A stretch of DNA of 64,000 bases, taken from a virus. Positions 1 through 64,000 of the stretch are shown here, one piece after another; the first letter of the stretch is position 1; the number at the start of each line of letters is the position of its first letter. The notes beneath the pieces are model-generated. The model saw only the letters and a program-made list of their open reading frames with translations. It ran no database searches and had not been told where the DNA came from. Location: IMG/VR virus record IMGVR_UViG_3300045450_000145, positions 1 through 64,000 of that record. One strand, written 5' to 3'. A program made the position numbers and the translations under genes.

Positions 1-75
1 ATCACATGTGGTAAAGTAAACAAAGCCAATGCCAAGTTTTGCTCTGAATGTGGCACATCTCTAGAAGTTAAATAA
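1..75 (+). CDS. 3' end of a zinc-ribbon protein (partial)
   Basis: Frame 1 reads ITCGKVNKANAKFCSECGTSLEVK*, with Cys spacing typical of a zinc ribbon. Confidence 0.55.
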   Translation: MTCGKVNKANAKFCSECGTSLEVK

Positions 76-78
76 ACT

Positions 79-108
79 GTGTACAACCTCTGCATAAATT
101 GGTATAAT
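79..108 (+). promoter_or_regulatory. sigma70-like early promoter KTGTAC-N18-TATAAT
   Basis: gtgtac 79-84, tataat 103-108; motif recurs 7 times in intergenic DNA. Confidence 0.75.
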
Positions 109-136
109 TTACCTATCAACTTAATGCAGAGGTTCT

Positions 137-466
137 ATGAACAAAATCGAGCAGATCGTCAAGGAATTTGGAGTCAAGAACATTCGCTTCTTTATTCCGA
201 TGCGCCGTATTGAGCGAATCGCTGGAATTGGTTTTACGTCTAGTACTACTTCAACTGAAATTGTTGAATGCGTTATTAACGAAGACCAATATAAGGTGGC
301 TGACGAGTATAAAATTACCCTTCAAGGCCCTGCCGGTTTTGGAAAAGAACATTTCTATCTGATGGACCTGAATAGCATTTTGCGTGATTATCCAGACGAT
401 CACACAGTCTACTACATCACGATTGACGGGTATGTCAAGCTTGACTTTACCAAGGAGATTGTATGA
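137..466 (+). CDS. hypothetical protein
   Basis: 109 aa ORF after promoter, SD-like gagg. Confidence 0.7.
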   Translation: MNKIEQIVKEFGVKNIRFFIPMRRIERIAGIGFTSSTTSTEIVECVINEDQYKVADEYKITLQGPAGFGKEHFYLMDLNSILRDYPDDHTVYYITIDGYVKLDFTKEIV

Positions 467-663
467 AATTTACCCGCGAGCAAGTTATCGAAGGTGCAAA
501 GGCCCAATACAAGAAGCAAATATGTATTGCATCCATTGACGATGCAATGAGGGAACATACCCTCGAGAATGCCATCTTGGTGATCTTGATGGACAGCTGC
601 ATGTGGGATAGCCCATCTGGTTCGTGTTTCGATACAGAACATGTAAAGTTTGACTATGAATAA
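463..663 (+). CDS. hypothetical protein
   Basis: 66 aa ORF, ATGA overlap with upstream gene. Confidence 0.6.
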   Translation: MKFTREQVIEGAKAQYKKQICIASIDDAMREHTLENAILVILMDSCMWDSPSGSCFDTEHVKFDYE

Positions 664-871
664 CGAAATTATCAATACCCTTGAAGAAGCCCTTCAGACT
701 ATGCAGTCTGTCCATAATGCCAAACTGGATGTTACTATTGACATTCAGAACCAGCTGAATAGTTCTATCTTCAGGACACACCAGCTTCTGCGTAAGCTAA
801 AATTAGAGCAGCAAAATGCTATGGAAATGCAGATTGTAAATGCAACTTCACGTTACATGATTAAGGATTAA
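650..871 (+). CDS. hypothetical protein
   Basis: 73 aa ORF in tightly packed operon. Confidence 0.6.
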   Translation: MTMNNEIINTLEEALQTMQSVHNAKLDVTIDIQNQLNSSIFRTHQLLRKLKLEQQNAMEMQIVNATSRYMIKD

Positions 872-872
872 G

Positions 873-1301
873 ATGTCGATTCTAAATAAAATTAAACAAG
901 ACCAGTTGGCGGCTCGTAAGGCACGCGATTCAGACACTGCTCTAAGCCTAACTACTCTGATCGGCGAACTTGAAACTATTTCTAAGAAGACTGGTAAAAG
1001 CACTGAAGATGCTGACACCATTAAGCTGCTGAAAAAGTTTGCTGAAGGCGCGCGCGAAAATGCAGTTATTGCTGGTGATCGCCGTGATTCTGACTGGGCA
1101 GATAGAGCATGGGCAGAAGTAGAGCTCTATGAAAAGTATCTACCAAAGCAGCTGTCTGAAGCTGAGCTTTCTGCCGCAATTAAGGACATTATTGTAGAGA
1201 ATAACACCATGCCTCTTATTCAGAAGGCACTGAAGGAAAAGTATAATGGCTTGTATGATGGCAAGAAGGCAACTGAAATTATCAAGCAACAGCTAGCTTA
1301 A
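873..1301 (+). CDS. GatB/YqeY domain protein
   Basis: KQDQLAARKARD, E..LYEKYLPKQLSEAEL, YNGLYDGK match the YqeY pattern. Confidence 0.85.
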   Translation: MSILNKIKQDQLAARKARDSDTALSLTTLIGELETISKKTGKSTEDADTIKLLKKFAEGARENAVIAGDRRDSDWADRAWAEVELYEKYLPKQLSEAELSAAIKDIIVENNTMPLIQKALKEKYNGLYDGKKATEIIKQQLA

Positions 1302-1315
1302 CTTATTTTAGGAGT

Positions 1316-1684
1316 GTGGTGATGGACAGGAAATTTATTGCGACTAAAATCAGGCAGCTTCGCTTTGATCTCAAGCAACGCACAGATGCTTTTCCATCCC
1401 TAAAGAAGGACATCTACTTTGCCGACCACCTTGCGACTCGAATGGTCGAGCGCAAATTAGAGAAAGATGCGCCATTTGTGATCGCTGTTGCAGCCTATTT
1501 CATGGAGAATTATTTCTATGAAAATACCTACACGAATCGCAAATACATTATGCAATTCAAAGGACTAAAGGTTGGCATCATGATTAAAATGGGTGCAATG
1601 ACTGAAAAAAGATACGCAATTGTCTCAACTGCATTCACGTCGGATCAAACCTACGAGTGCGATGAACTAGTAACTATAAAATGA
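1316..1684 (+). CDS. hypothetical protein
   Basis: 122 aa ORF with SD aggag. Confidence 0.65.
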   Translation: MVMDRKFIATKIRQLRFDLKQRTDAFPSLKKDIYFADHLATRMVERKLEKDAPFVIAVAAYFMENYFYENTYTNRKYIMQFKGLKVGIMIKMGAMTEKRYAIVSTAFTSDQTYECDELVTIK

Positions 1685-2733
1685 AACACGAACCAAAACT
1701 TCTCTCCCGAGATGAGTTTCGGGAAGGGGTTTTTGCTCGAGATAACTTTAGGTGTGTCTTCTGTCAAAAAACCGCCGCCGAAACTCCAGAAAATAAACTT
1801 GACGCCCATCATCTTATCGAGCGCAGGCTCTTTGACAATGGCGGTTACTTCTTAGAAAATGGAATCACAGTCTGCGAAGACCACCACCGCGAATGTGAAA
1901 TGACCACCATTTCTGTCGAGGAGGGTCGAGAGGCGGCTAACATTACAAAAATTGTAGTCCCTGATCAATTCTATCCAGAACAGCCCATCACTAAGTGGGG
2001 CGACTACATCTTAGAAGATAATAAGCGCACCAAGGGGGAGCTATTTTACGATGAGTCTGTTCAGAAAATTCTAGCAAAGGGCGACGTCTTAAAATTATAT
2101 GTGCCATACACCAAGTATGGTAGGACGATGCACCTGCCATGGTCTCCTGGCATTCACGACGATGACAAGGCGTTGAAGGGCACAATACACTTTAATAATA
2201 AAAGAGTAATTGTTACTAAAAAGATGGATGGTGAAAACACCAACATGTACACAGATTACATTCACGCTCGGTCATTAGATAGTAAGGGCGGTGAGGATCG
2301 TGCGTGGGTCAAGAGGTTCCATTCAGAAATCTGCTACAATATACCAGAAGGGTGGCGGGTGTGTGGCGAAAATCTATGGGCAAAGCACTCTATCCAGTAT
2401 GAAGACTTGAAATCTTATTTCTATGGCTTTAGCATTTGGGATGAGCGCAATATTTGCCAGAGTTGGGATGACACCCTCCTGTATTTTGATGTGTTGGGAA
2501 TTACACCCGTTGAAGTTATCTATGATGGCATCTGGGATGAAGATAAAATTAGACACATTGAAAAGAGCTTGATGTGGGAAACTGACGAAGGATATGTTGT
2601 TAGATTGGCAGATGCCTTTTCATATGGTGAGTTTAAAAATTCCGTTGCGAAGTATGTCAGAAAAGGTCATGTACAGACAACCCGCCACTGGAGACAAGGT
2701 CAGCGGTTTATTCCAAACACCTTAATTAAGTAG
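1681..2733 (+). CDS. HNH domain fused to ATP-dependent RNA ligase (Rnl2-like)
   Basis: N-terminal CVFC..DAHHL..NGITVCEDHH; C-terminal KKMDGEN (motif I), GENLWAKHSI, EGYVVR, KYVR. Confidence 0.8.
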   Translation: MKHEPKLLSRDEFREGVFARDNFRCVFCQKTAAETPENKLDAHHLIERRLFDNGGYFLENGITVCEDHHRECEMTTISVEEGREAANITKIVVPDQFYPEQPITKWGDYILEDNKRTKGELFYDESVQKILAKGDVLKLYVPYTKYGRTMHLPWSPGIHDDDKALKGTIHFNNKRVIVTKKMDGENTNMYTDYIHARSLDSKGGEDRAWVKRFHSEICYNIPEGWRVCGENLWAKHSIQYEDLKSYFYGFSIWDERNICQSWDDTLLYFDVLGITPVEVIYDGIWDEDKIRHIEKSLMWETDEGYVVRLADAFSYGEFKNSVAKYVRKGHVQTTRHWRQGQRFIPNTLIK

Positions 2734-2762
2734 TGTACATTTGGGTTGGTAAGGGTTAAAAT
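2733..2762 (+). promoter_or_regulatory. early promoter KTGTAC-N18-TAAAAT
   Basis: gtgtac 2733-2738, taaaat 2757-2762. Confidence 0.6.
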
Positions 2763-2789
2763 ATAACTCTACCAACCCAATATTGTTTT

Positions 2790-3611
2790 ATGACCAAAGC
2801 CAAAAATCCTAAGTACAAGCTCACCAATGAGACCTGCGATGTATACTATAACGGTGAATTTATTAGACTTTACCGAATCGAGGCTCTACGTGATATTGAC
2901 GGCTATCCAACTATTAATGTAGGTGCCAAAGGCGGCTTTGTCCAAAGCAAAGCAAACCTCGCTAATAAGGGAAATTGCTGGATTGCAGATGATGCTAAAG
3001 TGTATGGCACAAGTAAAGTGAGTGGCAATGCTCGCGTAACAAACAAATCAGTGGTAATTGATTCTAAAATCATTGAAGATGCTGATGTAAGCGGTAATGC
3101 TACAGTGGTAGGCAGCAACATGAGTGGCTGTTCTTCAGCTGAAAACGACACTATTATTCGAGATTCAAAAATTTTTGGAGGAACTTCTATCCTTCACGAA
3201 GCCCGCATTTTGGAATCGGAAATTAAAGTCAACACGATTGGTGGTGATGCAATCATTGATGAGAGCATTATTGAGGAAGAAGATTTTTCAGAAATTATCA
3301 TTAAAGATGGTAAGTTTTTCCAAGCTGATATCCAAGGCGCCCGTGAATTTATTCTTGTGCCAAATGTCGGTACTGAAAATGGCACACTGACAGTTTATCC
3401 AGGTAAAAATAACAAAGTTTGCGTTTCTCGTGGGTGCTTCAGCGGCACCGCCGAAGAATTTCTCGCGGCATCTGTTACCGCTCACCTTGAGGAAAGCGAT
3501 AATGAAGAAATTTACAAGGAATACAAGGCGCTAATTAAGATTGGAAAGAAGCGAGTCAAGAAGGCGCTAAAGAAGCGTATTATTCTGGATGTAAGTGGAT
3601 CGATGGAGTAA
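2790..3611 (+). CDS. hexapeptide-like (beta-helix) repeat phage protein
   Basis: LYRIEALRDI..GAKGGFV..GNCWIADDAKVYG followed by V.GNA.V-type repeats. Confidence 0.65.
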   Translation: MTKAKNPKYKLTNETCDVYYNGEFIRLYRIEALRDIDGYPTINVGAKGGFVQSKANLANKGNCWIADDAKVYGTSKVSGNARVTNKSVVIDSKIIEDADVSGNATVVGSNMSGCSSAENDTIIRDSKIFGGTSILHEARILESEIKVNTIGGDAIIDESIIEEEDFSEIIIKDGKFFQADIQGAREFILVPNVGTENGTLTVYPGKNNKVCVSRGCFSGTAEEFLAASVTAHLEESDNEEIYKEYKALIKIGKKRVKKALKKRIILDVSGSME

Positions 3612-3615
3612 AAGC

Positions 3616-3954
3616 ATGGAGCCAAATGTAGTTATTTTCCGGGTGCCTTCGGAGATAGAAGGTGAAGCGCTCTTTGCCGAGCTTCCATATAAGAACGGCT
3701 TCGTGTCTGAAAATGGTGTTCTATTCACAGTAGAGTCGGGAGATACCTACAACGACCTCACCTTTTCTCACCTAGTATTAGCTGCTAAGGATGAAGAAGA
3801 TGGGTCATCTTATGAGATTGCGCGAATCCTGTGCGGGCAAGGCAAAACTGAGGTAGATGTGTATGACACACCTATTGAAGCCATTACTTTGATCGTGCGC
3901 ACAGCGCTGCAGCAAATTTCAGATAAGCCTGGAGCCGGTCATGTCATTCACTGA
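3616..3954 (+). CDS. hypothetical protein
   Basis: ORF from MEPNV, SD ggag. Confidence 0.6.
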   Translation: MEPNVVIFRVPSEIEGEALFAELPYKNGFVSENGVLFTVESGDTYNDLTFSHLVLAAKDEEDGSSYEIARILCGQGKTEVDVYDTPIEAITLIVRTALQQISDKPGAGHVIH

Positions 3955-4471
3955 TTTATTTGTTAATGTAACGCTAGAGTTAGTTGATAAGCCGCCAATT
4001 AGGTGGAAAGGTAAGCCTTTTAATTACAAGGTAAAAATGGTCAGGATTGGCGGTGGGCTCGGCTGGTATGAAGAAGATGAGGACCCAAAATACACCGAGT
4101 ATCACACAATTTCAGTTGCAGGTGAAAAAATTACATTTGAGCTTTCTTCATTTGGGCGAACTGAGATTGACATGATCATTTTATTAATTAATAAGGTGAC
4201 TGACGATAAGGGTAAGACTTATCCTAAAGCTCATAAGTGGATCACGGCAAATCTAAATGCTATTAAGAAGTCTATTTTTTATCTGCGGTATGAGCACTGC
4301 AAAAAGCTAGCTGATGATTTCGATAAAAAGATTGAGAGAATGAAACAAAGCCAGCAAAACCTGCGAGCAGCGCAATCTGCATTCGCAACTGAATTTATCA
4401 AGAATAAGCAGCTAACTAACACAGAGCGTGACATGGTGATGAAGGAATACGGCTATGTCCCTCTTGAGTAA
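3941..4471 (+). CDS. hypothetical protein
   Basis: 176 aa ORF overlapping upstream gene. Confidence 0.65.
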   Translation: MSFTDLFVNVTLELVDKPPIRWKGKPFNYKVKMVRIGGGLGWYEEDEDPKYTEYHTISVAGEKITFELSSFGRTEIDMIILLINKVTDDKGKTYPKAHKWITANLNAIKKSIFYLRYEHCKKLADDFDKKIERMKQSQQNLRAAQSAFATEFIKNKQLTNTERDMVMKEYGYVPLE

Positions 4472-4660
4472 GGCAACTCAAATTAATAATTTTTCACTTC
4501 GCACAATAGTTTGTGCGTCTCTGCTGTGTTATTATTTGCTCGAATTGGTTATAATCTTACTTGTGAAGAGGCCATCAAGGCTCTTGCACTTTGGCTTCTG
4601 GGAAAGTCAAATACAACTGTTGTGTGGTGTTTGTGGTGGCCATCTTAAGAGGAAGAAATA

Positions 4661-5065
4661 ATGTCTGCAACAAAGCGTCTTTGGAAAAATCGATTTAGTG
4701 CCTGGAAGGTCATCATCACAGGTCTTTTTAAACATAAGCTGCCGTCATTCAAGCCGCTTAAGTTTTTAAAAGCTAATTTTATTGCGCTGCTCGGTAACAC
4801 CTTAATAACTGGAGCAGCAATTACGATGGTGCTGTGTTTGTACTATGGCATGTATAGAAATGACACCGAAAGGGAGAGGCTCGAGCAACCAGCAACAATA
4901 GAAGCGCTTGAAGCTGCTGCCACAAATAAGTGCGAGCGCGCCTTTATTAAAAATGCAAATAGCGAAAAAGTAATTATTAAGGTGTGGCAGCTCGAGAAGA
5001 TGCAAAATCAATGTAATGAGCTCCGTGAACGTGACGCCCAACTTGCCAAACAGCGGCTTAAGTAA
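4661..5065 (+). CDS. membrane-anchored protein, paralogue 1 of 4
   Basis: MSATKRLWKNR, hydrophobic segment, C-terminal Cys pair. Confidence 0.7.
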   Translation: MSATKRLWKNRFSAWKVIITGLFKHKLPSFKPLKFLKANFIALLGNTLITGAAITMVLCLYYGMYRNDTERERLEQPATIEALEAAATNKCERAFIKNANSEKVIIKVWQLEKMQNQCNELRERDAQLAKQRLK

Positions 5066-5070
5066 AATAT

Positions 5071-5361
5071 ATGATTGATAAACTTCGCAAAGACCCTACT
5101 ATGCTGGTTGCAATTATTATTGCCGTTATGCTAATTTCCATTCATCTAGGCATTCTATACGATCTAATTACCCCAGATAAGAAATATCAGCCTGCTACAA
5201 GTTTGTCAGTCATGACGGTCGCAAACAAAAGTAACTGCCGCATGGAGCAAATCGAGCGCAAGGTAAAATACAACATCATAATTAACAATGCAGAGCTTGA
5301 AAGAATAGACGTGTTGTGTGCACAAAAAGAAAGTATACAACTTAGAATGGAGATGAAATGA
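5071..5361 (+). CDS. membrane-anchored protein, paralogue 2 of 4
   Basis: N-terminal TM segment, C-terminal Cys pair. Confidence 0.65.
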   Translation: MIDKLRKDPTMLVAIIIAVMLISIHLGILYDLITPDKKYQPATSLSVMTVANKSNCRMEQIERKVKYNIIINNAELERIDVLCAQKESIQLRMEMK

Positions 5362-5744
5362 ATCCTACAACAAGATTATGGATTAAACGGTGTATTAAAG
5401 TAGGTGAATTTCTTGAAATGCATCTAAGCGGTACTTGGCGCGTGATTAAGAATTTCTTCTTAGTAGCGCTCATGCCTTTAGTGGGCTTTGGAACTATTGC
5501 GGCCATGTTCTATTTTATGAATTATGCGCTGAACACTAAGTATGAGAACGCGTCTTTAGATGCAATTTCAAACCTAGTAAATTCAAGTGAGTGCGCGAAG
5601 CGGGAAGTTCTTATAATTAACAGAGCTGGTAGGGTAGTAAGGAACTACGATGTAGAAAGCATCAAGAAGGAATGCAAATCACTAGCCATTGCAAAAGTTG
5701 CACTTGAGAATCAGAATAAACTGCTTTCACCATTAAAGGACTAA
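5358..5744 (+). CDS. membrane-anchored protein, paralogue 3 of 4
   Basis: MNPTTRLWIKR, TM segment, Cys pair. Confidence 0.7.
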   Translation: MNPTTRLWIKRCIKVGEFLEMHLSGTWRVIKNFFLVALMPLVGFGTIAAMFYFMNYALNTKYENASLDAISNLVNSSECAKREVLIINRAGRVVRNYDVESIKKECKSLAIAKVALENQNKLLSPLKD

Positions 5745-5748
5745 AGAT

Positions 5749-6147
5749 ATGAAACCGACAACTAGGCTGTGGCTCAAGAGATTTATCCGCACGTGGAACT
5801 TTATCTTTTTTATTCCAGCAAAAGCGTGGGGCGTTTTTAGTCGTAATCCATTTGAATGCATCATGTCCGTTGTGGTGATTTTCTTTGTAAGTGCGTGTGC
5901 TTATACTGGCGCTAGAGAAATCCGTCTTAAAAAGGTTGCAACGCCTGAACAGATCGCTTTGTATACTAACAATGACTATTGCATGACACGATTTTTACCA
6001 GAATTGAGCGAGCGCTATAAGCGGCCCCTCACAGTGCAGGACCTAGAACTGGCAGTTGATGGGTGTAAGGTCGCGAAGGAAAAGTTTGAACAGCAGAATG
6101 AGCAAAACAAGGCGTTTGAGGTTGCACGAAAGAAACTAAATGCGTAA
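5749..6147 (+). CDS. membrane-anchored protein, paralogue 4 of 4
   Basis: MKPTTRLWLKR, TM segment, Cys pair. Confidence 0.7.
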   Translation: MKPTTRLWLKRFIRTWNFIFFIPAKAWGVFSRNPFECIMSVVVIFFVSACAYTGAREIRLKKVATPEQIALYTNNDYCMTRFLPELSERYKRPLTVQDLELAVDGCKVAKEKFEQQNEQNKAFEVARKKLNA

Positions 6148-6400
6148 ATTTCTAAAGTTCCCGTATTTTTACATGTCTTGGTTTTACTGGTTGCTAGGGC
6201 ATATCTCATACAAGATTTGCGACCACTTTGACAATGCAAAGTGGAATGCATTTTGGTATGCGCCTTACAATTTTTTCATGATTCAATCATATAGAGAGCA
6301 GCGAGATGTCAATGGAGAAGGCAAGTGGTGGCCTTGGGGAGAAGCTGCAGATATTACAGAGGACGAGCCCAAGTCTCACGACCTTGATAGTCACGGTTGA
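6140..6400 (+). CDS. hypothetical aromatic-rich protein
   Basis: 86 aa ORF overlapping upstream stop. Confidence 0.55.
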   Translation: MRKFLKFPYFYMSWFYWLLGHISYKICDHFDNAKWNAFWYAPYNFFMIQSYREQRDVNGEGKWWPWGEAADITEDEPKSHDLDSHG

Positions 6401-7043
6401 AGATGTCAATTTGAAGTTGCAGTAGCATTCTTCTAATTGCCTGAATTTCAGGCGTATTCTCATTTGCAGGAATGTTGATCGGAACAACAATAGCGATGTT
6501 CACATTTTCATCAAAAGGTGGAATGGTGGCTCTGCAAATTCCCTTCGCATGCTTAGAAATATCTGGCACTAACTTAGGTACGTTCGTCTGATCAAGAGGA
6601 CCACACCTAATTAGGCCAGTTTTCGCTTCTTCAGAATTTCGAAGAGACTGTGCGCTAGATGCATTTAGCTCAGAAGATGAGAAGCCGTTGCCTGATGCCT
6701 GCTTTGCAGCATAGTTCGTCATTAAGGTATTAATTATAGGGTCTTTAGCGACGTAAAAGATAACTGGGTTTTCAGTCTTTTCGTATTCATTTTTAGCAAC
6801 CCATGCACCAATCGCGTGTGGATTCTCTTTAATTAGCGTGTCAATTTGGGTCTTTGACCTTTCACTAATTTGATTCTTTGGGCCAGGTAAGTCTGTTGCT
6901 GACACCCGATCTACGCGCCGAAGTATTTCATTCTGTAAATCTTTGGCGCTGACAACAAAAATAGTTAAAATAGCACATGCAATGGCAAGTAAGATAGCAG
7001 CAACGCTAATCCAGATTACATTGCGATGTAGAAATGCCTTCAT
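6354..7043 (-). CDS. single-TM protein with periplasmic domain, holin-T-like
   Basis: N-terminal TM; ICRATIPPF motif shared with ORFs 23754 and 24609. Confidence 0.45.
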   Translation of the reverse strand: MKAFLHRNVIWISVAAILLAIACAILTIFVVSAKDLQNEILRRVDRVSATDLPGPKNQISERSKTQIDTLIKENPHAIGAWVAKNEYEKTENPVIFYVAKDPIINTLMTNYAAKQASGNGFSSSELNASSAQSLRNSEEAKTGLIRCGPLDQTNVPKLVPDISKHAKGICRATIPPFDENVNIAIVVPINIPANENTPEIQAIRRMLLQLQIDIFNRDYQGRETWARPL

Positions 7044-7099
7044 CTTTTCTCTCCCTTTAATGTTATATTTAGCATAACCTGAAGGTTAGTTGCAAAAAG

Positions 7100-7129
7100 T
7101 TGTACAAACCAAGTTTTGCTGTATATAAT
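7100..7129 (+). promoter_or_regulatory. early promoter upstream of tRNA-array leader
   Basis: ttgtac 7100-7105, tataat 7124-7129. Confidence 0.75.
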
Positions 7130-7152
7130 TACAACATCAACAAAACAATGTT

Positions 7153-7206
7153 GATAAATTTAAAATCTCTTTAAGTTATGCAGGTTGAAAAGATTTTAAA
7201 TTTATC
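7153..7206. repeat. perfect 16 bp inverted repeat in tRNA-array leader
   Basis: gataaatttaaaatct (7153-7168) / agattttaaatttatc (7191-7206). Confidence 0.9.
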
Positions 7207-7268
7207 GCAAAAGCGATATATAATTAATCAACACGAAGCAATACTGCTTTATAAACTAGGAATTACTA

Positions 7269-7385
7269 ATGAGCTTTATTATGAATCAACGCAATGAGAA
7301 ACAGTGGCAAAATTGCCATAATGTTTCTGTGCGCTTTGATCGTGATGAGATTATTGCCCTGGACGAAGGAGTAGGATACGCATAA
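7269..7385 (+). CDS. 38 aa candidate leader peptide MSFIMNQRNEKQWQNCHNVSVRFDRDEIIALDEGVGYA
   Basis: SD-like aggaa upstream; its 3' end overlaps the predicted antiterminator. Confidence 0.6.
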   Translation: MSFIMNQRNEKQWQNCHNVSVRFDRDEIIALDEGVGYA

Positions 7386-7413
7386 AAGACGTATCTAATA
7401 CTAAGAAAGTCCA

Positions 7414-7450
7414 GGGAAACAGCGAAAGTTGTTTCCCTTCTTTGTTTTTG
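7414..7450 (+). terminator. intrinsic terminator (attenuator)
   Basis: gggaaacagc-gaaa-gttgtttccc followed by ttctttgtttttg. Confidence 0.8.
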
Positions 7451-7464
7451 TAGGTTAAAATTTA

Positions 7465-7494
7465 TTGTACTTTGATCGTAGAGTGCATTATAAT
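7465..7494 (+). promoter_or_regulatory. early promoter directly upstream of first tRNA
   Basis: ttgtac 7465-7470, tataat 7489-7494. Confidence 0.75.
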
Positions 7495-7529
7495 AAAAGT
7501 TCTTTAAAATATTAGTAGCAAAATTAATT

Positions 7530-7604
7530 ACTGCGTTCGACTTCTGGTGAGGTCATCACCCTTTCAAGGTGACTAGATGGGATCGTAACCCATACGCAGT
7601 ACCA
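7530..7604 (+). tRNA. tRNA-Glu(TTC)
   Basis: actgcgt/acgcagt acceptor; tcacc-ctttcaa-ggtga; T-loop ATCGTAA; CCA encoded. Confidence 0.9.
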
Positions 7605-7618
7605 CCAAATTAAATAAC

Positions 7619-7693
7619 ACTCACGTAGATTAGAAGTTAGATCACTTGGCTTTCACCCAGGAGAAACGGGGGCAGTACCCGTCGTGAGTACCA
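7619..7693 (+). tRNA. tRNA-Glu(TTC), second divergent copy
   Basis: actcacg/cgtgagt; cttgg-ctttcac-ccagg; T-loop GGCAGTA; CCA. Confidence 0.85.
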
Positions 7694-7701
7694 AAATTAT
7701 T

Positions 7702-7851
7702 ATGTTAGATCACATCAAAGATTGCCCACTCTGTTGGACAGAAGTAGAAGACGAAAGTCATTCATGCAATTATTGTGGTTATAAAATTTCCCAGTTAGTG
7801 TATAATGAAACTGACTGGGAAGAAATAACAAACGTAATTATACCTGCATAG
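7702..7851 (+). CDS. 49 aa zinc-ribbon protein
   Basis: MLDHIKDCPLC..CNYCGY; stop lies inside tRNA-Ile 5' end. Confidence 0.5.
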   Translation: MLDHIKDCPLCWTEVEDESHSCNYCGYKISQLVYNETDWEEITNVIIPA

Positions 7852-7915
7852 TTCAAAGGTAGAACAAAGTGCTGATAACGCTTAGACGATGGATCGATAC
7901 CATCTGCAGGTACCA
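7842..7915 (+). tRNA. tRNA-Ile(GAT)
   Basis: acctgca/tgcaggt; aagtg-ctgataa-cgctt; T-loop ATCGATA; CCA. Confidence 0.9.
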
Positions 7916-7934
7916 AGTATAAGAATACTTAGGT

Positions 7935-8005
7935 GTGACGGTAACTCAATGGTAGAGTTCTAGACTGTGACTCTGGATGCGCGGGTTCGATTCCCGTCCG
8001 TCACC
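7935..8005 (+). tRNA. tRNA-His(GTG), no encoded G-1, no encoded CCA
   Basis: gtgacgg/ccgtcac, C73; ctaga-ctgtgac-tctgg; position -1 is T; 3' reads CCT. Confidence 0.9.
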
Positions 8006-8018
8006 CCTAAGTATTTTT

Positions 8019-8094
8019 GGACTATTAGCTCAATCGGGAGAGCACGTCACTGTCACTGACGAGGTAAGGGGATCGAAACCCCTATAGTCCGCCA
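8019..8094 (+). tRNA. tRNA-Asp(GTC)
   Basis: ggactat/atagtcc; cgtca-ctgtcac-tgacg; T-loop ATCGAAA; CCA. Confidence 0.92.
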
Positions 8095-8200
8095 AAATTT
8101 TCTAAACCGGATCGCGACAAGAAGGTTATCAACTTTTACTTGAAAACCCCTTCTAACTGCACTATCATTTATGATAATTTGTTTAGAATTACATTTTTAA

Positions 8201-8276
8201 TCCCTAGTAGCTCAGTTGGTAGAGCGTTCCGCTGTTAACGGAAAGCGCGTTGGTTCGAACCCATCCTAGGGAGCCA
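8201..8276 (+). tRNA. tRNA-Asn(GTT)
   Basis: tccctag/ctaggga; ttccg-ctgttaa-cggaa; CCA. Confidence 0.93.
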
Positions 8277-8291
8277 GATAAAGGAAGTATA

Positions 8292-8459
8292 ATGTCTGAT
8301 AGCAGAAGCTCATATTACTACTCTGAAGAATCTCAGAAGATCAAAGATTCTCCGTGTATTACAGCCCCTGATAAGAAGCATGACTGGGAACAACATGGCA
8401 GTTGGCCATCTACCTGGTATAAATGCAGACATTGTAGCGATACACGATATAATAAGTAA
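8292..8459 (+). CDS. small Cys/His protein
   Basis: 55 aa, SD aagga, HDW..WYKCRHC motif. Confidence 0.55.
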   Translation: MSDSRSSYYYSEESQKIKDSPCITAPDKKHDWEQHGSWPSTWYKCRHCSDTRYNK

Positions 8460-8467
8460 AGAATTAT

Positions 8468-8544
8468 TCCCCAGTAGCTCAGTCGGTAGTAGCAGAGCAC
8501 TGTTAATGCTCGGGTCGGTGGTTCGAATCCATCCTGGGGAGCCA
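8468..8544 (+). tRNA. tRNA-Asn(GTT), second copy
   Basis: tccccag/ctgggga; gagca-ctgttaa-tgctc; CCA. Confidence 0.92.
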
Positions 8545-8549
8545 AATAT

Positions 8550-8999
8550 ATGACAATAAAATATGAGAAAATTTCATCAGCTTTAAAAGCATACTTTAGT
8601 GAAAACGATCACGTGTCTAAGGGAACTGGAGGTTGGCACCAATCACCAGAACATATTGCAAAGAGAATGAAATCTTTACAAGAAACTATAGACAAAAAAG
8701 GTCGTAAGACTGAAGCGCAAAAGAAAGCAGGTAATAAAGCAGGAGTTTATGCATACCGAGCAAGAAAACGGAATGCGATTCCTGAAGATGCTGACTTGAA
8801 ATTGATAAAAAGAATTTATGAGAATTGTCCTGAAGGCTATCACGTTGATCATCGTATTGCGTTAGCTTCAGGTGGAATGCATCACCAAGACAACTTACAA
8901 TATCTTCCAATATCGGAGAATTGTAGAAAAGGAAAGAATAGCTCATATGATGAGTCATTAGCTATTCAGTGGAAAGATTTAATGGGGTTGAAGCTTTAA
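8550..8999 (+). CDS. HNH homing endonuclease
   Basis: YHVDHRIAL..GGMHHQDNLQYL..SENCRK; stop lies inside tRNA-Lys. Confidence 0.85.
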   Translation: MTIKYEKISSALKAYFSENDHVSKGTGGWHQSPEHIAKRMKSLQETIDKKGRKTEAQKKAGNKAGVYAYRARKRNAIPEDADLKLIKRIYENCPEGYHVDHRIALASGGMHHQDNLQYLPISENCRKGKNSSYDESLAIQWKDLMGLKL

Positions 9000-9057
9000 A
9001 GTGAAGCAACTGGCTTTTAACCAGTAGAAGAGGGGCCGGTACCCTCCAGCCCTACCA
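8984..9057 (+). tRNA. tRNA-Lys(TTT)
   Basis: ggggttg/cagccct; actgg-cttttaa-ccagt; T-loop GCCGGTA; CCA. Confidence 0.85.
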
Positions 9058-9073
9058 ATATAAAGGAAATGAG

Positions 9074-9322
9074 ATGAGGATTATTGATACACAGGATATT
9101 AATAAGATTGCAGAAATCTTAGGCATTGAAAGTAAAATCCCACCTTCATTTACCATGTCATTTAAAGAAGTAAATGCTCTGAATGACATCATGCTAAGTA
9201 ATAACGCTGACGATAAAAACCTTAATGCAACAATTGAAGTTGTGCAAACTGGTATAAGCAATGCAATTAAAGTGCGTGTAGGCGGTATAGAATACGACAT
9301 CACTGATTACGATCGGTGGTAA
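9074..9322 (+). CDS. hypothetical protein
   Basis: 82 aa, SD aagga. Confidence 0.6.
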   Translation: MRIIDTQDINKIAEILGIESKIPPSFTMSFKEVNALNDIMLSNNADDKNLNATIEVVQTGISNAIKVRVGGIEYDITDYDRW

Positions 9323-9325
9323 AAT

Positions 9326-9401
9326 AAGGGTGTAGTAGTAATTGGCAACACAACGGCTTCCAACCCCGTAATTCTCAGTTCGAATCTGAGCATCCTTGCC
9401 A
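9326..9401 (+). tRNA. tRNA-Trp(CCA)
   Basis: aagggtg/catcctt, G73; acggc-ttccaac-cccgt; CCA. Confidence 0.75.
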
Positions 9402-9463
9402 AATTTGCTGAATTTCACAGTAGAAATTTAGAGGTCATAGTATAACGTGATGGCCATGAATTT

Positions 9464-9539
9464 ATCTCAGTAGCTCAATTGGCAGAGCGCCGGTCTCCAA
9501 AACCGTAGGTTGAGGGTTCGATTCCTTCCTGGGATGCCA
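9464..9539 (+). tRNA. tRNA-Trp(CCA), second copy
   Basis: atctcag/ctgggat; anticodon loop ctccaaa; CCA. Confidence 0.9.
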
Positions 9540-9618
9540 AAATTTTTGAAACCGCTAATGAAGGTTTATCTGCTATATAAACACCTTTATAACTTTTTGT
9601 TTCAATATATTAAATTAC

Positions 9619-9694
9619 GCCGCTTGAGCAAGTGTGGTCATTGCGGGAGACTGAAAATCTCTAGAACTCGGTTCGATTCCGGGAGGCGGCACCA
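9619..9694 (+). tRNA. tRNA-Phe(GAA)
   Basis: gccgctt/aggcggc; ggaga-ctgaaaa-tctct; CCA. Confidence 0.92.
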
Positions 9695-9707
9695 GATAGT
9701 ATAATTT

Positions 9708-9783
9708 GCCTCTGTAACTCAGTGAACAGAGTAGCGCGCTTCGAACGCGAAGGTCGGGGGTTTGAATCCCTCCAGAGGCTCCA
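9708..9783 (+). tRNA. tRNA-Arg(TCG)
   Basis: gcctctg/cagaggc; anticodon loop cttcgaa; T-loop TTTGAAT; CCA. Confidence 0.88.
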
Positions 9784-10203
9784 TTAAATTTGCTTAATTA
9801 GTAAGGTACTATGTTTATCGCTGGTTCTTTTATAACCACGTTTTTCATAGTATGATGCAGCAATCTTACTAGAAACTAAGGTTACATTTTTCTTCTTACG
9901 CTTTGCGAATCTTTCAACTGCAGTTAAGAGCTCAGCTCCTGCGCCAGGTAAGATTGAACCGAAGTGTGAGATATGAATAGCTTCATCTTCACTGAATGAT
10001 ATAGCCGCTGCGATTCTGTGATCTTCTATCTTTGCCCACTTATGAGGCACATTATCCAGCAGCGCAGCTTCTAATTCAGAATGATTCTCAACTTTTTCGT
10101 CGTGAAAATTCTCTTCCTCAAAGCGACGGGCCCAATACATGGCACTGGCTTCACCTTTAGGTAGCTTTTCAATTTCTTCTTTAAGTAATTCAGATATTTT
10201 CAT
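9784..10203 (-). CDS. GNAT-family acetyltransferase
   Basis: From MKISELLKEE; HISHFGS..GAGAELL..VTLVSS..AASYYEKRGY; TATAAATA just upstream. Confidence 0.7.
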   Translation of the reverse strand: MKISELLKEEIEKLPKGEASAMYWARRFEEENFHDEKVENHSELEAALLDNVPHKWAKIEDHRIAAAISFSEDEAIHISHFGSILPGAGAELLTAVERFAKRKKKNVTLVSSKIAASYYEKRGYKRTSDKHSTLLIKQI

Positions 10204-10215
10204 GCACATATTTAT

Positions 10216-10289
10216 ACCCGCGTAGCTCAATGGTAGAGCGCTGCTTTGACTCAGCAGATACGAAGGTCCGATTCCTTCCGCAGGTACCA
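10216..10289 (+). tRNA. tRNA-Val(GAC), atypical U37
   Basis: acccgcg/cgcaggt; ctgct-ttgactc-agcag; T-loop TCCGATT; A73-CCA. Confidence 0.7.
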
Positions 10290-10296
10290 CATTTAT

Positions 10297-10368
10297 TGGG
10301 GTGAGACTTGGTAGTCGCGAACGGCTTTGACCCGTTACGAAAAGAGTTCAATTCTCTTCACCCTTGCC
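10297..10368 (+). tRNA. tRNA-Gln(TTG)
   Basis: tggggtg/caccctt (U1.U72), G73; aacgg-ctttgac-ccgtt; CCA not encoded. Confidence 0.8.
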
Positions 10369-10375
10369 CGTATAT

Positions 10376-10450
10376 CGTCCGTTGGCAGAACGGTTATGCA
10401 CCTGGCTCTTACCCAGACCTACCTTGGTTCGACCCCAAGGCGGACGACCA
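10376..10450 (+). tRNA. tRNA-Lys(CTT)
   Basis: cgtccgt/gcggacg; ctgg-ctcttac-ccag; CCA. Confidence 0.8.
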
Positions 10451-10471
10451 CAATTTTAAAAGGAGTAATAT

Positions 10472-10645
10472 ATGAACGTCAGCAACATTAACTATACTCC
10501 CGGCTCTGAGCCTGCAACCCGCGCAGAGGTAGAATTGGAAATTACAAAGTCGCTTGATCGAATTAAGATTGAAGGTGAAAGCATTTCTGTCTTGGTAGAT
10601 GGCAAGTATAAGCGTTTAGATAACCTTCGGGCTAATAATGGTTAA
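10472..10645 (+). CDS. 57 aa hypothetical protein
   Basis: Strong SD aaggag; MNVSNINYTPG... Confidence 0.6.
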   Translation: MNVSNINYTPGSEPATRAEVELEITKSLDRIKIEGESISVLVDGKYKRLDNLRANNG

Positions 10646-11024
10646 GTCATATTTTCCAGACGATACTCCTGAAGAGTTAGAGGCTAGAGTCGTAGAGGTT
10701 ACCAGGGCTGCAGCAATCATAGCTGCAAAGTGTGGCTCCATCCCCACGATATTAGTTAATGGAGTTGTATATTGGTCTATGCCAGATGGCAACAACATTG
10801 AAACATATAATGGCGATAGAAACACAAGTTCGTATGAAGCATATACGAACAGACAAATACTAATAATGGCAATTCAAACTAGAATTAAGCTTGCTAAATT
10901 AGGTGATGAATATAAACACATTTTAGAAGAGGCATTATATTCGGAGTTGCTTGAGATAAATGCATCACTAAGAGAAAAATATCCGACTCAAAGTGATGTA
11001 CTTTTTGACAAAGGTGAGTTATAA
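10638..11024 (+). CDS. hypothetical protein
   Basis: 128 aa ORF. Confidence 0.6.
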   Translation: MVKSYFPDDTPEELEARVVEVTRAAAIIAAKCGSIPTILVNGVVYWSMPDGNNIETYNGDRNTSSYEAYTNRQILIMAIQTRIKLAKLGDEYKHILEEALYSELLEINASLREKYPTQSDVLFDKGEL

Positions 11025-11044
11025 TTCTTCTAACAGGAGAAGAT

Positions 11045-11380
11045 ATGGCAAAATCTGAAAAGGTAGTTATGAAAACTGTCGAGAAGCAGCTTGGCATTCA
11101 AGATATAAGCTTTACTCGGGAGCTCCTAATTAGGATGCTCGATGACGTCATCGTAGATGTGCCGGAAGAGTTTCGCTCTAGTGTCGTATTTGAAGTTGAA
11201 CGGCACATGGAAACTTATAGTGATGATTATCATGCTGACATGTTTATGCGTTATAAACGACCGGAAAATGAAGTTGAGCGTGCTGAACGTTTAAACAAGG
11301 AACAGCGTCTCAATGAGCTGCAGGAAAAGCGCCAACGTGAGCAGTATGAAGAGCTAAAGAAGAAATTCGAAGGAAAGTGA
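11045..11380 (+). CDS. hypothetical protein
   Basis: 111 aa, SD aggag. Confidence 0.7.
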   Translation: MAKSEKVVMKTVEKQLGIQDISFTRELLIRMLDDVIVDVPEEFRSSVVFEVERHMETYSDDYHADMFMRYKRPENEVERAERLNKEQRLNELQEKRQREQYEELKKKFEGK

Positions 11381-11381
11381 T

Positions 11382-11633
11382 ATGAGCGCGCTTCGTCAAG
11401 AAATTTATAATGCGATTCAACGAAATGCAGAATATAATGGCGGAATTAATAAGGGCCGTTATAATGGATGCAAAGAGTTTCTACGAGAAAAGCTTATCAT
11501 GTCAGGCATTTCAAATATGCCTAAACTGAAAAACTTTGATCCTTCAGATGAGCAGTGGCTTAATAAGCTAAGCGATGTCTTTCTGCTAGAATACTACGAA
11601 CGAGTCGTAGTTGCAACATATAAACAAATGTAA
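11382..11633 (+). CDS. hypothetical protein
   Basis: 83 aa ORF. Confidence 0.6.
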   Translation: MSALRQEIYNAIQRNAEYNGGINKGRYNGCKEFLREKLIMSGISNMPKLKNFDPSDEQWLNKLSDVFLLEYYERVVVATYKQM

Positions 11634-11645
11634 TAATATTTTTAT

Positions 11646-11719
11646 ACCTCTGTAATTCAATGGTAGAATGCCGTGCTGATAACGCGGTCACACAAGTTCG
11701 AATCTTGTCGGAGGTACCA
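11646..11719 (+). tRNA. tRNA-Ile(GAT), second copy
   Basis: acctctg/cggaggt; ccgtg-ctgataa-cgcgg; CCA. Confidence 0.92.
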
Positions 11720-11725
11720 GTCTAT

Positions 11726-11800
11726 GGAGAACTAGTGAAGTGGCTATCACGCGGCACTCATAAGGCCGAATAGACGGATCGTAACCGTCGTTCTCTACCA
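11726..11800 (+). tRNA. tRNA with CAT anticodon (elongator Met or Ile2)
   Basis: ggagaac/gttctct; anticodon loop ctcataa; T-loop ATCGTAA; CCA. Confidence 0.8.
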
Positions 11801-11808
11801 TAATAAAT

Positions 11809-11882
11809 TGGGGTGTAGCTTAAAAGTAGAGCACGGTGCTTTGACCACCGGGAAGAAGGGGCAGTACCTTCCACCCTTGCCA
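11809..11882 (+). tRNA. tRNA-Gln(TTG), second copy
   Basis: tggggtg/caccctt (U1.U72); cggtg-ctttgac-caccg; T-loop GGCAGTA; CCA. Confidence 0.85.
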
Positions 11883-11890
11883 TATAAATA
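11883..11890 (+). promoter_or_regulatory. T4-type late promoter TATAAATA
   Basis: Exact T4 late consensus 28 nt before ORF 11918. Confidence 0.65.
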
Positions 11891-11917
11891 TTACTCCATT
11901 AATATTGGGGTAATAAG

Positions 11918-12214
11918 ATGTTAGTCGAAGAGCTGTTGAATGAAAAAGAATGGTCTCAAGCCGTAACTGATGGTCCTGCCCGAACCTTTGCTAAGAAGGG
12001 CATCCACACTAAAAAGGCGGAAGAGATTGTTGCAGAATATAAACGTAAGGGCGTTAGCCCAAAAGGTTTAGGGTCTGCAATTAGAATGTTACAATTCTAC
12101 ATTAATCGTGCAGGTAAAAACCTGCACAACGGCCCAGAGATTAAAAAAGCTATCAAGATGTTGCAAGCAGACTTAGCTAAGGAACACGCCAAGGCTGAGA
12201 AAAAGAAGGATTAA
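11918..12214 (+). CDS. DUF3175-like protein
   Basis: WSQAVT...SAIRMLQFYINRAGKNL resembles the DUF3175 signature (from memory). Confidence 0.6.
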   Translation: MLVEELLNEKEWSQAVTDGPARTFAKKGIHTKKAEEIVAEYKRKGVSPKGLGSAIRMLQFYINRAGKNLHNGPEIKKAIKMLQADLAKEHAKAEKKKD

Positions 12215-12219
12215 ATATT

Positions 12220-12402
12220 ATGGACATGTTCCCCTCTTTCATTCTGGACGATGAGCGCGAAGCCGCCAAGAAAATTGTTGATAACAAAGGACCGTACCTT
12301 GATATTGGGATGCATTTTTCAAATCATAGTCCTGCAGATATCGGTGGACAGTATGAAGAACGTCAAGGCTTTCTAGCTAAGTTGAAAAACTTATTCAGAT
12401 AA
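12220..12402 (+). CDS. hypothetical protein
   Basis: 60 aa ORF. Confidence 0.5.
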   Translation: MDMFPSFILDDEREAAKKIVDNKGPYLDIGMHFSNHSPADIGGQYEERQGFLAKLKNLFR

Positions 12403-12416
12403 AATAATTTTGCGGT

Positions 12417-12770
12417 ATGAAATTACAAGAATTAAATTCACCAAAGTGGATAGTCATTTATTCAACTGGCAACAATCCTAGAGCTCCAGTTCTAAACGCG
12501 GTTGTAGTTAGTGCTGAAAGCAAAGATGCTGCCGCATTACATACAACTAAACATTTATCAAAGAATGTTATTGATGTGGTATCTTTTTTACCTGCAAAAA
12601 TGACAAAAGTTCGGGTAAAAATGAAAGATGCAGATGAGCAAGGTTTACCAGGTTACTTTGACGGAATGGTATTTTTAGCTAACAAGGAAGAAGCTGAAAT
12701 TATACCAGTTATTTTAGTACCTTATTATGAAAAAATTCACAACGTCAAGCTTGACGTTGCACGAGCTTAA
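12417..12770 (+). CDS. hypothetical protein
   Basis: 117 aa, starts MKLQEL. Confidence 0.6.
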   Translation: MKLQELNSPKWIVIYSTGNNPRAPVLNAVVVSAESKDAAALHTTKHLSKNVIDVVSFLPAKMTKVRVKMKDADEQGLPGYFDGMVFLANKEEAEIIPVILVPYYEKIHNVKLDVARA

Positions 12771-12845
12771 ATCACCGTAGTATAGTGGAAAATGCGATGG
12801 CTTGCGAAGCCGTAAACACAGGTTCGATTCCTGTCGGTGGTACCA
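12771..12845 (+). tRNA. tRNA-Arg(GCG)
   Basis: atcaccg/cggtggt; atggc-ttgcgaa-gccgt; CCA. Confidence 0.85.
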
Positions 12846-12851
12846 TTTTAT

Positions 12852-13118
12852 ATGACATACATCAAAAAAGCACTTGGCACATTTAATATTTACCTAACCA
12901 CACCTGACAAAGTCAACGAGGTGCTTAAAGACATGGGCGAGGAGATGAGAGATTATACAGATCGAGCAGCGAGAAAAGAATGTGCTTGGATATGTTCTTC
13001 TTGCGGTGGCTTAGATTCTAACGGCATGCCAGATGAATGCTTTGGTAAAGATGAATGGTGTAATAACGTAATTAAAATTGATAAGGCACGAGCTTTCTGT
13101 TTACAAGATGGTGACTAA
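12852..13118 (+). CDS. Cys-rich hypothetical protein
   Basis: From MTYIKK; CAWICSSCGG..C..C. Confidence 0.6.
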   Translation: MTYIKKALGTFNIYLTTPDKVNEVLKDMGEEMRDYTDRAARKECAWICSSCGGLDSNGMPDECFGKDEWCNNVIKIDKARAFCLQDGD

Positions 13119-13156
13119 GTAATATAATTACTCATACGCAATCTTTAAGGATTAAT

Positions 13157-13411
13157 ATGAGCCAACGTTCTAAGCTGCTTGACCAGATTACTCTTTGCTC
13201 TATTGTCGATCTGCAGAAACTTTTTCGGTCGGCTCTAGTCCAAATTAGTCGTGAATCGGCAAACTCTGGCTCTCATGAAGGTCTTCGTCGAGAAATCGAT
13301 CGCATTATGTGCGAAACTATTATGCTGGAAACTGATCAAGCTAATATTCGCGACAAAAAACTACAACAAGTAAACGAGATGAAATTCGATGACGAAGATG
13401 AGGACTCTTAA
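13157..13411 (+). CDS. hypothetical protein
   Basis: 84 aa, SD aagga. Confidence 0.65.
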   Translation: MSQRSKLLDQITLCSIVDLQKLFRSALVQISRESANSGSHEGLRREIDRIMCETIMLETDQANIRDKKLQQVNEMKFDDEDEDS

Positions 13412-13574
13412 GGACATGATCGATCAAATGGCAATTGATGAATGCCCTGACGAATTCATAGAAGGCCAGCAGGCATATGAGAAAGGCAAGTATACTAACC
13501 CGCATAATCCAGGGTCTATTAAGTATATTGCCTGGTTTGAAGGATATAGGATTGCGAAAGCAGAAGACGAATAA
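13389..13574 (+). CDS. hypothetical protein
   Basis: 61 aa; NPH..W..G motif; start uncertain. Confidence 0.55.
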   Translation: MTKMRTLKDMIDQMAIDECPDEFIEGQQAYEKGKYTNPHNPGSIKYIAWFEGYRIAKAEDE

Positions 13575-13581
13575 TTTTAAT

Positions 13582-13652
13582 GACTCGGTGGTATAGTGGT
13601 TGTGCCGTGGATTGCAAATCCACAGAGGGCGGTTCAATTCCGTCTCGAGTCT
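13582..13652 (+). tRNA. tRNA-Cys(GCA)
   Basis: gactcgg/tcgagtc, U73; gtgga-ttgcaaa-tccac; CCA not encoded. Confidence 0.9.
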
Positions 13653-13694
13653 CAGGTTACATATTTGCATAAATAATCCTTTTAAGGAAATAAT

Positions 13695-14324
13695 ATGCAA
13701 AGAAGAGCAGACCAAAGATCATATCATTACATATACAAAATAACTAGAAATGATGGTAAGTACTACATTGGAATGCATAGCACGGATGACTTAGAAGATG
13801 GTTATTTTGGTAGTGGGCAAAGATTGTCTAGATCCATTAAGAAGCACGGTAAAGACATCCATAGTAAAGAGATATTAGAATTCTTGCCATGTAGAGAAAC
13901 GTTAAAGGCAAGAGAAAAAGAACTGGTAAACTATGAATGTTTAGCAGATGCATTTTGTATGAATCTTCGAGTAGGTGGTGAAGGTGGTGGATCATTTACT
14001 TTTGAACAAAGATCAGCAGGCGGTAAGAAGGGTGGCAAAAAGATAGGTAAAATAAATGTAAAGTTTATTCAAACACCTGAAGCAAGGGAAAAAGCCAATA
14101 TAACTAAAAAGAAAAATGGTAATAATGGCTGGCTCGGTAAGACGCATAAAGAAGAAACTAAAATCAAAGTGGGTTTAGCTAATTCAGAGCACCAGAAGGG
14201 AAATAAAAATTCCCAGTTTGGAACTTGCTGGATTAATGACGGAACTAGAGCAATAAAGATTAAAAAGATAGAGCTTAATGAATATCTTGAAAAAGGTTTT
14301 AGCCTTGGAAGAAAAATGACATGA
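13695..14324 (+). CDS. GIY-YIG (Seg-like) homing endonuclease
   Basis: YIYKIT..KYYIGMH..YFGSG..E..N; NUMOD3-like GKTHKEETK. Confidence 0.88.
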   Translation: MQRRADQRSYHYIYKITRNDGKYYIGMHSTDDLEDGYFGSGQRLSRSIKKHGKDIHSKEILEFLPCRETLKAREKELVNYECLADAFCMNLRVGGEGGGSFTFEQRSAGGKKGGKKIGKINVKFIQTPEAREKANITKKKNGNNGWLGKTHKEETKIKVGLANSEHQKGNKNSQFGTCWINDGTRAIKIKKIELNEYLEKGFSLGRKMT

Positions 14325-14641
14325 ACTTACAAAATTCCCTAGTTCGCTACATTGAGAATCAGCTTAAAAATAATCATGGAGGTGATTGTTCTAAGGTGGG
14401 TGTCAGGCTTGCATTTCCAGCCATTGTGTTTTATAATGAAGAGCCCATAAATAAAGCGCTAATAGCTTTAGATAAAATATTGATGCTAGAATCCACGGGG
14501 ATTGATAAAATGGATGATGCGCATAAGTTGCTCCTTAACCTATTAATTGATGCTGCCAATATTGAACTAAAAGATATTCCTGCTAGTCTCAAGCGTTTTG
14601 AGGAATGGGAAGCAAAACAGAAACTTGAAGAACAAAAATAA
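14321..14641 (+). CDS. hypothetical protein
   Basis: 106 aa, ATGA overlap. Confidence 0.6.
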   Translation: MNLQNSLVRYIENQLKNNHGGDCSKVGVRLAFPAIVFYNEEPINKALIALDKILMLESTGIDKMDDAHKLLLNLLIDAANIELKDIPASLKRFEEWEAKQKLEEQK

Positions 14642-14659
14642 TAACAAATTGGAACTACA

Positions 14660-14842
14660 GTGAATAGCGATATTGTAAAGCATTATTTCAAACCTATCTC
14701 GTCGGAAAAACTAAAAGAGATGAGTAAAAACGATAGAGAAGAATGTGTTGGTCTTGATGAAGTCAATATTGATAAATCTATAGTTAATGAAATTGCGCCG
14801 ACCCACCGGCATACTGTTAGTTTGAAAAAACAGTGGGACTAA
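14660..14842 (+). CDS. hypothetical protein
   Basis: 60 aa, GTG start. Confidence 0.45.
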   Translation: MNSDIVKHYFKPISSEKLKEMSKNDREECVGLDEVNIDKSIVNEIAPTHRHTVSLKKQWD

Positions 14843-14846
14843 TTAT

Positions 14847-14923
14847 TGCGTCGTAGCTTAAATGGAAGAGTGGCCTGATTCTGAGTCAGGAGGGCCCGGG
14901 TCCGATTCCCGGAGGCGTTGCCA
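14847..14923 (+). tRNA. tRNA-Gln(CTG), weak acceptor stem
   Basis: cctga-ttctgag-tcagg; T-arm ccggg-tccgatt-cccgg; U1.U72, G73-CCA. Confidence 0.7.
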
Positions 14924-14971
14924 ATACTATTTTGCTTAAATAGAGCATATTTCATAGATGTGGGGTTGCAG

Positions 14972-15265
14972 ATGTTAAGTAGAAAGCTTATAATTATTTT
15001 AGCAGCTGTAGTTGTCATTTTGACTGCTATTGCTGCTTTTTTCGTTGGTGGAAGATATTTTGATTTAACACCATATAATGAAGCAACTAAAACTGCAATT
15101 GAGGATGCAGACAGCGCATCAAAAGCGGCAGATAAGGCAGCCGTTTCTGCTCGTCGAGCTGCAGATTCTACGCGGGCTACAGCATCACAAGCAGAATCTT
15201 CTGCAAAGGACGCCTCAAATAGCGCTAAAGATGCACAAGAGAGTGCAAACCGTAAACCACGCTAA
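14972..15265 (+). CDS. membrane-anchored Ala/Ser-rich coiled-coil protein
   Basis: TM LIIILAAVVVILTAIAAFFVG then A..SA..A heptads. Confidence 0.65.
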   Translation: MLSRKLIIILAAVVVILTAIAAFFVGGRYFDLTPYNEATKTAIEDADSASKAADKAAVSARRAADSTRATASQAESSAKDASNSAKDAQESANRKPR

Positions 15266-15275
15266 TTAAATTTAT

Positions 15276-15728
15276 ATGACTAATTTTACTCTTATCCCCG
15301 CCGGATATCGGCTCAGTGTCACTTCTTGGGAGAATGACGCTGACAACTATCAAACTGAAGTGCTAGAAGGCCTAACTAGGGAAGCGGTAATTGCATATAC
15401 TGAACTTCTAAAACTAATTAAGAAGACGGATGGCGGTGGTTTAAGTAATAACTCTTATATGAGTACAGAAAAATTTGAGTTCATTGAAACATTCAGGCCC
15501 TTAATGCGTGAGCATACTGAGCTAGCATTGTTTATCCTTGAACAAGTAGAGGAAGATGTTGATGATGAGGAATTTGCAGATAAGCTAATTAGCTTTATCA
15601 ATGATAAATTGCTAGGTTATAGCGAAAGTTATATTATGCGCGTGTTTGAAAGCTTCAAAGTAGAATATATTCCACATGATATTCAGTTAGAAGATGTAAC
15701 TAAGGAGTTTCAAGATGTTGCTCGCTGA
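15276..15728 (+). CDS. hypothetical protein
   Basis: 150 aa ORF. Confidence 0.7.
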   Translation: MTNFTLIPAGYRLSVTSWENDADNYQTEVLEGLTREAVIAYTELLKLIKKTDGGGLSNNSYMSTEKFEFIETFRPLMREHTELALFILEQVEEDVDDEEFADKLISFINDKLLGYSESYIMRVFESFKVEYIPHDIQLEDVTKEFQDVAR

Positions 15729-15954
15729 TGAATTCAAAGAAGTAGTTTTAAAACACCTGCAGACAAAGTATTTTAAAGAGCGAGAAAAACTTGCCGAGCT
15801 AGATGGGTTTATGGCTAAAAATAGTGCATATTCATACGGCGATGAAGATAAAATTATAAAGTATCATAGTGCAATTGAGGCGACTCGCCAGAAGATGGAC
15901 ATGCTGTATAAATTATTTGGTGAAATCAACGCGATGAAAGTAATAGTAGAATGA
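15715..15954 (+). CDS. hypothetical protein
   Basis: 79 aa ORF. Confidence 0.6.
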   Translation: MLLADEFKEVVLKHLQTKYFKEREKLAELDGFMAKNSAYSYGDEDKIIKYHSAIEATRQKMDMLYKLFGEINAMKVIVE

Positions 15955-16484
15955 ATCACGATGAGCTTGCCAAGTTAGGTCGGAGTAAGGACCCCGAGGA
16001 TCGTAAGAAGTTCAAGGATGCATTGCCCTACATGCACGATTACGATAACATTGACTTTAAAAAACACCCTGAAAAATACAAAATCAATCGAGGTGAGCAG
16101 GGCGTTTTAATGGCAGAGCCATATAAGTCAGATATTGTTAAACACTGGAGATTTAAAACTCCAGAAATTGCGACTGAAAGTGCCAAGAAAATCTACAAGA
16201 TGTTTCTAGAATATCTGGAAAAGGAAGACTTTGTTGGCGCAGATATGGCGCGAAAGTTCTTAATGATGGGCTGGACTCGAGCACGTAGATATGCAAATCA
16301 CCCATCAGGCCGGAAGTATAAGAAGGGCACCAGAGAAATTTTGCCATTTGCGGACGATCACCAAACGTCAGACAAAGCTGAGTCGGCAAAAATCTTCAAG
16401 GAAGTTTATGATAAAGCCAGGCAAAATGCTACCTACCTTAAGTTGAAGGAAGCGCACAAGGCTATGTTAAAATTACAAAAGTGA
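15951..16484 (+). CDS. DUF4385-family protein
   Basis: YKINRGEQGVLMAEPYKS..HWRFKT..GADMARKFLMMGWTRARRYANH. Confidence 0.8.
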   Translation: MNHDELAKLGRSKDPEDRKKFKDALPYMHDYDNIDFKKHPEKYKINRGEQGVLMAEPYKSDIVKHWRFKTPEIATESAKKIYKMFLEYLEKEDFVGADMARKFLMMGWTRARRYANHPSGRKYKKGTREILPFADDHQTSDKAESAKIFKEVYDKARQNATYLKLKEAHKAMLKLQK

Positions 16485-16731
16485 TGTTATAATTATTCTT
16501 CAAATATATGTTTGCCAAAATCTTCTTAAAGCTGTTTAGGGTGTGCGATCACAAGTGGAAAATACACCGTGAGATTTTAGTATTTGCTAAAGCCGGTGAT
16601 AAACTGCCCGTAAGTCGAGACTACGTAATGCAGTGTGAGAAATGCGGCAAGTTAAAGAAGGAAAGTATCTAATGCGCAGAAATGACCGTCGGCCTGATCC
16701 TATTCGAGTCGTAATGATGACCAAGAAGCGT

Positions 16732-17253
16732 ATGAAAATTGCGCAGAGATTCATCACAATCAATGGCCAAGTTTGCATGTGCAGCTTTGAGGACGACATT
16801 AATTTTGCGTATCATATTGAGTATGTAATTGGGAGTAGCTACAAAGGCAAACACCTTGAAGTTGTCAACACCTTTACCGACTTAAATTATGGCTCCGCGC
16901 CGGAGCTGGGCGATATGAAAAGATTTGGGTCTGGTCATGACGGTGCATTGGAGGAAGTTAAACGACTAGATGAATTGTTTGACATTAAGCCAGGTGATTC
17001 GCTGCATCACAGCATCCAATATAGAGTGTTCGAGACGCCAGTGTATTCAGTTGGCCGCGACTACTATGAATTTGAGCAACATGAATTTTTCATCGATAAT
17101 CACGATGGCATTGCTGAGAGGTATGAAGAGTTGATTAAAAACGGTAAGGGTGATGACGCATATGACATCGCCTTCGAGCGACAGATCATCAAGAATCATA
17201 ATAACTTCAATACCTTTGAAGAGTGTATGAATTTTGTAAAGACCAAGCTATGA
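16732..17253 (+). CDS. hypothetical protein
   Basis: ORF from MKIAQ (track start at 16642 is probably too early). Confidence 0.65.
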   Translation: MKIAQRFITINGQVCMCSFEDDINFAYHIEYVIGSSYKGKHLEVVNTFTDLNYGSAPELGDMKRFGSGHDGALEEVKRLDELFDIKPGDSLHHSIQYRVFETPVYSVGRDYYEFEQHEFFIDNHDGIAERYEELIKNGKGDDAYDIAFERQIIKNHNNFNTFEECMNFVKTKL

Positions 17254-17465
17254 GAAACTTTGATGGCGCGCCAGGTATTGAAGATGTGGCTGGGTTTCTA
17301 CCAGTGTTTGTCATTTTGCCTCATGAACAAGCAGATGACAGCTTGGAAGAATACCTATGTGAGGTTGGTTTCACGGTGACTGGATTTTGTCCTGAAGAAT
17401 ATCCAGTTGCAGTAAATGTTGATTACGACTTTAATAAGATGGTTGCGACCATTAAAAGTAATTAA
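17250..17465 (+). CDS. hypothetical protein
   Basis: 71 aa from MRNFDG. Confidence 0.55.
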   Translation: MRNFDGAPGIEDVAGFLPVFVILPHEQADDSLEEYLCEVGFTVTGFCPEEYPVAVNVDYDFNKMVATIKSN

Positions 17466-17498
17466 ATAACTTACGTGTAACACATAAGGATTAATACC

Positions 17499-17750
17499 AT
17501 GGCAGCGACAAAATGTGAAATTGGTAATTGGTTTGATTACGGTGTCCAGCAAGGTGCAACCCACATGATCGTGGCATCTGATCTTTTTGATTACGAGGAC
17601 TTCCCAGTCTTTGTGAAACCGTCACAAGATGTAAATGAGACATATAAGCAATACACAAATGGCGAAAAAATGCTTACCGTGATGGAAGTTTACAATCTAT
17701 CTCAAGATAAAGCATTACAGATGGATCAGCGACGAGCCTTCAACTTCTAG
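17499..17750 (+). CDS. conserved small phage protein
   Basis: 83 aa, SD aagga; WF..G..GATHMIV..D.FDYEDFPV. Confidence 0.7.
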   Translation: MAATKCEIGNWFDYGVQQGATHMIVASDLFDYEDFPVFVKPSQDVNETYKQYTNGEKMLTVMEVYNLSQDKALQMDQRRAFNF

Positions 17751-17779
17751 TGTACTAATTCTATCACATGAGTTATAAT
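17750..17779 (+). promoter_or_regulatory. early promoter KTGTAC-N18-TATAAT
   Basis: gtgtac 17750-17755, tataat 17774-17779. Confidence 0.75.
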
Positions 17780-17804
17780 TCTCTTACTTAAGGAGAATTA
17801 TCAT

Positions 17805-18320
17805 ATGCTGGGAAAAGGTTTGAAGCGAGTATATTTGGCCGGGCCTGACGTCTTCTTTCAAGATGGATATGAACTGCTGCGCCAAAAGTCAATGCAGGTA
17901 AATAACTACCTGGCAAAGGCCATCACGCCATTTGACTTAAACGAAGATGAACTTATCTTTGACTGTTTGCCTCGAAAGAAACAGGCGGAAGTAATTGCTA
18001 AAAATAACTACAACCTAATTAGGTCATGTGATGTAGTACTTGCAAATTTAATGCCATTCCGTGGCACTGAGCCAGATGCTGGTACAGTAGCCGAAGTAGG
18101 TTTTGCATTTGCCCTCGGCAAGAAAATTATCGCCTATAATGTGCCTAAGAAAAGCTATATCCGCCAAGTACAGGAGCGAATCGGTGCCCCATTTGGGCTT
18201 GACGATGATGGTCACAATGTTGAGGACTTTGATGGGCGCATTAACCTCATGCTAACTCACGCATGTGAAATCTGCGATGACTTTGACTCGGCACTCGATA
18301 CCCTGAGTAATCTACCATGA
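17805..18320 (+). CDS. nucleoside 2-deoxyribosyltransferase family protein
   Basis: VYLAGPDVF..N..LI..CDVVLANL.PFRG.EPD.GT..EVGFAFALGK. Confidence 0.88.
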   Translation: MLGKGLKRVYLAGPDVFFQDGYELLRQKSMQVNNYLAKAITPFDLNEDELIFDCLPRKKQAEVIAKNNYNLIRSCDVVLANLMPFRGTEPDAGTVAEVGFAFALGKKIIAYNVPKKSYIRQVQERIGAPFGLDDDGHNVEDFDGRINLMLTHACEICDDFDSALDTLSNLP

Positions 18321-18514
18321 TTATTTTTATCTGCTACCTGGTTATTTGTCTGCTTATCTTTTTAGGATTAGCAGCAAAAGAGTATAATGAATACTCTAAG
18401 ACAAAGCAAGGGTTTGATGAACAGTTCTGGGTAGCAGTATTATGCCTTGCATGTCCTGTAGCCAACATTATGTTTCTAGTTCTTTTAATTGTCGAGTATT
18501 GCAGATATATCTAA
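18317..18514 (+). CDS. small two-TM membrane protein
   Basis: Two hydrophobic segments. Confidence 0.55.
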   Translation: MIIFICYLVICLLIFLGLAAKEYNEYSKTKQGFDEQFWVAVLCLACPVANIMFLVLLIVEYCRYI

Positions 18515-18571
18515 AACAGGTTACACCTTTAAATCTGTAAGATATAATCAAACTCTTATAAATATACATTC

Positions 18572-18645
18572 GCTCCTGTAGTACATTGGTAATATACGTC
18601 TTTGGTATGGACGGGAAGTAAGTTCGATTCTTACCTGGAGCACCA
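18572..18645 (+). tRNA. tRNA-Thr(GGT)
   Basis: gctcctg/ctggagc; cgtct-ttggtat-ggacg; CCA; TATAAATA at 18557-18564. Confidence 0.85.
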
Positions 18646-18652
18646 TTCACAT

Positions 18653-18940
18653 ATGAAATATCTTTTGTTCGCGGCTCTGTTAATTTCAGGCTGCGCATCT
18701 CAACTTCCAGTGAAGACTGCAAGTCTTACTGATATTGACAAAGTAAATGAAATCTTAGAGGGCGGGTCTGAAGACCTTCCTGTTACTTGGGTAGGCGATT
18801 ATGGCAAAACCACCGTTACTCCAGTCAGAACCTTTAAGATTGATAATGAGGACTGTCGAGATTACGAAATGACAATCCAACGGAATACTAGAAAATATAC
18901 CGCCTGCCGTGATGATAATGGTAAGTGGCATAATAAATAA
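18653..18940 (+). CDS. lipoprotein, 17 kDa surface-antigen-like
   Basis: Lipobox LISGC; C-terminal DCRDYE..TACRDDNGKW. Confidence 0.7.
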   Translation: MKYLLFAALLISGCASQLPVKTASLTDIDKVNEILEGGSEDLPVTWVGDYGKTTVTPVRTFKIDNEDCRDYEMTIQRNTRKYTACRDDNGKWHNK

Positions 18941-19024
18941 CTTGACTCTAAAGTCATAATAAAAGACCCGTAAGGGCAACTCTTCTAATTAGAAGTTGTG
19001 TACACTTAAAATTCTTGAAGGAGA

Positions 19025-19426
19025 ATGGCTATGATGAAAATGAAACTCGCGGCTGTTGTTGCAGCCGCTCTTATGGCGACTGGCTGTGCAACTCACCAAC
19101 AAACTGGCATGCTAGTTGGTGCTGTTGTAGGTGGAGGCCTAGGTTCTGCAATTGGTGCTGGTACAGGCGCTATTGTTGCAGGTGTAGTGGGTGTTGGCGT
19201 TGGTGCTGCTATTGGTGGCTCCGTTGGCAAAAGCATGGACCGTCAAGACGAAGCACGTGTTGTTCGCTCCGTTGAAACCCAGAAGACCGAAACTTGGACC
19301 TCCAAGTCAGGTGCTCAAATGACATCAACTCCAAGCGGTGAACGCGTTGTTGTTGAAAGCCGTAAGGAAGGTCGCGTAGAGCGCGCCTCCGTAATTCGCC
19401 GCGATGGCAAGTGGATCAAGGAATAA
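19025..19426 (+). CDS. glycine-zipper lipoprotein
   Basis: Lipobox MATGC; GAVVGGGLGSAIGAG..GAAIGGSVG. Confidence 0.85.
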   Translation: MAMMKMKLAAVVAAALMATGCATHQQTGMLVGAVVGGGLGSAIGAGTGAIVAGVVGVGVGAAIGGSVGKSMDRQDEARVVRSVETQKTETWTSKSGAQMTSTPSGERVVVESRKEGRVERASVIRRDGKWIKE

Positions 19427-19456
19427 AGGGCTTTGCCCTTTCTAAAGGAGACAACG

Positions 19457-19726
19457 ATGATTGCAAAAAAGATGACAGGTATTCTATTAGTCACCGCAGC
19501 AGCTTTTTCACTAGCTGCTTGTGATGATAGCCGCGAAGTTAAGTCTGGCACAAAGACTGTTACCGAAACAGAAACAACTCGTAAGGTTGAAGCACCACGT
19601 GCAGACACCCCAACAGTAGTTGCACCGGCACCAATGACACCAAGCGACACAACTGGCACTGCAGTTACACCTGCTCCAACTACAGGTACAACTGAATCCA
19701 AGACAACAACTACAGAAAGCAAGTAA
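19457..19726 (+). CDS. Thr/Pro-rich lipoprotein
   Basis: Lipobox LAAC; low-complexity T/P tail. Confidence 0.7.
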   Translation: MIAKKMTGILLVTAAAFSLAACDDSREVKSGTKTVTETETTRKVEAPRADTPTVVAPAPMTPSDTTGTAVTPAPTTGTTESKTTTTESK

Positions 19727-19742
19727 ATAAACTTGTCTACTC

Positions 19743-19770
19743 AAAAAGGGGACCTAGGTCCCCTTTCTTT
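19743..19770. terminator. palindromic intrinsic terminator
   Basis: aggggacctaggtcccct flanked by A and T tracts. Confidence 0.8.
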
Positions 19771-19786
19771 TGCTTGAAAGAATCTT

Positions 19787-20146
19787 ATGTCACTATTCAC
19801 AGAGCTCGTTAATAACCCACCAAAAACCCAAACAGGGGCAGTTACTGCCCAGTCTGAAGTTGTAATGGAAGCAATTTTTGATTTGTTTGAGGCACAAGAT
19901 GCCGCGCAAGGCAAGTTAAATTTAAAGAAGGTCCACACAGTAGTTCTATCGCCGGAAGATGGACTTGGCTTGAAAGATAAGGTGTTTGGTATTCGTAATG
20001 AGGACCCGATCGTCGCCTTCATGCTGGATATTATGGGTGTTCCTCGCGATAATACACCCATCCGCATTCGTTCAGGTTTTATGAAGTACGACACGAAGAG
20101 CAAGATTTTGTTTATTGCTAAATTTAAGTCTGACCTTCCACAATGA
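19787..20146 (+). CDS. hypothetical protein
   Basis: 119 aa ORF. Confidence 0.65.
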   Translation: MSLFTELVNNPPKTQTGAVTAQSEVVMEAIFDLFEAQDAAQGKLNLKKVHTVVLSPEDGLGLKDKVFGIRNEDPIVAFMLDIMGVPRDNTPIRIRSGFMKYDTKSKILFIAKFKSDLPQ

Positions 20147-20297
20147 TTGAAATTTGGTCTTGCAATCCTAAGGACATTCCAGAATGGACCTATGAAAAGG
20201 AACTGGAATTACAAACGGCGCTAGTTAATATTTTCAACTTAGACCCAGCTACTTTAGAAGATGCTAAGTTAAAACTGAAAGAAAAGTATAACTTACA

Positions 20298-21464
20298 ATG
20301 ATGAATACTACGATGACAGAAAAGCCATTCAAATCGTTCTTGATGGGAGGCTTTGAAGGAGCTGATCACATCAATGCCCGCCAAATGCAGTTAGATATGG
20401 TTGAAGGAAGTGGCCACTTATATCACTTCAAAGATGACTACAAACAACTTAAGTTACATAATATTAACACGGTAAGGGAAAGCGTTGGCTGGCGCATCTC
20501 CCAACCAACTAAGAAAGATAAGCTAGATTTAAGCCGAATGATAAGCTTTGCAAAAGAAGCAAAGAGTCAAAATGTGCAAGTGGTGTGGACATTTATGCAC
20601 TACGGTACACCTACCGGAATTTCTATTTTAGATGACTCATTCATTGAGTACTTTGTCGAATATGCCAAACAGGTAGCTGCGGCGTTAGAGCCACATACTA
20701 TAGGCGCACCTGTCTTTAACCTAATTAATGAAATTAGCTTTTTGGCCTGGGCTTCATCTCAAACAGACTACATGTGGCCGTATAGGGGAAATAACGATGG
20801 GGCAAACACTGAAGCTGCACATGAGGGATTTAGAACAAAGTGCCGCCTAGTAAAGGCAGTGATTGAAAGTATTAAGGCTATTAAGAAGATTATCCCACAC
20901 GCAAGATTCATTCACATTGAACCCATATTACACATAGTAGCCCCAGTAGATAGACCTGATTTACAGCACATGGCAGACGAAATTAGAAATTATCAGTGGC
21001 AGACGTGGGAGCTAATTAAAGGCAATATGCACCCTGAGCTTGGTGGTAAGCCTGAATATCTAGACCTGATGGGTGTAAATTATTATTATAATGGTCAGTT
21101 GGAAATAATATCAGATAAGCACCTTGAATGGGAGAAACCCGACGCTCGTCGCTTGCCATTCAGCTGCTTACTTATTGAGGCATATCAGCGCTACACCCGC
21201 CCGCTAATTATATCAGAAACTGGCCACGTTGGCACCGGCCGTGAGCAGTGGCTTAGAGAGATTTTACACGAAACAGACACCGCTCTTTCACAAGGAGTCG
21301 ACTTACAGGGGTTATGTATCTACCCTATTCTGGATCGGCCATGTTGGCATGAGCCAGAAAAAATGATCAGGTGCGGTTTGTTAGAAATAACAGACACTGG
21401 TAGAACCCAAAATGCAGGCTACCTAAATGCACTTAAGGATTGGAAAAATTTAACTAAAGGATGA
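20298..21464 (+). CDS. GH1-like (clan A) glycoside hydrolase
   Basis: FLMGGFEGADH, NEIS acid/base, GVNYY, ISETG nucleophile, LCIYPILD. Confidence 0.8.
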   Translation: MMNTTMTEKPFKSFLMGGFEGADHINARQMQLDMVEGSGHLYHFKDDYKQLKLHNINTVRESVGWRISQPTKKDKLDLSRMISFAKEAKSQNVQVVWTFMHYGTPTGISILDDSFIEYFVEYAKQVAAALEPHTIGAPVFNLINEISFLAWASSQTDYMWPYRGNNDGANTEAAHEGFRTKCRLVKAVIESIKAIKKIIPHARFIHIEPILHIVAPVDRPDLQHMADEIRNYQWQTWELIKGNMHPELGGKPEYLDLMGVNYYYNGQLEIISDKHLEWEKPDARRLPFSCLLIEAYQRYTRPLIISETGHVGTGREQWLREILHETDTALSQGVDLQGLCIYPILDRPCWHEPEKMIRCGLLEITDTGRTQNAGYLNALKDWKNLTKG

Positions 21465-22630
21465 TGATAATGCAGATGAATGCAAATTTAGTAGTGTTTT
21501 CCCACCTCCGTTGGGATTTCGTTTACCAACGCCCGCAACACCTACTATCTAGACTAGCTCAACAGGGGATGAACATTATCTTTATTGAGGAGCCATTTAA
21601 AACTACAGCTGAACCATATTTGGAAGAGATGCATTATAATGTCGAGGGAAGTAGCGGCATTAAAGTGATTCGACCGCACACCAACTTGGATGAATTTGGC
21701 TTTAGTAATAATCAGATGTCCGTTATGGAGCCAATGATTGAATCTTTGCTTAAGAACACTGACTTACAAGGACCAGTAGGTGTGTGGTTTTACACACCTC
21801 AGGCGTTGCCACTAATTAAAACTTATCTCTACGACATCGTCATCTTTGACGTGATGGATGAGCTTAGCTTGTTTGCAAATGCGCCTGCTGAATTGCTAGA
21901 AAGAGAAGCACAGCTATTGAAGATCGCTGATTTAGTATTTACTGGCGGGCCTTCGCTGTGGAACTCAAAGATTAAAGTCAGACCAGATGCATTCTGTATT
22001 CCATCCTCAGTTGACGCAAAGCATTACAGCCCAAATAACCTAGATAAGTTAAAGGTTGCTGCTGTGGAAGAAAGGTATCAAAAGAATATTCCAAAGGGTA
22101 ACAGAATCGGCTTCTTTGGTGTAATTGATGAGCGACTAGATTTAGAACTGCTAGCAGAAGTTGCAGATGCTGATCCACACTGGCACCTAATTATGGCAGG
22201 CCCAGTTGTTAAGATTGACCCAGCAACATTGCCTCAGCGAAAAAATATTCACTACCTTGGTAAGCAGGAATATGCGGACTTGCCAGCGTTAGTCTCAACA
22301 TGGGACGTATGCATTATGCCATTTGCGCTAAATGATGCGACAAAATTTATCAGCCCAACTAAAACCCTTGAATACCTAGCCGCATTCAGGCCAGTTGTTT
22401 CTACCAACATCTACGATGTTAAATTCCTATACAGTGAAGCAGTTGAGATTGGTATGAATCACCAGGAATTTATTAAACATATCAGGACTATTCTTAAAGA
22501 GGACATTGGCGAAATGGCCGTGCGTGTTGCAAATGCAAGGCAGACAGTTGAGAAGACCTCATGGGATCAAGCAGCTGAATTTGTAAAAAACGAAATCGTC
22601 GGTGTACTTAAGTTAAATTTAGTTGTATAA
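21461..22630 (+). CDS. GT-B glycosyltransferase (family often linked to glf)
   Basis: FSHLRWDFVYQRPQHL, DVMDELS, GFFGVIDER, SPTKTLEYLA. Confidence 0.85.
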   Translation: MMIMQMNANLVVFSHLRWDFVYQRPQHLLSRLAQQGMNIIFIEEPFKTTAEPYLEEMHYNVEGSSGIKVIRPHTNLDEFGFSNNQMSVMEPMIESLLKNTDLQGPVGVWFYTPQALPLIKTYLYDIVIFDVMDELSLFANAPAELLEREAQLLKIADLVFTGGPSLWNSKIKVRPDAFCIPSSVDAKHYSPNNLDKLKVAAVEERYQKNIPKGNRIGFFGVIDERLDLELLAEVADADPHWHLIMAGPVVKIDPATLPQRKNIHYLGKQEYADLPALVSTWDVCIMPFALNDATKFISPTKTLEYLAAFRPVVSTNIYDVKFLYSEAVEIGMNHQEFIKHIRTILKEDIGEMAVRVANARQTVEKTSWDQAAEFVKNEIVGVLKLNLVV

Positions 22631-22658
22631 TTAATTTTTAAATAAAAAGGAATACTAT

Positions 22659-22892
22659 ATGCTGAATGCCCAAACCGCTCTCTTCCGTCGACTTTCAGAT
22701 GTGGAACGTATTCAGCTTCGCGCTGTCACGAGCCGTGATGGTCTGATTAGCAAGTACTATGACTATCAAGCAGAGCTCCCTGGTGGGGTTATGAAGGGCG
22801 GCTCAGTTGAGGAAGGCATCCAAGCCATGCAGGAAGTTCATGATATGGTGATGGAAGAATTTAAAGCTAAAAGCAACACCAACTGCTTCTAA
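22659..22892 (+). CDS. hypothetical protein
   Basis: 77 aa, SD aagga. Confidence 0.6.
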   Translation: MLNAQTALFRRLSDVERIQLRAVTSRDGLISKYYDYQAELPGGVMKGGSVEEGIQAMQEVHDMVMEEFKAKSNTNCF

Positions 22893-22913
22893 TATCATTA
22901 GATAGCAAATAAG

Positions 22914-22942
22914 AAAAAGGGAAGTTTTAACTTCCCTTTTTT
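22914..22942. terminator. intrinsic terminator
   Basis: aaaaagggaag-tttta-acttcccttttt hairpin with T tract. Confidence 0.75.
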
Positions 22943-22989
22943 CTGCCTGCTCCAAGCATAAATATATGTAATTAACTTGGAGCTAAAAA

Positions 22990-23856
22990 ATGAAACAACT
23001 ATTTTTAGCATGCATTCTTTTATTGGGGTTAAACGCCGCATTTTCCAAACCTTTATATACGATCTTTACTGGCATAAAGAAAGGTACGTATTATGAAGTG
23101 GCCGAGGATATACAGAAATCATGCCCGCAATTTGAAATCAATATTGAGTCTACGATAGGCTCGCTGCAGAATATTAACTCGCTAATTACAGCACCGGTAA
23201 TTAAGAATGGTTATAGGTTTGCTTTAGTGCAGGAAGATGCACTCAACGCCGTAATTGGCTCAGAGGAAAGAGCAAAGGAAGTTTATAAAATCGTCTCATA
23301 CTTGTATAAGGAAGAGATCGTTATTATTACCTCCAGAAAATCAAATATTAAATCAGTGAGTGATTTATCTGGTAAGAAAGTCGCGGGTGGCTTACCTGGG
23401 TCTGGAATTTGGTTTACCAGTAATAAGCTCAGAACTTCTTTAAACTTGAAGTGGATCAACATTGATAAATCACCGGAAGAATCCATTCTATCAGTTTTAA
23501 CTGGTGAAGTTGATGCTATGATTATGGTTGGCGGCTCGCCCGTAAGATTATTTGAGGAGCTGGGTAAACCCTTATCCCAATATATAGTAGCGATTCCACT
23601 TATTAACCCAATATTAAATACAATGTATGAGCCTGCTCAAATTAATAAGGGCACGTACCCATGGCAAGATTACCCAATTGAAACTAAAGCAGTAAAATCG
23701 ATAATGATAGCTGGCGCCGACGTGCCAGATAATGCTATTAAGGAGCTTAAAGAATGTCTGACACAGAACCAAACGGCGATACAGAAGTTCGGCCACCAGA
23801 AGTGGAAGGAGATTCTGCCCCTGAAAGCAGACCAGAAAGCAAGTCAGGAAAAATAA
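22990..23856 (+). CDS. TAXI-family TRAP solute-binding protein
   Basis: Signal peptide; TG..GTYY, GS..N, VQED, LY.E, GSG..W motifs. Confidence 0.75.
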   Translation: MKQLFLACILLLGLNAAFSKPLYTIFTGIKKGTYYEVAEDIQKSCPQFEINIESTIGSLQNINSLITAPVIKNGYRFALVQEDALNAVIGSEERAKEVYKIVSYLYKEEIVIITSRKSNIKSVSDLSGKKVAGGLPGSGIWFTSNKLRTSLNLKWINIDKSPEESILSVLTGEVDAMIMVGGSPVRLFEELGKPLSQYIVAIPLINPILNTMYEPAQINKGTYPWQDYPIETKAVKSIMIAGADVPDNAIKELKECLTQNQTAIQKFGHQKWKEILPLKADQKASQEK

Positions 23857-24536
23857 CATTTACCTTAGACAAGGAAAAGTTTTTAACATTCATTGAGAAC
23901 TTAATTGACATACTAACTTTAAAGAGAGTTGGGTTAATTGCTATATTGTCTATTGTAGGGTTATTATTGTTCTCTTTATATGAAAATAGGGTTGGCATTG
24001 TAGAGCGCATTACGCAACCTGTGGCGGTTGAAGAAGAAACAGTTAACGCGAACTGGGCATTATCAGAAAATAGTAAAACTAGTCTAATTAGATTGGCACA
24101 GTCAACCGCTGTTTCATTTGTAGTTATTACTGATGCAGACTTAAAGAAAAATAGAAAGCTAGTAAAGTTTTGGAATATTGATGATCCAACAATTAAGCTG
24201 ACACAAGCACAAGAGCAAGCATTAACTATTCCACAGGCAGTCTTTGATTATGATGCTAAGAATACCGCACAGATGGTTTCTATCTTAAGCAATGAGTTTA
24301 GGTGCGATCTTTTTAAGGACACTGTTTACAATAGAATTGCACCAGACTTAGCAGACAAATTACCGACAATTTGCAGAATTGCGATTCCACCGTTCGTCGG
24401 TCAATTTGCCGGCTTTATGACCTTGGGCATTGATAGACAAATGTCAAAGCAGGAGCTAGACTCAATTAGACTAGAGGCTTCTAGAATTGCGGTTGAAATC
24501 TACCTGACTGACGTGATAAAGAAGCCTGCTAGATAA
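23754..24536 (+). CDS. single-TM protein with periplasmic domain, holin-T-like
   Basis: SD aaggag; TM; ICRIAIPPFVGQFAGF. Confidence 0.45.
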   Translation: MSDTEPNGDTEVRPPEVEGDSAPESRPESKSGKITFTLDKEKFLTFIENLIDILTLKRVGLIAILSIVGLLLFSLYENRVGIVERITQPVAVEEETVNANWALSENSKTSLIRLAQSTAVSFVVITDADLKKNRKLVKFWNIDDPTIKLTQAQEQALTIPQAVFDYDAKNTAQMVSILSNEFRCDLFKDTVYNRIAPDLADKLPTICRIAIPPFVGQFAGFMTLGIDRQMSKQELDSIRLEASRIAVEIYLTDVIKKPAR

Positions 24537-24608
24537 GAATAAATACCCGCCCATTTTAATTACCCGAATAACAAGTGCCCTAAATAGCTTGTATGAATTA
24601 TTCGGGAT

Positions 24609-25301
24609 TTGAAAATGTCTGTGCAAGAAAAGGTATTTGAACTACTTGCCAAAATCGTTAAGGTCATTTCATTAAAGAACATTTTGATCTGGTCCTTAAC
24701 GGCTTTGACAGCAATTGTAGGTTATACAATATTCGAGAATAGAGTTGCCATTACAAATTACGTTGTAAATGGTCCTGAAAATGAGGCGCCTCAAATATCT
24801 ACATTTACGGTTAGTGATACCTCCAAGTCGCGGATTAAACAACTTGTAGACACAGATGATCAGATCAACGGGGTCATCATTTTAAACGCAGACATCAGAA
24901 ATAACAGACGAGTACCAATTGAGTGGTACTCAGACGATAGTAGCATTCAAAAACAGATTGACACTTTATTTGGTGGTAAGTATGGAGGCATTCCATTATT
25001 CACATCAGATGAAAAGAACAATGAGAATATTGTAGGTGTTATTAATGGTGAATTTGCATGTAGCTCATTTGACGAGGGTGGCAATGGCTCTATTTTCCCA
25101 GGCTTAAGCTCCCGCATGCCATTTATTTGCCGCACGTCTTTGCCCCCATATTATGGGCAATTTAGCGGCTACATTTTGGTGACATTGAATCGAGTACCGA
25201 CAGCTTCTGAATTGGATAAGATAAAATCTGAAACGTTAAATATTTCAACCGAAATTTACTTTAGAGACGTCTTACCTAACAGTCGCAAACTATCATCATA
25301 A
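24609..25301 (+). CDS. single-TM protein with periplasmic domain, holin-T-like
   Basis: TM; ICRTSLPPYYGQFSGY; evident paralogue of ORF 23754. Confidence 0.45.
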   Translation: MKMSVQEKVFELLAKIVKVISLKNILIWSLTALTAIVGYTIFENRVAITNYVVNGPENEAPQISTFTVSDTSKSRIKQLVDTDDQINGVIILNADIRNNRRVPIEWYSDDSSIQKQIDTLFGGKYGGIPLFTSDEKNNENIVGVINGEFACSSFDEGGNGSIFPGLSSRMPFICRTSLPPYYGQFSGYILVTLNRVPTASELDKIKSETLNISTEIYFRDVLPNSRKLSS

Positions 25302-25389
25302 TCAACCCGCATTTAATAGCATTAGTTGCTAAATAGTGGTGCGTGTGCATATAAATATTTCATGTTAACATTTTTTGAGGAGAGAAGAT

Positions 25390-25806
25390 ATGTTTGAAAA
25401 TCTAAAGAGATGGTGGGCTGAAATGCAAATTAAGCTTAGCGCTAAAACTGAAGAAGTTAAAGTCAAGGCAGAAGAAGCCAAGGAAAACATCGAGTACAAG
25501 TACGATGCATATCAAGCAGAAGAAAAAGCTGATAATCGTCTAGAAGAAGCGCAGAAGAGAGTTGAAATTGCAGAGGACAATGCACGTGTACAGGCTACTC
25601 TTGATACTCCAACTTCTACAAGCGCGGATGTCCCAATGACAACCTACCTAAATGACCGTGTTGAACCTGGTTATACTGCTGAAAACTTTACATCTCCTGT
25701 TACCCCTTCCATCGTCGAGGCGAAGGAAGAGCTAGCTAAGGCGGAAGTAGCGCACACAGCTGCAAAGCAGAAAAAGAAGCGCGCAAAGCAAAAGAAGATT
25801 CTATGA
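25390..25806 (+). CDS. hypothetical coiled-coil protein
   Basis: TATAAATA at 25350-25357, SD gagga. Confidence 0.65.
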   Translation: MFENLKRWWAEMQIKLSAKTEEVKVKAEEAKENIEYKYDAYQAEEKADNRLEEAQKRVEIAEDNARVQATLDTPTSTSADVPMTTYLNDRVEPGYTAENFTSPVTPSIVEAKEELAKAEVAHTAAKQKKKRAKQKKIL

Positions 25807-26165
25807 CCTATGCACTGTGGTTTTGGCTAATTGTCGTTACACTGATCGCTATTGTGATCATTATTGGTGCACTGCGCAAGAAGCCTGGCTACAGACGTAA
25901 GAAGGCTGATCCTTCATATTGCGGCCCAGAAAGACGGACTAGTCCTAAAAATATAAAGTGATGCTCAATATGAGTGTTACAATGGTGTTATAACTTCTGG
26001 ACCTTACATGCAATTCCCTTCAATCTCATTTATTACTGGCCTTTCACTCGGATTTGAATTCGTAAATGAAATGCCAGAAGAAAATATCCCAGCGTCAATC
26101 CTTATTGACCTCTTTGTTCTTCGGTTTATCTTTGCTGTCTAGGAATTAGATACGCGCACATGAGC

Positions 26166-26192
26166 ACAAAAGGGGTCCTAGGACCCCTTTGC
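26166..26192. terminator. palindromic intrinsic terminator
   Basis: aaaaggggtcctaggacccctttg. Confidence 0.7.
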
Positions 26193-26228
26193 TGTTTACT
26201 TTCTATTTAACCTAACTTATAATACATC

Positions 26229-26708
26229 ATGCACGACAAAGATGAAACACAATATGAAAAGAGAGCACGAGCCGGTTTAATCCCATACATCAAGACCCCT
26301 GATGGCTACCAATACCTGATGATGATTAGTTCTGATCCAAAGTTTGGTGGTCCTAAGCCGATGATATCAAAGGGAAAAATTGAACCGGGCGAGACACCGG
26401 CCCAAGCCGCACTTCGAGAAGCCGAGGAAGAGCTCGGCTTAAAAGCATTTAACATTAAAGATGAGTCGTTTGACTTTTTAGTTGGCGAGCGAGTTATCTT
26501 ATACTCGGGTACTTATGACCTTAGTCTGTACTCGTGTGAAATTCTGGATCGACATGACTTTGACAAGTGGTGTGATGAAACGGAATATACAGAGTGGTTT
26601 TCATTGATGGACTTTCAGCAGCGGGGACGTCGAGACCACATCAAATATGTAGAGCGATTGGAGAACAAGTTACGATCGTATAAATTGGCTAGCACAAATA
26701 TGGAGTAA
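26229..26708 (+). CDS. NUDIX hydrolase
   Basis: Nudix box GKIEPGETPAQAALREAEEELG. Confidence 0.92.
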   Translation: MHDKDETQYEKRARAGLIPYIKTPDGYQYLMMISSDPKFGGPKPMISKGKIEPGETPAQAALREAEEELGLKAFNIKDESFDFLVGERVILYSGTYDLSLYSCEILDRHDFDKWCDETEYTEWFSLMDFQQRGRRDHIKYVERLENKLRSYKLASTNME

Positions 26709-26710
26709 AA

Positions 26711-27289
26711 ATGAAAATTCTAGCATTAGATTCACAAGGTCAACCGAACGAATGGCTTTCCAAGCAGGAAGCGATTATTCAGCATGCAAAGGGCAACGTC
26801 ATCTGGCAACTAGGAAACGAAGATGATGAAACTTTATTCCGTGGCGGTATCAACCGAATCACAGGACTGCAGTCTTCAATTGTGACCGCGCCAATCATTG
26901 CTATCCGTGGCGTTGCAGCCCGCTCATCTAAGCTGGCAGGTCGTGCTCCATCACTAACCAATGCGGAACTCTTCCGTCGTGACTTGAATATTTGTGCTTA
27001 CTGCGGTAAGACCTTTCACGCGCTGCGTCTTACCCGCGATCACATCATCCCTCAGTCACGAGGCGGTGTTGACAAGTGGACTAACGTTGTAACTGCATGT
27101 GAAAGCTGCAATCACATGAAGGATGACAAGTTGCTGAGTGAGTGTGGTATGCAACTACTTTATGTGCCATACGTTCCAAACTGGTCAGAAGGCCTGATTT
27201 TGGAAAACCGGAACGTCCTTGCTTGCCAGATGGCATATTTGAAGTCTTTCTTGCCGGAGCACTCTCGAGTGTTGCAGGCAATTCATTAA
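26711..27289 (+). CDS. HNH endonuclease (McrA-like)
   Basis: RRD..CAYCG..TRDHIIPQSRGG..WTNVVTACESCN..K. Confidence 0.92.
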   Translation: MKILALDSQGQPNEWLSKQEAIIQHAKGNVIWQLGNEDDETLFRGGINRITGLQSSIVTAPIIAIRGVAARSSKLAGRAPSLTNAELFRRDLNICAYCGKTFHALRLTRDHIIPQSRGGVDKWTNVVTACESCNHMKDDKLLSECGMQLLYVPYVPNWSEGLILENRNVLACQMAYLKSFLPEHSRVLQAIH

Positions 27290-27339
27290 AAACGCAGGAT
27301 GAATTATATGATTTTTAGTGTATAATTCATTCTTACGTT

Positions 27340-27624
27340 GCAGATATAAAACATCAGCCGCAGTAATTGATTACCTTAATCGTACTTCCCCCAGGGATAT
27401 GCAAGAGAACTTGCTATACGTGACAATACAAATAGTTACTATGCTTGATGATGAATTCATCAATAGGTGCTTATGCCGAAGTATAAGACGTTATCGAGAT
27501 CGTATGCTCTTTCACGCCGCTCAAAGCTTGAAAATTTGGGATAGACTAGGGATGAAAGTCCTATCGCGAAAGCGTAAAACTAGTTGAAATAATTCAATTG
27601 CACCTTTTGCTGATGTTTATTTGC
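27340..27624 (+). ncRNA. candidate structured RNA upstream of Ro60 (Y-RNA-like or regulatory leader)
   Basis: Ends pair (gcagat..aaacatcagc / gctgatgttt.atttgc); inner stem aggtgc/gcacct; several hairpins; -10 box tataat at 27321-27326. Confidence 0.6.
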
Positions 27625-27653
27625 TGTTAAGTCAGCCGTTTTAAGGAGAAAAC

Positions 27654-29273
27654 ATGGGTTCCAATATCTACACATCTTTCGCTGCAGAAAATTCTGTCAA
27701 GCCAACTAAGCAATCTACCCCACAAACTCAAGCTATTCCAGGCCGTGAAGCCGAAATGGCGCGTAATAACGCCGGAGGTTTTTCCTTCACTCTTGGTGAT
27801 TGGGGTGTCCTAGACCGCTTCCTGATGATCGGCTCTGAAAGCGCAGGCTACTATGTCGGTGCCAAGGAAACTACCAAGCTAAGCTTCGACACACTTAAGA
27901 AGTGCATCGCAGAAGATGGTGTTCGCGTCGTCAACCGCATTGTCGAGTACTCTGTTGCAGGTCGTGCGCCAAAGAATGACCCAGCTGTTGTTGCTCTTGC
28001 AGTAACAGCAGTTTATGGCAATCAAGAAACAGTTCAAGCCGCATATGGTGCTCTGTCACAAGTAGCTCGCACTGGTACCCATCTGTTCCTATTTGTTTCA
28101 ATCCTCAATGACCTTGGTAAGTGGAATGCAGCTGCAAAGCGCGGTGTTTCCGCATGGTATAACGGTAAGCGAGATGACAAGCTAGCAGTTCAGCTGCTAA
28201 AGTACCAAAGCCGTAATGGTTGGTCTCACCGTGACGTTCTTCGCCTGGCGCACGTCAAGGCTGGAACTCCAGCTCAGAATGCGCTCTTCCGCCTGGCGGT
28301 TAAGGGTGAACTGACTGATGAAGCCGGTGTAATTCTACCGCGTCTCGTTGAAGACTTCCTAACCTTGAAGGGTAATACCGACAAGCGTAAGGTCCTGTCT
28401 ATCATTGAGCAGAATGACCAGGTTTCTTGGGAAATGATTCCAACCGAGTTCATGAAGGACAAGGACATCTTGTTCGCGCTTGTGAAGAACATGGGTATGA
28501 CCGCGCTTATTCGTAAGCTTGGTTCTCTGTCTGCACACGGTGTAATTGATCCCCTGTCTGAAGGTGCAAAGCTAGTTAATAGCAAGCTTGCGGACACTGA
28601 AGCGCTAGTTCGTGGTCGTGTTCACCCAGTTACTATTTTGCAGGCAATGAAGCAATATGCTCAAGGTCGCGGTGAAAAGGGTTCTCTGGTTTGGACTCCA
28701 AATCAATTTATTGTTTCCACTCTAGATGATGCATTCTATGCGTCATTCGGTACCATTGAAAAGACCAACGAGTCTTACCTACTTGGTGTTGACATCTCTG
28801 GTTCCATGACTGGTGCGATGGTAAATGGTTCGCCTAACCTTCGCGCGTGTGATGTTGCAGCCGTCATGGCAATGGCAATTGCGCGCAACCAGCCAAATAG
28901 CCACATTGTTGGTTTCAACCAAAAAATCAAGGAGCTCAAGATCAACTCTAAGATGCGCCTTGACCAGGCGCTAGGTGAAATGCGTAACTGGGATGGTGGT
29001 GGCACCGACTGTGCGAAGCTCTTTGAGTATGCTAAGCAAAAGGGTATGCACGTCGACAAGTTTGTGTCTATTACTGACAATGAAACTTGGGCTGGTAACC
29101 AAGCTCCTGTACAGGCACTGAAGAAGTATCGTGCAGCAAAGAACCAAAATGCTAAGTCTGTTGTGATTGGTACCTCGGTATCCAACTTCACAATTGCCGA
29201 TCCTAAGGATGCAGGTATGCTAGACATTGCTGGCTTCGACTCAGCAGCACCGCAAATCATTGCAATGCTATGA
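27654..29273 (+). CDS. rsr: Ro60/TROVE-domain RNA-binding protein
   Basis: NNAGGF..LDRFLMIGSE, YQSRNGWSHRDVLRLAH, vWA MIDAS DISGSM, TDNET, GFDS. Confidence 0.93.
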   Translation: MGSNIYTSFAAENSVKPTKQSTPQTQAIPGREAEMARNNAGGFSFTLGDWGVLDRFLMIGSESAGYYVGAKETTKLSFDTLKKCIAEDGVRVVNRIVEYSVAGRAPKNDPAVVALAVTAVYGNQETVQAAYGALSQVARTGTHLFLFVSILNDLGKWNAAAKRGVSAWYNGKRDDKLAVQLLKYQSRNGWSHRDVLRLAHVKAGTPAQNALFRLAVKGELTDEAGVILPRLVEDFLTLKGNTDKRKVLSIIEQNDQVSWEMIPTEFMKDKDILFALVKNMGMTALIRKLGSLSAHGVIDPLSEGAKLVNSKLADTEALVRGRVHPVTILQAMKQYAQGRGEKGSLVWTPNQFIVSTLDDAFYASFGTIEKTNESYLLGVDISGSMTGAMVNGSPNLRACDVAAVMAMAIARNQPNSHIVGFNQKIKELKINSKMRLDQALGEMRNWDGGGTDCAKLFEYAKQKGMHVDKFVSITDNETWAGNQAPVQALKKYRAAKNQNAKSVVIGTSVSNFTIADPKDAGMLDIAGFDSAAPQIIAML

Positions 29274-29278
29274 AAAAA

Positions 29279-29304
29279 TAAAGGGACCCAAATGGGTCCC
29301 TTTT
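29279..29304. terminator. intrinsic terminator
   Basis: aaagggaccc-aaat-gggtcccttttt. Confidence 0.8.
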
Positions 29305-29334
29305 TAATTTATAATTGTAATTTTAGGAATTAAC

Positions 29335-29529
29335 ATGATCACACTCTTTATTGCCACTTTGGTAATTTCGGTGCTTATTGGCGCACTTGGAATTTGGTTT
29401 GCATTTGAAAAGACTGACTCTTCAGAGGGCGCTTTTGGCGTATGTGTATTGGTTTTATGTTTTGGCGTCGCCATGATCTTTATGTTGAACGACATGCTGC
29501 AACACATTATTAAGCTGACAATTGTATGA
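29335..29529 (+). CDS. small two-TM membrane protein
   Basis: Two hydrophobic segments. Confidence 0.55.
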   Translation: MITLFIATLVISVLIGALGIWFAFEKTDSSEGAFGVCVLVLCFGVAMIFMLNDMLQHIIKLTIV

Positions 29530-29686
29530 ATGAAGAAAAACTTAAGCTCTTTATTAATGGCGAGATTGATGGCACCGAGCTAACAGATGAAGAAGTACAT
29601 TACTTGGAAGAACAAGTAAAACAGGTGGTTGCAGAAATGGCTAAAAATGGCTATGCGCCTGGTTCAAAAACCATCCAATAAAACTG

Positions 29687-29716
29687 TTGTACTTTGGATA
29701 GGTGTAGTGATATAAT
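29687..29716 (+). promoter_or_regulatory. early promoter KTGTAC-N18-TATAAT
   Basis: ttgtac 29687-29692, tataat 29711-29716. Confidence 0.75.
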
Positions 29717-29722
29717 TTTCAT

Positions 29723-30100
29723 ATGACTAATACACCTATCCCACTTCAGCTCTTTACAACGCTCAATTTTGAGCACTCGTATATCTATTACGAGGGTCGA
29801 GATTTTCTAATTAAGCTAACCTCAGATGCTGGGCTTACCTACATCGGCATTCTCGATCGAGATGATGAAAAGTTATTTTATACACTTATCGAGATTGATC
29901 AAGCTAAGGCAAATGCCTACGAAGAAGGTAAAGTTTCCCTCCGCACCCTAATGGATGAAAACACCCTCTTTGCGGCAGAAGGTGCTAGCGTTCACGACAT
30001 TCAATTTATCGAGCAGATTAAGCTGGAAGACATTCCTGAAAATGAGCGTCCTACCTACGATGCATACTTTGACGAAGAATTTATGGTAAAACCCTACTAA
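29723..30100 (+). CDS. hypothetical protein
   Basis: 125 aa; start about at the transcription start, probably leaderless. Confidence 0.65.
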   Translation: MTNTPIPLQLFTTLNFEHSYIYYEGRDFLIKLTSDAGLTYIGILDRDDEKLFYTLIEIDQAKANAYEEGKVSLRTLMDENTLFAAEGASVHDIQFIEQIKLEDIPENERPTYDAYFDEEFMVKPY

Positions 30101-30106
30101 GATTCA

Positions 30107-30136
30107 GTGTACTAATCTTAGTAGAGTGGTTATAAT
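30107..30136 (+). promoter_or_regulatory. early promoter KTGTAC-N18-TATAAT
   Basis: gtgtac 30107-30112, tataat 30131-30136. Confidence 0.75.
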
Positions 30137-30169
30137 TCATCTATCGCAGCAAATCTTCAAGGATTACAT

Positions 30170-30421
30170 ATGAACATCGATTACACTCTCATTGGTCGTT
30201 TTCCTAACATTGCTTCTACCATTAAGGAAGAGCCGCGGGCCCTTGAGCTGGCTGTAGAAGCCATTCACGACGAGCTCACCTACACTGAACTCCACGGCAT
30301 GGTCGATCTGTTCATTTTTGAGTATGCTGCCCATTACTATGGCATCGACACCAACTCGCTGTGCACCTACGAAGTGCTTGAGCTGATTAAGGCCGCAGAG
30401 CAAGAATTGGCGGTTCGTTAA
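30170..30421 (+). CDS. hypothetical protein (paralogue of next ORF)
   Basis: MNIDYTLIGRFP..HYYG. Confidence 0.6.
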   Translation: MNIDYTLIGRFPNIASTIKEEPRALELAVEAIHDELTYTELHGMVDLFIFEYAAHYYGIDTNSLCTYEVLELIKAAEQELAVR

Positions 30422-30688
30422 ATGAAAATCGATCCTAAGCTAATTGGGACGATCCCGGAAGTCGAGTGCCTGCGGGATGAGTTAGATATTATCGTCTTGC
30501 GATACGAGACCGAAGTTGCGCGCCGCCGGAGCAACATCCCATTTATTGAAGGCAGCGAGATTCGGCCCGACATTATCGCAGACGCAATCATCATTGAGAT
30601 GTGTGCCACTCACTTCTACGGTTTTGTGGTAGAAGAATTTAACACCATGACAGATTTAATTGCTGCCATGTATAATTTGGAGACATGA
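30422..30688 (+). CDS. hypothetical protein (paralogue of previous ORF)
   Basis: MKIDPKLIGTIP..HFYG. Confidence 0.6.
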   Translation: MKIDPKLIGTIPEVECLRDELDIIVLRYETEVARRRSNIPFIEGSEIRPDIIADAIIIEMCATHFYGFVVEEFNTMTDLIAAMYNLET

Positions 30689-31530
30689 TGGGACGGATTG
30701 ATAATGACGCGCTCGGAGATAGGATGAAGCAATATGAGGCGGTAAGTACGTCTCGCAAAGCTTTCAAGGGGCAGCCTCTTATTGCTCGGCTTGATGGCAA
30801 AAATTTTAGTACCTTTACTGGTGGTTTAACTAAGCCTTACCATGAAGGCCTAATTAAGCTAATGCAACATCTTACGCGCTATCTAGTCGAAGAATATCAA
30901 GCCACAATTGGATACACTCAAAGCGACGAAATTACACTCGTCTTTTTGTCTAAAACTAACGACGCTGGCGAGCTTCTGTTTGATGGGCGCTTTCAAAAGT
31001 TGGATTCTCTATTGGCCGCAGATGCATCAGTTGAATTTAATTCCCTCATTGAACGCTATCTACCAGAACGAAATCCCCAGCTTGGGTATACTGGCAAGAA
31101 GCCAAAGTTTGACTGTCGCACCTACATTGTGCCGACTGTAATGGAGGCATACAACACGGTGCTATGGCGTCAGTTGGATGCAACTAAAAATGCGATCTCG
31201 ATGGCTGCTCAAAGCTGCTTTAGTTACAAAGAACTGCATGGTAAAAACGGCGGTGAGATGAAGAAAATGCTGCTCTCGAAGCATGGCATTGACTTCGATT
31301 TAGACTATCCATTTCATTTTAAGCGAGGCAGTTTCTTTAGTAGACAAAAAATGTCAATGCCTCTGTCTGAAGAGCAGCTTGCTAAGATGCCAGCTCACCT
31401 CCGTGCAACTCAAGAGAATGCAGAGTTTGTGCGTAGCTATACTAGATGTAGCGACATCGATCTGCTAACTCAAGAAAATCCCATTGTTGCCCTTTTTGGC
31501 GATAAGGTTATTAAACCGATCGGTGAGTAA
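30685..31530 (+). CDS. thg1: tRNA-His guanylyltransferase Thg1-like protein
   Basis: LGDRMKQYE, ARLDGKNFSTFT, YTQSDEITL, FDCR, WRQLDATKNAISM. Confidence 0.92.
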   Translation: MMGRIDNDALGDRMKQYEAVSTSRKAFKGQPLIARLDGKNFSTFTGGLTKPYHEGLIKLMQHLTRYLVEEYQATIGYTQSDEITLVFLSKTNDAGELLFDGRFQKLDSLLAADASVEFNSLIERYLPERNPQLGYTGKKPKFDCRTYIVPTVMEAYNTVLWRQLDATKNAISMAAQSCFSYKELHGKNGGEMKKMLLSKHGIDFDLDYPFHFKRGSFFSRQKMSMPLSEEQLAKMPAHLRATQENAEFVRSYTRCSDIDLLTQENPIVALFGDKVIKPIGE

Positions 31531-31544
31531 GATATAATATCATC

Positions 31545-32201
31545 ATGACTAATAACCTTACAAGAGCCGACAAGCTAATGCTTGCAGCCCGATTCTGGCT
31601 CATCGGGATGGCAGAGAATGACGAACAATATTACCAAGTTCTCAAGGCCCTGGAGATTGCGTCAAAGCACCACAATGGAAAACGAAATGGTGGTGACCCG
31701 GAGATTATTCACCAGCTCGGCATCTTCCATCGTCTTCGAACACTTCATCGTCACATTAAGAACCCAGTTACGGTTTATTGTCTAGTGTTTCTGCATGACT
31801 CACTAGAAGACCCTAACCAGGAAACTAAAGAATACATTTCACCTCAACTTATCGAGGAAGAGTTTGGACTTGAGTTCCTAATTAAGTTGAAAAAGATGAG
31901 CAAGGAAATCATGGGAGTCAAGAACCCAGATTACTCTCTGCAAACTATATTTGAAGATGAAGACACTGGCGTCGCCAAGCTTGGCGACCGAGATGACAAC
32001 GTTTCTAGCATGTATGGCGTCTTCAAGCCCGAGCGACTTGCACGATATGTTAAAGAAACTGAAGAACAGTTCTTGCCCCTCATCAAGGTCCACCGCCGCA
32101 AGTTCCCTTATCAGGAAGCAGTGATGGAGAATTTAAAGCTATCGCTAGTGAATCAACTGCGTCTCATTAAGAGCAAGAGAGAAGAACATGACCCAACCTA
32201 A
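31545..32201 (+). CDS. HD-domain hydrolase, RelA/SpoT-hydrolase (SAH)-like
   Basis: H.G.RNGGDPEIIH, LHDSLED, KLGDRDDN. Confidence 0.75.
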   Translation: MTNNLTRADKLMLAARFWLIGMAENDEQYYQVLKALEIASKHHNGKRNGGDPEIIHQLGIFHRLRTLHRHIKNPVTVYCLVFLHDSLEDPNQETKEYISPQLIEEEFGLEFLIKLKKMSKEIMGVKNPDYSLQTIFEDEDTGVAKLGDRDDNVSSMYGVFKPERLARYVKETEEQFLPLIKVHRRKFPYQEAVMENLKLSLVNQLRLIKSKREEHDPT

Positions 32202-32646
32202 TGCTTTAGGTTTTCAAGATAACATTAGTCTTTCAGTTTATGAAAAGCTGCTTTTTCTGGAGTTTGAGGCAAAGAATCACTATTTCGATGCCAAGAAAAC
32301 ACTTGCAAGCATTACTCCTGATAAGGAGGATGAAGGTATTGCATTCTTTGCACAAGATTCAATGGATCGGTGGGAATACACAGCACAAACTTTGCAATTA
32401 ATGAATCTTCGTATTGGCGCATGGCATCTCAATAAGACTATGAATTTCTGCTCACAGTGCGAAAGACCAACTAATATTAAGGATTTTCTTCTGTTTTGCG
32501 AAGGTCAGGTTAAGGCAGCGTATGCTTCTGTTTATGATGCCGAAGATAATGGAGACTATGAAATTAAGTGTCACAACTACATCTTTACTAAGTTCTACGA
32601 GTGGCGAGATTTTTCATTCTTTGCGCAAGGCCTACTAAATGATTAA
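32188..32646 (+). CDS. hypothetical protein
   Basis: 152 aa ORF. Confidence 0.6.
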   Translation: MTQPNALGFQDNISLSVYEKLLFLEFEAKNHYFDAKKTLASITPDKEDEGIAFFAQDSMDRWEYTAQTLQLMNLRIGAWHLNKTMNFCSQCERPTNIKDFLLFCEGQVKAAYASVYDAEDNGDYEIKCHNYIFTKFYEWRDFSFFAQGLLND

Positions 32647-33193
32647 GTTAATTGTCGCCGTAGACCAAACGAATGCCATCGGCAATAGTGATGGTTCATT
32701 ACCATGGAAGTGCAAAACTGACATGGATAATTTTAAGCAGAAAACAAAAAATGGGGTCGTTGTCATGGGTAGAAAGACCTTTGGCACCCTTAAAAGGCCT
32801 GATGGTTTGCCCAATCGTATTAATGTCGTAATTACACGAAATACGCATTTGCCATTTTCAGCTAGCATAGTTCAATGTTATGATATTGACCACTTGCATA
32901 ATGCCATTAATAACGCTTTTAAAGGTAAAGATATTTGGGTAATCGGCGGGGCTGAAATCTACAAGCAATTTCTAGATCGAAAACTAGTAGATGAGATTCA
33001 CCTCAGTATCATTAACGTTGCAACTGACGCATCTGTTAAATTCCCATATAATCTGATTGATCATTCATCCAACCAGGGTTTCTTTAATATGCAGGCAGAA
33101 TTAGGTGTAAAATGGGACATCGCTGATACTTATCAGCCAGATGAAACATGCGCTTTTATAACGATCAAAAAGGTAAATGATGTCAGTATTTAA
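32639..33193 (+). CDS. folA: dihydrofolate reductase
   Basis: IVAVD..AIG..LPW..D..FK..T..VVVMGRKTF..LPNR.N, WVIGGAEIY. Confidence 0.95.
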   Translation: MIKLIVAVDQTNAIGNSDGSLPWKCKTDMDNFKQKTKNGVVVMGRKTFGTLKRPDGLPNRINVVITRNTHLPFSASIVQCYDIDHLHNAINNAFKGKDIWVIGGAEIYKQFLDRKLVDEIHLSIINVATDASVKFPYNLIDHSSNQGFFNMQAELGVKWDIADTYQPDETCAFITIKKVNDVSI

Positions 33194-33668
33194 AAACAAG
33201 GGGTTTGATTCCATTATTGGTAAGGGAATTGAGGTCTATGGCGGCCTCAATATTAGCAAGGGCCAAACTCTAATTATTGATGGCAACTGCTACATGACGC
33301 ATGTCAGGCAGACATCTCTAACTGATGAAGCAGGTAGGTCAGACTTTACGAAGCTGGTGGTAAATGGTATTCTATATCCACAAATTGCTTTAACTTCTGA
33401 TCAAAAGACAGAGCTAAATGTCGAAGTTGATAATGTTACTATTACCGGTACGGTATGTTGCAATCAACTCGTAGTGCCAGGAACTCTCGCCATTAAAAAG
33501 GGTGCAAATGTTTCTGCAAAGGTAATCTATTATCGTAATCTAATTATGGAACCGGGTGCGGCGGTTCACGCAGAGCTTCGTCACATTGACCATTACGTTG
33601 ATCAAGATAAAGTTAACCAGAGTGATAAAGAAGTTGCTGCAGTAAATGCATTAGGTCAGCCAGAATAA
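33177..33668 (+). CDS. bactofilin (polymer-forming cytoskeletal) family protein
   Basis: SIIGKGIEVYG..LIIDG..V.G.V....L.I..GA.V...V.Y..L.MEPGA. Confidence 0.7.
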   Translation: MMSVFKNKGFDSIIGKGIEVYGGLNISKGQTLIIDGNCYMTHVRQTSLTDEAGRSDFTKLVVNGILYPQIALTSDQKTELNVEVDNVTITGTVCCNQLVVPGTLAIKKGANVSAKVIYYRNLIMEPGAAVHAELRHIDHYVDQDKVNQSDKEVAAVNALGQPE

Positions 33669-33686
33669 CCGTGAAAGGTATTTAAA

Positions 33687-35651
33687 ATGAGTAAACTCAA
33701 TTCCTTAAAGGCATCCTTCACTGAGAAGTTTGCTAAGCCAGAAACAATGTCTCTAGAAGATTATCTAGAGCTTTGCAAAACCGACAACATGGCATATGCC
33801 ACCGCTGCAGAGCGAATGGTTGAAGCTATCGGTCAGCCTGAAGTTATTGATACGAGCGGTGATCCACGTCTCTCGCGCATTCACTCCAACAAGAAGGTTC
33901 GAATTTATTCAGCATTTAAGGACTTCTACGGCGCTGAAGAAGCTGTTGAGCGTATTGCGGCGTATTTCCGTCATGCCGCAGCTGGGCTGGAAGAATCAAA
34001 GCAAATTTTATATTTGAAGGGCCCAGTAGGCGGTGGCAAGTCCTCACTTCTTGAGCGCCTCAAGGCCCTCATGGAGAAGCACCCAATTTATGTACTGTGC
34101 GATCCAGCGGAAACCGACCCTGAACTAAAGGTATCACCTGTCTTTGAGTCACCACTAGGCCTATTTGACTATAATGACCCAAATCACCAGGAGCTTCTAG
34201 ACGACCTCGGAATCCCAGCGTCATATGTCAATCAAACCGTTCTGTCCGGGTGGGCCCAGCAGAAGCTGCAGGAATTTAATGGCGACGTAACTAAATTTAG
34301 CGTCGTTAAGCTGTATCCTAACAAGGATCGACAAATTGCGGTCATGAAGGTTGAACCAGGTGATGAAAACAACCAGGACGTTTCAGTTCTAGTTGGTAAA
34401 ACTGACCTTCGTAAGCTAGAGCAATACCCGCAAAACCATCCATTCGCATACTCTTATTCCGGCGGGTTGAATAGAACCAACCAAGGTCTGCTAGATTTTG
34501 CTGAAATGTTTAAGGCCAACATTAAGACCCTGAACCCGCTGCTAATGGCGACTCAAGAGCACAATTATAATGGCACCGAAGCTATCCCGTCAATGCCATA
34601 TACCGGCATTATCTGCGCTCACTCAAACGAGTCAGAATGGTTTGCATTTAGAAATAACAAAACAAACGAGGCGTTCTTAGATCGCGTCTTTATTGTTAAC
34701 GTCCCATACTGCTTACGTGTAGATGAAGAAGTTAAGATTTACGAGAAGATGCTCAAGGGCTCCAACCTGCGCGACGCACCAGTTGCACCTCACACCCTCA
34801 ACCTGCTTGCGCAGTGGATGATTCTTACTCGTCTAGTAGCACCGGAAAATAGCACCATCTATGCTAAACTAAAGGTCTATAATGGCGAGAACGTGAAGGA
34901 CACGATGCCAAATGCCAAGCCATACGAAGAGTATCGGGATGCAGCTGGTATTGATGAAGGCATGAAGGGCATGTCAACCCGCTTTGCATTCAAGATTCTA
35001 TCTTCGACATTTGACCTGCGCCCGGAAGAATTCCAAGCAAATCCAATTGACCTAATGTACGTCATTGAAGAGTCAATTCGTAAGGAAGCACTGGAAGAAG
35101 ACCTACTTCGCAAGTACCAAGACTTCATCAAGTCTCACCTCCAACCAAAGTACTTTGAGTTTGTTGAGAAGGAACTACGCACAGCGTATCTTGAATCATA
35201 CAGCTCATTTGGGCAAAATATGTTTGAACATTACGTTCTATTCGCTGAAGCGTGGATTAACGATGAGCAGTGCCGTGATCCAGAAACCCACACTCTGCTA
35301 AATCGCGAAACTCTGAATAAGAAGCTCGAACAAATTGAAAAGGCAGCTGCTATCACTAACGCGAAGGACTTTCGAAACGAAATCGTTAATTACGTCCTGC
35401 GTTATAAAGCTAAGAATGCCGGTCAAACCCCAAAGTGGGACCAGTATGAAAAGATCAAGAACGTTATTGAGAAGCGTATGTTCTCAGCAACTGAACAGAT
35501 CATGCCAGTCATCGCCTTTGGACCAAAGCAAGACAAGGACCTGGAAGAAAAGCACGCTGGCTTCGTGCAGCGTATGATAGAAAAGGGTTATACTGAGAAT
35601 CAAGTTAAGGTTTTAGTTAGCTGGTTTGCAAACAATCGCAAATCGTCGTAA
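33687..35651 (+). CDS. yeaG: PrkA/YeaG-family AAA+ serine kinase
   Basis: Walker A GPVGGGKS, MKVEPGDENNQD, NQGLLDFAEMFKA, HSNESEW, DEGM.GMSTR. Confidence 0.95.
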   Translation: MSKLNSLKASFTEKFAKPETMSLEDYLELCKTDNMAYATAAERMVEAIGQPEVIDTSGDPRLSRIHSNKKVRIYSAFKDFYGAEEAVERIAAYFRHAAAGLEESKQILYLKGPVGGGKSSLLERLKALMEKHPIYVLCDPAETDPELKVSPVFESPLGLFDYNDPNHQELLDDLGIPASYVNQTVLSGWAQQKLQEFNGDVTKFSVVKLYPNKDRQIAVMKVEPGDENNQDVSVLVGKTDLRKLEQYPQNHPFAYSYSGGLNRTNQGLLDFAEMFKANIKTLNPLLMATQEHNYNGTEAIPSMPYTGIICAHSNESEWFAFRNNKTNEAFLDRVFIVNVPYCLRVDEEVKIYEKMLKGSNLRDAPVAPHTLNLLAQWMILTRLVAPENSTIYAKLKVYNGENVKDTMPNAKPYEEYRDAAGIDEGMKGMSTRFAFKILSSTFDLRPEEFQANPIDLMYVIEESIRKEALEEDLLRKYQDFIKSHLQPKYFEFVEKELRTAYLESYSSFGQNMFEHYVLFAEAWINDEQCRDPETHTLLNRETLNKKLEQIEKAAAITNAKDFRNEIVNYVLRYKAKNAGQTPKWDQYEKIKNVIEKRMFSATEQIMPVIAFGPKQDKDLEEKHAGFVQRMIEKGYTENQVKVLVSWFANNRKSS

Positions 35652-35695
35652 TTAGAAAATGGGTCTCTGCTAAATAAAATTATGCAGAGACCCAG

Positions 35696-35980
35696 ATGAA
35701 GGATAACATGGCTAAAAATTTACCTGTTTCAATTGCGAAGAAGGTTGCTGATGATAATAACTTGAAACAGGTTATTATACTCGGGTGGGACGGTGAAACT
35801 ACCCACGTCATAACATACGGTCAAACTATCAATGACTGTGATCAAGCTGCACAGGGTGGTAACAAGCTCAAGAGAGTATTGGGGTGGCCCGAATCATTGA
35901 ATGCAAATCCACCACGGGTAGAATCCTTATTAAAGAAAATTGCAGCGCTCGAGGTGCAGCTAAAGGAATTAAATGGCTGA
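35696..35980 (+). CDS. hypothetical protein
   Basis: 94 aa between yeaG and yeaH. Confidence 0.65.
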   Translation: MKDNMAKNLPVSIAKKVADDNNLKQVIILGWDGETTHVITYGQTINDCDQAAQGGNKLKRVLGWPESLNANPPRVESLLKKIAALEVQLKELNG

Positions 35981-37286
35981 TAAACCAATTTCCACAACAT
36001 TTATTTTCGTCGATCGTAGAAATACAGGTCGAGGCAAGTCTGTCAATAATAGGCAGAAGCTACTAAAGAGAATTAAAGATTCTATTCGACAATCTAAGCC
36101 AACCGACATCGCAGTTGGGGGTGTAGCCGACGCGGGTAAAGGCGGCGCTTCTAATAATCAAGTTAATCCAATTCGTGTTGCTAGAAATGCACTCGCTGAG
36201 CCTGTATTCCACTACACACCTAACATGGGTGAAAGAGAAATCGTTCTAGTTGGCAATGATAGGTGGCTGAAGGGTGATCAATTCCCACTAAGTGGCCAAG
36301 GTGATAGTGGTGGCGATAGTGATGCAGGGCATGGTGAAGACACTGAGGACGACTATATTGTTAATGTCAGTAAGAATGAATTCTTTGACGTCTTCTTTGA
36401 AGACTGCGAATTGCCAAACATGCAGGAGAATCATGAGAAGGATACGCCTGAAGCAACGTGGCAACGAGCTGGATATCAGAAAAGCGGTAATGCCGGTCAA
36501 CTTTCTGTCATTAGGTCGTTCAAGCAAAGCAAGATGCGTCGGATCGCTCTAACGTCAACCAACAAGAAGCTAATTGAAGAGCTTGAAGAGGAACTCAATA
36601 ATACTGCTGATAAGGATAAAATTGCTGAGATTGAAGCTGATATTATAAAACTCAAGATAAAAAATAACGCAATCAGCTTATTTGAGAATGTAGACTTGCG
36701 ATACTGCAAGCAGGAGAAGGTGCAAGTCAAGACTTCAGACGCGGCTTTCTTTATGTTGATGGACGTGAGTGGCTCAATGGATGAAGAAAAGAAACTTATT
36801 GCGCGGCGTCTTTTTGCATTGCAGTTTGCATTTATTAAGAGAGTCTATCCTAACATTGACATTATTTTTATTGCCCACACTGATGAAGCGCAAGAACTCG
36901 AAGAAGATGAGTTCTTTACAACTAAGCTAAGTGGCGGTACGACTGTTTCTTCGGCATTTAAGCTTATGCATGAAATCATTAAGGAACGATATGATGCAAA
37001 TATCACTAACATCTATGCATCCTATGCCGGTGATGGTGATAACTGGGTAGATGATAATGCAGTCTTAATGAATGAGATTGAAGACAGCGGTTTGCTTTCA
37101 AAGCTTCGCCACGCGGTGTATTCACAAATCAAGGAAGGATTCATCTCCTCATATGGCGGGCAGAATAACTTGTGGAATACTATGCAATCAATTTCTAAAA
37201 GCACAAAAAAGGTGTCAGTGATTAAAATAGCTAGTGAAGACGAAATTTTTGATGCGTTCAAAACTATCTACAAGAGGAAGGCCTAA
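35973..37286 (+). CDS. yeaH: YeaH/YhbH (DUF444, vWA) protein
   Basis: DRR..GKSVNNRQK, FMLMDVSGSM, SGGT.VSSA, GDGDNW. Confidence 0.93.
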   Translation: MADKPISTTFIFVDRRNTGRGKSVNNRQKLLKRIKDSIRQSKPTDIAVGGVADAGKGGASNNQVNPIRVARNALAEPVFHYTPNMGEREIVLVGNDRWLKGDQFPLSGQGDSGGDSDAGHGEDTEDDYIVNVSKNEFFDVFFEDCELPNMQENHEKDTPEATWQRAGYQKSGNAGQLSVIRSFKQSKMRRIALTSTNKKLIEELEEELNNTADKDKIAEIEADIIKLKIKNNAISLFENVDLRYCKQEKVQVKTSDAAFFMLMDVSGSMDEEKKLIARRLFALQFAFIKRVYPNIDIIFIAHTDEAQELEEDEFFTTKLSGGTTVSSAFKLMHEIIKERYDANITNIYASYAGDGDNWVDDNAVLMNEIEDSGLLSKLRHAVYSQIKEGFISSYGGQNNLWNTMQSISKSTKKVSVIKIASEDEIFDAFKTIYKRKA

Positions 37287-37287
37287 T

Positions 37288-38805
37288 ATGACAGAAAAAC
37301 TGTGGATAACAAGTAAGACGGACTGGACGCCAGAGTTAATTAAGCAGTCATACGAGGAAATTGAAAAGATTGCTTTAGAGGAAATGGAACTAGAGGTTTA
37401 TCCAAACTCAGTCGAAATTATTTCAGCTGAGCAAATGCTAGACGCATATTCAAGCATCGGCTTGCCAATCCATTACAATCACTGGTCATTTGGTAAGGAC
37501 TTTGAATCTAACTTTAACTCATACTCAAAAGGGCGTCAAGGTCTAGCGTATGAGATTGTAATTAATACTAATCCCTGTATTAGTTACCTAATGGAAGAAA
37601 ACAACATGATGATGCAGGCGATGGTGATTGCCCACGCTGCCTTCGGTCATAACGCCGTATTTAAAAATAATGAATGTTTTAAGCAGTGGACTGAAGCATC
37701 TAACATTATTGACTACATGATGTTTGCACGCGATTACATTCGACAGTGCGAAGAGCGTTATGGTGAAAGCGAAGTTGAGAAGGTATTAGATGCGGCTCAC
37801 GCCCTCGCCCCACATGGCGTGGACAAATTTAGTCGAAAGCATACCCCTCGACTCTCAGAAGAAGCCCGGTTGCAAAAGCTAATTAGTGAAGAGGATGCTA
37901 AACAGAAAGAGTTAGATATTATTCTAAAGCGCACCTCATACAAGGATGTCGACTTAAGTGAGCATGATGATGGGGATAATCCTGAAGAAGAGGAAAATCT
38001 GCTTTATTTTATCATGAAGAAATCTCCATCTCTACCTCAATGGAAAAGAGAAATTATTCGCATTGTCTATAAGATCAATCAGTATTTCTACCCACAGGGC
38101 CAAACTAAAAACCTAAATGAAGGTTTTGCATCCTTTACGCATTATTATATTATGACTCGAATGGAAGAGAAGGGCATGATATCTCCAGATGCATTTATGT
38201 ATTTCTTAGAGAGCCACAGTGGAGTTATCTTCCAGCCTGAATACCACCGCAGATATTATGGTGGCATTAATCCATACGCCCTAGGCTTTGCTATCTTCCA
38301 AGATATCAAGCGCATTTGCGATAATCCAACTGAAGAAGATAAGTATTGGTTTCCTCACCTCATTGGTAAGAGATGGCAGGATGCAGTTAAGGATGCTGCA
38401 TTTGAATACCGTGATGACAGCTTTGTAAGTCAATATTTGTCACCTAAGGTAATTAGAGACCTTAAACTATTTTCAGTTAATATTTTAGTTACTGAAGGTA
38501 AACTTGAAGATGCGGCAGTAATTCAAACTGATGCAGATGGCAATACTCACTCGGCTAGAGCAATTGTAAGTGACATTCACGATGAAGTTGGGTATAGAAA
38601 CATTCGTAATAACCTAGCTAAGAGCTTTGAACGTATTAATTTCGTTCCTCAAATTATGGTTGTTGGGGCAGACTTAGATGGTGACCGCGCACTTAAGCTA
38701 AAGTATAATTCATACATGGGAAGAACTTTAGATGTAGAGGACGCTATACTGGTTACATCCTATATTGATTCTCTCTGGGGCTATCAAGTAGATTTAGACT
38801 GTTAA
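37288..38805 (+). CDS. ycgB: SpoVR/YcgB-family protein
   Basis: YSSIGLP..HWSFGK, GLAYEIVIN, AHAAFGH..FKNN, NEGFAS. Confidence 0.93.
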   Translation: MTEKLWITSKTDWTPELIKQSYEEIEKIALEEMELEVYPNSVEIISAEQMLDAYSSIGLPIHYNHWSFGKDFESNFNSYSKGRQGLAYEIVINTNPCISYLMEENNMMMQAMVIAHAAFGHNAVFKNNECFKQWTEASNIIDYMMFARDYIRQCEERYGESEVEKVLDAAHALAPHGVDKFSRKHTPRLSEEARLQKLISEEDAKQKELDIILKRTSYKDVDLSEHDDGDNPEEEENLLYFIMKKSPSLPQWKREIIRIVYKINQYFYPQGQTKNLNEGFASFTHYYIMTRMEEKGMISPDAFMYFLESHSGVIFQPEYHRRYYGGINPYALGFAIFQDIKRICDNPTEEDKYWFPHLIGKRWQDAVKDAAFEYRDDSFVSQYLSPKVIRDLKLFSVNILVTEGKLEDAAVIQTDADGNTHSARAIVSDIHDEVGYRNIRNNLAKSFERINFVPQIMVVGADLDGDRALKLKYNSYMGRTLDVEDAILVTSYIDSLWGYQVDLDC

Positions 38806-38807
38806 AA

Positions 38808-38834
38808 TAAAGGGGACCTAAGGTCCCCTTTTCA
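38808..38834. terminator. bidirectional terminator between convergent operons
   Basis: aaaggggacc-taa-ggtcccctttt. Confidence 0.8.
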
Positions 38835-39698
38835 TTTATATGTTTCCGGCCAACCTTGAGTAATATCAAAAGAGGCTGGATTAACGCTGCTCATTAGTTG
38901 CAGCTTTAACTGCTCAGCATACCTGAAAATATTATTGTTGGCAATAATAGATGCATTGTAAATGTCATTGACCAAGCTCGGCGTTAAGGTTACAAAATCA
39001 CCAGTCATTGTCTTCCACTGCATGTTTGAGGGCAGATTTGACCCTGCCGCATGTAATGCTAAGTATCTAATTAGTGAATCAGTGTCAGTGTGAAACCACA
39101 TGTTATTCACCTTAATTCCACCTGCAACCTTCTTATCGCGTAAAGCCATAATTCTTTCCCACTGCTCGGCTTGAATTACGCTCATTGGTAACACTTGATT
39201 TGGTGCCTCAATAGTTTGTTTCAAGCTATCAGATAATGGAATGTCTGCCGGCCATTCATATGATTGAATGAAATTAAGTTGAGTTGGCCTAGTTGGCCAC
39301 TTTACATTGAATACGTCCTGCTTAGTAATATCTCTTAGCGCTTGTCTATATTCTGTAATTTTACGTTGTGCAACGACATCTAAGCTATTCCATCTATCAG
39401 CAGTAGCTGCAATATCTGTAATGGACAAGAGGTGGTCACGCTGAGTTCTAATATACTCTTCAACCAAAGGTAAAGCGCTTTGCTTGGCCTTAATTAAACT
39501 ATCTCTGCTCATTGCCCCCTCAGCGGCTTCAGGAGTTAAGAAACCACGATTAAAAACTGCAAAGCTTAAGTCGCTTAAAGTTTCATCTGATAAATCTTGT
39601 ACTGACCCCATGTTGCCATAATACTCAGGCAGTTGCATATATGAGATTGCGATCTTATTCTTGAGGTCGCACTCGTAATACCATTTAGAATTTTTCAT
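38832..39698 (-). CDS. tail-fibre assembly chaperone plus DUF4376-like domain
   Basis: R.QRD.LL..YRQALRDIT.Q..WP.P; C-terminal WFHTD.DS..WKTM. Confidence 0.7.
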   Translation of the reverse strand: MKNSKWYYECDLKNKIAISYMQLPEYYGNMGSVQDLSDETLSDLSFAVFNRGFLTPEAAEGAMSRDSLIKAKQSALPLVEEYIRTQRDHLLSITDIAATADRWNSLDVVAQRKITEYRQALRDITKQDVFNVKWPTRPTQLNFIQSYEWPADIPLSDSLKQTIEAPNQVLPMSVIQAEQWERIMALRDKKVAGGIKVNNMWFHTDTDSLIRYLALHAAGSNLPSNMQWKTMTGDFVTLTPSLVNDIYNASIIANNNIFRYAEQLKLQLMSSVNPASFDITQGWPETYK

Positions 39699-40435
39699 TT
39701 GTCACCTCGATGATCATAAGGGCATTTCATAATAAAGGTCTTCTTTGAAGACAAGAACTTTCTATAATATCTTTTTATTCTTGACGGCATGTTAAACATA
39801 TGCTCGTCTATTTCTTTTATAGTCGCCTTATCACATTCAGCCGTGACGATTTCTCTTTTTAGAGGCAATACCTGTAATAATGGAGCCCCAGCCGGAATGG
39901 TAAATTCACATTCCTTTAAGGGACTAAAGATAAAATTGACTGTGTGGAATTTATCATAATCGACAATGCCAGGATAGACAAATATTTTATCCAGATAATC
40001 AGCATGCATTAAAGCCGGCATGACATATGCAGAATATCCTTCTTCAGCAATAATGCTCCATGGCAAAGGAATCTTCCACGCTGACTTTTCAACGTCAGGG
40101 GTATTTAGCATGCCATCTACAACCTCGTAATTAAATTTAGTTGGATTTAGGCGATGAGCTTGATCTGCAGGTACTGCAGTGCCTTCAACGACAATCATAG
40201 TGCCAGCACTATTGGCTTTAATGTGAATGTCAGTGTGCGCAGTGATGATATACCCAGCGTGAGAATAATCTAGCATGCCAGGGCAATCATGAAATTTTTG
40301 AGAACCTATTTGCTTTCTCAACCACTTAGGTTTAATCCTAGATGCATTCATGACTGGCGTCGCTACCGCAAAATTGCCGATATAAGATTTAAACTTAAAC
40401 GTCGGTTTCTTTTTAAAAATGTCTTTAAAGTTCAT
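39695..40435 (-). CDS. DUF6065-like protein
   Basis: DCPGM.DY..GYII, WKIPLPW.I, PGIVD.D, IPAG.PL.QV.P. Confidence 0.55.
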   Translation of the reverse strand: MNFKDIFKKKPTFKFKSYIGNFAVATPVMNASRIKPKWLRKQIGSQKFHDCPGMLDYSHAGYIITAHTDIHIKANSAGTMIVVEGTAVPADQAHRLNPTKFNYEVVDGMLNTPDVEKSAWKIPLPWSIIAEEGYSAYVMPALMHADYLDKIFVYPGIVDYDKFHTVNFIFSPLKECEFTIPAGAPLLQVLPLKREIVTAECDKATIKEIDEHMFNMPSRIKRYYRKFLSSKKTFIMKCPYDHRGDK

Positions 40436-41187
40436 TTTCTGTTGGCTCTCACTTCATTAGTGTAGACATGACGGCGTGACTGCTGCTTCTTACCAAGAGT
40501 GTCTGCAAATTCAAACTCTTCTTTTGTCATTTTACGCGGGGTAGCTTTATATTCTAAATCATCACGATGAACAGGTATTACAGTTACTAGTGGTGTGCCG
40601 GCAGAAATAACATCATCGTGATTGTTTATATGCCAAATGGCTGGGAAGTTAACTTGTTTTGCGTATGCATCCGTGTCAACTAATCCTGAAAAACAAGTAA
40701 ATCTCTTCTCGAAGTGGTTTACCGGTGGCATGAAGAAACTTGAAATACCAGGTTTAGTTTTAATAATCCAAGGATTAATAAACTTTATCGCATGGCCCGG
40801 ATATGTCGGCGATGTCTTATTGCCAAGCTGAGATAAAGAGTGAGATTCAATAATAGGCCCTAGCGGATTCTTACCAGCATCGATAATGCTACAGTCATCG
40901 TTGGTTGCAACATTTACATCACCGAATAGCGGAATAATCCACCCGGCCGTCATTGCATCCAACAGCGGCATGCATTTTTTAGCAGACATGCCTTTTGCAT
41001 CAAACTGATCTCTACCAGTATCTACGATTGGTTTGATTGATTTAAACCATGGTGCAATGCATTTGCTGGCAGGTGTAGGGTGAGGAATGACGTCAAATAA
41101 AGCAGGGTCACAGTAGAATTGAATTAAATCATCTTCTGCAACCTTAACTAAGTTTTTAATAGATTTAGTTAAGTAATGCAGCATCAT
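40432..41187 (-). CDS. DUF6065-like protein (paralogue)
   Basis: KKCMPLLDAM..GWII, KFINPW.I.T.PG, SGLVDTD, ISAGTPL..VIP. Confidence 0.6.
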   Translation of the reverse strand: MMLHYLTKSIKNLVKVAEDDLIQFYCDPALFDVIPHPTPASKCIAPWFKSIKPIVDTGRDQFDAKGMSAKKCMPLLDAMTAGWIIPLFGDVNVATNDDCSIIDAGKNPLGPIIESHSLSQLGNKTSPTYPGHAIKFINPWIIKTKPGISSFFMPPVNHFEKRFTCFSGLVDTDAYAKQVNFPAIWHINNHDDVISAGTPLVTVIPVHRDDLEYKATPRKMTKEEFEFADTLGKKQQSRRHVYTNEVRANRK

Positions 41188-41795
41188 CTAATCTTCTCAC
41201 CTAGCGCCCATGTAACTAATGCTAGTCGTGTGCCTTTTATAACTGGCTCGACATTATGCGGAATATGAGAGTAAAATAAGATCATCTCACCCTTCTTGAG
41301 CTTAACTTTTATTAAGTCCTTCTCAGCCCCACTTGCATCCAATACTAGTTCACCACCTTCGTATTCGTCTGGCTCGCTCAACATTACGCTCATGGATAAC
41401 TTACGATATAATCCGCCAGGCGGATTAATGATAATGTCGGTGTGTCTCTTGTAATGACCATTTAATTTATACTTGGAATATTGGAAGCCATCAAATGAAG
41501 TCAAGTCCATCTGAAAGTGCATAAAATTTAAGTAAGCAACGACCTCATTCATTCTATCAAATATCCAGTGATTTTGTGGTTCAGGCATAATCCAAGTGAT
41601 ATCAGTATTTCGATATTCTTGGTCCTCACGTCCTTCATTACTGCCCATCTTTGCCTTTTTAAATTCTAGCAGCTCACCAACCTGCTTGATTTTGTCGCAT
41701 TCTTCTGGCTCAAATGCCTTCCACGCCACATATGGCACCATTGGTGGAATGTAGGTATCAATCTGTCTTGTCATATATGAATTATGGTTGGCCAA
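41184..41795 (-). CDS. 2OG-Fe(II) oxygenase (PKHD/prolyl-hydroxylase-like)
   Basis: H.D (RHTD), RKLS.SV.L, YEGGEL, H.V.PV..GTR. Confidence 0.92.
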   Translation of the reverse strand: MANHNSYMTRQIDTYIPPMVPYVAWKAFEPEECDKIKQVGELLEFKKAKMGSNEGREDQEYRNTDITWIMPEPQNHWIFDRMNEVVAYLNFMHFQMDLTSFDGFQYSKYKLNGHYKRHTDIIINPPGGLYRKLSMSVMLSEPDEYEGGELVLDASGAEKDLIKVKLKKGEMILFYSHIPHNVEPVIKGTRLALVTWALGEKIR

Positions 41796-42384
41796 CTGGC
41801 GTAATAGTTACATACCCTCCAGATGGCACGGTAATAGAAATTCCGCTCTGTTGATATTTAAGATTAGATAAGGTGCTTGGGACAATCGGTGCTGGATTGC
41901 CTGCAGGTCCACCAGGAAACACGACTCCTCCAATCCCCACCATAGCACCGTCTGTCCCTGGATAATATGGGTTGTAATACACTGGATTGTAGTAAGTGTT
42001 GCCGGGCACGTAGTATGAAACAAAGTAGTTTACATAGGAAGAACCAGGCGCACCAGGGTTTGCATAATATACGTATGGAGATGGGGTGCTATAAGATGGC
42101 CCCCAAGGGTGGTCGTTGTTACTATATGCATTACCGCCATTAGTAAAGTCATAATAGGTGGTGTAGGCATTACCACCCATCAAGGTTGGGTTGGAAGATT
42201 GATTGCCTCCACTGGCATAGTTGCCACCAGTGGGTGAATTACCAGAAGCGCCTCTCCCACCAATTAACACCGTGTGCGTTGCATATGGCACAGGATAAAC
42301 CCCGGGCGCATACATAGTTACAGTATTAGCGAGGGCTTGAGCTAAGTTAGACTTGCGTCTGCGAAGTTTTCGTGCTACGTACAT
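41782..42384 (-). CDS. Gly/Pro/Tyr/Asn-rich virion-associated protein
   Basis: YNPVYYNPYYPG-type low complexity; follows tail-fibre gene. Confidence 0.6.
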   Translation of the reverse strand: MYVARKLRRRKSNLAQALANTVTMYAPGVYPVPYATHTVLIGGRGASGNSPTGGNYASGGNQSSNPTLMGGNAYTTYYDFTNGGNAYSNNDHPWGPSYSTPSPYVYYANPGAPGSSYVNYFVSYYVPGNTYYNPVYYNPYYPGTDGAMVGIGGVVFPGGPAGNPAPIVPSTLSNLKYQQSGISITVPSGGYVTITPVGQP

Positions 42385-42392
42385 TGCAAACC

Positions 42393-44816
42393 TTATCTAG
42401 CATCTAATACTGATAGAGAGCCGTAAATTATGCCGTTATCCAACACAAATGTCCAGATATCAACGGCATTAGCAGCTGTGGTTCTATTAGGCGGTTGACC
42501 ACCGGCCCATTTAATGATTGAATCCCAGCTTAACGCTCTTCCGGCAGTTCCATCATTCGTGATCTTTGTGGTCCACGAATAAACTTTATCTGTTGATGCT
42601 GGCAAATTAGCAAATGTAATTTTTGTGTTTGACTGCAACGATACTCTAAAGTACGAAACATCTCCACCCTGGATGATATTGATTGTTGTATCAGTTGTAG
42701 TCGCAGATATATTTGCAACAGTTTCAGATGGCATTGTAGGAATAACAATTGCCCTAGAATAGCTAACTAATATTGTTGTTCCTTTGCCATCCCCTACAAA
42801 TACACCGATGTCGTTTGGTATTACATTAATATTTTTCGCATTTGGCAAGAGCAAGTTTGTGCCATGAACTATTGTTGGGCTACCGGTAAATTTTACAATT
42901 CTTAGTGCGCCTTCATTCAAGTCCAGTGTTGTAATTCCCATATCACCAGTTATCGTGACATAATTACCTGTCGCAGCCTGCAAGTTCATATTTTTAGCGG
43001 ATGCAATATCTGCCCCCTTCTTAAAGTCCAAGTAGGAAGTTAAGACGTTTGGCACTTGAGATGCAGTTAACTTTGAGTCTGATCCTAACGTTGCCAAGCC
43101 GCTAGGAGCGCCTATAATTGCACTAGATACTGCATCTGTAATTCCATAACCCGCAATAGTTGTTGGCTTGTTTGTAATTTCACTAAATGCAACTCTACGA
43201 CCAACATTCGAAGTGTAGATATATCCTAGGGCGGTGTTGTCAACAGAAACTAATAATCCTTCAGCGCCAGTTGACCAGCCAATCTTTACTGCATTAGTTC
43301 CTTGATTTGCGCCAGTTCCTTGCTCAACCGGGGTATAACCTAATCCATTTACAACATTTGTTTTTGTAATCTCGCTTCTAATAGTATTGGAGGATTTATT
43401 TTCAACATTTCCTAAATTTACATCCACGTTGGTTAGTGTAATGTCTCCTACTCTTCCAGCCACACTTGTTACTTCTGTAGGCCCACCTTCTAATCTATCC
43501 CATGTAGAACCATCAAAAATGACCATGTCGCCAATTTGCCAATAAGATTGACCATCTAAAGTGGTAGTTCCTTTTGTGCTGACTTTATAAAACTGCCCCT
43601 TAGTACCAGTGCCAGAGGTTAAAGTCGGCGTGTTAGTATTAGCATCCCAAAGTCCTTGATATTGTAAAGCCCCGACTAGTGATGATGGGATTTGGTTAGT
43701 ATTAAGCTTGCCATTGCCATCTAAAGTCGCAACTCCATTATTTGCGCCGAGAAGGCTGGTATTAACTGCATCCCTAATACCATATCCAGCCAAGTTAGTC
43801 GGCTTGTTGGTAATATCGGCGAACGCGGGTGGCGCCACATCTTTTAAACTAATTGCAGTAATGCGGCCCTTTGAATCTACAACTAAGGACGGAATCTTAT
43901 CCGCCGCACCATAGGTGCCTGCACTTACACCAGAATTTGCGAGGGTGACGCTAATATTGATGTCTTTAGACCCATCAATACTCACTGTGCCTAGTGCATC
44001 CTGACTCATTGTAAGTAATCTAGAAGTTGTCCATTTGTCTGCAGTCGCAGATGTTGATAAGTTAAATGGTCTATTTGTCCATGAAGAGCCATTCCAAACT
44101 AAACTATCATTTATTGCCTTAGAATTAATTGCAACGTTTTTTAATTCGTCAAAATTGGGCATATTATGGACGTGGTCAGCTCTTGCTGCGGTTGTTGCTA
44201 CACCTACCGCAGCAGTACCTAAATTGGCGCCTGTGTTATCGCCTAATTTTAGGTCGTCAGTAATACCATAACCAGATAAAGTTGTCGGCTTATTTGTAAT
44301 GCTAGCAAATGTAGGGGTGATTAAAATATTGCTCGCACTCATGACTCTACCAAATGCATCGACGGTAAATGCACCTGTTTGCGTAGAGGAACCAAAAGTA
44401 CCTGGAGTAACGCCAGTGTTAACTAACCCAATTGTTGGGTTGCCTAATACCCCGTTTGCATTAGATATTGAGATGCCACCCGCATTTATAATTGCGCGTG
44501 TAGCAACTATGCCATCGCCTGTGCGAGCTAATAAGCCAGTGGATGTTAATTCAGCCAACGCGGTTAAATCAATATCTAGTTTTTGACCATCGGTAATTCC
44601 ATAACCACTTAGGGTATTAGGCTTGTTAGAAATGACATCCCACGCAACTGCCTTGAAATCAATCCAATCCAAATTACTGAAGAAGTAGAATGCATTTAAG
44701 TCAGTTCTAAAAAATAATTCTCCTGGAGACGGATCATCTGGGAATTTGTCGCCGCTCGCAACCGTAGCGTTAAGGATCGAACTGCCTTCTGTGATTTTTG
44801 GACCGTCAATTAACAT
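42393..44816 (-). CDS. tail fibre protein with internal repeats
   Basis: Four (F/W)..I.NKPT.L.GYGI.D repeats, G-rich beta repeats; TATAAATA at 44843-44850 on minus strand. Confidence 0.85.
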   Translation of the reverse strand: MLIDGPKITEGSSILNATVASGDKFPDDPSPGELFFRTDLNAFYFFSNLDWIDFKAVAWDVISNKPNTLSGYGITDGQKLDIDLTALAELTSTGLLARTGDGIVATRAIINAGGISISNANGVLGNPTIGLVNTGVTPGTFGSSTQTGAFTVDAFGRVMSASNILITPTFASITNKPTTLSGYGITDDLKLGDNTGANLGTAAVGVATTAARADHVHNMPNFDELKNVAINSKAINDSLVWNGSSWTNRPFNLSTSATADKWTTSRLLTMSQDALGTVSIDGSKDINISVTLANSGVSAGTYGAADKIPSLVVDSKGRITAISLKDVAPPAFADITNKPTNLAGYGIRDAVNTSLLGANNGVATLDGNGKLNTNQIPSSLVGALQYQGLWDANTNTPTLTSGTGTKGQFYKVSTKGTTTLDGQSYWQIGDMVIFDGSTWDRLEGGPTEVTSVAGRVGDITLTNVDVNLGNVENKSSNTIRSEITKTNVVNGLGYTPVEQGTGANQGTNAVKIGWSTGAEGLLVSVDNTALGYIYTSNVGRRVAFSEITNKPTTIAGYGITDAVSSAIIGAPSGLATLGSDSKLTASQVPNVLTSYLDFKKGADIASAKNMNLQAATGNYVTITGDMGITTLDLNEGALRIVKFTGSPTIVHGTNLLLPNAKNINVIPNDIGVFVGDGKGTTILVSYSRAIVIPTMPSETVANISATTTDTTINIIQGGDVSYFRVSLQSNTKITFANLPASTDKVYSWTTKITNDGTAGRALSWDSIIKWAGGQPPNRTTAANAVDIWTFVLDNGIIYGSLSVLDAR

Positions 44817-44896
44817 AGGACCTCATTTATAATAGAACAGAATATTTATAAGCATGCCAACTATAGTATAATGTAAATAGTGCTGAGGAAATACTT

Positions 44897-45796
44897 ATGA
44901 AACTACAAGACCTATTTGAAGCAAAAAGCAGCGGTAAATCGACCGCCCACCTTGGCACTGTAAAGGCAAATAAAGATGACATTTTAAAAGCCTTACAGTT
45001 CGTGTCTCAAGTCACAAACTTAAGCGTAGAAGACTTGAAAGACAGCTTACTTGGCTCTACTAAAAAGACACTTGCTGGGAAGCAAGAAGAGTCAGGCGAC
45101 ATTGACATTGCGATTCAAGATCAGGGAGAGGAGTATCGCAATAAGATCGTTAAGCTAATGCTCAAGCAAACTAATACAAATGAGATTCACCGGGCCGGCG
45201 ATGGCGTCTTTTCTTTTGCCGTGCCAGTCAATGATAAGAAGGTGCAAGTTGATTTAATGTTTGTCAAGTCAAAGGACTGGGCTAAGTGGTCATACCATTC
45301 AGACGTTAATTCAAAATACAAGGCTGCGGTTCGTTCCTTGCTATTTGTTAATGTAATGAAGCAAATCTTCGAGAAAGATAAAGATTTGGAGGTGAAGGAC
45401 GAGGGTGGTGATACTATTATTAGAGTCAGACGTTCTTTTAAGGCTGACGTTGGTCTAGAGCGTTTATTCAAAGTAAAGCCAATGAGGAAAGACGGTAAAG
45501 GCCGTACTAAAACTCTGGCCAAATCCACTGCAAAGGAAGTTCAAAAGGAACTTGATAAAATGGGGCTATCTCATAAGTTTGACCCAAACCCAGACAATAT
45601 TACTGACCCAGAAAAAGCGGCGCGGCTTATGTTTGGCAAGAGCGTAAAGGCTGAAGATGTAAAGTCAGTCGAGCAGGTTATTAGCTTAATTAAGAAACGT
45701 AAAGACGCCGATATTATTTTTAAGAATACCGCTGACGACCTAAAAGATGCGAAGTTTGAAATCCCTCCCGAGATAAAATCACATCTTTCCCAATAA
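44897..45796 (+). CDS. Pol-beta-superfamily nucleotidyltransferase-like protein
   Basis: LGS..SGDIDIAI..VQVDLM; starts MKLQDLFEA. Confidence 0.6.
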   Translation: MKLQDLFEAKSSGKSTAHLGTVKANKDDILKALQFVSQVTNLSVEDLKDSLLGSTKKTLAGKQEESGDIDIAIQDQGEEYRNKIVKLMLKQTNTNEIHRAGDGVFSFAVPVNDKKVQVDLMFVKSKDWAKWSYHSDVNSKYKAAVRSLLFVNVMKQIFEKDKDLEVKDEGGDTIIRVRRSFKADVGLERLFKVKPMRKDGKGRTKTLAKSTAKEVQKELDKMGLSHKFDPNPDNITDPEKAARLMFGKSVKAEDVKSVEQVISLIKKRKDADIIFKNTADDLKDAKFEIPPEIKSHLSQ

Positions 45797-46276
45797 TTGC
45801 AGCTGTGCAATTTGCATCTCAAAAATTTCCATTTTGCGATTCCAATATTCGTAAAAAGCTTCTCTATTATCGGTCGTAATGAATGAAGTTTCAAAATCCA
45901 CAATTTGCAGTTCGCCATCATCACCAACAACAATATTGGTAATTTCTGGGCAATTCAACATAATGAAGCCATACCCGAATGTATTAAATGAATCACACGC
46001 ATTCCTGTATTTCTTCATAAAACAATCTAGTTGAGCATGCAGTTCTGGTGTGTAACTTCGAATATTATAGATAGTTTTACCGGGAATGACTTTGCGCTTT
46101 ATCTTTAAATTAAGCGCACCTTCTTCAAGTTGAAGGTATTTGTACTTAATGCAGCCATGTCTTTCCAACATCATAATTAGCATTTTAAGCTTAACCATGG
46201 TTTGAGTAAAAGGTTGCACCCTAACAATCAAGTTAGACGGTTCCTCCGGAGGTGTTAAAATTGTCGAGTCTTTCAT
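45779..46276 (-). CDS. degenerate kinase-like protein
   Basis: NIVV..GELQIVDFE resembles kinase subdomains VIb-VII but the HxD motif is absent. Confidence 0.4.
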   Translation of the reverse strand: MKDSTILTPPEEPSNLIVRVQPFTQTMVKLKMLIMMLERHGCIKYKYLQLEEGALNLKIKRKVIPGKTIYNIRSYTPELHAQLDCFMKKYRNACDSFNTFGYGFIMLNCPEITNIVVGDDGELQIVDFETSFITTDNREAFYEYWNRKMEIFEMQIAQLQLLGKM

Positions 46277-46331
46277 AAATAATTTTGGTTATAGTAATCA
46301 TTATCATTTTATCATACCAAACAATGTTAAA

Positions 46332-46356
46332 AGCCCTGATTAATCAGGGCTTTTAT
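46332..46356. terminator. intrinsic terminator
   Basis: aaagccctgatt-aatcagggctttt. Confidence 0.7.
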
Positions 46357-46357
46357 T

Positions 46358-46810
46358 TTATTCCCAGGTTAATGCTGGTAATTCTTTCTCAATTTCCTTA
46401 AAGTTTGTAGGAGTTGGTCGTTTGCCACTTTCGGCTTCCTCCATAATGGTATATAATTGGGCCCAAGTTTCATCTCTTAAATCAACTGCACGTTGACCTT
46501 CCTTTGCAAACCTTTCAATTTTAGAGGTTGCATAAGTAGTCGCAGATAAAATGGAGTCGTAATTTTTAGTTTTGGCAAAGTTATCTAAACGCTCTTGAAC
46601 TTTAGCAACTACCTGAGCTTTAAAATCTACCATCGGTAAGTCGGACTTTGTAATAAAGTAATTTGGAGTTAAGCTTGTTGCAATAAATGCTCTTACTTCG
46701 TCTTCGCTATTAAACTTTTCTTGGGTTAGTGGATTAAAATTGCTTAAGCCGGCAATTGCCGTGTCAGTTTCAATCGTGCTTGATAAATCTTCCTTGATCG
46801 TTATTTTCAT
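46358..46810 (-). CDS. tail-fibre assembly-like protein
   Basis: LDNFA..NYDSILSA..YA.S..F..EG..RD..W. Confidence 0.65.
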   Translation of the reverse strand: MKITIKEDLSSTIETDTAIAGLSNFNPLTQEKFNSEDEVRAFIATSLTPNYFITKSDLPMVDFKAQVVAKVQERLDNFAKTKNYDSILSATTYATSKIERFAKEGQRAVDLRDETWAQLYTIMEEAESGKRPTPTNFKEIEKELPALTWE

Positions 46811-47112
46811 CTTTCTACTCCTAAAATATAAGCACTTCCACCATTACAGTAGGCAGTTAAAACCGTTCCAGCTACAAACTCAAAGTTTTCAGCCACCCCA
46901 TAATATCCACCTGACGCAGTCACCCATGGTGTTTGAATGCCATTTACATAGATGGCAGAGCCGGTCGTGCAGAAAAGCTTCCCAACAAACACTTTACCAG
47001 ACGGCACTGTGTAAAGAGAAAATTGGCCGGGACTACTAGAATTTGCGCCAACTGTCATTGCAATCTGTTTAGATATGGCTTCAGTTTGCGCGTAATTTTT
47101 AAATTCTAACAT
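46807..47112 (-). CDS. tail-associated protein
   Basis: LYTVPSGK motif in tail operon. Confidence 0.6.
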   Translation of the reverse strand: MLEFKNYAQTEAISKQIAMTVGANSSSPGQFSLYTVPSGKVFVGKLFCTTGSAIYVNGIQTPWVTASGGYYGVAENFEFVAGTVLTAYCNGGSAYILGVER

Positions 47113-47123
47113 TTTGTTTTTCC

Positions 47124-48473
47124 TTAAGTGGTCTTAATGCCAGTTACTCTAATACCTACTGTGCCAAAATCGTTCTTAGCCACACTTGCATTGGCGTCCT
47201 TGACGGTAATAGTTCCATCGAATGCAGGTAAAGTAGTTTTATTTAGTTGAGTAAAGTTTTTAGTTTCAATATCATAAATGCCAATCTGGCTTGTTATCTG
47301 GTCCTGTGATTTAGTTCCCAAGAAAACATACCTGTCTCCTTGAGCATTTTTTACAAATGGGGTATGAAAAATAAAACCATTATACCCGTAAGCATATTGA
47401 GAAATGTCATAACCATCGCTCTTCATGTATTGCTCAGTTGAATAAACTCTAAGCGTTTCAGAGATGGTAGTACCTAAATTAATTAGCTTTGGGGTAAACG
47501 CCGTAGTTGGGCCCGCAAGCAAGGCATAATACATACCACTAGAGTCTTTTAACGCGGCGATAAAGCTGGCGTCATATTTGTTTGTGTTATTATCTAGATT
47601 ACCTGGTGCAGCAAAGCTACCAATAAGTTTTTGGGTCTTGAAGTTAATCACGTAAACTAATGAGTTTACGGGAGTGTACACGAATACAAAATCTTCAATA
47701 GCTGAAACTGAAGCGCCCAAAATAGAATTATAGGGAGAAGGCGTAAATTCAAAAACTGTGCTGGTGCCAGTTGTTGTATCGTAGGAAGTAACTGCTATGC
47801 TGTTGTCAACGTAACTAAGCTTTAAACTTGATGTTGCGACGTGAATATATCTTTTTCCATCCCAGCAGAATTTTTGAGTTAATGGCCCATCATCATGGGC
47901 GGCAAGCTGAAGTGCCGTAGATTGAGTGCCATTAACCCCACCTTCTCTTCTGTACAACTTATTTTTTATGCCTTTCGCTGACTCAATTTGGCCTTGTTGA
48001 GAAGCGTTCGGCTGCAAAGCTGCGTAATAATAGTTATTATTTTTATCAACGCAGTTAAAATTAGGTGTAACCGTTGGTAAAGGACCAGTCACACTTTCAA
48101 ACAAAAAGCTATTACTTGACTTAACTACATCGTCAAAAACAGTATCTAGAGTTACTGTAGTTGCGACCAGGTTTGTAGCATTATATGTGTAGTAAGTATA
48201 TTGGTTAAAAATTGCTGCCGCTTTAGTATAAAGCTTTACGTCTGAGCTTTTCCCTACTAATTCCGTGCCTGTTAGTTTTGCGCTCGATCTAACCTTTACA
48301 AGCTCAGTTACCCCGTCTGTTAAAATTAAAGTTCTTTCCTTTTGCACAGAAAAGCTCACGTCCTTAATTACAGCTGTTTCGGATGAGGAATTAGATAAAA
48401 CTGTTATGCCTGCCTTTAGCGCGTCGTATGTCAAGTCGCTTCTATTAATGAAGGTGGTAATGGTATCTGCCAT
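47124..48473 (-). CDS. beta-rich tail/adhesin protein
   Basis: 449 aa, T/S/N/Y-rich, in tail operon. Confidence 0.6.
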   Translation of the reverse strand: MADTITTFINRSDLTYDALKAGITVLSNSSSETAVIKDVSFSVQKERTLILTDGVTELVKVRSSAKLTGTELVGKSSDVKLYTKAAAIFNQYTYYTYNATNLVATTVTLDTVFDDVVKSSNSFLFESVTGPLPTVTPNFNCVDKNNNYYYAALQPNASQQGQIESAKGIKNKLYRREGGVNGTQSTALQLAAHDDGPLTQKFCWDGKRYIHVATSSLKLSYVDNSIAVTSYDTTTGTSTVFEFTPSPYNSILGASVSAIEDFVFVYTPVNSLVYVINFKTQKLIGSFAAPGNLDNNTNKYDASFIAALKDSSGMYYALLAGPTTAFTPKLINLGTTISETLRVYSTEQYMKSDGYDISQYAYGYNGFIFHTPFVKNAQGDRYVFLGTKSQDQITSQIGIYDIETKNFTQLNKTTLPAFDGTITVKDANASVAKNDFGTVGIRVTGIKTT

Positions 48474-48481
48474 GGTTATCC

Positions 48482-48952
48482 TTAGTTGTACTTTAGGTGA
48501 GTTGCGTAATCTGACGAAATGGCAGAAGAAGCATCTAAGCCTGTCATCTGCAAGACGGAAGTTTTATTTCTAAAGTACAGTTTGCCGTCGGTTGTATTTA
48601 TAATTATTTCGCCCTCTTCCATCTCATTAAATGAAGGAACTTTATCCTTTATATCTGTTCTTTTTAGCTTGAGCTTGGTTGAATTTGCATCAACAATGCC
48701 ATTAACGGTTAGGTCGCCATTAATAACACCACCAGTTAATTTTAAATAAAGCCCATCTCCACCCTGATCTAAGCTAATAACTTGCCACCCTTGCGTCACT
48801 TGATCACCTAAAGCGGCATTACCATCTTGTCTAAAGGCGTAGATGTATAAGCCTCTGGCACCTTCAGTTAGATAAAATAGTGAACCGATATTTGCAAATA
48901 TTGGTAATACAGTGCCGGTATCAATTGAACTTGTAGTATTAGTTTTAAACAT
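48482..48952 (-). CDS. short tail-fibre-related protein
   Basis: Shares ALGDQV.QGW with ORF 49459; GEIIINTTDGKLYF. Confidence 0.65.
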   Translation of the reverse strand: MFKTNTTSSIDTGTVLPIFANIGSLFYLTEGARGLYIYAFRQDGNAALGDQVTQGWQVISLDQGGDGLYLKLTGGVINGDLTVNGIVDANSTKLKLKRTDIKDKVPSFNEMEEGEIIINTTDGKLYFRNKTSVLQMTGLDASSAISSDYATHLKYN

Positions 48953-49191
48953 TATTCAAGCTCCGGAAATTGTAATGCCTGTAGTTCTTCAAGAGTTTTT
49001 ACATCATTAATTTTCAATGGCAAATCTCTTAAAGTTTGCTTCTGAGCAATAATATTATCTTTCTTCTTGCGATCAGTGCCCTCAAGAGCGCGCATAAACT
49101 CAACATCAAGTTGAGCCAATTTAGCATCTCGTTGAGTCCTAATACTGTTTGCAAAAATTGCCTTGGCTTTATCTAGGTTAATTTTAATCAT
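48952..49191 (-). CDS. tail assembly chaperone-like protein
   Basis: IR.QRD..L..LDV.FMRALE..KQ.LRDLP. Confidence 0.7.
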   Translation of the reverse strand: MIKINLDKAKAIFANSIRTQRDAKLAQLDVEFMRALEGTDRKKKDNIIAQKQTLRDLPLKINDVKTLEELQALQFPELE

Positions 49192-49193
49192 AA

Positions 49194-49448
49194 TTAGAAT
49201 TCTTTATTTGCACGTTCGCCGGAACTTATACCATCAGATTTACTAAAGTCTACCTCCCATGCACCCAAATATTTTAAATCTTTAGGTATATCTTCTCTTT
49301 TTACGAACTTGTACTCTGCTCCCTTAGGTACATCCTGATTTGCTACTTGCAAAAGGTTTAAACCACTATTAGGATTTGGATTGCATAATACTAATCCAAT
49401 ATCATCTTTATAAAATATGACGTAATCTTTAATGTCTAGTTGTGCCAT
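49194..49448 (-). CDS. tail-associated protein
   Basis: DVPKG..Y..V...IP......AW. Confidence 0.65.
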   Translation of the reverse strand: MAQLDIKDYVIFYKDDIGLVLCNPNPNSGLNLLQVANQDVPKGAEYKFVKREDIPKDLKYLGAWEVDFSKSDGISSGERANKEF

Positions 49449-49458
49449 ATTTTTATCC

Positions 49459-50877
49459 TTAATTTGAAATAATAGCGATAGATAATGTAGAAATATTTAC
49501 CGCACCGATTACGCCACTTCTTGACTGCGTTAAGTAATATGATTGAAATGACACGCTATTTTGCGATTTTCCTGATGATATAATCGGAGCGTCTGAAACG
49601 AGCGCATAATTTGAAGTAGGAATAGCAACAACAAAATTGACAGTAATTGTTAATCTATCTGTTTCTTCACCAGCCCCGCTATTAGTAGCTCTTGAAGAAA
49701 CAGACGAAATATTATTACCTTCTAAATAGTTACCATCAACAATAGAAACCCAAGCTTTAACTTTTCCAAACGAATTTGCTACATTACCCGCATTATCGGC
49801 ATAATCAGCGGCTTGCGCTCTACTTGCATTGCCCGCACTATCTGCAAATCCAGCAGTAGAAGCCCTATTGGAGTTAGTTGCGTAGTTTGCATTACCCGCA
49901 TTATCGGCATAATTAGATGCTAAGGACCTATTTGAGGTGTCTGAAGTGTTAGCGTAATTAACGCTCAGTTGGGATGGGGAATAAACATACATGTTAGTCC
50001 CGTCGACACCGCCCCATAGCCAGTTTGGATTAGTTTTCGCATCCCAAGTAAAAATTAAATTTCTATCATTTGGATTACCAGCATTTCTAATACCACGGGC
50101 AGAAATAGCGTTGGCTGCATTTGCTGCATTTTGCGCAGTAGCAGCATCGCCGTTAATGTCGATTGGCCATATATTGTTAAATGGATTAGTGTCAACAGAA
50201 ACTAACAATCTATTAGAACCATTCCAGCCAATATTGACTTTGTTATTTTGTTGGCCAGGGCCCCCACCCTGCTGGACAGGTGTAAATGGCAGCCTACTTA
50301 AATTGATTGTGCCAGCATTAATATTGCTAGCATTTGTGAAGTAAGCTGCATCTAATCCATCAAGCAAATCAGCATCTAAGCCACTGCCTTGCCCGTCATT
50401 TAAGCTGGTCCAAACTTTACCATTGCCAATGCCAGTATTCAAGGTTAGATTGCCACCGACGTCGAGGGTCATCCGGCTCTCATTGCCTGTGATAAAATTA
50501 ATTGGGCCGCCTTCACCACTGAGGGTAATACCACCAGCAGTTGGTGTATTAGCGCTAATGCTACCGCCTCCATCGCCCTTCATATTCACGACCCGTAATC
50601 CGCGAATAGGACCAGGTGATTGGACTGTGATATCACCAGTGACTACGCCGCCAGCTTCCTTATTGATAAACTGCTCAGATGGGGTTGTTGCGACCCAGCC
50701 CTGCCTAACTTGATCACCTAATGCATTTGCATTACTATCTTGGATGAAGCCAAAAACATACAGCCCTGAACCGGGATTAGATGTCTTATAAAATAGCGCG
50801 CCGTCATAAGCGGTTGATGGATCAGGTAGCTCAGCACCGTAATTTATGAGGGCATTCCCGGAGAGATTTTTGTGCAT
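49459..50877 (-). CDS. tail fibre protein
   Basis: GSGLDADLLDG, A.NA repeats, KAWV; TATAAATA at 50902-50909 on minus strand. Confidence 0.85.
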   Translation of the reverse strand: MHKNLSGNALINYGAELPDPSTAYDGALFYKTSNPGSGLYVFGFIQDSNANALGDQVRQGWVATTPSEQFINKEAGGVVTGDITVQSPGPIRGLRVVNMKGDGGGSISANTPTAGGITLSGEGGPINFITGNESRMTLDVGGNLTLNTGIGNGKVWTSLNDGQGSGLDADLLDGLDAAYFTNASNINAGTINLSRLPFTPVQQGGGPGQQNNKVNIGWNGSNRLLVSVDTNPFNNIWPIDINGDAATAQNAANAANAISARGIRNAGNPNDRNLIFTWDAKTNPNWLWGGVDGTNMYVYSPSQLSVNYANTSDTSNRSLASNYADNAGNANYATNSNRASTAGFADSAGNASRAQAADYADNAGNVANSFGKVKAWVSIVDGNYLEGNNISSVSSRATNSGAGEETDRLTITVNFVVAIPTSNYALVSDAPIISSGKSQNSVSFQSYYLTQSRSGVIGAVNISTLSIAIISN

Positions 50878-50960
50878 GATTCAACTCGAATTTATAGACC
50901 TTATTTATATCCTTTCACGTCACCCGAAAGTATTACAATTTAACATTCTGAAGGACTTAC

Positions 50961-51905
50961 ATGGAACAAACTGGACACCTCAACAACGACTTTCGGCTGT
51001 GCTTGAAGCACCTCATGGATCATGGCTATACTGCTAATCCTCGTGGCACGACTAGCAAGGAAATCCTTAACTACAACATCACCCTAACTAATCCTCGTAA
51101 CCGCGTCATTACCTTCAAGGACCGCAACGTCAAGACAGAATACTTGATGGGTGAACTAATCTGGTATACTAGCGGCGAAGACACCCTTGACGGCATTCTT
51201 CCTTACTCCAAGTTTTGGGCTAACATTACTAACTCTGGCAGTGAGCATCAGTACGATGCCAATACTGTCAATTCCAACTATGGCAACCGTCTCTTCGGCG
51301 TTACTAAGTTGGCTGCGTTCTCGGGCATGAATCAGTGGAACAATACTATCAATATCTTGAAGAATGACAAGGATTCTCGTCAAGCGCTGATGAACATTCA
51401 CGTGCCATCTGACCGCCATACCGGCAACAAGGACGTACCATGCACCATCGCGCTCCAGTGGTTCATTCGTGACAACAAGCTATCTCTCATTACCTACATG
51501 CGGTCTAATGACATCATCTTAGGTTTTACCAACGATGTCTTCCAATTTACCATGCTACAGGAAGCAATGATGGTAAATCTTCGTGAGTTCTATCCTGACC
51601 TTGAACTTGGCTACTACTATCACAACGCAGGATCGATGCACGTCTATGATCGTCACTTCGAGATGGCAGACAAGATCATCAATGCTGAGAATGCATTTGA
51701 CATGAACATGATTCCGATGGATAAGTTCAACTTGGATATTGTTAATGCTCTAGTGAGTGTCGAGTGTGAGTGGCGTAACAATCACGTTAAGTTCGAGAAC
51801 ACCGTTGATTGGGAGCAACTAACTCCATACTGGCAGCTGTGCATGAAGGCCTTCATGGAGAAAGATGAAGAAGCAATGCACCAAATCTTCGGCATTGAGG
51901 ACTAA
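50961..51905 (+). CDS. thymidylate-synthase-fold enzyme with dCMP-type Asp (T4 gp42-like dCMP hydroxymethylase candidate)
   Basis: DSRQA, DVPCT, MRSNDIILGFTND (Asp at the ThyA Asn177 position), GSMHVYDRH. Confidence 0.75.
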   Translation: MEQTGHLNNDFRLCLKHLMDHGYTANPRGTTSKEILNYNITLTNPRNRVITFKDRNVKTEYLMGELIWYTSGEDTLDGILPYSKFWANITNSGSEHQYDANTVNSNYGNRLFGVTKLAAFSGMNQWNNTINILKNDKDSRQALMNIHVPSDRHTGNKDVPCTIALQWFIRDNKLSLITYMRSNDIILGFTNDVFQFTMLQEAMMVNLREFYPDLELGYYYHNAGSMHVYDRHFEMADKIINAENAFDMNMIPMDKFNLDIVNALVSVECEWRNNHVKFENTVDWEQLTPYWQLCMKAFMEKDEEAMHQIFGIED

Positions 51906-51963
51906 AAATAATGTATAATGGCAAGTTAGGGATAAAGCTTCCTAACTTGCCAAAAGGAACTAA

Positions 51964-53715
51964 ATGCGATACGAAAAACAAATTCTTGAAGCCTACGAGC
52001 GAATCGGCTTTAAGCCACGAGATAAGCAAGTTGAGCACATTAATAAGATTCTGATCGCGTTTCTTGACGAACAATTCAAGAACGTTATTTTGTCTGCGCC
52101 GACAGGTACTGGTAAATCCATCATCGGGGCGGTGGTGGCCGATGTAGTTCAAACCATCAAGAATCCTGGCGTAAATCGCGGCGCATCATTTCTGCTCACT
52201 GCGACTAACGTATTAGCTGAGCAATACCACGAAACTTTCGTTGACGACGATGCCCCACACGACGAGGTCTTCCACATCATCAAGGGCGCCGGCAACTATG
52301 AATGTGCCGCATTGTCTGAACCACAAGAGCCACAATCTGCCGAAAATTGCGCCATCATGCTTTTCAAGAAGAGCGGCATGGATGACATTATCAGCCAATA
52401 TTGTGATAGCTGTGAATTCCAATTCAGCCGGAAGATGAAGGAAAAGGCGCGGCACCTAATCACAAACTATTCATACTATTTCGTTGACCGCATGTACTCG
52501 CAGCACCCAATGGAGAAGCGAGCAGTTTGTGTCTTCGACGAAGCCCACCTATTGAATGACCTTTTCACTGAGCATAATGCAATTTACTTTAGTGAGAAAA
52601 GGCTTCACACAATGGCTGACGAGATTTCTGAAAGCTTAAAGTTGGGCAACACTGACATCTATAAAAAGATCAAATTAATTAAGGACCACCTCGTCGCCAA
52701 AAAGATCACCGAAGATAACTACAAGACATATCTGAAGACGCTACTTGAAGTGTACAATGACATCTCAGATGCAGCAAAGAAGGAAGCAGAGCGTAACGTC
52801 CGCTCTCAAAGCACCTACTTGAAATTAAACAAGCTCAGCAAGAAGTACTTCAATTTTGGGTGCAAAATTGATGACCTATTCATCTTTGACTATCCTCACG
52901 TCTTTGAATTCAAGGAAAAGGATGTCAAGAAGGGCAATAACGACAACGAGATTTCTGTCAAGCCCATCTTTATTGGTGAGATGTTCCAAGCGCTAGATAA
53001 TGCCGATCACAACTTGCTAATGAGCGCCACCATCAGTGAGCAGTATGCGAAGAGAACCATGGAGTTACCTGGCACTACGAAGCACATTCGGCTTGAGCCA
53101 CAATTCCCACCTGCAAACAAGAAGGTAATCTTCTTCAAGACGCAAAACTTGAACTACACCTCGATGAAAGACCCAGTTACGACCAAGAAACTGTGTGCGA
53201 CGACTTATCAGATTGTGAAGCACCATACTGACAAGGGAGAGCGCGGCATTATCTTGGCTCCGTCCTTCAATGTAACTCAGTCTTTGGCTGAAACTTTGCG
53301 CATGATGGGAAATGAGTATAAAGTGTTTGAGCATGAACGTGGTCAGAAGCTGGCCGACATTCTTGAGGACTTTAAGGCTTATACTGGAAAGCCTGCGGTA
53401 TTGCTGACTCCATCAGGCTTCGAAGGTGTTGACTTGCCAGGTGACTTGAGTAGATTCCAGATCATTGTCAAGATGCCATTCGCCTCACTTGGCGATAAGC
53501 GAATTGCGCACATTTTAAGTGTATATCCTGACATTTATGGTCTAACTGCGCTAATGAAAGTCGTGCAAGGTGCAGGCCGGTCGGTAAGATCACATGCAGA
53601 CTGGGCGACCACTTACATTCTAGATAACGCAGCTCAGCGATCTTGGGCCGCCAAAAACAATGAATGGACTGACGAATTTTCCACCAGTTACACTTCACAA
53701 TTAACGCAGGATTAA
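51964..53715 (+). CDS. DinG/Rad3-like SF2 helicase
   Basis: SAPTGTGKS, Cys cluster, DEAH, MSATI, EGVDLPG, QGAGRSVR. Confidence 0.9.
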   Translation: MRYEKQILEAYERIGFKPRDKQVEHINKILIAFLDEQFKNVILSAPTGTGKSIIGAVVADVVQTIKNPGVNRGASFLLTATNVLAEQYHETFVDDDAPHDEVFHIIKGAGNYECAALSEPQEPQSAENCAIMLFKKSGMDDIISQYCDSCEFQFSRKMKEKARHLITNYSYYFVDRMYSQHPMEKRAVCVFDEAHLLNDLFTEHNAIYFSEKRLHTMADEISESLKLGNTDIYKKIKLIKDHLVAKKITEDNYKTYLKTLLEVYNDISDAAKKEAERNVRSQSTYLKLNKLSKKYFNFGCKIDDLFIFDYPHVFEFKEKDVKKGNNDNEISVKPIFIGEMFQALDNADHNLLMSATISEQYAKRTMELPGTTKHIRLEPQFPPANKKVIFFKTQNLNYTSMKDPVTTKKLCATTYQIVKHHTDKGERGIILAPSFNVTQSLAETLRMMGNEYKVFEHERGQKLADILEDFKAYTGKPAVLLTPSGFEGVDLPGDLSRFQIIVKMPFASLGDKRIAHILSVYPDIYGLTALMKVVQGAGRSVRSHADWATTYILDNAAQRSWAAKNNEWTDEFSTSYTSQLTQD

Positions 53716-53734
53716 AAATTGTTATAATTCACTT

Positions 53735-54913
53735 ATGAATTACAAACCCGACCCGTTGGCTTCCCGCCGAGACCAAGCAATTGACAAAGCACTCGGCATT
53801 AAGCGGCGAAAGAGAAACAAATCTATGAAAATTCGAAGAAAGGTTATGCCCATGTCACATCCAATCCGCTCATACGAAGCAATGGACGACACCCACGTTT
53901 ACAAGCAGGGTGTTCGTCGAGATGAAGTCGTGTTGGGAGTTTACGGCACCGAGGAATGGATCGTCAGCGACTTCGCTCGTGATCAATACCTAGCAGGCAG
54001 CCGGTGTGTTCAGATCGACAACATCTACATTGTCCCGGCCGGCTTCAATCTAGCTGAGTGGGTGATGAGTATTACTGACGACCAGTTTAACTTCTTCTCC
54101 TCAAACCGCGTGTTGATCCGCAGCACCAATGCTGATGGTAAACCAGACTGCCTAATTAAGGTAACTTCAGGTCGTGGTAAGATGGAAGTCGAGCTGCTAG
54201 GTGAAGTCAGCAAAGTCAAGCAGTGGGATGGTAAAATCAGCGCCATGTTCAAGAAGGCGCAAAACCTAATTCAGTGGGTTTACAGCCAACGTGGTGATGA
54301 AATTAGCGTGCCACTAAATTACCGCCCACCGGTCGAAGGCGCATATCCATTCCTCGATAAGCCAATCATGGACTACATCGATGACTACCTCAACAGCAGC
54401 GCCAGCATCTTGATCCTGCAAGGTCCACCAGGTGTGGGTAAAACCAGCTTAATTAAAGCGCTCATTCACCGTAGCGCCGCAAATGCTAAAGTTGCATACG
54501 ATGAGAAGGTGATGGCAGATGATAATCTCTTCGCGATGTGGATCGAAGATGACAGCCGCTTCATGGTTCTGGAAGATGCTGATGCATTCCTGAAAACTCG
54601 TGAAGATGGAAACACGATGATGCACAAGTTCCTCAACGTGTCAGATGGATTGATTTCAGCTGCAGATAAGAAGCTAGTTTTTTCCACCAACCTGGACAAC
54701 ATTAAGGACATCGATTCAGCTCTAATGCGACCAGGCCGGTGCTACGACGTTGTCGAAGCCCGCGCCCTAACTGCTAAGGAAGCTCAGAATGTATGCGATC
54801 TAAATCCGGACGCGAGAATGCGCAGCGACAAGTCATCATACACACTAGCTGAACTGTTCTCCGAGATTGGTTCGTCAGAAAAGAAAAAGGACCGCAGAAT
54901 CGGCTTCCTATGA
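53735..54913 (+). CDS. AAA+ ATPase
   Basis: GPPGVGKT, VLEDAD, FSTN..D.ALMRPGR; start uncertain. Confidence 0.9.
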   Translation: MNYKPDPLASRRDQAIDKALGIKRRKRNKSMKIRRKVMPMSHPIRSYEAMDDTHVYKQGVRRDEVVLGVYGTEEWIVSDFARDQYLAGSRCVQIDNIYIVPAGFNLAEWVMSITDDQFNFFSSNRVLIRSTNADGKPDCLIKVTSGRGKMEVELLGEVSKVKQWDGKISAMFKKAQNLIQWVYSQRGDEISVPLNYRPPVEGAYPFLDKPIMDYIDDYLNSSASILILQGPPGVGKTSLIKALIHRSAANAKVAYDEKVMADDNLFAMWIEDDSRFMVLEDADAFLKTREDGNTMMHKFLNVSDGLISAADKKLVFSTNLDNIKDIDSALMRPGRCYDVVEARALTAKEAQNVCDLNPDARMRSDKSSYTLAELFSEIGSSEKKKDRRIGFL

Positions 54914-55206
54914 TCTTGTCATCACGCACCAAGTCATACACCATGGGGGAGGGCGAATACGCTCTTCACCTTAATGCCGCACAACTTGAACTAATCACTG
55001 CATATTTGAATAATACCATCTTAGGTGATAGTGGTTATAAGGGTGCGGCATTTGATTTAGCACTAGCCATTGAGAAGAAAATGGGGCCTGATTTCTTCGA
55101 CCACAGCACCAAACAGGTAATGCTGTGTGTTAACACGTTAGACAAAAATGGTGTTATAATTGACACTATTGATGGATGTGATGCTGCAATTGAGGTAAAA
55201 GAATGA
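54910..55206 (+). CDS. hypothetical protein
   Basis: 98 aa, ATGA overlap. Confidence 0.6.
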   Translation: MILSSRTKSYTMGEGEYALHLNAAQLELITAYLNNTILGDSGYKGAAFDLALAIEKKMGPDFFDHSTKQVMLCVNTLDKNGVIIDTIDGCDAAIEVKE

Positions 55207-55778
55207 AGAAGATTTTTGCAATCGAAGGGCTTGATCGACTTGGTAAGTCAACTTTAATTAAGAACATCCAACATAAGCTTGGCTTTTACCAAGTCATTCA
55301 TTTCTCTAAGCCTGTGGTTCTAGACTGCAAAATAGCTCTTTATAAAAATTTAGGTGGTGACACGCTAGAAAATCGGCGCGAAGCACTAGCAATGTATCAA
55401 AGCGAGTCTTTTTGTAATTCCTTTGTTTTAACTAAAAGTTGCGCTAATATTATCTTTGATAGGTGGCACCTAGGTGAAGCTGTATATGCAAAAAGGTATC
55501 GCGGGTATGATGGTGATTATGTCTTTTGTTTAGAACATATCGGCGATTTAGATAAAGTTAGGCTTATCTTACTAACTGAGAACTTTGACGTGAGCAACCA
55601 TTTCATTAGTGATGGTGAAAGCTTTGATGATAGCAAACGTCTAGAAGAGCAGGAAGACTTTAAACGTGCATTTAATATGTCGCGTATTAAAGACAAGCGA
55701 ATCATCTGCGTAACTGACCCACTGACGGGCTTATTCAGATCAGAAAAAGATATTTTAGCGGAAGCACTGGCGGATTAA
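55203..55778 (+). CDS. dNMP (thymidylate-kinase-like) kinase
   Basis: IEGLDRLGKST P-loop, IFDRWHLGEAVY. Confidence 0.85.
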   Translation: MKKIFAIEGLDRLGKSTLIKNIQHKLGFYQVIHFSKPVVLDCKIALYKNLGGDTLENRREALAMYQSESFCNSFVLTKSCANIIFDRWHLGEAVYAKRYRGYDGDYVFCLEHIGDLDKVRLILLTENFDVSNHFISDGESFDDSKRLEEQEDFKRAFNMSRIKDKRIICVTDPLTGLFRSEKDILAEALAD

Positions 55779-55919
55779 GATGAATGCTGATACCTGGATT
55801 TTACTTATTGCGGCGGTTGTAATTTTCGGGTTTATGTATTCGATGGAATACATCCGGCATGACGTCACTAAGCCGATTATTTTAGTCGTTTTAATTACAA
55901 TTTTGTTAATAATTTTGAT

Positions 55920-56429
55920 ATGAGCTTATTTGGAAAACAATTCGATAACTTAGATCGTGACGTGCAGTCAAAATATAGTCGCATGCTTCGTATTAGAATG
56001 CTAGCATATATGCAGGCGCTGCGACGAGGATATAATGCTGATATTAAGGCGGTAATTATCGGTGATACTCCCGGACCGGGTCGGCCTACTGACCCAAACT
56101 ATCACCACACGCCATTTTACTCAACTAAGAATTCTTCATTCTGGTTGAATAAACAACTCATTGAAAATGGTATCGATGAAAATAAGCTGCTTTGGTATAA
56201 TGCACAGCTTGCAGATAATTCATACCTCGATAAGGTACATGTTGAGGACGTGCTACGTTACAAGCCACAATTTATTGTATTAGGCGGCAATGCAGAAAAG
56301 TGGTTCAAAAAGGCATTACCTAATATGCCTTATGTTAAGGTGTACCATCCACAATTTGCTAAGCGCTTCAAATCTAAGGAACAATACCAACTCATTGAAG
56401 TATTAAAGAATGCCCTATCCTCCTCATGA
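55920..56429 (+). CDS. uracil-DNA-glycosylase-superfamily protein
   Basis: IIGDTPG, PF..S..L, WYN, VLG.NA, YHPQF. Confidence 0.6.
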   Translation: MSLFGKQFDNLDRDVQSKYSRMLRIRMLAYMQALRRGYNADIKAVIIGDTPGPGRPTDPNYHHTPFYSTKNSSFWLNKQLIENGIDENKLLWYNAQLADNSYLDKVHVEDVLRYKPQFIVLGGNAEKWFKKALPNMPYVKVYHPQFAKRFKSKEQYQLIEVLKNALSSS

Positions 56430-56643
56430 GCTGAATGAAAAGGAGCTGATGGAATATCTTACGAAGTATGAAAATGGTGAGATTATTCCAGCTCTAATTA
56501 TGCATCAAGTGTTCATGCTTGCAAGAGCCGAACTAAAAAACAAGGAGTGGTTAAATTACCTAACCACACGTCACATTTCACAATATGGAAAGCCTCTAGA
56601 TGATGTCGCAATTTACCCCAATGACCGAAGACGAGCTCGATGA
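56410..56643 (+). CDS. hypothetical protein
   Basis: 77 aa ORF. Confidence 0.55.
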   Translation: MPYPPHELNEKELMEYLTKYENGEIIPALIMHQVFMLARAELKNKEWLNYLTTRHISQYGKPLDDVAIYPNDRRRAR

Positions 56644-56742
56644 ATGGATTGCGTATTATAATGCCGGCAATGAGCTTGAAGATGACATCATGATAAAGTT
56701 ATTTGCCAGTTTGAAATATTACCTAAACAGGGAAAATGTAAA

Positions 56743-57030
56743 ATGAGAAGCATTGACATTCCACCAGGCGCGCTAAAGGTGACACGTTTTAAGCAATATG
56801 ACGATCACCCTGAAGTGTGGGAAGATTATATTTCAAGTTGTGGCGGTGACACTGGCACGGGTGAATACTATATTACAACCGCAGATGAAGAAGTCACATA
56901 CAATGGAGGAAACTCCTATACAACAAAAGAAATTAAGAGACACATTCGTGTTAATAAAGGTGACTATATTTTTGACATGCCAGGTGGCAATTATATTGTA
57001 GTGCCTAAACCGAGAAAATCTAGTAGTTAA
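56743..57030 (+). CDS. hypothetical protein
   Basis: 95 aa; V..GDYI motif. Confidence 0.6.
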   Translation: MRSIDIPPGALKVTRFKQYDDHPEVWEDYISSCGGDTGTGEYYITTADEEVTYNGGNSYTTKEIKRHIRVNKGDYIFDMPGGNYIVVPKPRKSSS

Positions 57031-57049
57031 TTTAAGGTATTGATGAGGA

Positions 57050-57433
57050 TTGAGAATGGAAGAAAATTTTTCATATATGGAAGATGCCGCAGATAAAATT
57101 TGCCATGCTCTTATAAATGACCCTGATAGGTGGATAGTCTCAACATATTCTCTTTTGGATATTAAAACTAAAATTGACTACTGGATCGGCAGTCCTGAGG
57201 GATACATCATCAATACTTGGAATGGCAACTCAAATGATCGGGTTTTCTCGGATAAACAAGGAAAACGAATCTATGATGCCTTCCAAGCTATGCTAAAGTA
57301 CAAAGAAAGCGAGGCGCAGAAAAGGGTTTTAAAGGGGATGTGCTCTAATACTTCATTAAAAAATCTAGACGATTCTACTTCTAAGCAACCTAATAAAAAT
57401 AAAACTAGTTTTTGGAAGTGGCTCTGTAGCTAA
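57050..57433 (+). CDS. hypothetical protein
   Basis: 127 aa ORF. Confidence 0.6.
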   Translation: MRMEENFSYMEDAADKICHALINDPDRWIVSTYSLLDIKTKIDYWIGSPEGYIINTWNGNSNDRVFSDKQGKRIYDAFQAMLKYKESEAQKRVLKGMCSNTSLKNLDDSTSKQPNKNKTSFWKWLCS

Positions 57434-57469
57434 GATAAGTAAAAGAGTTAAACTCATTTAGGAATAAAG

Positions 57470-58348
57470 ATGAAAGTTTTGGTGACCGGCGGAAGCGGGT
57501 ATATTGGCGCTCATGTGTTGATGGAATTAACAAAGCGGGGCGTTAATTATATTGACGTTATTGATAAGAAATTAACTACGTCACCAAATGACATTTCTTA
57601 TTTGGCAACTAATACTTATGATGGAGACATCTTGAGCGAAGGCGCTCTCAGTATGCTAAGAAAGGACTACGATGCAATCATTCACCTTGCTGCGTATATT
57701 TCAGTTGAAGAGAGCGTGAAGGAGCCAGTCAAATATTGGCGCAATAATTTACTTTCAACGAGCAAAATCATTGATCATGCCAAAGGTGCACATTTAATAT
57801 TTGCATCTACAGGAACTGCATTTAACCCTAATAACCCTTATGCATATTCTAAGTTAGCGTGTGAGCTTGAAATTATTAAAAGGCTTAAAACCAACTATAC
57901 TAATTTTAGGTTCTATAATGTTAGTGGCATGCATTATGTTTTCAAGCCGACTGGTGAAGCTACTCACCTTATTCGACGGGCTGCAATGGCCGCTCGAGGT
58001 CTTATTCCAGAACTAACTGTATTTGGTAATGACTGGGATACTTTGGACGGCACGTGCGTTCGAGACTACATCCACGTTAAAGACCTAGCAGCATCTATCG
58101 TAAATGCGGTCTTTGAAGGTCCAGCTAACACCCCATATGAATGTTTAGGCACTGGTGATGGTTATACCGTAATGCAAGTTATTCAATCGATGAAAAAGGT
58201 AAGCAATACGGATTTCAAGGTTAATGTTTCTGACAAACGACCGGGCGATGTGGGAAGTATGATCTGCGATTCACAATACAAACACATCCGTTTGCATTAT
58301 AATTTAGATGACATGTGCAAAAGTGCATATGAAACTATTGGAGATTAA
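57470..58348 (+). CDS. galE: UDP-glucose 4-epimerase-like NAD-dependent epimerase
   Basis: VTGGSGYIG, HLAA.ISVEES, YAYSK, RFYNV, DGTCVRDYIHV.DLA. Confidence 0.9.
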   Translation: MKVLVTGGSGYIGAHVLMELTKRGVNYIDVIDKKLTTSPNDISYLATNTYDGDILSEGALSMLRKDYDAIIHLAAYISVEESVKEPVKYWRNNLLSTSKIIDHAKGAHLIFASTGTAFNPNNPYAYSKLACELEIIKRLKTNYTNFRFYNVSGMHYVFKPTGEATHLIRRAAMAARGLIPELTVFGNDWDTLDGTCVRDYIHVKDLAASIVNAVFEGPANTPYECLGTGDGYTVMQVIQSMKKVSNTDFKVNVSDKRPGDVGSMICDSQYKHIRLHYNLDDMCKSAYETIGD

Positions 58349-58350
58349 AA

Positions 58351-58542
58351 ATGATCAGAGCATTTTTTACAACATATGTGATTATTGGGATTATCACTTT
58401 AATTGGCTGGATTGCAAATTTAGTGCAACTAGTAAATGGGCCTTCAGTTCTGAAAGACCCTTCCAATGTTACTATCGTTAAAGTGATTGGCGTTCCAGTG
58501 CCGCCAATCGGCGTTATCATGGGTATTATTGGGCTATTTTAA
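58351..58542 (+). CDS. small membrane protein
   Basis: Hydrophobic 63 aa ORF. Confidence 0.6.
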   Translation: MIRAFFTTYVIIGIITLIGWIANLVQLVNGPSVLKDPSNVTIVKVIGVPVPPIGVIMGIIGLF

Positions 58543-58544
58543 AA

Positions 58545-59702
58545 ATGAAAATTTTAATTACCGGTTTTAATAAAAATCAGTGCACTAGAAAATTTTACCT
58601 GCGGCAGCAGCTGAAAGTCGTGCCTTCACATTACAGCCTTTTTAACTGCTTGACTGCGATGGGGCATGAAGTTGAACAGCGCCAAGCGCAGATCGGTGAG
58701 GACCTCTCTGCATATGACGAGGTGATAGTCTTTATCGCAGGTCCTCGTCAACTTGTCGCAACTACAGTATTTGAGGGGCTATGGGCCATCTCACAGAAGC
58801 CAGATTGTATCTTGGCTTTTGATGACTGGCAAGTGCCTGACTTATTCAAGGGCGTCGCAAAGTGCCAAGATCAGAAGGAACTATTTGCGCAGTTTATCTT
58901 AGATGTGAATAAGAAAACCGTAGATCAGCTTGAGCCATATGCAGATGCATTTAGTAAGGCGATTGATGTAATTGTCAAGAAGCAGAATCGAATGCTAATA
59001 TCAGCATTTAAAACTGATCATCTAAATGACGACTCATTTGGTGCCCATCTGCTATTTGACAAAATTGATTACCCAAAAGATCGGCTCTTTGTCTATAATC
59101 CAAATCCATATCACCGCAATCGAAAATGGAATGATGAAGATCATGAGGGTGAAGAAGACCCAACATTTAAGCCATCTTTATTATCAGCAACTTGCAATCC
59201 TCGACCAGGCAAGGAACGACGATTTAACTTTGCAAGTTTAGTACAATCTAAAACGCAGAAGTGGTTGAAAAAGCAAGGCTATACTGGCAATCCAAAGAAT
59301 GACGAAGAAGGTGATATTGGTGGGTGGCCGGTTGATTTGTATGGTTCAAAGTCAGATACACAAAAACGTCTAACTGAAGATCAGATGGTGCAGGTGTTTA
59401 CGAGGGATTGGGCATGTCTAATGCCAGCATATGATCACGCTGGTTCTGGCTGGTGGAGAGCGCGCCCATTACAATGCGCGGATGCTCGTTGCATTTTGAT
59501 CGGAGATGACAAGGAACTTGCAGTGTATTATGGTAAAAACTACCCCCTATTTGGCTTAACTGCGAAGGATATTGTTGATATTTCCCTAAATGATTTGAAG
59601 GAAATTACTGACATTCAAGGTGCTCTTTTATATCAAAATCACCCGCTAGATAAACAAATCCAGCAAAAAGAAATTTCAGAAGTTTTAAAGGCGCCAAAAT
59701 GA
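58545..59702 (+). CDS. GT-B glycosyltransferase, T4 beta-glucosyltransferase-like (DNA-modifying candidate)
   Basis: MKILI..N..KVVPS..L..MG..V resembles T4 BGT N-terminus; C-terminal R..Q...A..IL.D. Confidence 0.5.
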   Translation: MKILITGFNKNQCTRKFYLRQQLKVVPSHYSLFNCLTAMGHEVEQRQAQIGEDLSAYDEVIVFIAGPRQLVATTVFEGLWAISQKPDCILAFDDWQVPDLFKGVAKCQDQKELFAQFILDVNKKTVDQLEPYADAFSKAIDVIVKKQNRMLISAFKTDHLNDDSFGAHLLFDKIDYPKDRLFVYNPNPYHRNRKWNDEDHEGEEDPTFKPSLLSATCNPRPGKERRFNFASLVQSKTQKWLKKQGYTGNPKNDEEGDIGGWPVDLYGSKSDTQKRLTEDQMVQVFTRDWACLMPAYDHAGSGWWRARPLQCADARCILIGDDKELAVYYGKNYPLFGLTAKDIVDISLNDLKEITDIQGALLYQNHPLDKQIQQKEISEVLKAPK

Positions 59703-60256
59703 ATGTATACACCCTCGAAGAGATGAATGACTTACCGGCAGGCACATGCATTCAAGATGCAAAGCTAAAATTAATTAATAATATTGAATACTATGAAGGT
59801 ACAGTATCATTTCGAGGGTGCTCATTTGAAACTTCAGTCTTAGCGTCAATGTGTGAAGAACGTAATAACACGCCTCATAAAGAACTACTAGAAAAAATGA
59901 GTGTCGCTAGAACGAATAGCGCAATAAAAACATTAAAAGACCTTTCACTTAAGAACAAACGCGAGCGGTTAACAACCTACATTGTAATTAATAACACTGG
60001 CTTGGGCGGTTTACCTATCGGCACAAAACTTATCGACTGCGTGCAAGATACCAGCGATCAAAATTTTATTGTTGGTAAAGCTGAACACACTGGCAGCACG
60101 TGGTGTATTGCAAAATCTAAAGTTCGGCCGATTGCAAATGACACAGCGCAGGAAAATATTTCAGTTCTTCTTAAGCAGGTCATTATTGACTTGGCAAAGC
60201 TACAAGCTGATATACAATATATTGCTGATTTAAATCGCTCATATTATGGAAATTAA
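59699..60256 (+). CDS. hypothetical protein
   Basis: 185 aa between GT and glf. Confidence 0.65.
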   Translation: MNVYTLEEMNDLPAGTCIQDAKLKLINNIEYYEGTVSFRGCSFETSVLASMCEERNNTPHKELLEKMSVARTNSAIKTLKDLSLKNKRERLTTYIVINNTGLGGLPIGTKLIDCVQDTSDQNFIVGKAEHTGSTWCIAKSKVRPIANDTAQENISVLLKQVIIDLAKLQADIQYIADLNRSYYGN

Positions 60257-60265
60257 AGGATAAAG

Positions 60266-61525
60266 ATGAATATTTTAGTTGTGGGAGCGGGCTTCTCCGG
60301 TGCAGTTGTGGCCCGTGAACTTGCAGAGGCAGGGCACAAAGTTACAGTAATTGATAAACGTGATCACATTGCAGGCAATGCATTTGATTACGTAAATGAA
60401 CACGGCATTCGAGTTCACAAATATGGGCCCCACCTGTGGCACACAAACAGCGAAGAGGCGCATGCTTGGTTTAGCAAGTTCACAGACTGGCTTCCATACC
60501 GTCACAAGGTGCAAGCATTACTGCCTAATGGTAAGTATACTCCACTACCTATCAATAACCAAACTATTTTGGATATTTTTGGTGAGGAATTCAGTAAGTT
60601 TGTTGATTGCGGCAATCCTAATACCCAAAAATATTGGGGCTATCAGGATGAAGAGGCTGATAACTTGTATTATTACAAGCAGCTCGCATTTAATGACTTC
60701 ATGATGATAAAGAGCGTAGATCATGAAGAAGTCACTAACTCACGTGAGCATGTAGAAGTTTCAGTCGGTAGAGAGCTGTGTGAGCTATTCTTTGCGCCAT
60801 ACACAAAGAAAATGTGGGGTATGGACTTGTCAGAATTGCCAGCTTCTGTTGCTGCGCGTATTCCTACAAATCCTAGCTTCCAAAACGAGTACTTCCCAAA
60901 AGATAAGTTCCAGGGAATGCCGGCAGAAGGTTATACTAAAGCATTTGAAAAAATCTTTGATCACCCAAACATTAAGGTTTTACTTTCTACTGGTAGAGAG
61001 CAATTCTTAGGTGGTAATTTCTATGAAGATCACCGTCGATCTGCTGAAAAGTTCGATCATATCTTCACAGGCGAACCGATCGATACGTATTTTGACTGCA
61101 AGCTAGGTGAACTACCATGGCGTTCCATTAAGTGCAATGTTTACTCAGTGCCATACCCATTAGTATTGCCAGAGTCAGTAGTTAATTTTACGCATGATGG
61201 TCCATATACTCGCATTACAGAGTGGAAGCAACTACCTGGTCATGGTGAGAACCCTTATTGGACTACTTTAACTGCAGAAGAGCCATGCGATTACAAGGAT
61301 AATAGAAATGAGCGCTATTATCCAGTCAAGACCTCGCAGCGCGATGATCCACACCGCAAGTTATATCATGAATATGTAGAATTGGCAGAGAAGGAAGAGA
61401 ATGTCACCTTCATCGGCCGGTGTGGCACATATCAATATTTAGATATGTGGATTGTCATCATGCAGACCCTAAAGATCGTTGAACAATTTAAGGCCCAATT
61501 TAAGGGTCAATTGCCTGTAGTATGA
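60266..61525 (+). CDS. glf: UDP-galactopyranose mutase
   Basis: VVGAGFSG, RDHIAGNAFD, HKYGPHLWHT, YTKKMWG, RYYP, GRCGTYQYLDM. Confidence 0.95.
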   Translation: MNILVVGAGFSGAVVARELAEAGHKVTVIDKRDHIAGNAFDYVNEHGIRVHKYGPHLWHTNSEEAHAWFSKFTDWLPYRHKVQALLPNGKYTPLPINNQTILDIFGEEFSKFVDCGNPNTQKYWGYQDEEADNLYYYKQLAFNDFMMIKSVDHEEVTNSREHVEVSVGRELCELFFAPYTKKMWGMDLSELPASVAARIPTNPSFQNEYFPKDKFQGMPAEGYTKAFEKIFDHPNIKVLLSTGREQFLGGNFYEDHRRSAEKFDHIFTGEPIDTYFDCKLGELPWRSIKCNVYSVPYPLVLPESVVNFTHDGPYTRITEWKQLPGHGENPYWTTLTAEEPCDYKDNRNERYYPVKTSQRDDPHRKLYHEYVELAEKEENVTFIGRCGTYQYLDMWIVIMQTLKIVEQFKAQFKGQLPVV

Positions 61526-61552
61526 TATAATTCCTGACATAGGAGATAAACT

Positions 61553-61858
61553 ATGTCAGGAATTTTTGACGCAGACGTAAAAAGGCGAGCGTTAGTTCGC
61601 AAGTGGCACTCACAACGCTACGGCACAGATATTAACGAGTGGGAAGTCATTGAGCTCAATACCTGCAATAATCAACCATTAAAACCTGGTGATGTGCCAG
61701 ATATTGTGTTAGGGAGTCGCAATCATGATGACGATGTGTGGCTCTATATTACTGGCAACTTTGACTATAAGCAGAAGCGTTGGGTTGCTGATGAGCTCTG
61801 CGCGCAACTTAACATGATCGAAAACCTTCAAGCCGAGAAATTTAAAGATGAACTTTAA
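61553..61858 (+). CDS. hypothetical protein
   Basis: 101 aa, SD aggag. Confidence 0.65.
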   Translation: MSGIFDADVKRRALVRKWHSQRYGTDINEWEVIELNTCNNQPLKPGDVPDIVLGSRNHDDDVWLYITGNFDYKQKRWVADELCAQLNMIENLQAEKFKDEL

Positions 61859-62474
61859 TAAACCAACCCTTATTACCTTGACTGGGCCTACTTGCTCTGG
61901 TAAGTCACACATGCTCACAAAGCTCATTCAGGAAGGATTTACCCGAATTGTTTCCACTACCACCCGTGAATGTCGATCTGGTGAGAAGGAAGGAGTAGAT
62001 TATTTCTACATCAGTGAAGGTGAATCAAATGAGATGGAATTAAATGGCGAGTTTGCAGAACTGGTTACGTTCCTAGGGGTTAGGTATGGTGTTACAAACC
62101 AAGAAATGGCTGGTAAAATGTCGCAAGACACTCCACCAGTTGTAATTCTAGAGCCATCAGGTTTAGAGATGTACAAACATTATTGTAATGCTCACGGTTA
62201 TGGCATCTACTCGATTTATGTTCATACACCAGAAGACACACGAATTACTAGAATTAAGCAGCGTGCTTACAATGACTTGACATTTGGTAAAGCGAACTTT
62301 AAAACCGTAGATGTACTTGCATCACGCATCATCTCGGCGGTGGGTGTAGAGCGCACTTGGATTAGCCAACATAAGTATGATTTAATCGTTGATGGCACAA
62401 ACGAGCAGAAGGCCTTACAAGACATCTATCTTGGGATTGAGCAGCGCAATAAGAGGCAATCAATTTACTCATAA
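61848..62474 (+). CDS. gmk: guanylate-kinase-like NMP kinase
   Basis: GPTCSGKS, STTTR..R.GEKEGVDYFY, YGV. Confidence 0.85.
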   Translation: MNFNKPTLITLTGPTCSGKSHMLTKLIQEGFTRIVSTTTRECRSGEKEGVDYFYISEGESNEMELNGEFAELVTFLGVRYGVTNQEMAGKMSQDTPPVVILEPSGLEMYKHYCNAHGYGIYSIYVHTPEDTRITRIKQRAYNDLTFGKANFKTVDVLASRIISAVGVERTWISQHKYDLIVDGTNEQKALQDIYLGIEQRNKRQSIYS

Positions 62475-62505
62475 ATAAAACCTTTGATGACAAGGGAACG
62501 ATGAC

Positions 62506-62964
62506 ATGATTAATTCCTCCTTAGGAGAACTACAACATACCAAGCGCGTCGGCTTCACGTGCTCCTGCTTTGATCTATTCCATGCAGGCCACGTGTTAAT
62601 GCTAAGAGAGGCACGGAGCAAGTGCGACTATCTACTTGTTGGAATGCAAACTGACCCAACGATTGACAGGCCAGAAAAGAACAAGCCAGTGCAAAGCGTC
62701 TTTGAGCGCTATGTTCAGCTTGACGCATGTAAGTACGTCGATGAAGTTGTGATGTATGCAACTGAAAAAGACCTAAAAGATATTTTACTTGCATATCCAA
62801 TCGATGTTAGAATTTTAGGCGATGAGTATGAAGGTAAGCCATTTACCGGCTTTGACATCGACATGGAATTCTACTTTAATTCCCGTAAGCATAGCTTCTC
62901 AACCAGCGAACTTAGACAGCGGATCGCTGAAATTGAAAGGCAGAAATTAGAGAAGATGAAATGA
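62506..62964 (+). CDS. HxGH cytidylyltransferase (TagD-like)
   Basis: FDLFHAGH, ER..L.ACKYVDEV, FSTSELR. Confidence 0.88.
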   Translation: MINSSLGELQHTKRVGFTCSCFDLFHAGHVLMLREARSKCDYLLVGMQTDPTIDRPEKNKPVQSVFERYVQLDACKYVDEVVMYATEKDLKDILLAYPIDVRILGDEYEGKPFTGFDIDMEFYFNSRKHSFSTSELRQRIAEIERQKLEKMK

Positions 62965-63147
62965 CACCAATTGTAGCCGCATTGTTAACACCAGTTCCAG
63001 GTTTAGGGGGCATGCTAGGTAGTTATTTGCTGCCAGTTTTGATCTTGGTTGGGATTGTATGCTACTTAATTGGTAAGGGTAACAAAGGGTAATATTATTA
63101 CCCTTTTTCTTTGTTTAATTTTATAATTTAATTTTATAGGACTTTGT

Positions 63148-63339
63148 ATGAAGCAAATTAACACGGTTAAGAATTATGAGGTGTCTTTTATCAATATGCG
63201 AGAACTGCTGGCTGAGAAGCTGGGCGTCAAGGCAAATCAAGTCAGTTTTCATATGACTGTAGAGCATGTCGGCTACGGACTGCCTGGATCAGATGATGAA
63301 GGATATGCACCAGTAATGAAAGTTAGCGTCGAAGAATAA
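63148..63339 (+). CDS. hypothetical protein
   Basis: 63 aa, SD agga. Confidence 0.5.
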   Translation: MKQINTVKNYEVSFINMRELLAEKLGVKANQVSFHMTVEHVGYGLPGSDDEGYAPVMKVSVEE

Positions 63340-63353
63340 GTCGAAGAATTTTC

Positions 63354-64000
63354 ATGATTAATGAACTCAACACTGGCCTTAAGGTCTTTTCTCAGCTATA
63401 TGTCGGCATTACACCCACCGCTAAGACGCTAAAAAGCCATAACCATCGGCAAGTTGAAGATGACTATGTGCCACTTGGCTTTGCGACGCCATACGAAGAC
63501 AATACTGCGGGTCGTAAGCGACAGGACACTGTCAATAATTGGCTTAAGAGTAATAGCCAGATTAATGGCAAGTACATCAATGGGCGGCATGTATTTGAAT
63601 ACATGAAGACTGAAATTAAAATCATTGACAACGAACCGCTTGAAGGGTTTAAAGTTACTGATGACGTCAAGCGAAAATACTATGGTGGCGGTAATGTGGT
63701 CTTCCGCATTGCAGACCCACGCGGATTTGAAGTAGAAATTGAAAGCCAAAATCTAATGGCTTTAATTTTATTTGCAGGAATTCAACCAGGTGGTATTATT
63801 AATGGCAAGTGCTGCTGGGGTAGGGATGCTGGCAAGAACATTCTTATTCATGAGTCCAGTCAAGAATATAAGAATGCTAGAATGGCGGCAGAAACTATTA
63901 AGCCTCTGTCTGGTCTTAAGAAGAGCAGCTTGCAACGCGGCAGTAAAGTTTTGCTGACAAATGGTAAAATTGGAACCTATCTTGGTCGCTTCTATTGCTA
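63354..64000 (+). CDS. conserved phage protein (runs off window end)
   Basis: Open frame MINELNTG..LGFATPY..FRIADPRGFEVEI.. to the end; absent from track because it has no stop. Confidence 0.7.
   Translation, partial: MINELNTGLKVFSQLYVGITPTAKTLKSHNHRQVEDDYVPLGFATPYEDNTAGRKRQDTVNNWLKSNSQINGKYINGRHVFEYMKTEIKIIDNEPLEGFKVTDDVKRKYYGGGNVVFRIADPRGFEVEIESQNLMALILFAGIQPGGIINGKCCWGRDAGKNILIHESSQEYKNARMAAETIKPLSGLKKSSLQRGSKVLLTNGKIGTYLGRFYC

Follow-up and report, generated by a model that had tools for sequence, protein, structure and literature searches.

Why large phages carry tRNA arrays, and how such arrays are regulated, are questions raised by a short locus directly upstream of a tRNA array in an uncultured virus, where a small ORF, a series of RNA hairpins and an intrinsic terminator lie between two similar promoters. 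The window analysed here is the first 64 kb of a 183.5-kb contig of this virus, whose completeness was estimated as about half (CheckV). This phage is only remotely related to known phages; its helicase shared 28% identity with the helicases of the jumbo phages Xoo-sp13 and RsoM2USA, and the 229-aa gene adjoining the leader had no relative in viral contigs or phage records. An earlier note on this DNA had proposed that the ORF serves as the sensor of an attenuator controlling the tRNA array. The features of the locus are listed in Table 1.

Table 1. Features of the leader and of the tRNA array downstream of it.
Feature	Position	Strand	Remarks
Promoter P1, TTGTAC-N18-TATAAT	7100..7129	+	Phage consensus class; leader RNA start probably near 7136
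Structured 5' part of P1 transcript	7136..7230	+	Fold; inverted repeat found by blastn-short
Second sigma-70-like site, TTTAAA-N18-TATAAT	7195..7224	+	10/12 matches; function uncertain
Shine-Dalgarno site, AGGA	7258..7261	+	7 nt 5' of ATG
HP1, 90-nt imperfect hairpin with AUG and codons 1–29	7267..7356	+	z = −5.5; 7 G-U pairs
Leader ORF, 38 codons	7269..7385	+	ATG 7269, TAA 7383–7385; codons 3–29 form the roster, codons 30–38 lie in HP2
HP2, nested hairpin, candidate antiterminator	7357..7416	+	−26.9 kcal/mol; z = −6.3 against dinucleotide shuffles
Intrinsic terminator, 11-bp stem 7413–7438 followed by U tract TTCTTTGTTTTT	7413..7450	+	−16.5 kcal/mol
Promoter P3, TTGTAC-N18-TATAAT	7465..7494	+	Same consensus class as P1
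tRNA array interspersed with ORFs	7530..18645	+	22 tRNAs, 17 anticodons, 14 amino acids (ARAGORN and Rfam)

The motif TGTAC-N17–19-TATAAT occurred eight times in the window, always on the + strand, compared with an expectation of 0.18 copies. These copies, with the consensus TGTAC(A/T)-N17–18-TATAAT, lay at positions 80, 7101, 7466, 10997, 17751, 22603, 29688, and 30108, and about ten further copies of the class were spread along the contig beyond the window. Judged from sequence, the motif is a real promoter class specific to this phage. Two copies flank the element, namely P1 and P3, the latter being the promoter that the earlier note had correctly placed at 7465, downstream of the terminator (27 nt 3' of its stem and 36 nt 5' of the first tRNA). 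The leader RNA therefore most likely extends from ~7136 to ~7445, and the array has a promoter of its own of the same class. The same order of terminator and promoter was also seen at an ordinary gene boundary, with a terminator at 64831 and a promoter at 64853. Beyond 7413, the first stringent terminator on the + strand was found at 19745, past the last tRNA, so that read-through transcription from P1 could run through the tRNA array.

The sigma-70-like site at 7195–7224 falls outside the phage consensus class, and such matches are frequent in DNA as AT-rich as this. The 5' part of the leader also contains a 16-bp perfect inverted repeat (7153–7168 and 7191–7206) and a palindrome, TATCGCAAAAGCGATA, at 7203–7218, which could be operators or RNA hairpins. 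Both overlap the −35 box and spacer of the sigma-70-like site.

The leader ORF looks translated, as suggested by its gene-like codon usage and its Shine-Dalgarno site. An ATG-initiated ORF of at least 35 codons with a Shine-Dalgarno site arose in 1.9% of shuffles of 7136–7447. The codon-usage score of the ORF was 2.6, compared with −5.9 ± 3.8 for stop-free shuffles (p = 0.009), and corresponded to the 25th percentile of real coding windows, while the other two frames scored −19 and −39. Searches with the peptide against PHROGs, Pfam, and the ESM Atlas and by tblastn gave no match. Among 1.84 billion representative proteins, only the peptide itself and a repetitive 160-aa protein (E = 6e-4) were retrieved, and we regard the latter match as spurious. 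The 90% cluster of the peptide has one member. One other contig carries the leader, as a 100% identical copy, and no DNA homologues were found by megablast or blastn against phage records or by exact-pattern scans of viral and genome contigs. Two other identities for a product of this region were rejected. A type I toxin would have to come from a hydrophobic 26-codon ORF (7294–7374), which is without a Shine-Dalgarno site and has off-frame codon usage, and a truncated ribbon-helix-helix protein found no Pfam match.

The RNA of this region is exceptionally structured. The segment 7231–7447 folded at −73.8 kcal/mol (z = −7.0) and was, after adjustment for GC content, the most structured of 1834 overlapping 217-nt segments of the contig, surpassing the tRNA regions. 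Three hairpins, HP1, HP2, and the terminator, follow one another in it without linkers. HP1, in whose base the AUG is paired, folded at −31.3 kcal/mol on the + strand, compared with −22.6 kcal/mol on the − strand. With seven G-U pairs, and with 9 kcal/mol less stability when folded from the other strand, HP1 is a property of the + strand RNA, and a palindrome acting at the DNA level was ruled out on the same grounds. The architecture that the earlier note had described around the stop codon was confirmed in full. In HP2, an outer helix of 8 bp is formed by CCCTGGAC (7357–7364, codons 30–32) and its exact complement GTCCAGGG (7409–7416), an inner helix is formed by GATACG (7375–7380) and CGTATC (7390–7395), and the stop of the 38-codon ORF lies in the 9-nt loop of the latter. 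The right arm of the outer pairing overlaps the stem of the terminator, again as the note had claimed.

When 7000–7700 was searched with Rfam 15, only tRNA passed, and all remaining matches were below 20 bits with E values of at least 0.7. A Y-RNA-like partner of the phage Ro60 protein was rejected, as there was no Rfam match. Elsewhere in the contig, we found no paralogue of the leader and no repeat of its hairpin. The next most structured 217-nt segments were at ~182101, 81701, 116301, 35601, and 173901, with GC-adjusted z values from −3.0 to −3.9.

The tRNAs of the downstream array carry the amino acids E, I, H, D, N, K, W, F, R, V, Q, M, C, and T, and there are none for A, G, L, P, S, and Y. 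Three tRNAs found by Rfam were absent from the ARAGORN predictions (7619–7693 Glu(UUC), 8984–9057 Lys(UUU), and 11809–11882 Gln(UUG), with anticodons assigned by their loops) and three found by ARAGORN were absent from Rfam (7530 Glu, 10296 Gln, and 14847 Gln), giving a total of 22 rather than 19. Since the contig represents about half of a genome, the list of tRNAs may be incomplete. Under standard wobble rules, the array tRNAs read 55.8% of the codons in the long ORFs of the phage, which is the genome base rate. By the same rules, 26 of the first 29 leader codons are readable by the 17 anticodons of the array. Together, the readable codons take in 13 of the 14 array amino acids and use 14 of the 17 anticodons; the rare W, C, and H and an internal M are among them. 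The amino acid absent from this roster is Thr, whose tRNA is the most distant one and lies behind another promoter (17751). The last nine codons of the ORF (A L D E G V G Y A), which are within HP2, are mostly unmatched to the array, and the codons chosen by a scan for the best-matching stretch, 3–29, are exactly those located 5' of HP2.

Leader codons 3–29 match the downstream tRNA repertoire far beyond chance, with p values of ~0.002 or lower under five null models. The match was noticed by eye ahead of computing these p values, and the scan statistic allows for the choice of sub-window. The statistic gave p = 0.002 against real protein windows and 2.5e-4 against both independently drawn codons and a Markov null, and its value was reached in none of 4000 composition-preserving shuffles and in none of 3000 sequences generated under a null that keeps both hairpins. 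None of the 10,009 29-codon windows from the proteins of this phage reached both counts, that is, 26 readable codons and 13 amino acids. Among 1208 ATG-initiated ORFs of 20–80 codons in the six frames of the whole contig, the leader ORF ranked second on the roster statistic and was the only one to combine such a level with coverage of at least 13 amino acids. A preference for U-ending wobble codons within the roster was considered and rejected (14 to 3, p = 0.057, not significant). The earlier note had taken the varied codons of the peptide as a sign that general translation failure is sensed. We revise this point: the codons are a roster of the tRNAs of the array itself, and the sensed quantity would be their supply.

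HP2 and the terminator share only positions 7413–7416, an overlap of 3–4 nt comprising GGG and one A-U pair. The full HP2 with a 7-bp remnant of the terminator has a calculated energy of −33.0 kcal/mol, and the shortened HP2 with the full terminator −33.4 kcal/mol. The path between the two folds is a four-step branch migration with a barrier of 3.2 kcal/mol and no kinetic trap, so that they should interconvert quickly. In the ensemble of the untranslated RNA, the three G-C pairs beside the U tract were formed 20–60% of the time, and masking codons 26–35 to mimic a ribosome raised the full terminator to ~100% of the ensemble. For a ribosome at the stop codon, 7357–7364 would lie just outside the footprint, and the ribosome would stand between the two halves of the outer helix. 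According to the earlier note, a ribosome reaching the stop would mask the antiterminator and allow termination, and a stalled or absent ribosome would allow read-through. This logic is physically coherent, but the two folds are only 0.4 kcal/mol apart and separated by a barrier of 3.2 kcal/mol, and there is no anti-antiterminator. These energies predict a modest effect on termination, with read-through changing perhaps two-fold.

A search for an anti-antiterminator found none, and HP1 abuts HP2 without overlapping it. A trp-like 2:3 antiterminator, formed by the 3' half of HP1 and the 5' arm of the terminator, was rejected, as the duplex energy of −7.8 kcal/mol was not unusual compared with −6.3 ± 2.0 kcal/mol expected (p = 0.21). 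The leader ORF does contain an 8/9 copy of the 5' arm of the terminator (p = 0.017). An upstream perfect complement of at least 7 bp overlapping the 5' arm was present at the terminator of the leader and at no other of the 33 stringent terminators of the contig. By shuffling, the probability of such a complement was ~0.01 at this terminator and ~0.25 for at least one case among the 33, so the 8-bp pairing by itself is only moderately unusual and is weak evidence. For 26 of the 33 terminators, the 115 nt upstream lacked even a 5-nt perfect complement to the junction and 5' arm, and shuffled upstream sequences seemed to hold a complement of at least 5 nt more often, in a simple test with few readable cases. 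Accidental antiterminators may be selected against, which would account for this scarcity, or the simple test may have produced an artefact.

On the basis of what was observed in silico, namely the layout of the locus, the match to the tRNA roster, an exceptional RNA structure, and two folds of nearly equal energy, we propose that the element is a leader-peptide attenuator that senses the supply of the tRNAs of its own array and modulates read-through from P1, a reading that we consider about as likely to be right as wrong. It presumes that the ORF is translated and that the ribosome alters termination to the extent and in the direction given here. Transcripts from P1 would carry the 38-codon ORF, of which codons 3–29 would nearly all be read by tRNAs encoded downstream. 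When decoding is fast, the ribosome would keep up with RNA polymerase and be on codons 27–38 or at the stop while the terminator is transcribed, HP2 would be held open, the full 11-bp terminator would form, and a leader RNA of ~310 nt would be released. When a roster codon is decoded slowly or the leader is untranslated, HP2 would close first and capture the three basal G-C pairs of the terminator, beside the U tract, and more polymerases would read into the array. As this output would add to constitutive transcription from P3, the array would be tuned rather than gated.

An ORF with a ribosome-binding site, matched codons, and an intrinsic terminator ahead of the tRNA genes are three features by which leader-peptide attenuators are recognized, and all of them were found here. 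A leader-peptide attenuator is also expected to have no promoter between itself and the genes it regulates, and here P3 sits between the attenuator and the tRNA genes. The connection with the tRNA array drawn by the earlier note is thus strengthened by the roster match, but its word "controlling" was too strong given that P3 belongs to the consensus class of the phage. The small overlap, the missing anti-antiterminator, and the consensus promoter P3 all speak against a strong switch controlling the array.

An alternative is a stand-alone small gene, in which P1 drives a 38-residue orphan protein, the terminator insulates P3, the hairpins stabilize a short mRNA, and the overlap and the codon match are incidental. 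Large phages have many orphan small genes, the codon usage of the ORF is gene-like with a Shine-Dalgarno site in place, a consensus promoter follows straight after the terminator as at the 64831/64853 boundary, and the terminator fold wins or ties in all equilibrium calculations. However, all five nulls put the codon match beyond chance, no other of the 1208 small ORFs shows the same combination, and with 29 of the 38 codons inside a 90-nt self-complementary hairpin there would be little freedom for a selected protein. The structured 5' UTR of 133 nt also differs from the ~15–25-nt leaders that follow other promoters of the same class, and no homologue of the peptide was retrieved from 1.84 billion representative proteins, PHROGs, or Pfam. 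We consider a small gene unlikely, although it is the likeliest of the alternatives. If the ORF were untranslated, the product of the locus could be a structured non-coding RNA of ~210–310 nt with its own promoter and terminator, which can be likened to the small stable RNAs of the T4 tRNA region. Such an RNA would explain why this is the most structured segment of the contig, why three hairpins abut without a linker, why the AUG is paired in the base of HP1, why G-U pairs make the structure strand-specific, and why the unit has its own promoter and terminator. It would not lead one to expect an ORF with a Shine-Dalgarno site, frame-specific gene-like codon usage, and a roster match, and neither an Rfam family, even at E values up to 5, nor a paralogue in the contig was found, which makes this explanation improbable.

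Antitermination could instead depend on a protein or ligand. As with RAT/LicT, PyrR, or a riboswitch, HP2 would then be bound by an RNA-binding factor from the phage or its host, and binding would tip the balance against the terminator independently of translation. The iso-energetic folds would indeed need outside input to be decisive, and HP2, with its strands 44 nt apart, fits the geometry of PASIFIC antiterminators (PMC5314783). Yet no known family matches, the hairpin is unrepeated elsewhere in the contig, and the codon roster is left unexplained, so we judge a factor-dependent site to be highly improbable. The remaining explanation is that the elements came together by chance in an AT-rich region of divergent promoters and serve for termination alone. 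An 8-bp pairing is expected about once per four genomes of this size, and no homologous leader was found in the viral, metagenome, and genome contigs, the phage records, or the proteins searched. On the other hand, features that are largely independent of one another (the top-ranked structure, the presence of an ORF preceded by a Shine-Dalgarno site, its codon usage, and the roster) each have p ≤ 0.02, and chance has the slightest probability of the explanations considered. Neither a plain small gene nor an assembly by chance thus seems likely in view of the codon match to the array, the gene-like ORF, and the unusual degree of RNA structure.

Leader-peptide attenuation is a textbook mechanism, exemplified by the ilvGMEDA, thr, trp, and his leaders of enterobacterial amino-acid operons, and the stop-to-terminator distance of the trp leader resembles the 63 nt of the phage leader. 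pheL is likewise the leader of an enterobacterial amino-acid operon (PMC3082878). The attenuator proposed here would share with these systems the order of promoter, short ORF with codons linked to the product, intrinsic terminator, and regulated genes, and the position of the ribosome would likewise decide between alternative RNA folds. Unlike them, the phage leader would regulate tRNA genes rather than biosynthetic enzymes, and it samples 13 amino acids one to four times each, whereas their leaders contain runs of one to three amino acids. It also lacks the 1:2 / 2:3 / 3:4 relay, has a candidate antiterminator that overlaps the terminator by only 3–4 nt, and has a promoter downstream of the terminator. 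An untranslated phage leader would favour read-through rather than termination.

In Bacillus subtilis, bmrB-bmrCD and vmlR are reported to be ribosome-mediated attenuators that respond to slowed translation in general; the signal is ribosome-stalling antibiotics and the regulated genes are for resistance (PMC4191407, PMC9226507). In these systems, the rate of leader ORF translation, rather than a single amino acid, sets terminator read-through, which is what the earlier note had proposed for the phage. The phage leader differs in that its codons match the tRNAs encoded downstream, suggesting that tRNA supply is what is sensed. The conditional terminators defined for PASIFIC consist of a terminator and an overlapping stem-loop that starts upstream, with strands at most 50 nt apart (Millman et al. 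2017, PMC5314783). The phage leader has both of these elements, but it is without the third element of that scheme, an anti-antiterminator overlapping the antiterminator (PMC5314783). We found no published attenuation of phage tRNA genes; in the papers that could be searched, leader-peptide attenuation concerned amino-acid operons and antibiotic-resistance genes rather than tRNA genes.

If the proposed attenuator is real, the phage would measure decoding capacity directly and top it up on demand, and phage tRNAs would be connected to host defences that deplete or cut tRNAs. A more far-reaching form of the proposal is that the 27-codon roster monitors the decoding speed of nearly all codon families for which the phage has a tRNA, so that a shortage raises transcription of the array, for example after the action of host anticodon nucleases or tRNA-depleting defences. 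It would do so as a minimal two-hairpin "sliding junction" that has no anti-antiterminator and reads through by default if ribosomes are slow or absent. We advance this fuller form only tentatively and would sooner expect it to fail than to hold, and its tie to host tRNA nucleases is conjecture.

Five other loci, on unrelated phage contigs (the IMG/VR contigs L003 and L004, and L005–L007), carry a tRNA-Glu core identical to 7530–7604 with unaligned flanks, and their upstream regions gave no alignment to the leader and had no terminator. L004 has no leader-terminator unit before its tRNAs; these are single tRNAs, each with its own perfect TTGACA-N17-TATAAT promoter.

Two further observations were made elsewhere in the window. 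A weak Rfam match to the Vibrio sRNA MicX at 29077–29315 on the − strand (29.6 bits against a gathering score of 75, E = 8e-4) overlaps the 3' end of the Ro60 gene and its bidirectional terminator, and is probably driven by the terminator hairpin. At the consensus promoter 29688, the −10 box ends 6 nt before the ATG (29723) of a 125-aa ORF, which would place the transcript start at or beside the start codon and makes this a candidate leaderless mRNA.

Follow-up and report, generated by a model that had tools for sequence, protein, structure and literature searches.

A Recurrent Leader-Trailer Helix on a Phage tRNA-His Without Encoded G-1 and Its Relation to a Phage Thg1-Like Protein

The tRNA-His Locus and Its Flanking Helix

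The window, i.e., the entire stretch of 64,000 nt analyzed here, corresponds to positions 1 to 64,000 of the IMG/VR virus record IMGVR_UViG_3300045450_000145, a contig of 183.5 kb that derives from an uncultured giant phage and is approximately 51% complete. All genes and helix strands described for the window are located on the plus strand. A gene for tRNA-His(GUG) of 71 nt, with a 7-bp acceptor stem and a 4-nt variable region, was identified at positions 7935-8005 by ARAGORN, which assigns the anticodon gtg, and by the Rfam model RF00005, whose full-length match of 65.4 bits is the top tRNA score within an array of 22 tRNAs. Direct reading of the acceptor stem gives the strands GTGACGG (7935-7941) and CCGTCAC (7998-8004) with the pair G1:C72, followed by the discriminator C73 at position 8005, as in canonical bacterial tRNA-His. 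The encoded G-1 that pairs with C73 in canonical bacterial tRNA-His is missing. Instead, position -1 (7934) is a T opposite C73, and the sequence and its predicted fold place a 1x1 U.C mismatch between the flanking helix and the acceptor stem. Positions 74-76 (8006-8008) read CCT, so that A76 is not encoded. Acceptor stem, C73, T at -1 and CCT end had all been listed in the original prediction, and reading of the sequence, ARAGORN and Rfam agree with it. The locus is a real and probably functional phage gene.

The neighboring genes, tRNA-Ile(GAT) upstream (7842-7915) and tRNA-Asp(GTC) downstream (8019-8094), were both recognized by ARAGORN and Rfam and both encode CCA, as do 19 of the 22 array tRNAs; a T at position -1 is found in 16 of the 22. 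The sole array members without an encoded CCA are tRNA-His, tRNA-Gln(TTG) (10296-10369; tail CCC) and tRNA-Cys (13582-13653; tail CAG), and neither of the latter two carries a flanking helix. Three tRNAs at 7619-7690, 8984-9054 and 11809-11879, all with encoded CCA, scored above the Rfam gathering threshold (38-48 bits) and received no ARAGORN call. No close relative of the phage was found by megablast or with an exact 25-mer of the tRNA-His. A gp23 gene, sought as a clue to the host, was not found on the contig, and a large ORF examined for host inference gave mixed distant matches.

The tRNA-His gene is enclosed by an inverted repeat. The leader strand (7921-7933) takes up most of the spacer between tRNA-Ile and tRNA-His and was delineated by folding, repeat search and covariation; it contains the perfect 10-mer AATACTTAGG (7924-7933), which is the exact reverse complement of CCTAAGTATT (8006-8015). 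The trailer strand (8006-8018), defined by sequence and fold, begins with C74, C75 and T76 and stops one base before tRNA-Asp, whose 5' end abuts the helix. With tRNA-Ile ending at 7915 and tRNA-Asp starting at 8019, the two strands occupy nearly all of both spacers. The 10-bp repeat pairs in register with the acceptor stem, from -2:74 to -11:83, and a search of the 12-kb tRNA region returned the helix repeat, with arms at 7916-7941 and 7998-8023, as its longest inverted repeat. In the predicted RNA fold, the cloverleaf is closed by 13 leader-trailer pairs (7921-7933 with 8006-8018), so that the perfect 10-bp repeat originally proposed to extend the acceptor helix not only exists but folds to 13 bp. 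The energy of the precursor fold is -40.8 kcal/mol (z = -4.6), and none of 200 shuffled sequences folded as well. The resulting stack comprises 13 leader-trailer, seven acceptor and five T-stem pairs, interrupted by the single U.C mismatch. Among the 22 array tRNAs, tRNA-His alone has a flanking repeat of more than 6 nt. At 17205/17283, a repeat of 11 bp whose spacing resembles that of a tRNA was also considered and was rejected, as it folded no better than shuffled sequence.

The Thg1-Like Protein and the Distribution of G-1

The ORF at 30685-31530 encodes a protein of 281 aa that is predicted to be a bacterial-type 3'-5' nucleotidyltransferase of the Thg1-like protein (TLP) group. It matches the Pfam Thg1 family PF04446 (5.4e-28; 98 bits compared to a cut-off of 29.2 bits) and phrog_4717 (4e-66). 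Its best solved relative is BtTLP of Bacillus thuringiensis (4kgk, 1.9e-29), with eukaryotic Thg1 chains at 1e-7 to 1e-10. The aspartate of the RxDG motif (D37) and the S80-D81-E82 triad are invariant in 24 homologues and align with the BtTLP motifs RIDG and SDE. The HINNLYN motif of eukaryotic-type Thg1 is replaced by DATKNAIS, where chain 5xox reads THINNLY, and the ORF is therefore assigned to the bacterial-type TLPs. The Thg1 gene call thus stands, with the catalytic residues intact. Eukaryotic-type Thg1 performs non-templated G-1 addition opposite A73. BtTLP, by comparison, adds a templated G-1 efficiently to C73-tRNA-His, with a kcat/KM of 5500 M-1 s-1 (PMC3061083), which supports the idea that C73 could serve a bacterial TLP as template for G-1. 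The same enzyme favors 5'-truncated tRNAs 5-160 fold, non-His tRNAs included (PMC3061083). Annotations of phage Thg1 genes already exist for many genomes (162 records), and comparative work treats them as RNA-repair genes (PMC7824862). By analogy, the phage TLP would be a general bacterial-type polymerase for the repair of tRNA 5' ends rather than a dedicated partner of tRNA-His. Its gene lies 22.7 kb downstream of tRNA-His; if RNase P trims the precursor to G+1, the enzyme could add G-1 opposite C73, and because such addition is possible on the trimmed tRNA, the TLP may service tRNA-His opportunistically.

Upstream of the TLP gene are located genes for a NUDIX protein (26229-26708), an HNH endonuclease (26711-27289) and a Ro60 protein with TROVE and vWA domains (27654-29273). 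Downstream, a SpoT/RelA-type HD hydrolase gene (31545-32201) starts 15 nt past the TLP stop codon; residues 35-179 of its product match the hydrolase part of RelA/SpoT (TIGR00691, 1.3e-9), and the protein also matches phrog_15275. Judged from these matches, it may be a small alarmone hydrolase. Some small alarmone hydrolases strip the pyrophosphate that toxic RelA-SpoT homologues place on tRNA 3' ends. If the HD hydrolase acts on tRNA 3' ends, a 3'-end repair gene would adjoin a 5'-end repair gene. The NUDIX-HNH-Ro60-TLP-HD block could possibly have a role in RNA quality control or repair, a role with which its gene content fits.

The co-occurrence of TLPs and tRNA-His lacking G-1 was surveyed in two samples. 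In the first, the tRNA clusters of 80 TLP-encoding viral contigs were fetched and typed. The second consisted of viral contigs collected with a tRNA-His pattern blind to position -1, together with contigs related to the T arm and acceptor of the window's tRNA-His, and was searched for PF04446. A tRNA-His covariance model did not separate tRNA-His from other tRNAs, and typing was therefore carried out with ARAGORN and a purpose-written acceptor/T-arm parser; the counts include only genes with cleanly parsed acceptor and T stems and were tallied by hand per contig. A widespread phage tRNA-His group starting with GGTGTT was left out of the counts as its acceptor stem is ambiguous between 7 and 8 bp. 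Members of this group (L095, L098, L104, L119, L123, L171, L177, L179, L186, L190 and others) end in TTCACCCC and show mismatched acceptor pairs.

Obligate systems of Thg1 plus G-1-less tRNA-His exist in eukaryotes and some archaea. No such pairing was detected between TLP+ and TLP- phage contigs: a tRNA-His with a base other than G at -1 occurred in 5 of 22 TLP+ contigs compared to 25 of 77 TLP- contigs (odds ratio 0.61, Fisher p = 0.44). In the unbiased pattern sample, a TLP was found in 0 of 15 contigs with a non-G(-1) tRNA-His and in 7 of 41 with an encoded G-1. The matched enzyme-substrate pair envisaged in the original prediction is thus not borne out, and the check that it had itself named, co-occurrence across phages, turned out negative. 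What survives is the biochemical plausibility of G-1 addition to a tRNA that does not encode G-1 and keeps C73, without a co-evolved pair. Across 85 parsed phage tRNA-His genes, 52 have G at -1 and 18 combine T(-1) with C73, which makes the latter a common feature independent of TLPs. T/U is also the commonest leader base at -1 of non-His phage tRNAs (1075 of 1592), in keeping with an ordinary RNase P cut at +1. TLP+ phages mostly encode G-1. Among named phages, the nearest TLP relative, Ralstonia phage RsoM2USA, does so as well. No tRNA match was obtained in five of the 16 TLP+ contigs that are near-complete. In the phages CcrSC, GAP32, BcepSaruman and Goe8, no tRNA-His was found among the top hits of a model that scores tRNA-His weakly. 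TLPs are common in phages of Caulobacter and Brevundimonas, whose hosts charge tRNA-His without G-1 (PMC3064791). Most G-1-encoding phage tRNA-His genes share the trinucleotide ATG before G+1 (A-3, T-2, G-1), a motif that matches the E. coli determinants U-2 and G-1 for an RNase P cut at -2/-1 (PMC5499578).

Felix O1-like phages of Citrobacter, Escherichia and Salmonella resemble the window in that their complete genomes contain a T(-1)/C73 tRNA-His. They differ in lacking a TLP (PF04446 search), and their tRNA-His is helix-free with an encoded CCA. In these phages, e.g., Citrobacter phage Michonne, it is tRNA-Ser(TGA) that has a 13-bp helix and a CCT tail like those found here on tRNA-His: in Michonne (L274, 8083-8172) and in L256, L263, L264 and L270, this tRNA lies in a flush TTAGG/CCTAA helix of 12-15 bp, with G73 bulged. 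As Felix O1-like coliphages hold both a G-1-less tRNA-His and a clamped tRNA-Ser, the question is testable in E. coli. Taken together, between roughly one-fifth and one-third of the phage tRNA-His genes are without an encoded G-1, and phage TLPs do not explain this gap. The survey argues for annotating phage Thg1-like genes as tRNA 5'-end repair enzymes and not as "tRNA-His guanylyltransferases."

Recurrence of the Helix Among Phage tRNAs

Parsed phage tRNAs were scored for pairing that extends the acceptor stem, with permuted trailers as the null. In the register -2:74, at least 9 of 10 pairs were formed by 15 phage tRNAs, compared to 0.6 expected per 1677 with permuted trailers. The helix is enriched on tRNA-His (7/109 vs. 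8/1912; odds ratio 16, p = 5e-6), an enrichment that is overstated because the tRNA-His examples share ancestry and represent perhaps three to four independent lineages. Helix-clamped tRNAs are no commoner in TLP+ contigs (7/598) than in TLP- contigs (12/891; p = 0.82).

Eight homologous tRNA-His loci were aligned with their flanks (the present window, L246, L146, L180, L262, L189, L128 and L122); the acceptor stem of L246 is identical to that of the window's tRNA-His. Changes on both sides were observed at 7 of the 13 leader-trailer pairs, and 95% of cells in the whole structure are paired, compared to 39-48% when the partner strand is slid. The base at -1 is T in five of these loci and G in three.

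In most examples, the extension measures 12-15 bp and is thus about as long as the 12-bp minihelix that acceptor and T arm form across the junction. Three arrangements can be distinguished. The first (class i, non-His tRNAs) has a -1:73 pair, together with a CAA tail in seven cases and a CTG tail in one. In the second (class ii, non-His tRNAs), N73 is bulged and -1 pairs with 74, with a CCT tail in five cases and CCA in one; the tRNA-Ser of Felix O1-like phages belongs here, as does a tRNA-Pro of G005. In the third (class iii), formed by tRNA-His, -2:74 is the first pair of the helix; four of the tails are CCT and three are CCA. More than one clamped tRNA is present in some phages, such as L117 (IMGVR_UViG_3300043433_000105), with Asn, Met and Gln, and L225 (G016), with Pro and Met. 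The clamped tRNAs of these two have the leader TTTG(T/C) and the trailer CAAA, with -1 paired to 73.

The helix of the window is one case of a pre-tRNA design that recurs in phages, with a uniform length of 12-15 bp and compensatory changes. A literature search for helix-clamped tRNAs found no paper describing a helix with a shift of one nucleotide on tRNA-His, and with this register shift the design represents a previously undescribed form of processing stalk.

Possible Routes to the Mature 5' End

Almost universally, tRNA-His is marked for recognition by an extra 5' G. To our knowledge, this G is obtained by only two routes, retention during RNase P cleavage and addition by Thg1. If its geometry is read correctly, the leader-trailer helix suggests a third route to an extra 5' nucleotide, one that bypasses RNase P. 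The explanation that we consider best overall, and to which we give about an even chance of being correct, is that the helix serves as a stalk for an RNase III-type nuclease while the TLP is a general 5'-end repair polymerase and not a dedicated partner. In this model, the helix would block RNase P until it is opened and would most likely offer a stalk for processing by an RNase III-type nuclease specific for double strands, whose 2-nt-staggered cut would free tRNA-His from the tightly packed array. On non-His tRNAs, the register of the helix would place the cut so that the 5' end is +1 and the 3' end is C74 or C75. On tRNA-His, where the helix begins one nucleotide further out, the same cut would leave N-1 (here pU-1) together with C74C75, so that A76 alone would be left for the CCA-adding enzyme. 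If one enzyme makes both cuts with a 2-nt 3' overhang, the position of the 5' end follows from the conserved 3' residues, namely +1 for classes i and ii and -1 for tRNA-His; the helix itself would therefore supply the extra 5' nucleotide of tRNA-His.

Several properties of the enzymes involved bear on this model. RNase III leaves 2-nt 3' overhangs and requires a duplex of approximately two turns, towards which helices stacked coaxially also count (PMC1540722), and the predicted fold of the tRNA-His precursor provides a quasi-continuous helix of about this length. E. coli RNase P is already slowed by at least two pairs between the leader and RCCA (PMC9433436). [quoted passage not shown] T4 tRNA-Gln does not share the leader-trailer architecture. 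Genes for RNase III, a CCA-adding enzyme and HisRS were not found on the 51%-complete contig, and the missing RNase III gene likewise weighs against the model. The helix register and the conserved 3' residues would fit a 2-nt-staggered cut of the RNase III type, and it is this geometry and conservation that point to such an enzyme. The earlier suggestion that the helix could redirect end processing is plausible, and the helix that it presupposes is real. A broader proposal, which we advance tentatively and hold to be possible rather than likely, is that phages use a measured leader-trailer helix of 12-15 bp on the acceptor stem to have an RNase III-type nuclease produce the two ends of a tRNA by a single staggered cut, with the register shift on tRNA-His leaving the extra 5' nucleotide and bypassing special RNase P cleavage; in the window this nucleotide would be a U, which the TLP may or may not correct.

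The stalk model competes with a dedicated pairing, in which RNase P cuts at +1 and the TLP must add G-1 as the host HisRS could not otherwise charge the tRNA. The T at -1 together with C73 and the intact catalytic residues of the TLP are in line with this scenario, as are the activity of BtTLP on C73-tRNA-His (5500 M-1 s-1; PMC3061083) and the more than 100-fold loss of efficiency of E. coli HisRS without G-1 (PMC5499578). Moreover, all three large contigs among the helix-type tRNA-His relatives (the window, G003 and G076) carry a TLP. However, G076 encodes G-1 despite its TLP, and G003 carries a G-1 copy as well. The census (5/22 vs. 25/77), the prevalence of encoded G-1 among TLP+ phages and the persistence of T(-1)/C73 tRNA-His in Felix O1-like phages without a TLP argue in the same direction, and we regard a dedicated pair as rather unlikely. 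It is also conceivable that G-1 is dispensable, with a tolerant HisRS or a sufficient low level of charging, a helix that only insulates neighboring tRNAs against misfolding or puts 3' trimming ahead of 5' trimming, and an unrelated TLP. The frequency of T(-1)/C73 (18/85, including the complete TLP-free Felix O1-like genomes) speaks for this reading. The G-1-independent tRNA-His of alphaproteobacteria has A73 and U72, whereas the phage tRNA-His keeps C72 and C73. Although some bacteria do charge G-1-less tRNA-His, HisRS and tRNA-His of the alphaproteobacterial system form a divergent, orthogonal pair in which tRNA identity has changed (PMC3064791). Insulation would furthermore leave the uniform helix length, the exact register and the conserved C74 or C74C75 unexplained, so that dispensability of G-1 appears improbable. 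Finally, the repeat might be a feature of the DNA, namely the scar left by recombination or insertion of a mobile tRNA cassette, or the locus might be a decaying gene copy. Phage tRNA arrays have a mosaic make-up that includes homing endonucleases, and an HNH gene is present upstream of the TLP gene. Yet the tRNA-His scores highest in its array, the flanks differ in sequence among loci while their pairing is kept through compensatory changes, and different tRNAs carry different repeats, which excludes a shared terminal repeat and counts against a DNA-level origin; we consider this reading highly improbable.

As to the mature 5' end itself, a G-1 added by the TLP after an RNase P cut at +1 is given a little less than an even chance. 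Retention of U-1 after a staggered cut is held to be distinctly less probable, and a tRNA-His without any -1 nucleotide, and with poor charging, slightly less probable again. A retained U-1 facing C73 would make a poor identity element. In yeast, HisRS still uses tRNA-His with A-1 or C-1, albeit less efficiently, U-1 not being among the variants tested (PMC3061083), and by analogy a 5' phosphate at -1 may be enough for charging.

The system described here shares individual elements with several known ones. Like E. coli hisR and bacterial tRNA-His in general, the phage tRNA-His has C73, the pair G1:C72 and a GUG anticodon. In E. coli hisR, RNase P cuts at -2/-1 with U-2 and G-1 as determinants (PMC5499578), whereas the phage has G-2 and U-1 and a leader that is wholly paired with C74, C75 and the trailer. 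The TLP has its Pfam family and the catalytic D and SDE residues in common with BtTLP (PDB 4kgk) and MaTLP, and, as in archaea without an encoded G-1, C73 permits templated G-1 addition (PMC3061083). It differs from these systems in being phage-borne and in a presence among phages that shows no link with the base at -1 of tRNA-His. The closest architectural parallels are the RNase III stalks of rRNA leader-trailer helices, T7 R1.1 and T4 tRNA maturation, in which, as here, a duplex encloses a stable RNA. The phage stalk, known from sequence, departs from them in its length of only 12-15 bp and in being stacked directly on the acceptor stem. In both cases, the result is a quasi-continuous helix of approximately two turns, and on the phage tRNAs the geometry of a staggered cut would fit the conserved 3' residues.

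What the first reader, a model, noticed from the sequence alone, without database searches (positions are those of the whole stretch)
27321..29273. Phage Ro60 preceded by an unannotated ~290 nt multi-hairpin RNA
After a -10 box (27321-27326), the 5' end aaacatcagc (27349-27358) pairs perfectly with gctgatgttt (27609-27618), extended by gcagat/atttgc. Inside are a second long-range stem aggtgc/gcacct (27465-27470/27600-27605) and hairpins gatta/taatc, tccc/ggga, gcaag/cttgc, gtgac/gttac, ttgatga/tcatcaa, gatag/ctatc, cgc-gaaa-gcg and ttgaa/ttcaa. One hairpin presents CTTGAAA (27527-27533), a Ser(UGA)-like anticodon loop, and GCCGAAG (27475-27481) fits my recollection of the bacterial Y-RNA Ro-binding consensus. 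Ro60 proteins work with Y RNAs, often tRNA mimics encoded beside rsr. This RNA is longer than typical Y RNAs and has no T-arm, so it may be a new class, or else an autoregulatory 5' leader.
Basis: partly seen in the sequence, partly recalled or inferred. Interest (0 to 1): 0.82.

Follow-up and report, generated by a model that had tools for sequence, protein, structure and literature searches.

The report
Oversized Y RNA before phage Ro60
The 364-base gap in front of this giant phage's Ro60 gene encodes a conserved, about 280-base folded RNA whose base matches the Ro60-docking stem of bacterial Y RNAs. Its top is a large new multi-hairpin domain instead of the usual tRNA look-alike, so it is an enlarged variant of a known RNA-protein partnership.

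Summary
Window 27349-27618 (+) is a structured RNA closed by a 10-bp stem, followed by a small hairpin, the ribosome-binding site and a full-length Ro60 gene.

- **Family membership:** a covariance model built from 9 relatives, without the window, finds this RNA at 29.5 bits (E=7e-7). The next best hit in 64 kb scores 9.6 bits.
- **Distribution:** homologous 220-420 nt RNAs precede Ro60 in at least 40 related loci, many from 336-375 kb jumbo-phage contigs.
- **Covariation:** in 36 sequences P1 is 90% paired with compensatory changes at 11 of 12 pairs. The P2 core is 100% paired.
- **Link to Y RNAs:** the base (P1, invariant C|CG, P2, UUGGUUAUC, 3' U-rich strand) is shared with YrlA-size Y RNAs beside more distant Ro60 genes. 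The apical ~210 nt has no T or D arm and no Rfam match.
- **Rejected readings:** the 89-aa ORF is not conserved.
- **Extra elements:** a hairpin at 27620-27638 copies the top of P1 just before the ribosome-binding site. NUDIX and HNH genes are conserved upstream neighbours.

Ro60 binding is inferred, not shown. Earlier follow-ups in this scan reached similar readings on other phage DNA.

The parts
27321..27326 (+). Candidate -10 box (TATAAT), 14-28 nt before the stem
   Evidence: Read in sequence. TAnAAT-like boxes lie a few nt before the first RNA in relatives L116, L101, L010, L098 and L102. The consensus scan did not call it a full sigma-70 promoter. Inferred only.
27349..27618 (+). Long Y-RNA-like RNA, core defined by the covariance-model hit. 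A possible outer extension runs 27340-27624.
   Evidence: R2 hit at 29.5 bits, E=7e-7, over the full model 1-265. It is the single copy in the 183.5-kb record. There is no Rfam family match.
27349..27358 (+). P1 5' strand (AAACAUCAGC), pairing with 27609-27618
   Evidence: In A8 (36 sequences) P1 is 89.8% paired, 11 of 12 pairs change on both sides, and the closing C-G is invariant in 36 of 36. In A12 it is 92.6% paired.
27356..27362 (+). GCCGCAG: junction motif in the position of the YrlA Ro-binding motif GNCGAAN0-1G. The C|CG is invariant in the family.
   Evidence: CCG is conserved at >=90% in 42 distinct sequences. The motif definition is from Chen et al. 2014. Distant loci carry GCCGAAG or GCCGGAG at the same place.
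27363..27370 (+). P2 5' strand (GUAAUUGA), pairing with 27594-27601 (UCAAUUGC)
   Evidence: The P2 core is 100% paired in 36 sequences. The outer 4 pairs covary, for example GUGAUUGG/CCGAUCAC and GAAAUUGG/CCGAUUUC.
27371..27375 (+). UUACC, the family's UUAUC. With P2 it forms UUGRUUAYC, which is the 5' end of the Rfam YrlA model.
27376..27583 (+). Apical 'effector' domain of about 208 nt and about 10 hairpins, variable in sequence across the family
   Evidence: Constrained fold. YCGAA is enriched 2-fold (z=5.1) and UAGG 2.4-fold (z=8.5) in 36 interiors. There is no T arm or D arm.
27470..27487 (+).
   Evidence: Sequence and fold. Loops of the YCGAA type recur in relatives.
27496..27509 (+). 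Hairpin Hp (GAG/CUC, loop AUCGUAUG), preceded by the conserved ACGUU at 27488-92
   Evidence: R2 alignment. In the family Hp is 84% paired, with all 4 pairs changing on both sides.
27520..27546 (+). Hairpin Hq (CUCAAA/UUUGGG, loop GCUUGAAAA) followed by AUAGAC, the family's GUAGG
   Evidence: The placement of the window in this part of the alignment has low posterior probability.
27584..27608 (+). 3' half of the base: UUGAAAUAAU (family YGAAAUNU), P2 3' strand 27594-27601, and J3 ACCUUUU 27602-27608
27609..27618 (+). P1 3' strand (GCUGAUGUUU)
27620..27638 (+). Leader hairpin UUU-GCUG-UUAAGU-CAGC-CG, a small copy of the top of P1 with its two junction strands, 5 nt before the ribosome-binding site
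   Evidence: The pattern TTTGCTG-N3-12-CAGCCG occurs once in the window against 0.02 expected. It occurs in 21 loci and, where the Ro60 start is known, always within about 110 nt upstream of it. It stays with Ro60 when ORFs are inserted, as in L001, L002 and L095.
27643..27648 (+). Ribosome-binding site AAGGAG
   Evidence: Sequence.
27654..29273 (+). Ro60 (TROVE + vWA with the MIDAS motif DISGS), 539 aa
   Evidence: Pfam; PDB 2NVO, 9NEN and 1YVP; 4827 homologues at E<=1e-50.
29280..29303 (.). Bidirectional intrinsic terminator ending the unit
26229..27289 (+). NUDIX (26229-26708) and HNH_5 (26711-27289) genes, conserved upstream neighbours of the module
   Evidence: Pfam. HNH is 66% and NUDIX 56% identical to the L086 neighbours. 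HNH is present in 34 of the 40 long-RNA loci examined.

Best explanation
This is a Y RNA of unusual size, the RNA partner of the phage's own Ro60.

- **Transcription:** it is transcribed on the same strand as Ro60, probably from the box at 27321, with no terminator in between.
- **Closing and docking:** its two ends pair (P1) and close the molecule. The base is P1, then an asymmetric internal loop (5' CG.., 3' AC..UUU), then P2 and UUAYC. This base is the Ro60 docking module inherited from YrlA-type Y RNAs, and the conserved bases lie on its 5' strand, as described for known Y RNAs.
- **Effector domain:** the tRNA-like effector module of YrlA is replaced here by a domain of about 210 nt and about ten hairpins. 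This domain would tether Ro60 to another factor (host PNPase, or the conserved HNH and NUDIX neighbours) or gate its RNA-binding cavity.
- **Leader hairpin:** the hairpin at 27620-27638 repeats the docking junction just before the ribosome-binding site. It may let Ro60 repress its own translation, or it may cap the mRNA once the Y RNA is cut off.

Shown: the RNA is a real, covarying family member, it is linked to Ro60, and it shares its base with YrlA-size RNAs. Inferred: Ro60 binding, processing into a discrete RNA, the role of the apical domain and autoregulation.
For: - **Ro60 is genuine and full length**.
- **The RNA tracks Ro60.** R2 gives 50 hits at E<0.01 in 98 sources, all on the Ro60 strand. 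All the full-length long-form hits end within about 1 kb upstream of Ro60 and usually about 60 nt upstream. Three weak, YrlA-size hits (L145, L147, L020) are of the short form, and the L145/L147 hits lie downstream of Ro60. My descriptor finds the long form in about 40 of about 49 loci with Ro60 >=54% identical.
- **The structure covaries.** In A8, 81% of cells are paired against 58% after shuffling and 36-44% when slid; the covariation score is 0.635 against 0.215, reached by 0 of 500 shuffles. A12 gives the same picture.
- **The window is independently recognised** by a model trained without it, at E=7e-7.
- **The base is shared with YrlA.** The string CCG(A/G)A..(R)UUGGUUAUC heads sub-threshold RF02553 YrlA hits of 35-43 bits in loci L134, L145 and L020. 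R2 also picks up these YrlA-size RNAs.
- **Only the base is sequence-conserved**, as described for Y RNAs: a conserved 5' strand and a variable effector module (bioRxiv 10.1101/312249).
- **It is an independent module.** It persists when 1-2 ORFs or a ~760-nt insert separate it from Ro60, as in L001, L002, L095 and L094.
- **Precedent:** phage phiLo Ro60 binds two upstream Yrl RNAs and host PNPase (PMC12135203).
Against: - No binding, transcript or processing data exist, because the phage is uncultured.
- The window's junction reads CGCA rather than CGAA, so the literal GNCGAAN0-1G motif is not met at the homologous site.
- Rfam YrlA does not score the RNA at all, even at E<=10.
- At about 270-285 nt it lies far outside the 80-130 nt of characterised Y RNAs.
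- No terminator separates it from Ro60, so it could act only in cis.
- blastn and nhmmer could not link the window to its relatives by sequence. A first, poorly structured model gave the window only 3 bits.
- The shuffle controls ignore phylogeny.
Confidence: 0.72

Rival explanations
1. It is purely a cis-acting 5' leader of the Ro60 mRNA. On this reading it is a structured untranslated region that controls stability or translation, perhaps by binding Ro60 in cis, and it is never released as a separate RNA.
For: It lies on the same strand with no terminator between it and Ro60. In most loci it ends about 30-60 nt before the start codon. A conserved hairpin abuts the ribosome-binding site. In the window, the outer P1 extension (27619-24) and the leader hairpin (27623-36) compete for the same bases, which would suit a switch.
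Against: The RNA is a self-closed domain. It keeps its structure when ORFs or a ~760-nt insert separate it from Ro60 (L001, L002, L095, L094), whereas the leader hairpin stays with Ro60. Its base is homologous to trans-acting Y RNAs. Short relatives of the same base module lie far from Ro60, after tRNA genes, in complete related genomes. Known bacterial Y RNAs are likewise co-transcribed with rsr and then processed; this point rests on my own knowledge of the Salmonella rsr-yrlBA-rtcBA operon and was not checked here.
Confidence: 0.17
2. The RNA partners the conserved upstream HNH (and NUDIX) proteins rather than Ro60. For example, it could act as a guide or scaffold for an RNA-associated nuclease.
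For: HNH_5 and NUDIX genes are conserved upstream, and their identities track that of Ro60.
Against: The RNA always abuts Ro60 and not HNH. One further gene lies between HNH and the RNA in L086 and L099. L005/L083 and L004 keep the RNA with no HNH in the 2-3.5 kb upstream that was fetched. The conserved part of the RNA is the Y-RNA docking module. The window's HNH is a 192-aa protein with an HNH domain only.
Confidence: 0.06
3. The region encodes the 89-aa GTG ORF (27318-27587), and the apparent structure is incidental.
For: The ORF is open in the window.
Against: It has no Pfam match. In most of the 35 relatives each forward frame across the homologous region is cut to about 15-60 codons, and the few longer open stretches fall in different frames. 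Conservation follows base pairs and not codons.
Confidence: 0.01

Closest known systems
YrlA (Rfam RF02553): Y RNAs of Salmonella, Mycobacterium smegmatis and mycobacteriophages (Chen et al. 2014, PMC4201824)
   Same: Encoded next to Ro60 on the same strand. The 5' and 3' ends form a long stem. It has a conserved 5'-strand motif at the stem junction (G-N-C-G..), then a second helix beginning UUGGUUAUC, with a U-rich opposite strand. The architecture is modular, with a docking module plus an effector module.
   Different: YrlA is about 110 nt and its effector module is a tRNA mimic with T and D arms. Here the effector module is about 210 nt of roughly ten hairpins with no T or D arm. RF02553 gives no hit even at E<=10. 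The AA of CGAA is not kept in the window.
Thermus phage phiLo Ro60 with Yrl1 and Yrl2 (PMC12135203)
   Same: A phage-encoded Ro60 with partner RNAs in the non-coding stretch just upstream. In that system Ro60 binding and ternary complexes with host PNPase were shown by experiment.
   Different: As described, the phiLo RNAs are ordinary stem-bulge-stem Y-like RNAs chosen by a CGAA motif. No oversized apical domain and no look-alike hairpin at the ribosome-binding site is reported.
Deinococcus radiodurans Yrn1 in the Ro60-Y RNA-PNPase machine (RYPER)
   Same: It offers a model for function: the stem binds Ro60, and the other end tethers an effector (the KH/S1 domains of PNPase).
   Different: Yrn1 is about 120 nt and no sequence relation was detected. 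The phage record holds no PNPase or RNase PH domain, so any such partner would belong to the host.
Translational operators that mimic the protein's primary RNA site (ribosomal-protein operators, the ThrRS operator); relevant to the leader hairpin only
   Same: A small copy of the primary binding site is placed at the ribosome-binding site of the protein's own mRNA.
   Different: This is purely an analogy. Ro60 autoregulation of this kind has not been described in the papers I could search.

Membership tests
Y RNA (functional class: Ro60-bound non-coding RNA) | Encoded beside Ro60 on the same strand | tested here: met
   The RNA ends 36 nt before the Ro60 start codon. The same holds in 50 model hits.
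Y RNA (functional class: Ro60-bound non-coding RNA) | Long stem formed by pairing of the 5' and 3' ends | tested here: met
   P1 is 90-93% paired, with compensatory changes at 9-11 of 10-12 pairs.
Y RNA (functional class: Ro60-bound non-coding RNA) | Conserved Ro60-binding sequence on the 5' strand of the stem | tested here: inconclusive
   The invariant C|CG and UUGRUUAYC lie on the 5' strand. However, the window has GCCGCAG rather than GNCGAA(N)G, and binding is untested.
Y RNA (functional class: Ro60-bound non-coding RNA) | Size of 80-130 nt, as in all characterised Y RNAs | tested here: not met
   270 nt for the core and about 285 nt with the extension. Across the family the range is 220-420 nt.
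Y RNA (functional class: Ro60-bound non-coding RNA) | Physically bound by Ro60 | not testable with these tools
   This needs RIP or EMSA.
YrlA (Rfam RF02553) | Score at or above the gathering threshold of 69 bits | tested here: not met
   There is no RF02553 match at E<=10 in 27000-29600, and none on the long RNAs of L001, L002, L085, L101, L110 or L012.
YrlA (Rfam RF02553) | tRNA-like effector domain with T arm and D arm | tested here: not met
   ARAGORN and the Rfam tRNA model find nothing in the RNA. There is no GTTCRA T-loop in the window RNA.
YrlA (Rfam RF02553) | Ro-binding module followed by a helix starting UUGGUUAUC | tested here: met
   The same string begins the RF02553 alignment in L145 and heads the RNAs beside distant Ro60 genes. 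R2 cross-detects those RNAs.
Cis-regulatory leader or riboswitch | Fixed position directly upstream of the regulated ORF, with an expression platform at the ribosome-binding site | tested here: inconclusive
   The large RNA can be separated from Ro60 by ORFs. The small leader hairpin does keep a fixed position at the ribosome-binding site.

The most novel reading that the evidence does not exclude
The enlarged apical domain is a multivalent platform. Its repeated YCGAA-type hairpin loops and UAG-spaced hairpin array would bind more than one Ro60 ring, or recruit the co-conserved HNH and NUDIX enzymes. Together these would form a phage-specific RNA surveillance or repair particle that has no tRNA-mimic step. 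Ro60 would set its own level through the docking-site look-alike at its ribosome-binding site.
Probability: 0.2. Interest if true: 0.8.

Novelty: new variant of a known kind. Interest (0 to 1): 0.6.

Why it matters
Ro60 and Y RNAs are conserved from bacteria to humans, yet what the variable end of a Y RNA recruits is largely unknown. So is the reason phages carry the system.

A large, covarying family gives a natural experiment in effector-module replacement. It has more than 40 members here, and thousands of Ro60 homologues are available for further sampling. It keeps the docking stem but swaps the tRNA mimic for a domain three times larger.

It also points to two testable leads. One is a set of candidate partner enzymes, the conserved NUDIX and HNH genes. 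The other is a possible autoregulatory look-alike hairpin. The family is absent from Rfam and would be a straightforward addition.

Tried and rejected
- **Sequence-only links:** blastn and nhmmer with the window or the L001 RNA found only near-identical relatives and never linked the window. The phage nucleotide collection gave no match, and an exact 27-mer scan of viral contigs found nothing.
- **Covariance models:** model R1, built from an unanchored MAFFT alignment, kept only 14 pairs and gave the window 3 bits. I then re-registered every sequence on the P1 junction. The 265-position R2 worked.
- **Rfam:** there is nothing for the RNA. The weak MicX, SraG and ohsC matches at 29077-29355 are just the Ro60 terminator.
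- **Not held:** two reviews I wanted (PMC10870794, PMC5062991) are not in the library.
Full report
**What is there**

The window is the first 64 kb of a 183.5-kb viral record that is estimated to be 51% complete. The record carries 19 tRNA genes.

Positions 27654-29273 (+) encode a full-length Ro60. Pfam gives vWA_Ro60 at 1.4e-51 and TROVE at 1.7e-23. The best solved relatives are D. radiodurans Rsr 2NVO (5e-98), human RO60 and Xenopus Ro60.

The 364-nt gap upstream (27290-27653) has no Rfam match, even at E<=10. The region folds better than shuffled sequence: -78.4 kcal/mol, z=-2.54. A strong bidirectional terminator follows Ro60 at 29280-29303, and none lies between the RNA and Ro60.

**Relatives**

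No close phage genome is in the annotated collection; Ro60 of actinophages is less than 40% identical. Metagenomes, however, hold thousands of homologues. There are 4827 at E<=1e-50, the nearest is 70% identical, and many sit on contigs of 250-375 kb.

I fetched 160 loci. Plain sequence searches could not connect the window's gap to theirs. Reading the upstream regions showed one recurring plan:
- a long closing stem (P1);
- an invariant C|CG at its inner end;
- a second helix (P2) ending in UUGGUUAUC;
- a variable interior of tandem hairpins;
- the strand YGAAAUNU, then the P2 partner, then an A/C..UUU strand, then the P1 partner.

**Registration and covariation**

I registered 36 distinct RNAs on the P1 junction and aligned them (A8). 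The window maps as follows:

| Element | Window coordinates | Sequence |
|---|---|---|
| P1 | 27349-58 / 27609-18 | AAACAUCAGC / GCUGAUGUUU |
| J5 | 27359-62 | CGCA |
| P2 | 27363-70 / 27594-27601 | GUAAUUGA / UCAAUUGC |
| post-P2 | 27371-75 | UUACC |
| J3 | 27602-08 | ACCUUUU |

On A8 the named structure has 81.1% of cells paired. Shuffling gives 57.7% and sliding the partners gives 36-44%. P1 is 89.8% paired, with changes on both sides at 11 of 12 pairs. The P2 core is 100% paired. The covariation score is 0.635 against 0.215, reached by 0 of 500 shuffles. These controls do not remove phylogenetic signal. The slid controls and the many pair types per column make a structural constraint the only reasonable reading.

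**Independent test of the window's membership**

A covariance model (R2) was built from nine relatives without the window, using P1, P2 and two internal hairpins. It finds 27349-27618 at 29.5 bits, E=7e-7, across the full model in a search of the whole 64 kb. The next hit scores 9.6 bits.

Over 98 sources R2 gives 50 hits at E<0.01, all on the Ro60 strand. All the full-length long-form hits lie within about 1 kb upstream of Ro60. Three weak hits of YrlA size are the exception: L020 lies just upstream, and the L145/L147 hits lie downstream of Ro60. The model-fitted alignment repeats the covariation result: P1 92.6%, P2 80.5%, Hp 84%, Hq 68%.

A hand-written descriptor hits the window once and hits 0 of 200 shuffles.

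**Relation to known Y RNAs**

Chen et al. 2014 define the YrlA Ro-binding motif as GNCGAAN0-1G and note that characterised Y RNAs are 80-130 nt. Beside more distant Ro60 genes (41-48% identity) the same base heads RNAs of 50-150 nt, with GCCGAAG or GCCGGAG followed by (R)UUGGUUAUC. These RNAs are often tandem. Several of them are sub-threshold RF02553 YrlA hits of 35-43 bits, and their Rfam alignments begin exactly at UUGGUUAUC. R2 cross-detects them.

The long form is confined to the clade whose Ro60 is at least 54% identical to the window's, plus L118/L119. It is found in about 40 of about 49 such loci by descriptor, and more by eye.

Across 42 distinct sequences only the base is conserved at >=90%: CCG, U.G.UUA.C, CC.A and UU.G. 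This matches the published picture of a conserved docking strand with a variable effector module.

The homologous docking motif in the window is therefore GCCGCAG (27356-62). It belongs to a class of YCGAA loops that is enriched 2-fold in the interiors, z=5.1. What these loops do is unknown.

**Not coding, and not HNH-bound**

The 89-aa GTG ORF has no family. It is not conserved: in most relatives each forward frame across the region is broken into stretches of about 15-60 codons, and the few longer stretches fall in different frames.

The upstream HNH_5 and NUDIX genes are not a stray homing element. HNH is 66% and 50% identical, and NUDIX 56% identical, to the neighbours in L086 and L099, which tracks Ro60. 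HNH lies upstream in 34 of the 40 long-RNA loci examined.

The RNA nevertheless abuts Ro60 and not HNH. It also persists where no HNH is present in the flank that was fetched (L004, L005). I therefore rank an HNH partnership as a minor rival and a possible third component.

A Thg1-like gene lies downstream in the window, in L005 and in L084. The record has an Rnl2-type RNA ligase but no RtcB and no PNPase domain.

**Leader hairpin**

Between P1 and the ribosome-binding site lies UUU-GCUG-loop-CAGC-CG (27620-27638).
- The pattern occurs once in the window against 0.02 expected.
- It occurs in 21 loci and, where the Ro60 start is known, always within about 110 nt upstream of it.
- A covarying GUUGGC/GCCAAC version occurs in L001, L002, L095 and L097.
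- When small ORFs are inserted after the RNA, the hairpin stays with Ro60.

Its closing G-C pair, the purine before C|CG and the 5' UUU reproduce the inner end of P1 with both junction strands. In P1 that closing pair is invariant and the next pair is A-U or G-C.

I infer either a Ro60 operator or a protective 5' hairpin left after processing. Neither is tested.

**Wider context**

In complete relatives (336-358 kb, 97-100% complete) the long RNA next to Ro60 is the best R2 hit in two of four genomes. Further hits of 91-137 nt lie elsewhere in three of those genomes. The four I fetched each lie next to a tRNA gene. No such short copy was found in this window or record.

**Literature and earlier notes**

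In the searchable library I found no description of Ro60-linked RNAs above about 130 nt, or of this family. A survey of jumbo phages notes only that TROVE and Thg1 occur sporadically.

Earlier follow-ups of this scan on other phage genomes reported an oversized Y RNA of about 290-300 nt and a look-alike hairpin at the ribosome-binding site. I saw these notes only after reaching the same reading. They are unchecked AI notes, not independent evidence.

**Verdict**

This is a real, conserved, covarying RNA. It is best read as an enlarged variant of the Y RNA of a phage Ro60: a new variant of a known kind. Binding, processing and the role of the new apical domain remain to be shown.

Noticed in passing
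window 26229-27289: The NUDIX and HNH_5 genes form a conserved pair upstream of the Ro60 module. HNH is 46-67% and NUDIX 34-68% identical across relatives. HNH is present in 51 of 162 fetched loci, essentially only in the long-RNA clade. They may be further components of the particle.
   Followed up: partly
window 30685-31530; L005 6242-7345; L084 about 7613: A Thg1-like 3'-5' polymerase gene (PF04446) lies 1.4-4 kb downstream of Ro60 in the window and in two relatives. This hints at a tRNA or RNA-end repair neighbourhood.
   Followed up: partly
L165 189-313 (-), L166, L167, L168: Complete related jumbo-phage genomes carry extra Y-like RNAs of 91-137 nt with the same docking base, elsewhere in the genome. 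The four I fetched each lie next to a tRNA gene. The one I read (L165) lies directly after a tRNA gene and has a T-loop-like GUUCGAUUC.
   Followed up: partly
L085 2837-2974; L099 about 2975-3060; L101 3019-3085; L105, L110, L112, L115, L117, L012: Many loci have a second, short (75-140 nt) Y-like RNA in tandem just upstream of the long one. L101's copy scores just below the gathering score (37 of 38 bits) for the nematode stem-bulge RNA family RF01656. The window lacks such a short copy.
   Followed up: partly
L001 2741-2955; L002 801-1016; L095 about 3121-3330: A small conserved ORF (beginning MEKLS..) starts right at the 3' end of P1 and separates the RNA from Ro60 in this sub-clade. Its function is unknown.
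   Followed up: no
L094 about 2830-3480: An ORF of about 220 aa is inserted between the RNA and Ro60. By eye its start reads like a GIY-YIG homing endonuclease (IYVLTDP..YVGKS). The leader hairpin is missing there.
   Followed up: no
window 2203-2658: An Rnl2-type RNA ligase domain (PF09414, 90.6 bits) sits in a 355-aa open frame. The 183.5-kb record has no RtcB and no RNase PH/PNPase domain.
   Followed up: partly
window 29077-29315 (-): A weak Rfam MicX match (29.6 bits against a gathering score of 75) is driven by the Ro60 terminator hairpin. It is not a real sRNA call.
   Followed up: yes
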